Virus record (IMG/VR): IMGVR_UViG_3300038674_000631 | Location: 1 to 37,120 of that record | Origin: a virus | Lineage: Duplodnaviria; Caudoviricetes | DNA length: 37,120 nucleotides | Direction: 5' to 3' (one strand) | Shown: positions 1 through 37,120 of the stretch, piece after piece | Layout of the letters: every line of letters starts with the position of its first letter | Numbering within the stretch: position 1 is the first letter of the stretch | Notes under the pieces: generated by a model | Told to the model about the DNA's origin: nothing | The model's input: only the letters and a program-made list of their open reading frames with translations | The model's database searches: none | Position numbers and translations under genes: made by a program

Positions 1-2
1 GC

Positions 3-500
3 AGCTGGGGAACGCGCATCCGGGTTCTTTTTCCTCCGGGAGAAAAGCTCATGCTCGAACACCAGGCACTGGTCAGACAGCAGAAGCAGCTTCGGGAACA
101 ACAAAAAATGGCGATAATCAATAATGATAAAACCCTTAAAATGCTTAAGGAACAGCGGATAAATTTTTCTGCCAGTGTTGTCAGAATGATGCTCAGTTCT
201 TTTATTGGCTGGCAGGGCAATATTGCTGACCAGCCTGCGGATGCGCTTGGGAAACAATCGCTGTCGACCGGCATATTTGATTTGCCACGGTCACTTCTTT
301 ATTGGCAGACAAACGCTGCCAGCGATCCTGATCTTTTAAGAAACCAGAAAAATGCCATTGTCCAGCTCGAAATCTATGAACGTTTTTGGGCAGAACTTCG
401 TGATAAGAGCCTTGCCGAACTTGAGACTGCCGGTGATCCGGTTTTTGATCAGGATATGGAGAAATTTGTAGCTCTATACGAGGCGCTCGACGCGATCTAG
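3..500 (+). CDS. Host hypothetical protein, 5'-truncated by the window edge
   Basis: The frame of ORF 51..500 is open back to position 3 with no stop; no recognisable motif. Confidence 0.55.
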   Translation, partial: SWGTRIRVLFPPGEKLMLEHQALVRQQKQLREQQKMAIINNDKTLKMLKEQRINFSASVVRMMLSSFIGWQGNIADQPADALGKQSLSTGIFDLPRSLLYWQTNAASDPDLLRNQKNAIVQLEIYERFWAELRDKSLAELETAGDPVFDQDMEKFVALYEALDAI

Positions 501-769
501 TTTAGAATTTGATTTATATTGCATTGCAATAATGCGCGTGCGATGCAGTGTTCTAAATGCAATAAACATGCAATGATCGCTGATGTCAGCTGGTTTTTAG
601 CAGGGCTTCCCTTCCTGGGTTAATACCTTAACCGGAATTTTTTGTCGTTGCAGCAAAAAAAGATGGGTTGTTATTTTTCTGTTACGAAACGATATGCTGG
701 TTTGCTGCGACTTTGAAGAAGTTTTGATTGTCTTGCGGATAATTCTGTTAAATAAAAAAATATTTTTTC

Positions 770-798
770 TTGACACATTGCAGCAAAAATGGCATTAT
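770..798 (+). promoter_or_regulatory. Sigma70-like promoter of the phasin-like gene
   Basis: TTGACA (770-775), 17 bp spacer, TGn-CATTAT (793-798). The spacer contains TTGCAGCAAAAA, also present at 648-659. Confidence 0.5.
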
Positions 799-849
799 TG
801 TTTTTGCAGGACGACAAAATTTATTAAAAATTTTAACAGGAGAAAAAAA

Positions 850-1176
850 ATGAACAACAATATGAATAAATGGATGGAATTTTCAACCGAGTATGCCAAG
901 CTGATGAACGAAAATTTTCAGGTCATGAACAAGTTCTGGAACGCCTCAATGGAACAGACCAGCGGATTCACCAGAAAGAACATGGAAATGTTTTTTGAAC
1001 ACATGAATCGCAACGCTGAACTCATGCATGAAATGCATCAGACAGCCATAAATTCAAATGATGAAATCAAGGCAATCTTCAAGCAGAATATCGAAAAATT
1101 CAACACTCGCTATCAGAAGATTTATGAAGAAACCATGAAAAGCATTATGCCCAAAACCATGGAAGCCGGCAAATAA
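850..1176 (+). CDS. Phasin-like (PHA granule-associated) helical protein, host gene
   Basis: ATG at 850 after an AGGAG SD; 108 aa, all-helical amphipathic, Met/Glu/Asn-rich; TGC-rich upstream region; own terminator. Confidence 0.5.
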   Translation: MNNNMNKWMEFSTEYAKLMNENFQVMNKFWNASMEQTSGFTRKNMEMFFEHMNRNAELMHEMHQTAINSNDEIKAIFKQNIEKFNTRYQKIYEETMKSIMPKTMEAGK

Positions 1177-1192
1177 GTCTGGCTGCATACAG

Positions 1193-1231
1193 GCAAAACC
1201 CGAAGCTGTCCGGCTTCGGGTTTTGCTTTTT
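1193..1231 (+). terminator. Rho-independent terminator
   Basis: 14-bp stem GCAAAACCCGAAGC / GCTTCGGGTTTTGC, 6-nt loop, then a T tract. Confidence 0.85.
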
Positions 1232-1473
1232 GGGTTTTTTGCTGGTTTGCGGTATTCGGGGTGGTTGAATGTGTTATATATAAAAGTGCGCTCAGACTTT
1301 TGTCTGATGATTCGGCGTGGCATGAACAATATCAATTTGTCTTTGTGGTGAGCTGGAAAAGGATTTTTGGGCGGCGCTGATGATGAAAATAATTTTCAGT
1401 CCGAAATTTTTCGAGTCGGATTATGCCAGTGACTGTGCGGCTGTTCCTGGCAGACTTGATATAACCGGTCAAA

Positions 1474-1556
1474 TGTTTTGACACATTTTTGCGTTTATTT
1501 TGACATTTTTGTAAAAAGACATTTTCTTTTACTGCTTTGGGCAAAGACATTTTTTC
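1474..1556. repeat. Candidate prophage terminus with transposase-binding repeats
   Basis: TGT at 1474, then four (G/C)ACATTTT copies with cores at 1483, 1503, 1519 and 1547, just past the last tail gene. Confidence 0.5.
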
Positions 1557-1620
1557 TTGTCTCCCCACAAGTTTTAATCGTCATTAGCGGGTAACGCTGC
1601 CTTCCGACAACAGAGAATCT

Positions 1621-2097
1621 TTATTTTGCCAATGCTGCTTTTATTTCTTCTACTGATTCGGCGGTATCTATTTTTTCTTGCATCTCGCTATACTTTTGTC
1701 TAATTCCAACTCTTGCCGATTCCAGTTCTGTTGTTGACTTTCCTGGTATTTGCTTGCTAATTGCTTCATCAAAAGGCTCAAAGTCTTTTTCACGCATCAG
1801 TCGTCGTTTATTATGTGCAATTATCTTTGCTTTGTCTAAATCGATAAGTATTTTCATGAGTTTGCCTCGATTTTGTTGATAATGATTAGAAATCATACCG
1901 CCGTAGCCGTCAGGCACCGAAAAATCAGCAGTCCACGCCGCTCTAAATTCCCTGTCTGAAGGGATATCGCTCTCATCGACAAGCAAAAACGGTATTCCGT
2001 CAGGCACATCTTTAGATGCTATTTCAGCTATAGACATGCCGCAATCAGCCGGAATAATTACAGATATTTCATCGAAATGCGGATAAATAATTCTCAT
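1621..2097 (-). CDS. Tail fibre-associated/assembly protein
   Basis: Follows the tail fibre gene; motif IAEIASKDVP-G-PF...DIPSDREFRAAW is typical of fibre-associated small proteins. Confidence 0.65.
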   Translation of the reverse strand: MRIIYPHFDEISVIIPADCGMSIAEIASKDVPDGIPFLLVDESDIPSDREFRAAWTADFSVPDGYGGMISNHYQQNRGKLMKILIDLDKAKIIAHNKRRLMREKDFEPFDEAISKQIPGKSTTELESARVGIRQKYSEMQEKIDTAESVEEIKAALAK

Positions 2098-2109
2098 TTT
2101 TGCGTCCCC

Positions 2110-5100
2110 TTATAGTGTAATCAAAACACTGAGATTGTTATTGTCATAAGCAGCACCGTTTGCAGCAGATCCGGATGCCAATCGTAGCCGAGTAGTTGTT
2201 TTAAGAGTTGGAGATGTGCCATTATCCGAACGAATCCCCATTACGATAGAAACGTTTGTAGGCACACCGTTGAAACTGCCTTCTCCTGTTGTTACTGCAT
2301 AATTGGAACTTGGAAGCGCATTTTCAAAATTTAATGTATAGTCACCGACGCCGTTATCTGTAATGCTTGATATTCCTGCGCTATTAACTATTGAAAGCGT
2401 TCCGATTGCATTAAAATATGCCCAGGCGACAATATCGCCCTCGGATTTCGTGCCATATCTTGTATAGTTCACAGTTCCAGCAGCATCTTCAAGTGTTAAT
2501 GTACCAACAGCATAAATAGCATCAATTACAGTAGCAAAGCCATATCCCCAATCATTGTTGTTTCCAATTACAATAAAAAATCCTGTGGTGCCAGATGTCG
2601 AGGTTTTAAAGCGGACTGTAATTTTTGATGCCACTGGACGGCCAGCAATAATCTTTACGTAACAATCTGACAACCAAGTATTTGCAGCAGCCCTAAGCTG
2701 TATAGACCCGCCGATTTCCATTAACAAGTCACCTATTTGCACTCTAACGCGCGTAGAAACAGAAACCCCCTGCGATAGAGTTCCGAGAGGACCTACATAG
2801 ATTGAAAAATAGCCGGTATAGCTTGATAAACCATGGACTCCGTAATTTTTTGCGCCATTCGTCGGCGACAATATGAAAGCATCACCTGCTACGACTTGTC
2901 CCGCAAAATTTCCGGTTGATCCGCTTATATCCCCACTAAATGCCGCATTGCCGCTGGCATCTATCAACACGGTGCGAGTTGTGTTTTGCCACGCTTCAAT
3001 CCCGGTGCTTGTAAACTTGACACCGCTTGTGCCGCTACCCACGTTCGGGGCTGTTCTGATGTCTTTGCCGATGATTTGATCTGATGTTAGCTTGTTAGTA
3101 GTAATTGCGCCGTCTTTAATTAGTGTTTCCGGCAAGACTTCTTCTATTCTAAAGTCCTGTGCATATACCGCAACCCCGGCAGCAACGTTATAATTAAGAT
3201 CTAGTCCAATTATTACAGATGCAGAACCGGCAGGAGGCGTAACAACAACACTGATTTCTTCCCAGCCGGGAGTAGTTTTTGTTAGCGCTTTCGGCCATTG
3301 CTGACTACCAAGCGTGCCACCAGAATCAGCATATCTCGCGGTTATATAGTTTAGTGTTGTTGTTGAATTGTTTTGATAAATCCATGCTTTAATTCTGTAT
3401 TGTTTAGCGGCATCTATGGGGATTCTCTTTGCTGTAATAGGCCGAATAGAGACGCCGTTTGCAAAGATTATATTGTTCCCGACCTTGCCAACTGTTGTAG
3501 TTGAGAATACGTTTGCGCTCGAACCGCGAGAACTCCATGCCGTGGGGTCTTCAAAATTCGGGTCATCGTTCAGGGCTGCGCCTGCTTTCCCGACCTTTAA
3601 TTTGTCAACCGTTATGCTGCCGCCTTCGTATCTTGCAGCATTTATAAAGCCTGCTGTAAGCTTTGCTGCATTCACATTGTTTATGTGAGCATCGTTTATC
3701 AGCGCGTTAGCGATTTGCGCTGATAAAGTAATCAACTGGCCGGTTGTCACAAGATCCGAAGTAATCCGCCCAAACGCGACATCGCCGGGGAACATGTAAA
3801 GTGATTTGATCTCGGTTGCGGAAAGAGCGCGGGAGTAAATGCGAGGGTCGAAGATTATCCCTTTTGCAAATAAAGTATCTTTGCTATATCTAACCCCCAT
3901 AGTTACGGTCGAACCAAGAGATGCTACCGCGGACGAAACCTCTCCACCATTAATCCCATTTTTATAAACGGTTATTTTTGATCCATCAAATACGAAGGAA
4001 AGAAGGGCCAACTCCCCGATAGATAAAGTTACTCCGGGAAGCTTCTCAGATACGTCATAGATTTTCAGATTATTACTATTTTTAGATCTGTAGATTGCCA
4101 ATCTGGGGCTATACGCATCAAATAAAACCTGTGAGTCGCCTGTAGTCTCAGCTGTAAGATTAACCCAGAAAGACAGGGTCATTGCGCCCCCAGAGCCAAC
4201 AGAAACGCCGCTTAAATCGATATAATCGTTGCTTCCGTCAAATTGAAAGGCTTTACCAACCTCCGAATCAACTACAGCAACTCCGCCATAGGCGCGGCCA
4301 TGATTACCGTTTCCCGAAACATCTTTGACGCCGCTTGCTTCTGCGATACTCGCAGTCGTGCAGTTTTTTGCAGACCACGACGCAACTGAACCGATGGCCT
4401 GCCTGATCGCTTCTGGGCTGACATCGTTGTTTAAAATCATGCTGATTGTCAGCGGCCCGAAAGCATCACTGAAAACTGAAGGATTGCCCCAAGTATCAAC
4501 AGCTTTTGCCCAGTAATAATAGGATGAACCGTATTCGGTTTCTAAATCGACAGTCTTTGCTATGCCTTTTGTGCTTTCAACATAGCCGATCTTTGTAGCT
4601 GTGCCACTGTTGTTGCTGGTATTGCGATATATCTCAAACCCGGCCATGTCTGACGGCACTGAGGCAAGCGATAGGTTTATTGATACATTTTTGAGACTGC
4701 TGGTTGCAGAGATAGATGGCTTACCTGGTGGAATATCATCGCCCTGCACAGTAATTGTGCCGGTGATAAAATCGCTTTTGCCAGTCGGGGACATCATTCT
4801 GATTCGCACGGCATAGGGCTGACCGGCTTTGACCGGGGCGATTTCGAAACTGCCGCCCTGCAACATGCCGTGATCATTCCATTCAAGAATGGGCAAAATC
4901 CCTTGAGCGTATTCGACGCTTGCTGCAAGATAGCCGCCGACTGGCGGCGTGAATCTGCCGATTAAAACGACATGATTTGTGCTGCCGGGCGAGGACCGGA
5001 CTTCCGATGATAACGTCAAGCCGGAGGCCTGGCCAGGGTTGATCGCCGACGAAATTGGAACGTCTTTTGTCCAGGCAATTGTTGTGCCGGGTGTGCCACT

Positions 5101-6537
5101 CACAAAATCATCAACACTGTAACGTTCGGCTTCGATCACATGCACAAAATCGGTAATCTGAATGCGAACGATCTGGAAAAGACCGGTGATTGAATGAGCC
5201 GGATGATTGACTGTAATGACCTGGCCGTCCGCTGCATCGTCTGGTAGTTCGAGCGTCTCAAACTGCACTTTCCATGCCGCTGTCTGGCTTTTCTGGCAGG
5301 TGTAATCGAGAATCGCTTTGGCAGTAGCAGCATCACGCAGCAAATAGCTCTGGCCAGTAAATTTCTGTTCATCGATTTTTGCTATGCTTTGTGCATTTTC
5401 GTATGTATCAGACTGCATGAAAATGCCTGTAATCGGGTTATAAGAGTATTCAAGGCGACCCTTGTTGTAAACCCGGCCAACATAAGCACCTTTGCCATAC
5501 TGCAAAAGCTTGATGTTTGAAAGCGCCGGGGAATAAGTCTTTACCGATGATGCCGGAGCATCAACAAACAGGTTTCTTTTGCCGTTTTTGCTGATCCGGT
5601 ATCGGCCACGAATAGCATTGCAGATTTGATCGATCCAGCTCATAGCATGCTGCCGGAAATAAAGAATGCCGTCCATCTTCAGGCCTGCGGCATCAACTTT
5701 GGCAATGCTGGCAGCAAAAGAATCAAGATCAATGTCAGATTCGCTGACTCCAAGTCCCCAAGCGTTTGTGCCGCTTTTTGCTGTTTTCAAAAACCACAGC
5801 AAAAATCTGGCACCATTGCGGCACTCTTCCAGAGTGTGGCTGCCGAGCTTCAAGCCAACTATCTCAGCGCTGATCGCGGCATAAGAGCCGTCATCATTTT
5901 TGCGTTTCGCAGGGTCAGTGATTTGCACAAAACAAAAGCCAGGATGCTGACCCTGGTCTGCCGTGCCGGTATAAGCAACAAAGCCTTCCGTTAACTCATC
6001 TGTGCCGCTGTAGACTTTGACTACCTGCCTGATTTCGCCGACGCAGAGCAGATAGATCCCATTGATTTTGTCATACAAAATGCCCTTGACCAGAATCGGA
6101 TCAGCAACGGTCCCGCCGACAACCAGCGGCAAGGTCACATCAATAGCGGATTGATGCGTTGATTCGCTTACCGTAAACAGGTGAACTACTTCATCAGGCA
6201 CCATTTCAAGCAGCTCAGGAGCTGTTTTTTCAGTAGCTGTGACATACAAAACCCCGGCCATGTCATATTCAAAGCCAGTTATCTGTCCCGCCCAGGTTTG
6301 ACTCATCCCTTCAACAGTTACAAATGCACCCCACAAATCGAGTTCACGCGGGATAAACCAATCATTATTTCTGATGTTGATTGGCAGCGTGACTGGCGTA
6401 TAACCGGCCCTGCTGAAAGTGCGGACCAGGCTGACAGAATTCAGCAGGCGCTCTTCAAAACAACCAATGCCGTCAACATTTTCTGCAGTGCCGGCAACTC
6501 TGTAAACACTGGACTCAACTTGAATTGTAACTCTCAT
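2110..6537 (-). CDS. Tail tip / central fibre host-specificity protein (Tal-like hub, FN3-like, LamG-like, CBM-like, fibre C-terminus)
   Basis: 1475 aa after TMP and Dit. FN3-like FEIYR...YYYWAKAVDTWGN; LamG-like KDVSGNGNHG...FDGSNDY...IYSRALSATEI; C-terminal AWAYFN...SSITDNGVGDYTLNF. Confidence 0.8.
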   Translation of the reverse strand: MRVTIQVESSVYRVAGTAENVDGIGCFEERLLNSVSLVRTFSRAGYTPVTLPINIRNNDWFIPRELDLWGAFVTVEGMSQTWAGQITGFEYDMAGVLYVTATEKTAPELLEMVPDEVVHLFTVSESTHQSAIDVTLPLVVGGTVADPILVKGILYDKINGIYLLCVGEIRQVVKVYSGTDELTEGFVAYTGTADQGQHPGFCFVQITDPAKRKNDDGSYAAISAEIVGLKLGSHTLEECRNGARFLLWFLKTAKSGTNAWGLGVSESDIDLDSFAASIAKVDAAGLKMDGILYFRQHAMSWIDQICNAIRGRYRISKNGKRNLFVDAPASSVKTYSPALSNIKLLQYGKGAYVGRVYNKGRLEYSYNPITGIFMQSDTYENAQSIAKIDEQKFTGQSYLLRDAATAKAILDYTCQKSQTAAWKVQFETLELPDDAADGQVITVNHPAHSITGLFQIVRIQITDFVHVIEAERYSVDDFVSGTPGTTIAWTKDVPISSAINPGQASGLTLSSEVRSSPGSTNHVVLIGRFTPPVGGYLAASVEYAQGILPILEWNDHGMLQGGSFEIAPVKAGQPYAVRIRMMSPTGKSDFITGTITVQGDDIPPGKPSISATSSLKNVSINLSLASVPSDMAGFEIYRNTSNNSGTATKIGYVESTKGIAKTVDLETEYGSSYYYWAKAVDTWGNPSVFSDAFGPLTISMILNNDVSPEAIRQAIGSVASWSAKNCTTASIAEASGVKDVSGNGNHGRAYGGVAVVDSEVGKAFQFDGSNDYIDLSGVSVGSGGAMTLSFWVNLTAETTGDSQVLFDAYSPRLAIYRSKNSNNLKIYDVSEKLPGVTLSIGELALLSFVFDGSKITVYKNGINGGEVSSAVASLGSTVTMGVRYSKDTLFAKGIIFDPRIYSRALSATEIKSLYMFPGDVAFGRITSDLVTTGQLITLSAQIANALINDAHINNVNAAKLTAGFINAARYEGGSITVDKLKVGKAGAALNDDPNFEDPTAWSSRGSSANVFSTTTVGKVGNNIIFANGVSIRPITAKRIPIDAAKQYRIKAWIYQNNSTTTLNYITARYADSGGTLGSQQWPKALTKTTPGWEEISVVVTPPAGSASVIIGLDLNYNVAAGVAVYAQDFRIEEVLPETLIKDGAITTNKLTSDQIIGKDIRTAPNVGSGTSGVKFTSTGIEAWQNTTRTVLIDASGNAAFSGDISGSTGNFAGQVVAGDAFILSPTNGAKNYGVHGLSSYTGYFSIYVGPLGTLSQGVSVSTRVRVQIGDLLMEIGGSIQLRAAANTWLSDCYVKIIAGRPVASKITVRFKTSTSGTTGFFIVIGNNNDWGYGFATVIDAIYAVGTLTLEDAAGTVNYTRYGTKSEGDIVAWAYFNAIGTLSIVNSAGISSITDNGVGDYTLNFENALPSSNYAVTTGEGSFNGVPTNVSIVMGIRSDNGTSPTLKTTTRLRLASGSAANGAAYDNNNLSVLITL

Positions 6538-7268
6538 ACGAGCTCCTGCAGCGTATAGTCGAAATCGACTTTGATTGGGCTGTAAACGCGTGGTTTGCGT
6601 GCTCTGGGCCGATAAACAAGGAAAGAGTCGGCGACGTTATCACAAAGCTGACTGTAAACAACACCGACTTCCCAGCCTTTCAAAACAGGCGCGGCATCAT
6701 ATTCTGCTTTGGTTATGCCAAGCATCGATGATGCGATAATGTGCCTGCCTCGGCCTTTTGATTGTTCCACGTAGCCGCCGCCATCAGGTTCCCAGATGTT
6801 GGCATCTTCTTTTACAGCCGGTTCCCAGGTCGATGCATAAAGATAGACTGACTTGCCGATAATGATGTTCGACAGCTGTGGCAGCGTGCCATTCAGCAAG
6901 GTCTGTACCGGAATAAGTATGCTGACATAACGATATGGCACCGCTGAAAGATTAAAAAAGCCTTTCACAATGCTAATATCATCAGCTGCCAGAGTCACCG
7001 GGATAGACACCGCAGGAGCAGACCAGCTGTTTGCTGAATTTGCCTGGATAGTTGCGTTTAAAAAATTCGCGCCATTGATCCACATTTCATCAACGTTTTT
7101 TGCAGACCCCAGATCGGCGGTTATTCTGATGTCTGCAGCAAATGATGATGCCTTCCAGATCAAGCTGTATGGGTATTTAAGCAGATTCGATACCGGAAAC
7201 TCTGCAGCCGCACTTGTAGCAGTCAGAGTTGATATGACTGACATGTTTTTATCAGTAAGAAGTCTCAT
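6534..7268 (-). CDS. Distal tail (Dit-like) protein
   Basis: Lies between tape measure and tail tip; ATG at 7268 overlaps the TMP stop (ATGA); discoidin-like N-terminus (ADLGSAKNVD). Confidence 0.6.
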   Translation of the reverse strand: MRLLTDKNMSVISTLTATSAAAEFPVSNLLKYPYSLIWKASSFAADIRITADLGSAKNVDEMWINGANFLNATIQANSANSWSAPAVSIPVTLAADDISIVKGFFNLSAVPYRYVSILIPVQTLLNGTLPQLSNIIIGKSVYLYASTWEPAVKEDANIWEPDGGGYVEQSKGRGRHIIASSMLGITKAEYDAAPVLKGWEVGVVYSQLCDNVADSFLVYRPRARKPRVYSPIKVDFDYTLQELV

Positions 7269-10200
7269 GTCATGCTCCCCCATTTCGCTTTTGCGACTTC
7301 GGCTTGTCGTTTTTTTTGCAAAATTGCAGTCACTTCAGGATTGTCTGCAAACTCTTCAAGCAATGCATCAATAGCAACAATGGCATCGTTGTCAGAAAGA
7401 ATAATCATCTTGTTTCCGCGTTTATCAAGTTCACCGATCGCGGAAAGCGCAGTCTCGATTTGTGCGTTGCGCTGACTTTCGAGCTTTTGTTTTTCAATTG
7501 CGGCTAATTCTTGCTCTTTCTGCAAGATTGCATCTTTTGTCTGCAGCAATGCGTTTTGCGCAGTCTGAAAGCGCTCAAAAGCCGCGTTTTGCTCTTCGAT
7601 TGTTTTGCTGGCGTCGAGTGCTTCCTGCTCAGCGTCTTTCCAGATTTGCTCGTAAACAGCAAGGGCTTTTTCCAGATTCGATAATTCGGCTTTTCCGGCA
7701 TCGTAAAGCTTTGCCGGATCAGAGCCGGCATCAGCATACATCCTAGCGATGTTCATGTCTGTTATGCCTGCCTGTTTCAGCAGTGGCAGCAGCGCTTGTA
7801 TAGACCCCGACGAGTCTGACAATGATTTGTCGCCGAGCATTTGCGACAAAATGTCTGATGTTGTTAAGCTGCCCAGCGTAGCGTTTGATAAAAAAGGTGA
7901 CATCAAGTTCGTTCTTCCGGCCTCTTTCGCTGCAACAAGGTCTATTTTTGCTTGTTCGTAAGCTTTAAGCACAGATGTTCTGTCTGCTTCGCTGTATTTA
8001 TAGTCTTGCCCTTCCTGTATTTTTGCTTCAAGTGCATCAATTTGTTGCTGGTATGTCGCAATCTGATTTGTATACATGCTTATTCCGCCTATATTCCACG
8101 GATTGCGATTATAATTTGAGGGAGCTTGTTTGCCTGCCAATTCTGCGTTCTGCCGTGCAATAACGATATTGTTTTCGATCGCGGCCTGTTGATTGCGCAA
8201 ATCTGCAATTTCACTTTCACTCAGATTTTTTGCAAAAGTAGCATTATAAGCAGACTCGGCATCAGCGGCCGAAAGCTGCAAAGCTTTGACGCTATCAGTG
8301 CGATTAAGTTGCCACAAGTCGTATGATCTGCGCGTCTGCTCGCCCATAACTGATTCCTGCAGCTTTTTTATGTTGTCAATGCTTGCCTGTGCCTGATTAC
8401 TTCCTTCAAGCAAGTAAGTCGTTGTTTTCTTGCTTGTAATACCGTTGCCGGATTTGGTTTTTCTGACCCATGCGTAATAGAATTCTGCTTCGTCAAGCAA
8501 GCGGCGCGTAGTTTCGCTTATACCGGCTTGTATATACAGCTGATCACGTAATTCTTTTGCTTGTGTCACCTGGTCATTGAGCGATGCTGATGTGTTAATA
8601 TGTTCTTCGCCATGCACAACGCTGCCGCCGAACAATCTGCCAGGGGAACTCAGAAAAGAAAAAGCAGCGCCGATTGCAAGATTTTGTCCGAGCGCACCAT
8701 AATTAAGCTTGTTATCTTTGCCATAAACAGGCTTGAACAAGCCACCGAGAATTTTGTTATCGCTGGCCAGAGCGCCGGTATTTTTTTTGCTAAAAACAGA
8801 CTGTATTGTATCTGTCAATATTCCACTGACAACGCCAGAGATTCCACTACCAAGGTTAGTTAAAAAGCCTGAAAAATCAGCGCGTCTGAATCCGTCCGAA
8901 ACAGCAGAAGCAACTGCATCTGCGAATGGGTTCTCAACTTCTTTCGCGGCTTTTTGCGATGTTTCCTTTGTTACATCTATAAATTTATTCGTGAAATCAG
9001 TTGTCAGTAAACCACCAGAGAAAATATTAGACATGCTTGCAGTCATTGATGCGGCAAACCGCTGATCTGTGAGTTCGAACGGGTTTAGCTTGTTAATATT
9101 TTCAGAAAAATCAAAGGTTGAGAAATTCTTGAAAACCTCAAGAACCTCTTCGATAGCATCTTTATTAGATGCTAACTCGGCCATTTCATCGTTGAACTTT
9201 TTAAGTTCAGGCGGGATATCTTTAACAGTGCCATAAAATTCTGTCAAAACCTTGTTAACCTGCTCGCCGTCTTTTATTGCGAGAAATGATTGAGAAAATT
9301 CATATACTTCCGAAGTTGTCTGCTTAAGACCACCAGCAGCATAAGACATATCAAGGAGCAGTTTATAAGCTTCTTTCATGCTTGATATTGATTTCACATC
9401 AACACCAAATGTCTTCAGGGCCGTGCCGTCTGGCATGGTATAGCTCTTGTTATCCTGTTTACTAGATGGAGTAACATTTACACCAAAGACGCTATAAGCC
9501 GATGCTGAGTCCTCAAAAATTTTGGATATTTTTTTCTCTTGGTCGTTAATCTGCTTGATGTAATTGTTTCGAGCATCTTCAGCTTTTTTAATGCGCTTTT
9601 TTCGATCTTCTTCAGATTCTATGGCTGCAGGATTAAAGCCAGGAATCATCATTTTTGCAAATGCATCCGCCTGATTTTTAAGGTTTTTTTCGGTGGTTTC
9701 AATAACAGCCTTTGAACGTCGATTTAACTCAGCGTTAATTTGCTCCACTTTTTTTTCTGCGACCAGCATATTCTGCTCAAAGAAAGCGTTTTGCATTTCT
9801 TTGCCGACTTTTTCAGTTACACCCAACGACGACGATTGCCGAAAGCTGTTGGCAGGGGAATCTACTTCCCCGAGAGTTTTAGCAAAGCCTGATTTATATT
9901 CATCGTATAATTTTTTGCGGTCTGACAAAGCCTCTAAAAGCTCGGCCTCTGTCATATTTTTTATTGGGTTTTCTTTGCCGATGTTTAAAATGTATGTGAA
10001 TAAGTCGTCAAACGATTTCAAAAGGCCGGCAGCCTTGTCCATACCAATTGCCAAAACCACATTGATTGGCTCAAAAACATTCGTAACCAATTCGCCACCA
10101 GATGTTTTAAGGTTTGTCCAACTGGTTTCAAGCCGACGAAAAGAATCTGCTGAAGAATCGGTCATGCCTCCCATGTCTTCAAACTCTGCATTACCTTCTT

Positions 10201-11149
10201 TTAAAGTCATCTCAAAAAGCACTGCCACTTTTTGGGCATCCGACATGCCTTCTGTCATTTGTGCAAATGCAGCTGGGATGCGGATGCTTAAATCGTCCAG
10301 GATTTGTGGCGAAGCACGACCGATACCGGTTACTATGTCTTCAAATGCCTGCTGCGTTTCAATGCCTTTCAATCGCGCCTTATTTCTAGCGATTTCAAGC
10401 AAATTTGCCATTTTATCAGCATCATTGGTAACGCCAAGAGACATTGCTGCGCTGGCAGTTTTGATCAGACTCATATCATTGATGGTGTTGCCGCTGGCAT
10501 CGCGAAGCTTGTTCAGGATTTCGTCAGCACTTTTACCGACACTTCTTGCATAATCATCAAATGCGCTTTTTGATTCTTGCAGTTGAGCTCCCTGTTTCGC
10601 AAAGTCATATCCCATTTGAACATAGCGATCCATTTTTTCCAAAAATTCTAGGGTTTGATTCGCCGCGAAAGTAAATTCGCCCAATTCTGATTTAAAGGAT
10701 TTAATATGACCGCCTGCTGTTTTCAAAGACTGGCCAAACCTGCCCAAGATTTTATCAAGTGCATTTGTTTTCTTTGCGGCATCGTCAGTATCTTTTGAGG
10801 TTTTTTTAAATTGAGTTGAATTTTCTCTCAGTGCTTGCTCAAGGCTGCTCGTCGCTTTAACAACTTCAGCTAAGCCATAATTTAGTTGCTCTATTCCTTT
10901 CTCTGCATTATTCGTTGTCTTTGTTGTATCAGCTAGCTCTTGCTCCAGCTCTTCAATTGCAGCTACCGCTTTGTCGGTATTCTGAGAAAGATTAGAAGCA
11001 GCCTCGCTGATTTTATCCAGTCCCTTGTCGAGCGGCTCGATCTGCTTGCCTGATTTGCCTAAATCAGACACGGCAGCAGAGGTCTTGCGCAATTCTTCGA
11101 TTGCGTAAGAGCCGTCTGCTTTGATAATGATTTTAACTTCTTTGGTCAT
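7265..11149 (-). CDS. Tail tape measure protein
   Basis: 1294 aa, helical and Ala/Ser/Lys-rich; IVTGIGRASPQILDDL is a TMP-type motif; follows the chaperone genes. Confidence 0.88.
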   Translation of the reverse strand: MTKEVKIIIKADGSYAIEELRKTSAAVSDLGKSGKQIEPLDKGLDKISEAASNLSQNTDKAVAAIEELEQELADTTKTTNNAEKGIEQLNYGLAEVVKATSSLEQALRENSTQFKKTSKDTDDAAKKTNALDKILGRFGQSLKTAGGHIKSFKSELGEFTFAANQTLEFLEKMDRYVQMGYDFAKQGAQLQESKSAFDDYARSVGKSADEILNKLRDASGNTINDMSLIKTASAAMSLGVTNDADKMANLLEIARNKARLKGIETQQAFEDIVTGIGRASPQILDDLSIRIPAAFAQMTEGMSDAQKVAVLFEMTLKEGNAEFEDMGGMTDSSADSFRRLETSWTNLKTSGGELVTNVFEPINVVLAIGMDKAAGLLKSFDDLFTYILNIGKENPIKNMTEAELLEALSDRKKLYDEYKSGFAKTLGEVDSPANSFRQSSSLGVTEKVGKEMQNAFFEQNMLVAEKKVEQINAELNRRSKAVIETTEKNLKNQADAFAKMMIPGFNPAAIESEEDRKKRIKKAEDARNNYIKQINDQEKKISKIFEDSASAYSVFGVNVTPSSKQDNKSYTMPDGTALKTFGVDVKSISSMKEAYKLLLDMSYAAGGLKQTTSEVYEFSQSFLAIKDGEQVNKVLTEFYGTVKDIPPELKKFNDEMAELASNKDAIEEVLEVFKNFSTFDFSENINKLNPFELTDQRFAASMTASMSNIFSGGLLTTDFTNKFIDVTKETSQKAAKEVENPFADAVASAVSDGFRRADFSGFLTNLGSGISGVVSGILTDTIQSVFSKKNTGALASDNKILGGLFKPVYGKDNKLNYGALGQNLAIGAAFSFLSSPGRLFGGSVVHGEEHINTSASLNDQVTQAKELRDQLYIQAGISETTRRLLDEAEFYYAWVRKTKSGNGITSKKTTTYLLEGSNQAQASIDNIKKLQESVMGEQTRRSYDLWQLNRTDSVKALQLSAADAESAYNATFAKNLSESEIADLRNQQAAIENNIVIARQNAELAGKQAPSNYNRNPWNIGGISMYTNQIATYQQQIDALEAKIQEGQDYKYSEADRTSVLKAYEQAKIDLVAAKEAGRTNLMSPFLSNATLGSLTTSDILSQMLGDKSLSDSSGSIQALLPLLKQAGITDMNIARMYADAGSDPAKLYDAGKAELSNLEKALAVYEQIWKDAEQEALDASKTIEEQNAAFERFQTAQNALLQTKDAILQKEQELAAIEKQKLESQRNAQIETALSAIGELDKRGNKMIILSDNDAIVAIDALLEEFADNPEVTAILQKKRQAEVAKAKWGSMT

Positions 11150-11451
11150 TATGATCTCGTGTTTGCCGCTCGTTTTTGTGCTAATGTCATCGGGGCTGAT
11201 TGGCAGAATGTTCTATAAAAAGCTTCATCTATGACTGGATATTTCACTGCTTCAACCTGGGCGATGCAAAATAACAAATAGTCCATTTCATAGACCTGAG
11301 CCGGGGTGTAACCGTAAGCCCTTGCAACCCGCATGATTTTTCGACCATACTTTAGATCGCGCGGCTCGGGTTCTTCGTCTTGCAACGCATCAAAAGATGC
11401 GTAAACCGATTCTTCGATCAGGCTCCGAGAATTCTCGGAGCCAGCTGAGGG
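11149..11451 (-). CDS. Tail assembly chaperone C-terminal extension (lambda T-like), probably reached by -1 frameshift
   Basis: The -1 frame is open from CCC at 11451 to the stop at 11149; motif VARAYGYTPAQVYEM; lies directly before the TMP. Confidence 0.6.
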   Translation of the reverse strand, partial: PSAGSENSRSLIEESVYASFDALQDEEPEPRDLKYGRKIMRVARAYGYTPAQVYEMDYLLFCIAQVEAVKYPVIDEAFYRTFCQSAPMTLAQKRAANTRS

Positions 11452-11834
11452 TCAAGCGCGGCACTCAAAGACGGATTCAATACTTTCTTCTCGAACCAGG
11501 TATTTGCGACAATCCTGACCAGGTCGAAGCTTTCGGAAAAGACTTCCTTGATCTGGTCGCGAGTAAACTGCTTTTCTTTTTTTGGATTGAAAGCGATTTC
11601 AAGAATGTCGAGCGCGTGATTTGTGCTGCGTCTGATCAGATCAGAAATAAGCTGACCCTTTTCAGCGTTTTCCTTTTCAGCTTTTGCATTCTGATCTTCC
11701 AGATAAGCTTCATAAGCATCGTTCTGGGCGACGGTATATTTAAGTTCAACCGGGCTGTTGTCAATTTCTACATAGAGGCGATTACCGGCTTCGCGCCAGA
11801 AATAGGACCCGTTGGTTTTGTTTGTAAGAATCAT
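11418..11834 (-). CDS. Tail assembly chaperone (lambda G-like)
   Basis: ATG at 11834 after GAAAGG; between tail tube and TMP; ends ...LDPQLAPRILGA. Confidence 0.7.
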   Translation of the reverse strand: MILTNKTNGSYFWREAGNRLYVEIDNSPVELKYTVAQNDAYEAYLEDQNAKAEKENAEKGQLISDLIRRSTNHALDILEIAFNPKKEKQFTRDQIKEVFSESFDLVRIVANTWFEKKVLNPSLSAALDPQLAPRILGA

Positions 11835-11850
11835 AAATTGCCTTTCTTTC

Positions 11851-11880
11851 AAAAAATGGGGGGGGAGGTTATCCCCCCCT
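11851..11880 (-). terminator. Terminator/attenuator after the major tail gene
   Basis: Minus strand reads GGGGGGGA-TAACC-TCCCCCCC followed by CATTTTTT. Confidence 0.65.
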
Positions 11881-11905
11881 GAAACCTGAATAGGAGTTTC
11901 GTCCG

Positions 11906-13147
11906 TCAACAAATGAAAAACTCGATGTTATCGTTGCCCTGAGAAGACGGGCGACACTGACCGGTGATGCCGTATCTGAGCAGGTTGTTCTCGTCACGCA
12001 TGCCAGGATTGTCAATAACGCCATGGCGAATGAAAACGAACAGCATAGAACCGGGAGTATTGCCGATTTTGAAGCTGATCGGGATTTCCTTGCGTTCGCG
12101 CAGCAGTGTCCAGAACGGAAACACGCTGTCGCGCTTCGCTTCAGGATCGATGCCAAAAGCATGATCACGGCCATCGATCTTGATCTGCCTGATGCCCTGC
12201 TCGGAGTTGACATCAAGCTGCGGATTCAGTGTATTGCCGGTTTCGAGCGTGATGTTTGCGACAACCAGGGTGTTATCGTTATTGACATGAAAATTCGCGC
12301 GCTGAACGATGTCAGGGCGGCGGGTATCTTTGGCACTAACAGGCACATCCGCATCACCGATATCGTTGAGAATCGACTGGAAGCTGAACGAAAGCTGTGC
12401 AATGCGGCCGGCCGGGGCAGAAAAGGACAGATTGCCACGGGCAGCGCCACCCTTGAACAGCTTGCCGCCAAGGTAATGTTCGAAGAAAACCGACTTGAAG
12501 TCGCCTTCGGCAGCAACGGGGCGGTATCTGATGCCGGGCGGATAAGCGTAGACATACCACTTATCGCCAAGGACCAGTGAGCCGCTGGCAAAAGTCATGG
12601 TAAACGTCGCGCCTTCGTCGCCCAGGGTGATCGGACTTTCAGTGGTAACAACGTTTGCAGTGCTGTTCTGAGTCGTGTCGCCGATGCAGACAACTGATAC
12701 TTCGGCAGTCGCTGAAACGCCGGCCTTTGTTACTTCGATTTTATATATGCGGGGTTCTGTACCGGTGAATGCGCCGGCAGAGGCAACTGTCAGGCCTGCG
12801 AGACCGGTATTGTCATAACCGGCAATGGGGGCTGCAATAGAAGATTCAGCAAGCACTATTTTTGCAAAACCGCAACCTTCAAGAAGCTTGCCCCACTTTG
12901 GCTCGGTGCCGACGATGCCGCTAAGCATTGCTTCACAGACGACGTTAAAGCCGAGAGTTTCGCGGCCGATCATTTTTTTAGCGGCATCAATGCCCTCTTC
13001 AACGATCAATCGTTCGATTTCTTCAAACCCGTATTCGGGGATGAATTTGCCGCAAGGCACGGCATCAGCTTCAGACAGACCGGGATTCGTGTTCGGAGTA
13101 GTTTCAATCCCGGCGCGAAGCTGCATGGAATTTGTTCGGATAGTCAT
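11906..13147 (-). CDS. Major tail tube protein with inserted beta-rich domain
   Basis: 413 aa after gp37. Tube-like N and C parts (GKLLEGCGF; LSFSFQ; ITLETGNTL) flank an insert (GAFTGTEPRIYKIEVTKAG...LVLGDKW). Confidence 0.75.
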   Translation of the reverse strand: MTIRTNSMQLRAGIETTPNTNPGLSEADAVPCGKFIPEYGFEEIERLIVEEGIDAAKKMIGRETLGFNVVCEAMLSGIVGTEPKWGKLLEGCGFAKIVLAESSIAAPIAGYDNTGLAGLTVASAGAFTGTEPRIYKIEVTKAGVSATAEVSVVCIGDTTQNSTANVVTTESPITLGDEGATFTMTFASGSLVLGDKWYVYAYPPGIRYRPVAAEGDFKSVFFEHYLGGKLFKGGAARGNLSFSAPAGRIAQLSFSFQSILNDIGDADVPVSAKDTRRPDIVQRANFHVNNDNTLVVANITLETGNTLNPQLDVNSEQGIRQIKIDGRDHAFGIDPEAKRDSVFPFWTLLRERKEIPISFKIGNTPGSMLFVFIRHGVIDNPGMRDENNLLRYGITGQCRPSSQGNDNIEFFIC

Positions 13148-13162
13148 GTTCTGTTCGCTCCT

Positions 13163-13585
13163 TTACAGGCCGACCGTGCGGCCGATACATATCTGGGCGG
13201 AAAATTCGAGTAGATACGAAATAACGCCCGCTTTATAAGACACTAGGCGGATACCGGTGCAGTTCAAACTTTCGAGGCCCTGGTCGATTTCTTTGCCCAG
13301 GAGTTCGTCATATACGGCTTCGACCTGGTCGTAAACGTCATTTGCCGCCTGCTTTTCGTCGCGCAGGTTCCGGTTGTAGACCAGCACATGAAATTTTCTT
13401 TCCATGATCGGTCGAGGGGTTTTCTGCACCGGCACGTCTTCAAACCAGTAAACGAAGGCTGCCGGGAAAACCAGAACATCCGGCTTGTCGAATCGACCGG
13501 CACTTTCAACGATTCTGAAAATATCCAGGCCTGTAATCGATGCAATCAGCACATCTTCGTTTGCTTTAACATTTAACAGGCCCAT
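13163..13585 (-). CDS. Mu gp37-like tail terminator / head-tail joining protein
   Basis: 140 aa, PAAFVYW...FHVLVYNRNLR pattern; lies before the tail tube gene. Confidence 0.7.
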   Translation of the reverse strand: MGLLNVKANEDVLIASITGLDIFRIVESAGRFDKPDVLVFPAAFVYWFEDVPVQKTPRPIMERKFHVLVYNRNLRDEKQAANDVYDQVEAVYDELLGKEIDQGLESLNCTGIRLVSYKAGVISYLLEFSAQICIGRTVGL

Positions 13586-13588
13586 TTC

Positions 13589-13705
13589 TTAAAACTCCCG
13601 CTGATAACCGATTTCGAATTGTGGTTTATGATTTCCAAGCCCCAGCTTCAGCCAGGCATCTCTGGTTTTTACCGCCAGAGATGCCGACTTGCCATCGCTT
13701 GTCAC
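13589..13705 (-). CDS. 38-codon beta-strand-rich ORF ending EIGYQREF; coupled GTG start or -1 frameshift extension of the upstream gene
   Basis: Not in the ORF track. GTG overlaps the upstream TGA and the ORF fills the gap to gp37. The same frame is open back through A_AAC_CCT at 13744-13738. Confidence 0.55.
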   Translation of the reverse strand: MTSDGKSASLAVKTRDAWLKLGLGNHKPQFEIGYQREF

Positions 13706-14094
13706 TGCGACACTGCGGCCAGAGCTGGGGCCAATGTAGGGTTTACAGAAGCAGTAGTCTTTGGCTGATGGTCCTGCGCAGCCAGGTCTTTAACGAGCAA
13801 TTCTGCGCGGGCTCTTTCTGCAGACGAAAGGGTTACTCCTTCCTGTCTGGCCTGCTCGTCGAGTAGTTTGAGAAATTCAACCCACTTTGCTTCAGGCTTG
13901 ATTTTGCCTTTGCTGGCCATGGCTTCAACAACGCGATAAATGCCAGGCACAACGTCATAAACAAAGCCCATGGCTTTATCCATTGTGTTCAAAAAACCTT
14001 CAGACACACCGAGCTTCGGAAGAATCGGCCTGGCGATCTTGTAAATCTGAATCAGCAGTATGGCTGCAATAAAAAAGAAACCGAGATTATCCAT
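13702..14094 (-). CDS. Holin-like membrane protein (N-terminal TM helix)
   Basis: Hydrophobic N-terminus LGFFFIAAILLIQIY, then an amphipathic helical domain; overlaps the end of the endolysin gene. Confidence 0.55.
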   Translation of the reverse strand: MDNLGFFFIAAILLIQIYKIARPILPKLGVSEGFLNTMDKAMGFVYDVVPGIYRVVEAMASKGKIKPEAKWVEFLKLLDEQARQEGVTLSSAERARAELLVKDLAAQDHQPKTTASVNPTLAPALAAVSQ

Positions 14095-14554
14095 TTTTAA
14101 CTTCCTTGAGTAAGTTTTCCCAGGTCAGGGCAATGTAAGTCCCTGCCTTATCCCTGATCCAACGGGCATCAGGGTCGAATCTGTTTTTTTTGGGTCTGAT
14201 ATCGCCATGCAGACCGCCCTGTGGTCGCCAGTGCGGATAGATGCCGATACCGTTGAAACCATCGAAACGAGTTAAAGCTATGAACTGATCAACAACATTC
14301 ATGCCTTTGACGTAGAAATCAGCAGCCATGCCTTTCGGGTGATATTCACCGCTGTGGCCGGTCAGCTCATAAGCATTCAGAATGATTACCGGCCTGTTGA
14401 CGAACTGACGAAAGGCAAACAGATTAAAAATCAGCTCTCTATGAACCTTGCGCCAGTCGCCCCAGTTTTCTTCAGGGGTAAAGAAGGGTGCAACGGCAGA
14501 CCAGTCTTTATCAGTCATGAGCGGACTTTTTGATTCATGTGTCATCGGTAACAT
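14087..14554 (-). CDS. Endolysin, peptidase M15-type Zn peptidase
   Basis: YHPKGMAADF and GIGIY...LHGDIR match the M15A H-x6-D...HxD pattern. Confidence 0.8.
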   Translation of the reverse strand: MLPMTHESKSPLMTDKDWSAVAPFFTPEENWGDWRKVHRELIFNLFAFRQFVNRPVIILNAYELTGHSGEYHPKGMAADFYVKGMNVVDQFIALTRFDGFNGIGIYPHWRPQGGLHGDIRPKKNRFDPDARWIRDKAGTYIALTWENLLKEVKNG

Positions 14555-14982
14555 CAGAATTTATCAAGCTCCTTTTTCGGAAAGATTTGTTCTGCAGCAG
14601 TTTTATTGACGCGATATTCGCTTTTGCTGCCTGCTGCAGGAATTATCAGATGCATCTTGCCGCTTCTTATGCTTTCGAGAACGCGCAGGCAATCTTTATA
14701 CCAATCTGCAACCGATTCTGGCACACACGACATCATTTTGTTCGTATAAAGTTCATGCAAAGCCATTTTGCACGATATTTTGCTGATAAGCACCGGCACC
14801 GTAACCAGGGGGACAGTATCAACTTTATTTGCAATAAAACCATCGATTTGCGCATCAGCAGTTTCAATTGCTTCATCAACAACTACATAATCAATAGTTC
14901 CGGTATTACTCAAGTCGGAAAGCTGTGTCAATGTCGCTTCATCAACGAGCTTTAGCATGTCTGTTACTGTGCAATAAGGCAT
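14554..14982 (-). CDS. Mu gp36-like head-tail connector (DUF1320)
   Basis: Start reassigned to MPYCTVTDML at 14982; AIETADAQIDGF and YKDCLRVLESIRSGK are typical. Confidence 0.85.
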   Translation of the reverse strand: MPYCTVTDMLKLVDEATLTQLSDLSNTGTIDYVVVDEAIETADAQIDGFIANKVDTVPLVTVPVLISKISCKMALHELYTNKMMSCVPESVADWYKDCLRVLESIRSGKMHLIIPAAGSKSEYRVNKTAAEQIFPKKELDKF

Positions 14983-14999
14983 GATACCGTCCCCCAAAG

Positions 15000-15425
15000 T
15001 TAAAATTCGAGCAGATGCACTGTTGCCGAGGCGCTCTGCGCACGAAACCAGATGTCGGGAGTGCTGGTAGTTACATTGAAGGCCTTGTAAGACCCTGATG
15101 CAATTGCAAACGGGTAAATGCCGGTCGGCACGGTCCTGTCCGCCCAGTTCAGCGGGTTTCCGATCGGGCCCACAAGCAGAACACGGGTATACAGATTCAG
15201 CGTCGGGCACTTGACTGCAGCCGTTGTGCCGATCTCGACAGACGAGCTCGCAAGAAACTTTTCAATCGGCTGCTCCTGAACCGGCATGGGGTAGCGAAAG
15301 CCGATGCGCTTTTCGCCGCCCTGGTCATCCCAGCCCTCGCGCCATTTCACAATGGCATCCTGGGCAAGCGCAAAGCTGGTAATCAGCAGTGCGGCAAGCG
15401 TTACAATCAGAAGTCTGAATTTCAT
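15000..15425 (-). CDS. Hypothetical protein with Sec signal peptide
   Basis: ATG at 15425 after AAGGA; MKFRLLIVTLAALLITSFALA-QD has n/h/c regions and an AxA site. Confidence 0.65.
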   Translation of the reverse strand: MKFRLLIVTLAALLITSFALAQDAIVKWREGWDDQGGEKRIGFRYPMPVQEQPIEKFLASSSVEIGTTAAVKCPTLNLYTRVLLVGPIGNPLNWADRTVPTGIYPFAIASGSYKAFNVTTSTPDIWFRAQSASATVHLLEF

Positions 15426-15459
15426 TGGTTTTCCTTTCAGCCTGCATTGCAGGGCTTGC

Positions 15460-16461
15460 TTACAGAACTTTGGCGAAAACGATGCATCCAGGGCGCTTAA
15501 TGAGCGGCAGCGGCCGGCTTTCGGCTTTAAGCCAGAGCACGGACGGATCGTCTTCTTCCCAGGATTTTGCGAAATACAGTTCGGGCAACTGGCCAGAACC
15601 AATGCCATCGGCAGCCTTGAAGTCTTCGACCGGCGCGAAGCCTTCGGCAGTGTTGCCATAACCAACGCCGACAATTGCGATGCAACCGGCGGGCATCATT
15701 TTCAGGCGATTGCCATTCTTGTCTTTGTAGGTGCCGGAAACTTCCTCGGTCTCAACGCCGGCCAGACGACCGATGCGGCCGGTTTCAACCAGCTGCTGGC
15801 CCATCTGATTCTTCAGGAGTTCGGCAAGCTTCGGGTGTTCAAGAAGCGCGTCCATAACATCGGCGGCGCAAAAGCCATAGAAAGTTTCAACGGCTCCACC
15901 GGTTGCCGCAGAAATGAGTTCTTTCCAGGCTCTGATGTCAACAAGTGGGGCTGACTCAGAATCGCTCCAGCGCTTTTTAGCCGTAAGCACGGGCTTATGA
16001 CCATCGGGAAAGGTATATGTCATAAGAGTTTTACCGGCACCGTCAACAACAGTTCCAGAAAGCGCCTTGATCGCCATGAATTCGCGGGTGCGGTCGGTTC
16101 TTGCGCGAAGTTTCGCGAGTTCCTGCCCTACCTTTTCAGCAGCCAGCATCGGGGCGTTAGAACCCATGGCGCGAATCTTGTCGAGGTCGGCCGGGGTAAT
16201 CGGAGTTTTTTCCGGGAACCTGGGAGCGGGCACGACAACATGATCGTAGCCTTCTTTTTTAACAACTGTAGCCGGCGAACTCAGAGGGGCGCTGACCGAA
16301 ATTCCTTCCGCATCAGTTTCGACATCGAACTCGATGTTCGAGCTCAGCGAGCGCTCTTTAACAGCAAAGACCTTGTCGAGAACCGGGGTTCTGACCGGCG
16401 CAATTCTGTTGACAGTTGCAACCAGAAATCGAGTTTGAAAAACACTATCAACTGTAGTCAT
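15460..16461 (-). CDS. Major capsid protein (lambda gpE-like)
   Basis: 333 aa; RTREFMAIKALSG, WSDSESAPLVDI and DPSVLWLKAESRPLP are typical of the cap_E family. Confidence 0.88.
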   Translation of the reverse strand: MTTVDSVFQTRFLVATVNRIAPVRTPVLDKVFAVKERSLSSNIEFDVETDAEGISVSAPLSSPATVVKKEGYDHVVVPAPRFPEKTPITPADLDKIRAMGSNAPMLAAEKVGQELAKLRARTDRTREFMAIKALSGTVVDGAGKTLMTYTFPDGHKPVLTAKKRWSDSESAPLVDIRAWKELISAATGGAVETFYGFCAADVMDALLEHPKLAELLKNQMGQQLVETGRIGRLAGVETEEVSGTYKDKNGNRLKMMPAGCIAIVGVGYGNTAEGFAPVEDFKAADGIGSGQLPELYFAKSWEEDDPSVLWLKAESRPLPLIKRPGCIVFAKVL

Positions 16462-16476
16462 TAACTATTCCTTTCT

Positions 16477-16809
16477 TTAGCTTTCGCTGTCCATGTGAAT
16501 GCCGCGATCTGCAAGTTCTGTTTCACCTGCAGCATCGAGACCTGTCAGAGAGCTGCGCACAACGAGGCCACTCAGAAGCACAGCAGCCTGCACCGATGTA
16601 TCGCCTGCAGGAACATCTTCGAGCAGAATCGCTCTTGCAGTTTCGGTGCCGTCATTTTTGGTATTATCGTAAGCAGCGTAAAGACCGCCTTCAGTTACTT
16701 TGCCGAGCACAAGGCCGGCAGGACGGGCAGAAGCGCTGGCCGCGAGAGTTCTTGTTGCGATAACCGGAAAGTTACCGGCAACGATTTCAGTGAACGTAAG
16801 AGAGCTCAT
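16477..16809 (-). CDS. Head decoration protein (lambda gpD-like)
   Basis: 110 aa, GLVLGKVT-GG-YAAYD...DGTETARAILLED; lies between protease and MCP. Confidence 0.8.
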   Translation of the reverse strand: MSSLTFTEIVAGNFPVIATRTLAASASARPAGLVLGKVTEGGLYAAYDNTKNDGTETARAILLEDVPAGDTSVQAAVLLSGLVVRSSLTGLDAAGETELADRGIHMDSES

Positions 16810-17705
16810 TCCTTACCTCCTTTGCCTGCTTTAACAGCAATCTGCAGCAGCGGGTCAGCTTCAGAGAACTCAGCTGCATCATCAGGCTTTTTCTTGTTTT
16901 TTGTGGCGAATTCGTCAAACAGCCGATGGCCGCCGAGACCAGCAAGAAACTTTCTGAACCAGCCGAGTTGAGTTTCTTTCTTGCCTTCACTGAATTCGAA
17001 GCTCTGATCAGCGTCATCGAGCTCTTCCATGAATTCGAGAATGCCGGCATCTTTCCATGCCGGCAGAGCACGTTTGTCTTTGACCGCTGCGTCAAATTCG
17101 CGCTCAAGCTCGGAGCGCCGCGATCTTGCCTTGAATTCAGAGAATTCATGCGCCGACTGCTGAATCACGCCATCTTTTTTTGCATTATCGGCTTCCAGAG
17201 ATGCATTACGCTTGAGCAGTTCAGCGTTCTGCCGTTTCAGTTCTTCCAGTTCCATGCTTTCCTCCTCTTTGATTGGGGGTATGCTCTCGCTGTAGCAAAA
17301 GCAGTCTTCATCACTCTCGGAAAAAGAGCGATCTTTGAGACCTTTAACTGCCGGTGGTGCCGCGCCGAGAAACGAGACATGCAGCAGTGTGCCGTCGGGC
17401 CTGATCTTGATCGAGCGCTTTTTGAACATGCCCTTGTTAACAAGGTCCTGAAATTCAGGCACAACCTGCTTAAACTTTGCCAACAGCCTGTCGCCGCTTC
17501 GTTTCAGGGCTTCAACCCATCCATACGCCGGACCACCGACAACAGGGCCGGATTCTTCGTTGTGGTCGATCACAATCGGCGCTTCGTGATAATTCAGCGG
17601 ATCATACTGCTCGACCACCTTGTCCAGTTCCTGGACGGTCCAGTTTTTTCCTCGCCCCTTGCGATCAACATGCCAGCCAGCTTTGAAAATTTCCCACCAG
17701 CTCAC
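16806..17705 (-). CDS. Prohead protease (Mu gpI-like) with C-terminal scaffold
   Basis: EIFKAG-H-D, APIVIDH, PAYGWV, RSI, LLHVSFLGAAPPAVKGL. Likely start is GTG 17705 after AGGAG (alternative ATG 17729). Internal ATG 17255 has a GAGGAGG SD. Confidence 0.85.
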   Translation of the reverse strand: MSWWEIFKAGWHVDRKGRGKNWTVQELDKVVEQYDPLNYHEAPIVIDHNEESGPVVGGPAYGWVEALKRSGDRLLAKFKQVVPEFQDLVNKGMFKKRSIKIRPDGTLLHVSFLGAAPPAVKGLKDRSFSESDEDCFCYSESIPPIKEEESMELEELKRQNAELLKRNASLEADNAKKDGVIQQSAHEFSEFKARSRRSELEREFDAAVKDKRALPAWKDAGILEFMEELDDADQSFEFSEGKKETQLGWFRKFLAGLGGHRLFDEFATKNKKKPDDAAEFSEADPLLQIAVKAGKGGKE

Positions 17706-17729
17706 TTTTTTTCTCCTTGCCGCTTTCAT

Positions 17730-17902
17730 TTTTGATGATAGCGATAAACCCGCTCAGGTTCCTGTTCATGGCGCTAATAATGGTGCAGGTCGCTAAACAG
17801 CACGCTAAATTTTTTGATTTTGGCTTCAAGAAGTTTTGCGGGACGCAAAAGACAGATCAAGCAAGCAATTGCTAGGTTTAGACAGCAACAAAAGGAGCAT
17901 AT
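17730..17902. promoter_or_regulatory. Divergent late control region between head/tail and packaging operons
   Basis: Non-coding gap between divergent operons; CGCTAA at 17772, 17791 and 17803; no consensus -35 seen. Confidence 0.5.
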
Positions 17903-18235
17903 ATGGCTATTGACCCCGGATTAGCTAAAGAGGTCGCTTCATACGTCGAATTGATCAAAGTGATAGGATTTCCGGCTCTGATTTTTTTGATCTGGTATCT
18001 CTATCACCGTTCAGAAAATCTCAAATGGGAAAAAAATTTTGAAGCTCAGCGCGAAATGCAGCGTGAAATGATACAGGGCATTTTGAAACAGAGCAGTGAA
18101 GAGCGAGAAAACCAGCTTTTGCGCTGGAAAGAATTTTTGGAAACCTTGTCTTTGCAAACATCTCAGCTTGCGCGGCTAGAAACAAAAATTGACAGCAATG
18201 AATTTTGTCCTATCACAAGGAGGCAAAAAAGGTGA
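17903..18235 (+). CDS. Membrane protein with one TM helix and coiled coil (holin/antiholin-like)
   Basis: AAGGAG SD; IGFPALIFLIWYLY followed by heptads and a C-terminal CP; first gene of the packaging operon. Confidence 0.6.
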   Translation: MAIDPGLAKEVASYVELIKVIGFPALIFLIWYLYHRSENLKWEKNFEAQREMQREMIQGILKQSSEERENQLLRWKEFLETLSLQTSQLARLETKIDSNEFCPITRRQKR

Positions 18236-18477
18236 ACCCGGAACGAACACACATGAAAGGCATACTCTACGAAAACGAACGAACCGCGCGAAAGCTCGAT
18301 GCTCAGTGCAAGGGCGCGATTATGCTGCTCAGACAGCTGCTTAATCCGTATGAAGACAATGTCTGTAAACTCGATCTCGATGCAGCAAAAGCGGCCATGG
18401 ATAAGCTCTGTACAGATACAGAAGAGCTTCAAAAGGTAACGGACAAAATCCGCAGGCTCAAGGAAGATCTGGAATGA
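18232..18477 (+). CDS. Hypothetical coiled-coil protein
   Basis: GTG at 18232 overlaps the upstream TGA; its stop overlaps the terS start. Confidence 0.6.
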   Translation: MNPERTHMKGILYENERTARKLDAQCKGAIMLLRQLLNPYEDNVCKLDLDAAKAAMDKLCTDTEELQKVTDKIRRLKEDLE

Positions 18478-18899
18478 CCAAAAAAAGCCTTTACTACGAT
18501 GAAGCCGAGCGGCTCTATGTGATCGAACAATACACGATCAATGAGATTGCCGATCGTTGCAAGCTTGCTGAGAAAACGGTAAGGCTCTGGAAAGCCGACG
18601 GTGACTGGGATAGCAAGCGCAAACAGCACCTCAAACAAAAAGAAGCCTTTCACGAAGAGCTGTATGGATTTGCGAGAACGCTGATGAAGGCCATCACCGA
18701 AGATATGGCAAACGGTGAAAAGGTCGATTCAGGGCGATTATACACCCTCGGCCGACTTTTGCCAATGATCACCAAAGTTAAAGACTACGAAGATGCGGTC
18801 AAAAAGGTTGTCGATGACAACAAGCCAGCAAAAGCCGGGTTGACCGAAGATGTATTCGATATGATCCAGGAGCAGGTCTTTGGCCTCAAGAAGCAGTAA
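18474..18899 (+). CDS. Terminase small subunit (DUF1804/HTH type)
   Basis: AERLYV...TINEIADRCKLAEKTVRLWKADGDWD HTH; directly before terL. Confidence 0.8.
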   Translation: MTKKSLYYDEAERLYVIEQYTINEIADRCKLAEKTVRLWKADGDWDSKRKQHLKQKEAFHEELYGFARTLMKAITEDMANGEKVDSGRLYTLGRLLPMITKVKDYEDAVKKVVDDNKPAKAGLTEDVFDMIQEQVFGLKKQ

Positions 18900-20238
18900 A
18901 AAGTTTTTCAACGCGTATCAGGAACGCTGGCTCAACGATGATTCCAAGATTAAAATCTGGGAAAAGAGCCGGCGCATCGGCGCGACTTACGTGCAGTCAT
19001 ACGAAGACGTGCGCGACATCGCGGCAAAAAAATACCCGAAGGTCTGGTTTTCGTCTGCCGATGAATCCGCTGCGCGTGAATATATCGAATACTGCGAAAC
19101 CTGGGCAAAAGCCCTGAACATAGCGGCCAAAAGCCTCGGCGAAGAGCTGATAAAAGACGAGAACAAAGACATCAAGGTCATGTCGATTCAGTTCGCTGAT
19201 GGTCGAAGAATCAACGCTTTGTCATCGAACCCGAAAGCTTTCCGATCAAAAGAAGGCAAAATCATTCTCGACGAATTCGCGCATCACGATGACCCGGTGA
19301 AGCTGTGGCGAGCAGCGCGTCCTTGTATCACATGGGGCTGGCCGCTGAGGATTCTTTCGACCCACAACGGCACAGCTGCGCTCTTCTTTCAGTTTATCGA
19401 CAAAATTAAACGCAATCAGCTGCACTGGAGCCTGCACACGACTCCGATCCAGCTTGCCGTTGAAGAAGGTCTGTTTGATAAGATCATGGGCCGGCCAACA
19501 ACAAAAGCCGAGCGCGAAGCGTTTTTGCAGCAGGAATATGAAGATTGCGGCGACGAAGAAACCTGGCTGCAGGAATACTGCTGTATTGCACTCGATGGTG
19601 CGTCGGCTTTTCTGACTTACGATCTGATCAACGCCTGCGAAGATACAGATATCATCATGGACCTTTCTGCAGTGAAAGGCGATCTGTATCTCGGCATGGA
19701 TATCGGCCGCAAGAAGGATTTGTCGTGCATCTGGGTGCTCGAAAAATACAATCGGCATCTTTATACCAGGCATTTCGAAGTCATCGAGAAACAGCCGTTC
19801 AGGTTTCAGAAACAGCGATTGTATGAGCTGCTGAAACATCCGAACATGCGCCGGGGCTGCATCGACGCAACTGGTATCGGTATGAACCTGGCCGAAGATG
19901 CTCAGATTGATTTCGGTAAGCGCAAAGTTGAGTCGGTGACTTTCACAGCGAATGTCAAAGAAGACCTTGCAACCAGTCTCAAGCCGGAGTTTGAAGACCG
20001 GCACATTACCATTCCGTCAGAGCATTTGATCCGCGAAGACCTGCACGCGATCAAAAAAGTTGTTACAAGCTCCGGCAATATCCGCTTCGATGTGTCGAGA
20101 AGTTTTAAAGAATCGCACGCTGACCGCTTCTGGGCGCTGGCGCTGGCTCGACATGCGGTATCAGACATCGTAACCGCAATTCCGCAAATCAAAACCAGGG
20201 GGACTTATGAATCGAAAAAAACATTTTCGCGTTTTTAG
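18880..20238 (+). CDS. Terminase large subunit (Mu gp28-like)
   Basis: EKSRRIGAT Walker A, ILDEFAH Walker B, STHNG, GMDIGRKKD, IDATGIG, HADRFWALALA. Confidence 0.95.
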   Translation: MASRSSKKFFNAYQERWLNDDSKIKIWEKSRRIGATYVQSYEDVRDIAAKKYPKVWFSSADESAAREYIEYCETWAKALNIAAKSLGEELIKDENKDIKVMSIQFADGRRINALSSNPKAFRSKEGKIILDEFAHHDDPVKLWRAARPCITWGWPLRILSTHNGTAALFFQFIDKIKRNQLHWSLHTTPIQLAVEEGLFDKIMGRPTTKAEREAFLQQEYEDCGDEETWLQEYCCIALDGASAFLTYDLINACEDTDIIMDLSAVKGDLYLGMDIGRKKDLSCIWVLEKYNRHLYTRHFEVIEKQPFRFQKQRLYELLKHPNMRRGCIDATGIGMNLAEDAQIDFGKRKVESVTFTANVKEDLATSLKPEFEDRHITIPSEHLIREDLHAIKKVVTSSGNIRFDVSRSFKESHADRFWALALARHAVSDIVTAIPQIKTRGTYESKKTFSRF

Positions 20239-20239
20239 C

Positions 20240-20340
20240 CCCAAGGTTGAACGCAAAACACCCCGGACGAGTTTCCATCCGTCTGGAAATTCTTAAACGT
20301 TTTTAAACGAATTTAAACGGGTTTTAAACGCACTTTGATT
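20240..20340. other. Candidate strong gyrase site (phased TTAAACG array)
   Basis: TTAAACG at 20293, 20303, 20313 and 20324 (10-11 bp period), intergenic, near the predicted prophage midpoint. Confidence 0.55.
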
Positions 20341-20359
20341 TTTACCTCCGGAGGCTTAA

Positions 20360-21871
20360 ATGAAAAATCAGAAAAACGGCATCTGGCTGACACCTGACAA
20401 TTTCGTTCCGATCAGCGGCAAAGAGCTGACATCAACGAAAGAAGTCGCGACGAGACTCCGACACAACGGCGGCTACACAGATTTATATCTGCCAGACCCC
20501 GATATCGTGCTGCAAAAACTCGGACGTGGGCTCGAAGCCTACCGGGAGCTGCTGCCTGATGCCCACATGACATCGATTGTCGGTTCCCGCAAAGCCGGGG
20601 TTAAATCACTGTTCTGGAAGATAGAAGCCAATGACGCACCCGAGGATGAATTTCGCCTGATCGATGAGATTTTTCAAAACCTCAAAATCACAGATTTGAT
20701 CGATGAAATTCTCGACGCGCCGCTGTTCGGCTATCAGCCAATCGAAATAACCTGGACATCAAAAAACGGCAGGATCGTGCCTGGAGTTATCCAGGGCAAG
20801 CCGCCTGAATGGTTCGTTTTTGATGATGACAACCAGCTGCGGTTCAGATCAGCATCGAGCGTGGTCGGCGAATTGCTGCCACCCGGCAAATTTTTGCTTG
20901 CGACTCATGGCGCGACTTATGCTAACCCCTATGGTAAAAAGCTTCTGAGCAGCTGTTTCTGGCCGGTAATGTTCAAGAAAGGCGGTATAAAGTTCTGGAC
21001 GCAGTTTGTAGAACGGTTCGGCGGAGCGTTTGCAATCGGGAAATATCCGCGTGGCGCACAGACGACAGAAATCGACGATCTGGCAACAATGCTTGTGTCT
21101 CTTTTGCAGTCGGCTGTCGCTGCGGTTCCAGACGATGCGTCGGTTGAGATAATAGAATCTGCGGGAAAATCCGCATCAGGTGATATGCACAATGCTTACT
21201 GCGATTTTTTTAACGCAGAAATGTCAAAGGCAATTATCGGGCAGACATTGACAACTGAAGCAGGTTCAAGCGGCAGTTATGCGCTTGGCGGCGTTCACGC
21301 GACCGTCAGGCAGGATATCATCGACTCGGATGCGATCCTGGTAACCACTGTTTTTCAACAGCTGATTTCGCTGACGCACATGCTGAATTTTGGCGGCGAC
21401 AAAATGCCGAAGTTCAAGTTCTGGTCCGAGGACGGCGTTGATAAAACCCAGGCAGAAAGAGATTCGACCCTGACCGCAACCGGCCAGATCAGATTCCGCA
21501 AAAAGTATTTCAAAAAGACATACGGCTTTGAAGATGACGATTTTGATGTCGTAACCGGTGGCACCACCGCAATTAACCAGAGTAACATCCCGGAACCGAG
21601 CGAATTTCGCGAGAGAGAGCCCGCCCCCAGGTCGCGCGACGAAGTCGACATGCTCACTGATAATCTCAACCCTGAACAGCTGCAGAAAGAGATGCAGGGT
21701 ATTTTGAAGCCAATCATAGAGCTTATCGAGAAGGGGCAGGATTACAAGCAGATCATGGAAGAGCTGGTAACCACTTATGACGGCATGTCAAACGACGCGC
21801 TGATCGAGCTGCTCGAACGCGCGTTTTTTGTTGCAGAGGTCTGGGGGCGCTTGAATGGCAGAGGAAAATAA
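20360..21871 (+). CDS. Portal protein (Mu gp29 / DUF935)
   Basis: DAHMTS...RK, ILDAPLFGYQPIEI-W, NPYG, W-QFVERFG, EMSKAIIGQTLTT, GSYALGGVH. Confidence 0.93.
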   Translation: MKNQKNGIWLTPDNFVPISGKELTSTKEVATRLRHNGGYTDLYLPDPDIVLQKLGRGLEAYRELLPDAHMTSIVGSRKAGVKSLFWKIEANDAPEDEFRLIDEIFQNLKITDLIDEILDAPLFGYQPIEITWTSKNGRIVPGVIQGKPPEWFVFDDDNQLRFRSASSVVGELLPPGKFLLATHGATYANPYGKKLLSSCFWPVMFKKGGIKFWTQFVERFGGAFAIGKYPRGAQTTEIDDLATMLVSLLQSAVAAVPDDASVEIIESAGKSASGDMHNAYCDFFNAEMSKAIIGQTLTTEAGSSGSYALGGVHATVRQDIIDSDAILVTTVFQQLISLTHMLNFGGDKMPKFKFWSEDGVDKTQAERDSTLTATGQIRFRKKYFKKTYGFEDDDFDVVTGGTTAINQSNIPEPSEFREREPAPRSRDEVDMLTDNLNPEQLQKEMQGILKPIIELIEKGQDYKQIMEELVTTYDGMSNDALIELLERAFFVAEVWGRLNGRGK

Positions 21872-23633
21872 AAACCAGATTCTGCTCGATGCTTTCAAAC
21901 TCGCACCCACAGATGCAATCAAGTATCTTGAAAGCAAAGGCTATCAGATAACCTTCGACTGGCATGACATGATTGGCCAGGCTCACAGAAAAGCCTATAC
22001 GGTCGCCGGTGTCATCAAGGCCGACGTGCTTAAAGACATTCACGACGCCTGCATTAAAAGCGAAAAAGAAGGTTATTCATACAGCCAGTTCAAAGCCGAC
22101 CTTGTTCCGACGCTTATCAAAAAAGGCTGGTACGGCAAACAAACCATAACCCGCCCCGACGGCTCGACCAAAGAGGTCGATCTTTCAGCGCCATGGCGTC
22201 TGAAGCTTATATATAACACCAACATGCGAACCTCGATGATGGCCGGCCATTATAAGGCAATGATGCAGTCGACAAGAATGCGGCCATACTGGCAATATGT
22301 CGCGATACTTGACGGTCGAGTCAGAGATGAGCATGCCAGGCTGCACAACAAGATTTTTCATTACCAGGACCCATTCTGGAAAATGTATTACCCGCCTAAT
22401 GGCTGGAACTGTCGCTGTCGAGTGGTATCAATCAGCAAAGTTGAATTCGAGCGTAAGGGCTACAAGCTTGATTCCGGCGATGACCCGCAGAATCAAGTTA
22501 AAATAGAGCCTGAATGGGCATACAACCCGGCCCTCGAAGAGTGGCAGCCCGACTACGGCAACTACCCGCCAGACATTGCAAAAAAGCTCAAAGAAGAGCT
22601 CGACAAACGAAACCAGCCGGCTGACAAGACCACGCCACAGAAACCAGTCGTAAAGACACCTGCAACCACACAGCCGGGTTCTACGCCTGACGCGCCGGTT
22701 GACAAGCCCACGCCACAGAAACCAGTCATAAAGACCTCTGTGACTACACAGCCGGGTTCTATGCCTGACGCGTCGGCTGACATGCCCACGCCACAGAAAC
22801 CAGTCGTAAAGACACCTGTAACCACACAGCCGGGTTCTACGCCTGACGCGCCGGCTGACATGCCCACGCCACAGAAACCAGTCGTAAAGACACCTGTAAC
22901 CACACAGCCCGAGCCGATGCCTGCTGAACCGCCGATCACATCCGAAGTCGAGCGCCGAGATATTGAGAACAGTCTGAACACAGGTGCAAAGACTGCACTA
23001 TCTGATATTAAAGATGCAGAAGGTAAACCGGTTAACGTTACCATCGAGGTCGCCAAAGTGCCCGACAAACATAGCAATGCAATCATGATGGCCGACGGCG
23101 ACAAGATCATCTTCAACATCGCAATGAGCCAAGAAGCACGCGACCTCCAGCGGGCGATTCACACACTCAAGGCAGGCAAGCCACTCACCGAAGACCAGGA
23201 ATTCATAATTCAGGTGCTCGCCCATGAAGCTGAACACATCAAGGCTAACGCATCAAACAAGGGGTATTCGAGCAAGTCGCCGGCGGGTATATTCCATGAG
23301 CTGGGCGCGTATCATGCGGGTATCAGAAATTATCCGGCCCTGATGCAAAAGTTTGGAGTTGAAGCAGCTTATCAGAAAAGCATGCTTAAGCAGTTGCCTG
23401 TTGAAAAGACTCTTGCAAAACTAATCGACGATTTAGCCGAAAAATTCGGCGTGTCAGAAAAAGAGTTCGGCGACCTGTTCGACAGCAGCCATCAGCTAAG
23501 TCTTGCGGACGCACTGGATGCTTTCAAACAGATGGTCATTGATGCCGGAAAAGCTTCGGGAAAAGAGTTCGACAGATGGGTTGAAGAAATAAAATCCGCC
23601 TTCCTGGAAGAAACCACAGCTCAGGTAGATTAA
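21855..23633 (+). CDS. MuF (Mu gp30) minor head protein with Pro/Thr repeat linker and C-terminal HExxH domain
   Basis: MuF motifs RLKLIYNTN, YWQYVAILDGRVRDEH, YPPNGWNCRCRV; 26-aa repeats; HEAEH at 23223-23237. Confidence 0.88.
   Translation: MAEENKNQILLDAFKLAPTDAIKYLESKGYQITFDWHDMIGQAHRKAYTVAGVIKADVLKDIHDACIKSEKEGYSYSQFKADLVPTLIKKGWYGKQTITRPDGSTKEVDLSAPWRLKLIYNTNMRTSMMAGHYKAMMQSTRMRPYWQYVAILDGRVRDEHARLHNKIFHYQDPFWKMYYPPNGWNCRCRVVSISKVEFERKGYKLDSGDDPQNQVKIEPEWAYNPALEEWQPDYGNYPPDIAKKLKEELDKRNQPADKTTPQKPVVKTPATTQPGSTPDAPVDKPTPQKPVIKTSVTTQPGSMPDASADMPTPQKPVVKTPVTTQPGSTPDAPADMPTPQKPVVKTPVTTQPEPMPAEPPITSEVERRDIENSLNTGAKTALSDIKDAEGKPVNVTIEVAKVPDKHSNAIMMADGDKIIFNIAMSQEARDLQRAIHTLKAGKPLTEDQEFIIQVLAHEAEHIKANASNKGYSSKSPAGIFHELGAYHAGIRNYPALMQKFGVEAAYQKSMLKQLPVEKTLAKLIDDLAEKFGVSEKEFGDLFDSSHQLSLADALDAFKQMVIDAGKASGKEFDRWVEEIKSAFLEETTAQVD
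22616..22909 (+). repeat. 78-bp coding tandem repeat, about 3.8 copies
   Basis: Units start at 22616, 22694, 22772 and 22850; consensus PADMPTPQKPVVKTPVTTQPGSTPDA. Confidence 0.95.
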
Positions 23634-23637
23634 AGCA

Positions 23638-23913
23638 TTATCGCTTTTTTCGGGTAAAGTAGGTTCGACCGCCAGCGGCAAAAAAACGGTTGAGAAACTC
23701 GATTGCTCGTTCTTCATCGCCCCTTATATGATAAAGGTGAGACAGATGTCGGTAAAAAAATGCCTCGTCGCCCCATTCAAGATAAGCTTCTTTCTCGCGG
23801 GGTATGTTGGCGCTGAAGCGTGAAAATTCTACAGCGGTGATACCGTGGTCAAAAATGGTCTCTAAGGTTTGTTTTGGCATAGTCTTTTTTTCTTTATCGT
23901 CATTTTTTAACAT
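23638..23913 (-). CDS. Small protein convergent to MuF; candidate immunity protein
   Basis: Fills the MuF-gpG gap on the opposite strand; TIFDHGIT...LSHLYHIRGDEERAIEFLNR has a TPR-like helix pair; alternative start at 23880. Confidence 0.6.
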   Translation of the reverse strand: MLKNDDKEKKTMPKQTLETIFDHGITAVEFSRFSANIPREKEAYLEWGDEAFFYRHLSHLYHIRGDEERAIEFLNRFFAAGGRTYFTRKKR

Positions 23914-23955
23914 GTTGTTAATGACAGGTTAACACGCATTAAACGGAGGTGCAAT

Positions 23956-24540
23956 ATGAAGCCAGTACAGATCGAAGTCGATGATAAAGATGCCATTGAA
24001 CTGCTGGCCAGACTAAGCCGAAGAATAAGCGACATGAGCGAGGTTATGTCTGATATCGGCCTCGAAGTCGTTCGCGGGATAAGTGACAACTTTGAGGCCG
24101 AAGGCCGGTATTCTGTTGTTGGTGAGTATATCGGCGGTGACAACAAATGGCAGCCGCTCAGCAAAACCACCGAAGAAATCAAAAAGAAACGGGGCAAAAA
24201 CCCGCCATACAAGATTCTTCAGGATGACGGGAATCTGGTAAAAAGCATTCATTTCGAAAATGTAACCGCAAATTCGGTAATGGTCGGCACTAATCTATCG
24301 TATGCCCCGATGCATCAGTTCGGTGCTCGAAGGGGAGAATACGGCACGGCGATGCTGTTCGTCAAAGAACATCAGCGCATAAGCAGCAAGGGCAACGAAC
24401 ACAAGGTTAAAGGACACGAACGCAGCGTGCCTAACCCGATGTTCAACATTCCGGCCAGGCCTTTTTTAACGGTTCACCCGGATAACATCGAAACCATAGT
24501 CGGTATGCTGACCCTGCATATACTTGAAGACACAGAATAA
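23956..24540 (+). CDS. Virion morphogenesis protein (Mu gpG/gp31-like)
   Basis: W-PLS, ILQDDG-LVKSI, VGTNLSYAPMHQFG, IPARPFL. Confidence 0.9.
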   Translation: MKPVQIEVDDKDAIELLARLSRRISDMSEVMSDIGLEVVRGISDNFEAEGRYSVVGEYIGGDNKWQPLSKTTEEIKKKRGKNPPYKILQDDGNLVKSIHFENVTANSVMVGTNLSYAPMHQFGARRGEYGTAMLFVKEHQRISSKGNEHKVKGHERSVPNPMFNIPARPFLTVHPDNIETIVGMLTLHILEDTE

Positions 24541-24550
24541 GCCCCAAAGC

Positions 24551-24580
24551 AAAAGGCCCCGAATCACCGGGGCCTTTTTT
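24551..24580. terminator. Bidirectional Rho-independent terminator
   Basis: AAAAGGCCCCG-AATCAC-CGGGGCCTTTTTT between convergent operons. Confidence 0.88.
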
Positions 24581-24613
24581 ACAATTGTCTCGAAGCGTTC
24601 TGTTTTTGCCTGG

Positions 24614-24805
24614 TCAGCGTTGTGATTGCAGGCGTCTTTGTTCAAGTCTTTCGTGCAGCTGCCTGGTCAGATAACCGATAAGAATGCTGAGGCGGTCGCG
24701 GGCATTCTCAGAGAGGTTGTCTACGGGCGTCAGAAGGTCGCCGACGGCCGCAATCGAATCAGTGATTTCATCGATTTCGTTTTCGATTTTATCGGCATTG
24801 GTCAT
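24614..24805 (-). CDS. Hypothetical protein coupled to the antirepressor
   Basis: ATGA overlap with the ant stop; 63 aa, helical. Confidence 0.6.
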   Translation of the reverse strand: MTNADKIENEIDEITDSIAAVGDLLTPVDNLSENARDRLSILIGYLTRQLHERLEQRRLQSQR

Positions 24806-25584
24806 GATCGGCCCCCTTCAGCACGCAGAATCATGCTCACGGTGGCGGTGCTGCGCTGCAGTCGTGCGGCGATTTTCTTGCCTGATAACCCGGCACGGGC
24901 CAGCTCGATGATGACGCTTTTCGTTTCTTCGGTTATCGGCCTTGGTGATTGCCTGGGCGCTTTCGGCTGGCTGTATTCCCTGAGTTCTGCCAGTCGTTCT
25001 TCAAGCAGCGTGGCGTGTGATTCGAGCAGTCTGATATAGCTGATGCGGGTATCTTCGAGAGCGCTCGAAAGCTGGCGATTGTCTGTATCGAGGGTTTTGA
25101 TGGTGTTGAGCAGATCGCGCTCGCTTTCGGTGATTAATGGCGGGTTTTCATCGCCCGCATGCAGATCGGCGTGTGAGTCGTTAAAAAGATCGCGCTGATG
25201 AGGTTGAGCGGGTGACGCCGGCCGTTTTGCCTGGCCGGTTGTCCAGTAGTTCCAGAGAGCATCGTCGCACTCGTTCTGGTAGCAGATGATTTTGGCCCTT
25301 AGATCGTTGCGAACCTTGGCCGGGTTGATCGTGGCCAGAAAGCCGGTGATTTTCCTCAAGGGCAGGCAAAGTGCCTGTTGCTGACCACTTATCGAGGGTA
25401 TGGTCAACATGACCATACCCCAACGAGCACGATTGGCAGAAAGTTTTCTTTGCTGTGCTCGCCAGTCGAGGCCAAGGTTTTCAACGATGGGCTTCATTGG
25501 AGCGAATGGTTCGCCCTGGTTGCCGACAACGAAAATTGTGTCACCATGAAAAGGAACTGGTGAAAGAGATTGTGATACTGGCAT
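24802..25584 (-). CDS. ant: Phage antirepressor (P22_AR_N domain, coiled coil, C-terminal HTH)
   Basis: VPFHG...PMKPIVENLGLDW-AQ...CLPLRK...INPAKV...YQNECDDALWNYW; C-terminal GLSGKKIAARLQRSTATVS. Confidence 0.88.
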   Translation of the reverse strand: MPVSQSLSPVPFHGDTIFVVGNQGEPFAPMKPIVENLGLDWRAQQRKLSANRARWGMVMLTIPSISGQQQALCLPLRKITGFLATINPAKVRNDLRAKIICYQNECDDALWNYWTTGQAKRPASPAQPHQRDLFNDSHADLHAGDENPPLITESERDLLNTIKTLDTDNRQLSSALEDTRISYIRLLESHATLLEERLAELREYSQPKAPRQSPRPITEETKSVIIELARAGLSGKKIAARLQRSTATVSMILRAEGGRS

Positions 25585-25633
25585 AAAATGCCTCCTGCAA
25601 GTTTTTCGATGACCTTTGCCGCTAAAAGCAAAA

Positions 25634-25709
25634 GCCGGGAGCTCGAAACCGCTTACAGGCGGTCAGGCCTATTCCCCGCGAACGGGTATTATATTAGCCT
25701 ACTCCCGGC
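25634..25709 (-). ncRNA. c4/CI-like antisense RNA controlling the antirepressor
   Basis: Closed by the stem GCCGGGAG/CTCCCGGC. Contains ACCGCCTGTAAG-CG-GTTTCGAG, complementary to an upstream site (25752-25777) and to the ant SD region (25591-25609). Confidence 0.7.
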
Positions 25710-25789
25710 AAAATTTGCCTAAAAGCACAATTCACTCTGACGGGAGTGACTACCGCTGTAAGTTAAGGTGTTTCGAGGCACCTGAACTC

Positions 25790-25818
25790 TTTATACGGTT
25801 TTTCACTCCGCTTGTCAA
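25790..25818 (-). promoter_or_regulatory. Sigma70 promoter of the antisense RNA-ant unit
   Basis: TTGACA (25818-25813), 17 bp spacer, TATAAA (25795-25790). Confidence 0.8.
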
Positions 25819-25895
25819 ATCACGTTTTTCTCACAGTCAAATCATCTGTCCTTCCTGCCGATACCTCTCGCAACATTCAAACCGAGAGGTGTTTT

Positions 25896-26180
25896 ATGAG
25901 TAATAATCAGGATTCTCTTGCGCCACAGGACCTTCGAAACGATATCAACAAACTTTTTATGCAATCTTGCAAAAACCAGTATGAAGCGATGGTGTTAAAG
26001 TGCATGGTCGCTTCGATGGCTCACAAGTTATTACCAGGAGAAGTACAGGACATCTGGAGGTTTTCTCTGCAAAGAGCAAAAAGTTTATTACAAAACGATT
26101 GGCCCAAGGCTTCATTTGAAGAACAGAACGTCAGTTGCAAGCGATTTCTTGAGCAACATTCAATCAGACCAGTAGATTAA
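25896..26180 (+). CDS. Hypothetical moron protein on the opposite strand
   Basis: ATG 25896 after GAGAGGT; 94 aa; convergent with the accessory operon. Confidence 0.55.
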   Translation: MSNNQDSLAPQDLRNDINKLFMQSCKNQYEAMVLKCMVASMAHKLLPGEVQDIWRFSLQRAKSLLQNDWPKASFEEQNVSCKRFLEQHSIRPVD

Positions 26181-26845
26181 TAAACATTAACGCCTTCGAT
26201 ATCAATTTGTCCGTCGGCCCTGGTAATAATATATTGCCAGTGGCGTGGCGGCTTACTTGGATTATTTTGTTCTTTTTCTTTTTTTTGAGGCGGTTTCATT
26301 GAACCAGCCGCTTGGCGCTTCATAATCTCTTCTTCGAGGGCCTCAATAATTTCTGGCCATTCTTGATAAACCTCGCGAATTGCTTTGATCGCCTTTTCAG
26401 TCAACTCAATATTAAATTCAACCCTTTTTTTAAACGGCTGTTCTTTTAGCGACACCTCCTCAAAAGTTTTGCCTAAAATTTCTTCTTGAATCTTTGCAAA
26501 AATCTCGGCAGAAAGGCCCTCAACAAGCTTTTTTTGGGCCCTTTTAATCGCAGCTGTAATTTCCAGGTTGTCTTTAAATCGCTCAAGAAGTTGTTCAAAA
26601 GCTTTTGCGCTATCTACGATAAAAATCGTATCTTGTTTTGCGTCTTTCGACTTTGCGTCAATTGCGTTTAATCCAAGGCTGACTTTATCTTCTTTCAATC
26701 CATGTGCTGCAAGTTTATTGACATCGATTGGGGCATCCCCGCAAAATGTCTTGGATTCTGAAACAATGCCCAGGGCGTGCATTATCATGTCGAGTTTTTG
26801 ATTGATAGACAGTTCGTTAAGTTCTTTGCTGCTGATTTTTTTCAT
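26177..26845 (-). CDS. Hypothetical protein
   Basis: ATG 26845 after GGAGG; 222 aa, Lys/Glu-rich, helical. Confidence 0.65.
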   Translation of the reverse strand: MKKISSKELNELSINQKLDMIMHALGIVSESKTFCGDAPIDVNKLAAHGLKEDKVSLGLNAIDAKSKDAKQDTIFIVDSAKAFEQLLERFKDNLEITAAIKRAQKKLVEGLSAEIFAKIQEEILGKTFEEVSLKEQPFKKRVEFNIELTEKAIKAIREVYQEWPEIIEALEEEIMKRQAAGSMKPPQKKEKEQNNPSKPPRHWQYIITRADGQIDIEGVNVY

Positions 26846-26855
26846 GATGCCTCCA

Positions 26856-27236
26856 TTAGGGTAGCTTTCTAGAATAACCACATTTGTTGCAGGTTTCTCC
26901 GACTTCACCGCTGCACCCATTGTGATAAATTTTCAGGTCAGATTCACATTCAGGACATTTTTCAAGAAATTCATTTCCACTTTCAGTTTTTTTTCCTGGT
27001 TCTATTCGGCCGGGGCGGTGGCAGCAGAAGGGGCAGACGGCGATGAATTCGCCTTCATCGGCGGCGGCTTGTTTATACAGCACGCCGTGAAGAACCGGGT
27101 CGCCGTTTTTGTCAAGAGAGTGAACCGCGAAAAAGCCTTTCAAAGACCTTGATTCGAGACGAATCTGAAGTCTGGTACAGACTGCTGTTTCGTTGCATCT
27201 TTCGACCAGGTTATTTTTTTGTTCGCTTTTCGTCAT
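26856..27236 (-). CDS. Zn-ribbon-containing hypothetical protein
   Basis: ATG 27236 after AGGAG; CPFC, CPEC and CNKC motifs. Confidence 0.65.
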   Translation of the reverse strand: MTKSEQKNNLVERCNETAVCTRLQIRLESRSLKGFFAVHSLDKNGDPVLHGVLYKQAAADEGEFIAVCPFCCHRPGRIEPGKKTESGNEFLEKCPECESDLKIYHNGCSGEVGETCNKCGYSRKLP

Positions 27237-27336
27237 CGTAGTTCTCCTGTTTTTGTTCAGCTGATTTTTTGACCAGTGCAAGCAGATCTCGCTGATCATT
27301 CAAAATTTCAAGTTCGATTAAACTTTTAAATGACAT
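27211..27336 (-). CDS. 41-aa hypothetical protein
   Basis: AGGAGG SD then ATG 27336 (MSFKSLIELEILND...); below the ORF-track cutoff. Confidence 0.5.
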   Translation of the reverse strand: MSFKSLIELEILNDQRDLLALVKKSAEQKQENYDDEKRTKK

Positions 27337-27434
27337 AGTTCCTCCTGTTCAATTTTATTTAGTCCATTTGTTTTTTTTGGGTTTAAAACCGCTATTCGCG
27401 ACTTACTGGACTATCTTGATTTTTTTAGTCCACG

Positions 27435-27508
27435 TTGCCTGGTGCGGGATTCGAACCCGCTCCACACGCCCGATACCTAGAATGCTTGCGTGGGTTTCCT
27501 TTCAGGCA
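27435..27508 (-). ncRNA. Degenerate tRNA-like element (acceptor stem and T-arm, no D-arm)
   Basis: TGCCTG/CAGGCA stem; perfect T-arm GCGGG-TTCGAAT-CCCGC; central CCACGC/GCGTG(T)GG stem. Confidence 0.5.
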
Positions 27509-27550
27509 GGTTATTTAATGACGATGTCAGTTTGCTGCTCGTTGTAAACG

Positions 27551-27727
27551 TTACCTGAGGTTTAATTTCAAACGATATTGGTTAATGACCGCCAGCCAGA
27601 TCAGGGCAGACAAAGCAGCATCGTCAGCCGCAAGCTTATTCTCTATTGCTGACACGGCTTCTGACGGGGTCTGTGAATGCACTATCAAATCACGTATTTC
27701 TTCGATTTTCATAAGATTATCTGTCAT
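27551..27727 (-). CDS. 58-aa hypothetical protein
   Basis: MTDNLMKIEEIRDL...; ATGA-coupled to the upstream mini-ORF. Confidence 0.5.
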   Translation of the reverse strand: MTDNLMKIEEIRDLIVHSQTPSEAVSAIENKLAADDAALSALIWLAVINQYRLKLNLR

Positions 27728-27807
27728 AAACTGCCAATCAAATCATCATCATCAGTTGTCAGCCAGAGACTGACCAGTAATAGAGCCACAACCGGGAAGC
27801 AAACCAT
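27724..27807 (-). CDS. 27-aa hydrophobic peptide
   Basis: AAGGAG SD; MVCFPVVALLLVSLWLTTDDDDLIGSL; its stop overlaps the next start. Confidence 0.4.
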   Translation of the reverse strand: MVCFPVVALLLVSLWLTTDDDDLIGSL

Positions 27808-27824
27808 CACCGATACTCCTTTGC

Positions 27825-28067
27825 CTAATTACCAGAAAATGGTTTGTCAACCGATGCAGGGAGGTTCTGAAGCAAACCGCACTCAATTGTCATTTTCATT
27901 TCTTTTAGAAGCTTCAGTGCGTTCTGATTACGCCAGTAAGCATCTTTAACATCTTCCATATTTACCGGACGATCTGCAAAAAGACTTTTCCAGAGCAACA
28001 AAGCTATCTCAATTTCAGCAAGATTATCTGAAAGCCTTTGACAGAAGATTTTTTGTGCGTTGTTCAT
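27825..28067 (-). CDS. Hypothetical protein
   Basis: GGAG SD; ATGA overlap with the upstream gene. Confidence 0.6.
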   Translation of the reverse strand: MNNAQKIFCQRLSDNLAEIEIALLLWKSLFADRPVNMEDVKDAYWRNQNALKLLKEMKMTIECGLLQNLPASVDKPFSGN

Positions 28068-28219
28068 TTTTTACTCCGATCTGTAAGGACATTGCCCATA
28101 TTGTCTACAGTGCGATAGTTGTAGTCATCGCCATTCAAACTGCACCAAGCAGCCCATTCAGAGCCAAACTCTCCAACCTTAACCCATTGGTCGCCGTCAA
28201 AATATTCAAGCGTTATCAT
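28064..28219 (-). CDS. 51-aa hypothetical protein
   Basis: MITLEYFDGDQWVKVGEFGSEWAAWCSL...; GGAG SD; bounded by 21-bp direct repeats. Confidence 0.6.
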   Translation of the reverse strand: MITLEYFDGDQWVKVGEFGSEWAAWCSLNGDDYNYRTVDNMGNVLTDRSKK

Positions 28220-28236
28220 TTTTTACTCCGATCTGT
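28064..28236. repeat. 21-bp direct repeat flanking one small gene
   Basis: TCATTTTTTACTCCGATCTGT at 28064-28084 and 28216-28236. Confidence 0.9.
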
Positions 28237-28684
28237 GCAAATATTTTTTATACTCAAACTTGTCGATCATGCGTCTGACGACAGAAACCAGCATGACTTG
28301 TTCATTGATCAAATGCCGTTCTTTAAAAATGCCTGGCTTAACAATTTCTCTTGGTTTTCGCTTTTCATTCACGTAGATCAAACCCCAATTCAGAGGTAAT
28401 TCTTCAGGCCTGATCAAATCCTTCGGGCAGATATATGCGCGGTGCATGCCAACGCCCCTTTCATCGCGGCCGCGAAACCACTTCTTTTTATCTGCAAGAA
28501 AGTCCGAGCGAGATGCTTTTGCTTCAAGCAAAAACGAATGGCCGCTATTGAAACCAAGGCAGTCAGGAATTTCAAGACTCATTGTTGACAGCTCTTTTAA
28601 AACCACCTTGAAGCCCCTGTTAAAGAGCCATCTGGCGCCGATTTCAACAAGCTCTGCGTGTGTGATTTCTGACATTTTATCCAT
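28223..28684 (-). CDS. PD-(D/E)xK nuclease-like protein (MmcB-like)
   Basis: EIPDCLG...LLEAKASRSDFLADKKK...YICP...LP-NWGLI; start reassigned to 28684. Confidence 0.7.
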   Translation of the reverse strand: MDKMSEITHAELVEIGARWLFNRGFKVVLKELSTMSLEIPDCLGFNSGHSFLLEAKASRSDFLADKKKWFRGRDERGVGMHRAYICPKDLIRPEELPLNWGLIYVNEKRKPREIVKPGIFKERHLINEQVMLVSVVRRMIDKFEYKKYLHRSE

Positions 28685-29024
28685 TCTTTTTGATATTAAT
28701 TCTGAAGCGGTGCCTGGCAAGGGCGGCGGCTGCGAGATCACATTCCCATTGCGCTTCATGCTCTTTATCCATGAGTTTGATAATATCCAGCTTCAGCAGT
28801 TTCTTTGTTTCAGAACTAGATTTATCAAGCTCTTTTATTTTAGCCAGGGCTGTTTTATCTACTGGCCCATGAAGGATTTCAAGTATTTCCTGGCGAAATT
28901 CAATCAGTCTTGAACAGGCATTTAAACGTGCATCTAACTTTTTCCTGGCCTGGTCGGCAATTTTAAGCAGCCTGCCATGTTCACGCTCAAGAGCAGACAG
29001 AATGATTTCGTCCTCGGTCTTCAT
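28677..29024 (-). CDS. Hypothetical coiled-coil protein
   Basis: ATGA-coupled within the operon. Confidence 0.6.
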   Translation of the reverse strand: MKTEDEIILSALEREHGRLLKIADQARKKLDARLNACSRLIEFRQEILEILHGPVDKTALAKIKELDKSSSETKKLLKLDIIKLMDKEHEAQWECDLAAAALARHRFRINIKKNG

Positions 29025-29479
29025 TGAGAATCACCTTTCAGACGATTTCGCAGCCCTTCGGCTCGAAGCTTTAAAACCCTGTCGACCGCGATTAAGTAGA
29101 GGTCTTCCATTGTTTCTGCATAAAAACAAGGGCAATCAAGTACGCCCACACACTCCCGAAACCCATAGGAAATATATTCTCGAAAAGGCACGTTCAACCT
29201 GCAGATTAAACCGAATTTTTTAGACTGATGGATTTTAAAAAAAAGCGCTTCGTTGAAAAGTGCCTCAGCGTCATCTTCGTCTTCAGCTTCAAAATCTTCA
29301 AAATGACCAACATTAAGAAACGAAAGTGTTTCATCTTCAATTCCATAAATTTCTTCTGAAAAATCTCTAAAAGTTTGGTGGTCAGCGTCATGACCGTGAA
29401 CAAGGGAGCCAAGATCGATGACTTTTTCTATCCAGAAGCCAAGTTCTTCACATTTCTCGAGAAATTCTTTTCTTTCCAT
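29021..29479 (-). CDS. Acidic hypothetical protein
   Basis: AAGGAG SD; 152 aa, Asp/Glu-rich. Confidence 0.65.
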   Translation of the reverse strand: MERKEFLEKCEELGFWIEKVIDLGSLVHGHDADHQTFRDFSEEIYGIEDETLSFLNVGHFEDFEAEDEDDAEALFNEALFFKIHQSKKFGLICRLNVPFREYISYGFRECVGVLDCPCFYAETMEDLYLIAVDRVLKLRAEGLRNRLKGDSQ

Positions 29480-29525
29480 TTTTTAGTCTCCTTAAATCAG
29501 GTTTAAATGATGTTTAATAAGCCGT

Positions 29526-29633
29526 TGAAGCGGGCAGGATTTGAACCTGCATCACGAGGCATAAGAAAAGCCGTCAATCTCGTAAGATTCTTGCGATGCT
29601 ATGCCGTAGCGTTTGCCAATTCGCCACCGCTCC
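29526..29633 (-). tRNA. Atypical tRNA-like RNA / pseudo-tRNA (Leu-like body, expanded anticodon/variable region)
   Basis: Acceptor GGAGCGG/CCGCTTC plus A; D-arm GCG-AATTGGCAAA-CGC; T-arm GCAGG-TTCAAAT-CCTGC; about 58-nt centre without a canonical anticodon loop; no encoded CCA. Confidence 0.6.
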
Positions 29634-29639
29634 ATTCAA

Positions 29640-29843
29640 TCAGTCTTGAACCACTATTTTTTCCTGAGTCATTATTTCCGATTCAAAGTCGCCGTGAAAC
29701 TGATCGCAGGCTATAATGTTGTCACTTGCAGGATTTGCTAGGTTAAATTCACAAAAACTGCAGCATTCAGCAATAGTGCCTTTGCAGTAGTCGCACAGAT
29801 TCCCATTTTCGATGTCTTTCATTCTTGTAATTGTTTTTGTCAT
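29640..29843 (-). CDS. Cys-rich hypothetical protein
   Basis: NLCDYC...EC...DNIIACDQF; ATGA-coupled. Confidence 0.6.
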   Translation of the reverse strand: MTKTITRMKDIENGNLCDYCKGTIAECCSFCEFNLANPASDNIIACDQFHGDFESEIMTQEKIVVQD

Positions 29844-30400
29844 AAACGGTTCTCGCTTTCTGAAACTTTTTCGTGGACCGAGAAGGTCCGGCCGCTGTTT
29901 CCGTAGCCCATGTAGATGGTAATCAATGCAACGTTCCGCCAGTTTGGCAGGGGCCTGATCCAGTCGTAATGCAAAATACCGAAACGTCCGCCGACTTCGA
30001 GATGCAGATCTGCCTGTCGCTGAATTTCGATTGGTTTCGGATAGGCGCTGACTCCGACTTTGTATTTTGCCTGGTCGGTTTTGCTGTAAGCCGGATCAGC
30101 AAGGATGAAACGCCACTTTTCACGAGTTGGCCAGGGCTTGCGAACATCGCAGAGAAAATCTGGTTCAGTAGCAGGATCAAGATCAAGGGTTTTGTCATTC
30201 GGCCCGAAACCGCGTGAATAAGCATAAAACCGCGCCATCCCACCACAGACATGCAATACTGAACTTTCAAGGCTGGCACCCAGCAAAGCCCGGCCACGTT
30301 CAGGGAAACCGGCGGGGTATGCTCCATACCACTTTCGGCCAGCTTTCAGTTTTGGCCTGGCCAGAATCCAGGTATCAGTTATCGGTCTGATATTTCCCAT
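29840..30400 (-). CDS. Putative SAM-dependent amino (N6A/N4C) methyltransferase
   Basis: YGAYP, VLHVCGG (motif I-like), TLDLD, ILADPAY (DPPY-like motif IV). Confidence 0.65.
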   Translation of the reverse strand: MGNIRPITDTWILARPKLKAGRKWYGAYPAGFPERGRALLGASLESSVLHVCGGMARFYAYSRGFGPNDKTLDLDPATEPDFLCDVRKPWPTREKWRFILADPAYSKTDQAKYKVGVSAYPKPIEIQRQADLHLEVGGRFGILHYDWIRPLPNWRNVALITIYMGYGNSGRTFSVHEKVSESENRL

Positions 30401-30415
30401 GTTATTTCCAGTCTT

Positions 30416-30643
30416 CTATTTCAGTTTTTCGCCGCAAATGGGGCAGAAATGGCCTTTTGTTGGCACTACTGTTTTTTTAGACTTAAGACTACCGTCGCGC
30501 TTTTTTTCATAAATAGAAACATTGATTGGAATAAAACAGTCCAGATCGTCACTAAAAGTGAAAATAACTTCTACTTTCGGTTCGCTTTCTGCGCCATATT
30601 TTTCAATGAATTTTTGTTCAAGCTTTTTTATGCAGTCGCACAT
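30416..30643 (-). CDS. Zn-binding hypothetical protein
   Basis: MCDCIKKLE...FCPICGEK; GGAGGGG SD before ATG 30643. Confidence 0.7.
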   Translation of the reverse strand: MCDCIKKLEQKFIEKYGAESEPKVEVIFTFSDDLDCFIPINVSIYEKKRDGSLKSKKTVVPTKGHFCPICGEKLK

Positions 30644-30644
30644 G

Positions 30645-30854
30645 TTAGTTCCCCTCCGGCCAGATTGGCATTCGTTCTTCGATTGCTTTGCCCACAGCGC
30701 TGGACAGCGCATTGATAATTGCAACCGCATCTTCAACGTTTAAATAGAACAGCGCAGGAGAACCGTGTCCTGGAGCTGGCCGAATTTCAAGGCTGATACA
30801 ATCAGAAGATTCTGATGTAAAAGATTTTTCATGCAATCGCGCTTCTATTCTCAT
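30645..30854 (-). CDS. Hypothetical protein
   Basis: ATG 30854 overlaps the upstream TGA (MRIEARLHEK...). Confidence 0.5.
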   Translation of the reverse strand: MRIEARLHEKSFTSESSDCISLEIRPAPGHGSPALFYLNVEDAVAIINALSSAVGKAIEERMPIWPEGN

Positions 30855-31015
30855 GCCGTTTTTCCAGACATGAGAAGAAACAAAATTACTTGTAATTGCT
30901 GCATCTCCTGATTTAATTTCCTGATTTCCATGTCTCTTTCGAAAAGCAGCTGGTTTAATTCTTCGTTCTTTTGAACTTCCCATTTTAAGCACCTTTCAAG
31001 ATTAATTGTTTCCAT
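30851..31015 (-). CDS. Short coiled-coil protein
   Basis: METINLERCLKWEVQKNEELNQLL...; overlaps both neighbours in a coupled pattern. Confidence 0.5.
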   Translation of the reverse strand: METINLERCLKWEVQKNEELNQLLFERDMEIRKLNQEMQQLQVILFLLMSGKTA

Positions 31016-31613
31016 CTTTGCCCTGATCAAGCATGCGCTTGCGCTTTTCATCATCAGTTTCCTGGATATTCAAGCGTGTTTTATCAAGAATTCTGCCGTG
31101 AATCTGTGCAAATATTTTTGCACCGCGAATTCTTTCTTCTTCTGTAAAAACACGCTCAGAAACTTTGACCGGTGCAGTCTCGCCACGGCAAACAACAGAA
31201 GATACTGGCTCAGGCTTTGAACGTTCATCAAATGAAGATTCTGCCTTTGCAGCAAAGTCATACGCCGTATGTTTCAAATAATTGTGGTTTTTCAACTGCG
31301 CCGGTCTACGTTCAACCACAGCTTCAACCGCAGTTTTCCATGTCCTTGCATTAATATTCTTTGCCCCGGCCCCATCCCAGTTGATAGTGTTTTGAGCAAC
31401 AAGCTCGGCAAATTCTGCAAGCAGCCGATTTGCCTTATTCCACGCAAGTCCACGGCCCTTTTCAGGTCTGAACAGTCCGATGTAAGCAATCGCGCATTTT
31501 TGCAGCTCAGCCGGGAGATTGGTGACAGCAACAATAAAGGTGCGTGCCTCAACATCTCCCAGCCATGCTTCAAGGCTGGCACAACTGCTACAAACCGGGC
31601 AGATCAATTTCAT
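31002..31613 (-). CDS. Conserved Mu-like prophage hypothetical protein
   Basis: CPVC...SLEAW...YIGLFRP...L-W-KA-RLL...LKNHNYLK, a pattern familiar from Mu-like early regions. Confidence 0.7.
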   Translation of the reverse strand: MKLICPVCSSCASLEAWLGDVEARTFIVAVTNLPAELQKCAIAYIGLFRPEKGRGLAWNKANRLLAEFAELVAQNTINWDGAGAKNINARTWKTAVEAVVERRPAQLKNHNYLKHTAYDFAAKAESSFDERSKPEPVSSVVCRGETAPVKVSERVFTEEERIRGAKIFAQIHGRILDKTRLNIQETDDEKRKRMLDQGKDGNN

Positions 31614-31861
31614 AACTTTTTCCAGTTCTCACGCTGATCAGCAATCAAGTTGCCAATCAGTTCCTCTCTTAATGCACGTCCGTTGTTCTGGGCCTTCTCA
31701 GCGTGTGCCAGAAGATCAACAACGCTGTCGATATTTATTTTGTTTGTTTTGTTCGCAACATCAATGGCCATTTCCAGGCCGAGTAATGCGCTTTTAAAGG
31801 TGAAATCATGCAGAATAATCTGCTCTTTCAGATGCGCAATGCGCGGATTCATTTGACTCAT
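31610..31861 (-). CDS. Hypothetical protein
   Basis: AAGGAG SD; stop overlaps the next start. Confidence 0.6.
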   Translation of the reverse strand: MSQMNPRIAHLKEQIILHDFTFKSALLGLEMAIDVANKTNKINIDSVVDLLAHAEKAQNNGRALREELIGNLIADQRENWKKL

Positions 31862-31870
31862 ATTGTCTCC

Positions 31871-32242
31871 TTAATCTTTATTTATGCATGAATATGCGAA
31901 TGTGGTTGACACGCCACACTTGATTGCAAGACTTTTGACATTCGATCCGTCAAACTTTGCCTTGATGTATTTTTTTGCCAATTTCTTAAGGCCCGACTTG
32001 GGCACAATCAGCTGTATGCCGCCGAGCTTCAATATCATAAGAAAAGCAGCTTCAAGCCCGAGCAGATCAGCAATCAATCGCATGTCATCGTTCGGCAAAT
32101 CATCATCAGCAAACATCTCGAACAAGTCACGATGCTCGTCTATAAGAGCACCAAGTGTGCCGATTCTCGTTTTGTTTTTCCTTGTCGTGCACGTAGATTC
32201 TGTCTGCTCGTTTTCAAAAAGCGACAGCTGCTTCTTATTCAT
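31871..32242 (-). CDS. mor: Mor/C-family transcription activator
   Basis: IADLLGLEAA...LGGIQLIVPK...FDGSNVKSLAIKCGVSTTFAY. Confidence 0.82.
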   Translation of the reverse strand: MNKKQLSLFENEQTESTCTTRKNKTRIGTLGALIDEHRDLFEMFADDDLPNDDMRLIADLLGLEAAFLMILKLGGIQLIVPKSGLKKLAKKYIKAKFDGSNVKSLAIKCGVSTTFAYSCINKD

Positions 32243-32396
32243 CTTTCACCTCGCTATCGTCAGCTACTGCATCCCAGGTCGCTGATGTTTTCTTGATCTG
32301 CGCTTTATTGCCAGAGATAAGCGCTTGTAAATAAGCATTAACTGCGGCAAATACTTCTACAGCTCGTTTTGGTCCGTTTTTCGGGATTTCAACCAT
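32235..32396 (-). CDS. Hypothetical protein
   Basis: ATG 32396 overlaps the end of gam; stop overlaps the mor start. Confidence 0.45.
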   Translation of the reverse strand: MVEIPKNGPKRAVEVFAAVNAYLQALISGNKAQIKKTSATWDAVADDSEVKDE

Positions 32397-32913
32397 TTTC
32401 CGCAGCGGCTTTGTCTTCATCGAGCAGCTTCTGCACAAGCTTGTCGATATCGCTGTTGGTGTCTTTGATCAAAACCTGCTCATTGCCTTCGACCAGGCTT
32501 ACACCGATTTTTTTCAGATCAGGTGCCGGAAGCTGTTTTAAAGCCGTTTTGCAAAGGGTTTCTTTGGTATTGATCAGGACATTTATCTGACCGACCATAG
32601 TCTTCTTGATGCGGTTGATGACCGTTTCTTCGTCATCCCATTCGATGTCGTCAGAAACCTTCTGCAGCCCGAACTTGATGCCGTGAACAGTCATCGTTTT
32701 CGGTCTTTTGAACAGATCGCGGGACTCTTCGATAGCGTTCGAAAGGTTCTCTTTCAGGCTTTTTGCCTTATTCACCGCATGCCTGATGATGGGCAGATAC
32801 TTGCGTTTAATCGCTTCAATTTCGTCATTCATTGCACGCATTCGATCACTAAGCACGAGTCGGGCGTCAGCAAAGTCTTTAGAGATGGTTTCAAATTCTT
32901 TTACGGTTTTCAC
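32389..32913 (-). CDS. gam: Gam-like host nuclease inhibitor / DNA end-protection protein
   Basis: N-terminal coiled coil, LFKRPKT...HGIKFGLQK, KTALK-L...LKKIGV; typical position. Confidence 0.7.
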   Translation of the reverse strand: MKTVKEFETISKDFADARLVLSDRMRAMNDEIEAIKRKYLPIIRHAVNKAKSLKENLSNAIEESRDLFKRPKTMTVHGIKFGLQKVSDDIEWDDEETVINRIKKTMVGQINVLINTKETLCKTALKQLPAPDLKKIGVSLVEGNEQVLIKDTNSDIDKLVQKLLDEDKAAAENG

Positions 32914-33091
32914 GGTCGGCCTCCTGGATTACTGTTTTTTTGATCGAAATCGCTTCAGATTCATCTTCAGCGAAAGTCCACGGTTGTTTTGCGCCACAGA
33001 TGCGACAGCGATACGGAAGATGCCGGCGCGGAGCGCAGATTTGTCCGCATTTCATGCAGACGAGCAATTGTTTTTTCAAGTTTGCCTCCAC
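32891..33091 (-). CDS. Zn-ribbon hypothetical protein
   Basis: CMKCG...CRICG; fills the gemA-gam gap. Confidence 0.55.
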   Translation of the reverse strand: MEANLKKQLLVCMKCGQICAPRRHLPYRCRICGAKQPWTFAEDESEAISIKKTVIQEADRENRKRI

Positions 33092-33525
33092 TTCGTGCTT
33101 TTCATGGTTAAAAGCGCATTGATAATCTTGCTTGCGACTGATTTGTTTGCGAACCTGATGTCGCTTACACCGTATTTTTCAATAAAGTGTCGAAGCGCAA
33201 CCGCCCTTTTTTCGTCGGAATCAGCCCGGCTGACTTCGCGCCAGATCGATTCAATCATGCGCAGCTGCTTCGGTGTCGCCATGTCAGGGCGACTCCCGAG
33301 ATCATCGAACCGCTTTTTATTGCCCTTTTGGCCACGCTGCTTCCAGACTCCAGCAGAAATGCCCATTTCAATCAGTCTGTTTTCAAAAACACTGGCTTCA
33401 GTGTCACTCAGCTGTGTCGATGATTCGACGCCGAAGCCGTAAAGCATTGCCTCATACTCTTCTCTTGTCATGCGCAGCGCATTTTTAAGGGTATGTATAA
33501 GTTTGATCTGGGCTGGTGTTGCCAT
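33076..33525 (-). CDS. gemA: GemA / DUF1018 regulatory protein (Mu gp16-like)
   Basis: QIKLIHTLKNAL-M--EEYEAML...SSTQLS...KQLRMIESIW...ASKIINAL--M. Confidence 0.85.
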   Translation of the reverse strand: MATPAQIKLIHTLKNALRMTREEYEAMLYGFGVESSTQLSDTEASVFENRLIEMGISAGVWKQRGQKGNKKRFDDLGSRPDMATPKQLRMIESIWREVSRADSDEKRAVALRHFIEKYGVSDIRFANKSVASKIINALLTMKSTKWRQT

Positions 33526-33536
33526 ATTTCACCTCA

Positions 33537-34430
33537 TCAAATCATCAAAGATTTGCCGGCTTCGGTTACAAGGTCTTTGTCGATGGGCATGTTGTTTATT
33601 TCCGACATTCTGATGCTGCGCCGTATAAGCTTCGTAAGCACGCGAGTATTGCCGTTGGCGACGCTATGAAACGTTTTATAGACACCGTTTGAATCTGGCA
33701 GGGCATTTTTTACAAACAGCTCGGTGTCAGACGGGTCCAGCACCTGCAAAACACCCTTCACACCAACGCGAGAGAACAGCTGCGCATATTCGCCGCGCTT
33801 GCCGCGCAGATTCCCGATCAGAACCGGCATGCCGATCAAAAGAATGCCGACGCCGGCTTTGTCATAGATGCGGCGCAGAAGTTCCAGGGCGCGGTAAGGA
33901 AGATGCTCGGCCTCGTCAACGATGATCATGCGATCGGAGCCCTTGAGCTTCGCCACGATGTCCTCGAACAAGGCGTGAATCTGACCATGCCCATCAAGGC
34001 CAACAGCTTTGTGCAACTCCTGAAAAAGCACTTTGGCGGTGTAACCAAGATCAGCTTCGATCAGTATGGTTGCCGGGTTCTGGCGGTTGAATTCTTTTAC
34101 CGCAAACGTTTTGCCCAGGCCGGCCGGGCCATAAATAACGCCTATTTCATTTTCAATAAGGCAATAATCGGCCAGTTCAAAGACCTTTCGGGCAATCGAG
34201 GTCTGAATAAAATCAGTTTGTGGTTTTACATTTCGTTCCTGGCGTTCGGCCTGGCGGGCCAGCCAGTTTTCGATTGCAACTTCAAGCTTGGCGACATCGC
34301 CCTTGTAGGAGAAGTTCAGATACTGGCTCAAAGCAGCAGGACTTCTGCCGATGCCCTTGGCAACCGCTGACGCGCTTTTGCCAGTTTCGTCGATAAACGC
34401 TCGTAATTTGTTTCTGAGTTCTTTATTCAT
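33537..34430 (-). CDS. Transposition ATPase MuB
   Basis: N-terminal HTH (SPAALSQYL--SYKGD), Walker A GPAGLGKT, Walker B IIVDEAE, QLFSRVG. Confidence 0.93.
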   Translation of the reverse strand: MNKELRNKLRAFIDETGKSASAVAKGIGRSPAALSQYLNFSYKGDVAKLEVAIENWLARQAERQERNVKPQTDFIQTSIARKVFELADYCLIENEIGVIYGPAGLGKTFAVKEFNRQNPATILIEADLGYTAKVLFQELHKAVGLDGHGQIHALFEDIVAKLKGSDRMIIVDEAEHLPYRALELLRRIYDKAGVGILLIGMPVLIGNLRGKRGEYAQLFSRVGVKGVLQVLDPSDTELFVKNALPDSNGVYKTFHSVANGNTRVLTKLIRRSIRMSEINNMPIDKDLVTEAGKSLMI

Positions 34431-36477
34431 CTTCGTTTCTCCTATTCTGTTTTTCCCAGAGTTCTTTATCTGTGTGGTTATGGAATATCGGGGTCGGTTT
34501 CCTGGGTTTCGCCGGGGTCAAACCCTGTAATCCATAGTTTTCACGCTCTTCGATTTGTTTGCGCTGGATAACAGCCTGGTCCATATTGCTGTTGACGATC
34601 TGAACAACCGGGGCTGTCTGCTGCACCGGCACGGCGGTATTGTGCCTGGCGTCGGTGCCGGTCTTAAGCCACTGCAGCTGCACTGCCGGCTCGACTTCCT
34701 GAATCTTCTTAAGTTCTTCTTTGACTCTGCGTTCGTCGCGCCGTTTCTGCGCCATCTGCTCCTGCAGTTTCGATTTCTGGACATCGGTTTCAGCCAGGAA
34801 ATCGATTGATTCTTTCATGTATGCAGACCCGATGTAGGCATTGTTCTCGGCGTCGAAAACCCATATTTCCTGCATTTTGTCGGGCGCTCTGCGCCAGTAA
34901 ACTTTTGTGCCGCGATAACCGTTCATCCATTCCGCTTCGTAAGTGACTTCATATTTGCTGTCATAAAGCCCGTTGCGGCGGATGCTGCAGGTTGTGCTCG
35001 ATCGCATGCAGAACAGTTTCAGCGCATCGCGTCTGACTTCGCGTTTGTTTCTGAATTCTTCTGCCCAGAGCTGGTTGGGTGTGCGGCCTTTCAGAACTTT
35101 TCCCTGGCTGGGCATATTGTTGAAAATTTCATCGATGAAAACAGCAAGCAGCTCTTTCAGTTCGGAATATTCCATCAGCTGCCCACCGCGAACTTTTGCC
35201 TGCAAGCCCTCCGGTCGTTCAACGACATCGCCACCGCGATAACCGGGGAAGCGTTTAGAAAACCAGGTCTTGAACTTCAAAAAGTCGCGTTCGATCGGCT
35301 TCGTCTGGGCGTTATAAGGCAGTGCAAAATGTGGCCTAACGCCAAGGTTCATCAGCATTGGCGTTGCTGCTACTTCGCTGCATGCAACCTTGTGTCGCGT
35401 TACTATCTCACGGCCGCCGGCGAAGTCTTTGCAGCGGTAGTCTTTACCGTTATCGATCAACACATGCTTTGGCAGGCCATAATTAACGGCGGCGACAAAG
35501 AAAGCTTCGAAAATGTGATCAGAACTCGGCGGTTCAATGTGCAGGCAGTAGCCCAGGAATTTCCCTGATTTTGCGTCGCGCCAGGCAGTAAGCCAGGGCG
35601 CTTTATGGCGCTCACCATCTCTGACAAGAATATCGATTTGGGCGTGGTCGGATACCCACACTTCACCGGCGGCAATATTGCTGTAGTCGCGCTCGACATA
35701 AGAAGCATGTTTTCGATACCAGGCACTCTGACCATAGCGGGCACAATAAATAACATCTTCGGGCAGGCGGTCCATGAGCAAACGATAAAAACTGGTCTGG
35801 CATGGAAAATCCCTGGTGTTAAGACTGGGCTTCTCCTGAATGGCAGCGCCGAGGGTCATGGCCCAACACGAAGCCAGAGACGGGCGGCTTTCTCGCAGAT
35901 AAAGAGATTTAAAAGTTTCGAACCAGGCATCTTCAATTTTTGTGACGCCTTTCTTACGGCCCCATTGCCCGAGAAGCGCAGCAACCCCGCCCTCAGCATA
36001 CTGTTTACGCATGCGCAGAACCATAGGATAAGAGGTTTTTTGGTCAAGATTTTCGGTGTTCCATTTTTCGAGCCAGTCTTTGAGTTCCTGGCCGATCATG
36101 CCTTCAGTGGCCGTGATAATTACTAAATATTTTTCAGCTTTTCGTCTGGCAAAATCTGGCGATTCTTCGAACGTGGAGATCTGATAATCATGATCGATCG
36201 GCTGAGGCTTACTATTTTTAGCGACAGATGCCGGAACGTTCTCTGGTTCTTGAAAAAGGTCGATGTCTTCAACGGTTAAGGCCCTTTGCGCCAATATGGG
36301 CAAATCGTAGAAATTATACTGGAAGCCACCGCCTTGCCCTTTATTTTCATATCTTGCCAAGCCGTTTTTCTTTGCCCACCGATGAACCCCGCTAAGGGTT
36401 TTGGGCATATCGGGCAAGCCAGGCAATTTTCGTGCTAAAACCAGTTTTATCATAACGTCAGGCGGTCTCTCCATCAA
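34423..36477 (-). CDS. Mu-type DDE transposase A
   Basis: N-terminal Mu DNA-binding domain (GLPDMPKT...GQGGGFQY); catalytic WVSDH, IDNGKDY and KPIERDF; Mu-type C-terminal beta domain. Confidence 0.95.
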   Translation of the reverse strand: MMERPPDVMIKLVLARKLPGLPDMPKTLSGVHRWAKKNGLARYENKGQGGGFQYNFYDLPILAQRALTVEDIDLFQEPENVPASVAKNSKPQPIDHDYQISTFEESPDFARRKAEKYLVIITATEGMIGQELKDWLEKWNTENLDQKTSYPMVLRMRKQYAEGGVAALLGQWGRKKGVTKIEDAWFETFKSLYLRESRPSLASCWAMTLGAAIQEKPSLNTRDFPCQTSFYRLLMDRLPEDVIYCARYGQSAWYRKHASYVERDYSNIAAGEVWVSDHAQIDILVRDGERHKAPWLTAWRDAKSGKFLGYCLHIEPPSSDHIFEAFFVAAVNYGLPKHVLIDNGKDYRCKDFAGGREIVTRHKVACSEVAATPMLMNLGVRPHFALPYNAQTKPIERDFLKFKTWFSKRFPGYRGGDVVERPEGLQAKVRGGQLMEYSELKELLAVFIDEIFNNMPSQGKVLKGRTPNQLWAEEFRNKREVRRDALKLFCMRSSTTCSIRRNGLYDSKYEVTYEAEWMNGYRGTKVYWRRAPDKMQEIWVFDAENNAYIGSAYMKESIDFLAETDVQKSKLQEQMAQKRRDERRVKEELKKIQEVEPAVQLQWLKTGTDARHNTAVPVQQTAPVVQIVNSNMDQAVIQRKQIEERENYGLQGLTPAKPRKPTPIFHNHTDKELWEKQNRRNEDE

Positions 36478-36661
36478 TGAGATTCACCGGGCAACCCTGC
36501 TGTTTAAAATATTCAGCGATTCTTTTACTCTTACTCTTGCCTTCGATCACTAGCCAGATCGCTGTAGGGGTCACCTCAAGCTCGCGCGCAATTTCAACCC
36601 TGGTCAACTCTTTCTCGATGAGCCATTTTTTTATAGCTTTCACTCGTTTTTTGTCTGTCAC
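36458..36661 (-). CDS. ner: Ner/Cro-like HTH regulator
   Basis: 67 aa HTH (TRVEIARELEVTPTAIWLVIEGK); GTG after AAGGAG; first early gene. Confidence 0.8.
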   Translation of the reverse strand: MTDKKRVKAIKKWLIEKELTRVEIARELEVTPTAIWLVIEGKSKSKRIAEYFKQQGCPVNLIDGETA

Positions 36662-36682
36662 TGGCGGCTCCTTTCAAAAAAG

Positions 36683-36710
36683 TTGACAGTCGTCTATTTT
36701 TTGCTAGACT
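36683..36710 (+). promoter_or_regulatory. Candidate repressor promoter (Pc-like)
   Basis: TTGACA (36683-36688), 16 bp spacer, TAGACT (36705-36710). Confidence 0.5.
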
Positions 36711-36753
36711 TTTGACTTAGTTGTTATGAAAAGTTGTTTTTTGAACTAATTTC

Positions 36754-36783
36754 AGTATCTCTAAAAAATAGGGAATGTGTCAA
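36754..36783 (-). promoter_or_regulatory. Candidate early promoter (Pe-like)
   Basis: TTGACA (36783-36778), 18 bp spacer, GATACT (36759-36754), upstream of ner. Confidence 0.55.
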
Positions 36784-36807
36784 GCTAAAATTAAAAAAAA
36801 TCAACTC

Positions 36808-37032
36808 GGTCATACTTCTAAAAATAAAGGAAGGCCACTATTTATCGTAATTAGAGCCCTAAAAATCATAAAAAAATTTTTTCTAGTCATACTTCTTAGC
36901 TAAAAAAAGTGGTGAAAAGGGGAAAGTGTTTGTGATGAAAGAGAGCATAGAATCTGAGGTTTTGGGCTTTTTATTTAAAACGGTCTCACTTTTTAGAGGT
37001 TGGTCATACTTATGAAAAAAAAGTATGACCAA
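36808..37032. promoter_or_regulatory. Operator/enhancer-like GTCATACTT repeats
   Basis: Copies at 36809, 36886 and 37003, a variant at 36983, and an inverted copy at 37021-37029. A 12-bp inverted repeat (37000-37011 / 37021-37032) straddles the repressor ATG. Confidence 0.65.
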
Positions 37033-37065
37033 TTTGCCGAACGCTTAAAACTTGCTTTAAACGGA
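37012..37065 (+). CDS. 5' fragment of a probable XRE-type repressor, broken at the contig-end junction
   Basis: GAGGT SD, MKKKYDQFAERLKLALNG; divergent from ner; sequence switches to transposase DNA at 37066. Confidence 0.5.
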
Positions 37066-37120
37066 GTTTCGCCGGGGTCAAACCCTGTAATCCATAGTTT
37101 TCACGCTCTTCGATTTGTTT
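37066..37120 (+). repeat. 55-bp exact duplicate of 34506-34560
   Basis: GTTTCGCCGGGGTCAAACCCTGTAATCCATAGTTTTCACGCTCTTCGATTTGTTT is at both places and runs to the window end. Confidence 0.95.

Follow-up and report, generated by a model that had tools for sequence, protein, structure and literature searches.

A putative −1 frameshift extends a likely holin of a Mu-like phage with a conserved tail of plausible outer-membrane function

Programmed frameshifting close to a phage gene's 3′ end is known from lambda G/GT, where, according to the part of the review PMC5009743 drawn on here, slippage yields a major short product and a minor, C-terminally extended one. Outer-membrane disruption in the course of phage lysis is the task of spanins, such as the Rz/Rz1 pair and the unimolecular T1 gp11. 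The sections of PMC6139136 considered here report that 91 of 677 phages (~13%) are without spanins and that an outer-membrane protein could act as an o-spanin. For one spanin-less phage, phiKT, the portion of 10.1101/515445 used here proposes that gp28, a disruptin, disrupts the outer membrane as a small cationic module. The locus described below would share with lambda G/GT the slip toward the end of a phage gene and a minor extended product, but differs in concerning a membrane gene of the lysis cassette, with A_AAC_CCT as its slip site and a beta-type module of 45–71 residues as its extension. The words "holin", "spanin", and "endolysin" are absent from the first 300,000 of the 449,034 characters of PMC5009743, and no paper on a frameshift-extended holin was found in the openly accessible literature searched.

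The window, that is, the whole stretch of DNA analyzed, is a complete virus record of 37,120 bases from a Mu-like phage encoding a transposase, a transposition protein, Gam, a late activator, and head and tail genes. Large blocks of it align at 70–88% identity with a prophage in a Candidatus Riflebacteria genome (G001), and the same label is carried by three protein homologues; the inferred host is Ca. Riflebacteria. The outer-membrane insertase Omp85 scored above its curated cut-off in 5/5 tail-bearing host genomes tested, indicating that the hosts possess an outer membrane and bearing out the diderm host that the initial annotation presupposed. The host Omp85 proteins end in FGSSF. The late genes form two divergent blocks, split at 17729/17903, with protease, capsid, lysis, and tail genes running leftward and terminase and portal genes rightward; Mu late genes, unlike these, run in a single direction. 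Elsewhere in the window, a gene pair before the tape measure gene (11149–11912, minus strand) has the overlapping −1 frame of the usual G/GT tail chaperone layout, and no X_XXY_YYZ heptamer is present in its last 20 codons. The gene with a signal-peptide-like N-terminus (Table 1) has no family match, is conserved in three other loci (L004, L005, and L061), and was also seen in L075. At the contig end, two plus-strand ORFs without a phage family match (51–1176) are possibly host DNA past the prophage end.

Table 1. Coordinates of features in and around the lysis cassette of the window
Feature	Position	Strand	Remarks
Holin-like gene, 130-aa short form	14094-13702	−	ORF; overlaps endolysin gene
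Single TM helix, residues 4-24	14023..14085	−	Acidic residues before, Lys/Arg after
Slippery heptamer A_AAC_CCT	13744-13738	−	Codons GTA AAC CCT = V117 N118 P119; 11 codons after Pro
GGCC-N8-GGCC hairpin	13717..13732	−	Starts 5 nt after heptamer; present
GTGA overlap	13702..13705	−	Short-form stop overlaps −1 frame GTG; possible 38-aa re-initiation product
−1 frame extension	13589..13738	−	K-P then 49 new residues; stop TAA 13591-13589
Tail terminator gene	13163..13585	−	PF23840; ATG 3 nt past −1 frame stop
Endolysin, peptidase type	14087..14554	−	phrog_894, E 1.5e-6; overlaps holin-like gene start
Gene with signal-peptide-like N-terminus	15000-15425	−	Between major capsid and head-tail adaptor genes
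Second TM gene, with coiled coil	17903-18235	+	Start of terminase block; phrog_23321, function unassigned; omitted from initial annotation

On recheck, the coordinates and translations first assigned to the gene, the heptamer, and the −1 frame all held. The short form was modeled, with low confidence (pLDDT 55), as an all-helical protein in which the N-terminal TM helix is followed by three more helices and a disordered Pro/Ala end; the helical rod behind the single TM helix spans ~85 residues, its helices short and broken rather than long coiled coils. A second TM segment was found in none of the 32 homologues. Likewise, none of them (0/32) has a Lys or Arg before the TM helix, while two to three such residues lie within 12 residues after it. 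The positive-inside rule, by which the charges flanking a TM helix predict its orientation in the membrane, thus predicts an N-out/C-in topology that places the tail in the cytoplasm. The 130-aa protein had no Pfam, PHROG, or NCBIfam match, and 0/32 members of the family matched the LL-H holin profile PF09682 at E 0.1. PF09682 clusters were the nearest to the N-part in the Atlas (score 0.92), and LL-H holins ranked at the top of a Foldseek search with the low-confidence model (pLDDT 55; E 0.07). By functional class, the protein is a small TM protein adjoining an endolysin in which no signal sequence was seen. A holin is its likely identity, one that rests on these weak matches. The part of PMC4299906 considered says nothing on the topology of LL-H holins. 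Used as a query, the protein had no match in first scans of viral and metagenome contigs; among GenBank phages no real match was obtained for the tail or for either of the two N-parts described below, so that these provided no cultured model phage.

Conservation of the slip site was assessed in all distinct loci, 16 in number, with sequence extending to the end of the gene (the window, L001, L003, L007, L009, L010, L011, L013, L014, L032, L044, L045, L066, L074, L075, and L076), with the near-duplicates L002, L023, L034, L036, and L039 counted once. AAC CCT lies 10–18 codons before the stop in 14/16 loci. The codon ahead of it is of six kinds (GTA, TTA, GCA, GAA, CTA, and GGC), and the base immediately preceding is A in 13 loci and C in one (L044), so that the constant core is AAC_CCT. 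In L075 the Asn-Pro pair is lost and C_CCC_CCG stands at the same place, in the same −1 phase, before a tail of 71 residues; L076 has neither slip site nor tail. The site noticed originally in the window is thus kept across homologues, as AAC CCT or, in one locus, as a substitute heptamer. At the protein level, Asn-Pro occurs 10–17 residues from the C-terminal end in 32/33 homologues, the exception coming from a 518-base contig. For comparison, 13 other genes of the window contain 17 Asn-Pro dicodons, two of them AACCCT, and a search of the last 20 codons of 29 window genes for X_XXY_YYZ heptamers returned only the holin-like gene and one gene overlap. A DNA-pattern scan yielded 24 loci, seven representing the module and 17 chance; the candidate family member L012 was rejected as a chance match inside a host gene. 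In E. coli, as reported in the part of PMC4066793 used here, C_CC.Y is among the four shift-prone tetramer types, a stimulator being needed, and A_AA.C_CC.U is not among the 3/64 heptamers that fell below threshold with a strong stimulator. It is highly probable from the sequence comparison that a programmed −1 frameshift at this site is used; its efficiency is probably low, leaving the long form in the minority.

The GGCC-N8-GGCC hairpin pointed out in the initial annotation does exist, but it is no more stable than shuffled sequences (z +0.76), which leaves a stimulator role for it unsupported. The window clade (z +0.1 to +0.8), like those of L001 and G024, showed no significant 3′ structure; z ranged from −0.5 to +0.8 over the three clades. 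In the L010 clade, a stem begins 2–6 nt downstream of the site (z −1.3 to −2.0), with two-sided changes in 4/14 of its pairs among six sequences.

Translation through the slip site would give a long form of 168 aa (119 + 49) with the C-terminus FEIGYQREF. Past the 0-frame stop, the −1 frame has dN/dS values of 0.05–0.30 in nine alignable, non-independent pairs, in which 29, 17, and 81 changes fall at codon positions 1, 2, and 3, respectively; the pair L010–L045 was left out, there being no gap-free alignment. This pattern indicates that the −1 frame is under purifying selection, and the −1 ORF with its terminal aromatic residue, as proposed from the window, is kept across homologues. The frame is closed two codons upstream of the slip site in L010 and three codons upstream in L001, which confines the point of entry into it. 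Downstream, the −1 frame stop and the start of the tail terminator gene are fused in L001 as a TAATG overlap. A search of 1.84 billion proteins with a tail profile of three rows, and hence of low sensitivity, returned 10 matches to repeat proteins and, apart from these, just the GTG-started product of 38 aa, with no fused or stand-alone tail seen.

In the window, the tail consists of a Pro/Gly linker followed by the alternating segments RSVAVTSD, KSASLAVKTR, AWLKLGLG, and PQFEIGYQREF, and has a net charge of +3 and a terminal Phe. Across loci, the tails are 45–71 residues long with a net charge of +2 to +6; their segments, joined by Gly, Asp, and Lys-Pro turns, number four by pattern, or six in L075 (1217–1435, minus strand, behind C_CCC_CCG), even counts that would fit an outer-membrane role. 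The strands so defined are short (7–10 residues) with few aromatics. Of the 14 tails, 12 terminate in F or W and the other two in Ile or Leu; Gly occupies position −6 in most tails, and position −3 is Arg or Lys in the window clade. Outer-membrane proteins bear a C-terminal beta-signal, which the last strand of the tail resembles in sequence. Beta periodicity exceeds that of shuffles in 13/13 tails, weakly (z 0.3–2.1; window 0.5) and among tails that are related rather than independent, while helical periodicity falls below shuffles in 12/13. The reading of the tail as four beta-strands stands as an alternating sequence pattern but not in the AlphaFold monomer (12-row alignment), which shows, at low confidence (pLDDT 54), a helix at 19–34 and no strands. 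Three tail copies submitted to a complex predictor, at this single stoichiometry, scored 0.23, the mark being 0.42, which weighs neither for nor against a trimer. The tail had no Pfam, PHROG, NCBIfam, or solved-structure (PDB) sequence match, the best PDB hit having E 1.3. The comparison with trimeric autotransporter anchors made in the initial annotation fails at the profile level, since none of seven tails matched the Pfam YadA anchor at E up to 1–2. An Atlas cluster lead for the tail, PF24653 Phage_OMP (0.87, 14% of members), was followed into 401 genomes, tail-bearing ones included, of which none (0/401) exceeded the profile cut-off. The tail profile itself gave 10 strong matches in eight of these 401 genomes, each at a locus identified before, and 11 weak ones (E 0.006–0.09), and the tail family was not found outside these hosts among the genomes searched.

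The tail is not tied to a single partner. In L009 and L014 the N-part is a different one, with a score of 2–3 bits on the family profile, but the slip site is the same and the tail closely resembles the one in L013, so that site and tail behave as a portable module. All three loci lie in one genome (G024), which has three lysis cassettes with similar tails on two N-parts.

A six-frame scan of the window identified six lipobox-like ORFs, all of them outside the lysis cassette and lacking a ribosome-binding site; no credible Rz/Rz1-type lipobox gene was thus found in the window, in agreement with the initial annotation. A 75–77 aa lipoprotein is encoded in the G001 and G055 prophages (L053, 5953–6186, plus strand; L061, 12047–12274, minus strand). 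It was rejected as a required o-spanin because neither the window (near 27505–27560) nor the 40 kb surrounding the G050 cassette contains it. When 12 further loci were scanned, a lipobox ORF on the coding strand turned up only in the tail-less L076 (1339–2126, plus strand), where a 29-aa ORF with an eight-residue mature peptide directly precedes the holin-like gene, which is also flanked by a helical gene of 83 aa. This arrangement is a possible alternative outer-membrane module, no more than suggestive as a single case. Lcc6 was dismissed as a precedent for the lipobox ORF, since in the part of 10.1101/2024.01.23.576932 considered Lcc6 is a 65-aa inner-membrane factor and not a tiny lipoprotein. 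A 28-aa hydrophobic ORF lies between endolysin and holin-like gene in L010 (~1040–1124, plus strand) and is missing in L044 and L066. Finally, a second TM gene was present in each of the prophages inspected; the one in the window, at 17903–18235, is separate from the frameshift and could be another holin, lysis gene, or membrane factor.

The initial annotation envisaged one protein that links both membranes as made. The charges in 32/32 homologues speak against this, predicting N-out/C-in, the reverse of an i-spanin, and a tail with this predicted topology and no signal peptide cannot reach BAM by normal export. The reading preferred here, though its chances are judged slightly short of even, is that the tail is an outer-membrane disruptor that becomes accessible only once the holin lesion opens. 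Under this proposal, tRNA-Pro would slip from CCU to CCC at low efficiency, making the 168-residue form the minority. Short and long forms would both be inner-membrane proteins with a cytoplasmic C-terminus, an orientation that keeps the tail from its target. Tails held at the lesion rim would reach the outer membrane once the lesion is open and the wall has been cleared by the soluble endolysin. There they would insert, in the form of cationic beta-hairpins or of an oligomeric beta-barrel assembled spontaneously or through BAM, and the inserted tails would join or rupture the two membranes, doing the job of a spanin. Access only after the lesion would both resolve the topology problem and supply the timing of lysis. 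Granted that the frameshift is used, an outer-membrane role of the tail is judged an even proposition; such a function is plausible on present sequence evidence. A more tentative generalization is that a cassette of slip site and beta-anchor might let some copies of any given holin serve as that holin's spanin, free of lipidation and timed by topology.

A frameshift that is equally real could instead serve a tail whose site of action, as a small beta-sheet module, is the inner membrane or the cytoplasm, where it might oligomerise the holin, line or widen the lesion, bind the endolysin, or act as an antiholin, with the slip rate setting the time of lysis. This account is rather unlikely, but it takes the C-in topology predicted in 32/32 homologues at face value, agrees with the short strands, the scarcity of aromatics, and the lack of an OMP family match, and recalls the setting of a product ratio in lambda G/GT (PMC5009743, in the part used here). 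Against it, a terminal F or W in 12/14 tails and Gly at −6 in most fit the beta-signal consensus of outer-membrane proteins; a tail found on unrelated N-parts is hard to reconcile with a partner-specific regulator, and outer-membrane disruption would be left without a gene. Less probable still is a one-piece spanin made by frameshifting and oriented C-out, as the initial annotation would have it, with an inner-membrane N-terminal anchor, periplasmic helices, and an outer-membrane barrel, the holin then being encoded elsewhere, for instance at 17903–18235. The holin-like gene of L010, L011, and L066 lies between the endolysin gene and a small TM gene before terminase, the place of the spanins in Mu; the modeled rod after one TM helix and the second TM gene of every prophage examined also suit this arrangement. 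The lack of Lys/Arg before the TM helix in 32/32 homologues opposes it, as do the short, broken helices and the nearness of LL-H holins by two methods (Atlas and Foldseek).

The remaining accounts dispense with a frameshift. Re-initiation at the stop-overlapping GTG could make the tail as a separate peptide of 35–40 residues, perhaps a cationic beta-hairpin disruptin, an explanation considered improbable even though the −1 codon at the overlap is GTG or TTG in 9/14 loci, the 38-aa product has been annotated as a gene (P0008), and phiKT gp28 offers the precedent of a small cationic outer-membrane-disrupting peptide (10.1101/515445, in the part used here), in keeping with the tail charge of +2 to +6. 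In L007, moreover, a TAG directly after the slip site falls between site and GTG; it occupies bases 13–15 of a 1130-base contig and may be an error or a null allele. Against re-initiation, the overlap codon is GTA or ATA in 5/14 loci plus L075 (GTG having become GTA in L001, L066, and L075), and ATG, GTG, and TTG are all missing from the whole −1 frame of L009 and L013. It also leaves unexplained the invariant AAC CCT codons, the substitute heptamer of L075, and an overlap stretch that is open in 14/15 tail-bearing loci, when stop codons make up 6.7% of −1 frame codons in 13 window genes. Frameshifting and re-initiation may both operate in some clades. That a single 168-aa gene was broken by an indel, or that the open frame is due to chance, is a concern insofar as all the sequences are metagenomic assemblies and, of four runs compared at the contig level, one had no coverage and none spanned the site, but this reading is extremely improbable and is refuted by conservation: the phase is the same in 15 loci from separate collections, a search of 87 genomes with both profiles revealed no single-frame (fused) form, an L003-type allele on a contig of a different study has the slip site with the −1 frame open, and the −1 frame shows purifying selection.

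Taken as a whole, the sequence comparisons support as real a −1 frameshift that extends the likely holin and is both conserved and under selection. Even if the tail had no outer-membrane role, a lysis gene would here have conserved a frameshift, and at a proline site of an unusual kind. A lysis module that occupies the −1 frame without a start of its own is invisible to gene callers and to lipobox searches, and hidden modules of this kind could explain part of the ~13% of phages counted as spanin-less in the sections of PMC6139136 considered. If the outer-membrane role is true, spanin-less phages would have a further route besides spanins and the disruptin, and replacement of a spanin in this manner would be categorically new.

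The N-part of the extended protein is like the LL-H holins (PF09682) in having an N-terminal TM helix followed by helices, a size of ~130 aa, and a position adjoining the endolysin gene; unlike them, it lacks an HMM match, and no frameshift extension was found reported on LL-H holins. With YadA-type anchors the tail shares four strands per chain by pattern and an aromatic C-terminal residue, but it has no signal peptide, a Pro/Gly linker in place of a coiled-coil helix before strand 1, and no Pfam match, and one relative (L075) has six strands. Unlike the free amphipathic helix of phiKT gp28, as described in the consulted part of 10.1101/515445, the tail is tethered, and its helical periodicity is below shuffles in nearly all cases; like gp28, it is a small cationic module with a proposed outer-membrane-disrupting role in a phage without a recognized spanin. 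The unimolecular spanin T1 gp11 has an N-terminal lipobox and a C-terminal TM segment, whereas here there is no Cys and the TM helix is N-terminal. Rz/Rz1 likewise differs, since the extended protein has no lipobox, a predicted N-out/C-in rather than N-in/C-out topology, and a second frame that would be entered by slippage and in some loci contains no start codon, and no linked outer-membrane lipoprotein gene was found in the window. With these spanins, as presented in the sections of PMC6139136 considered, it nevertheless shares a position in the lysis cassette, an inner-membrane anchor, and a candidate outer-membrane end, and with Rz/Rz1 in particular a second function coded in an overlapping frame.
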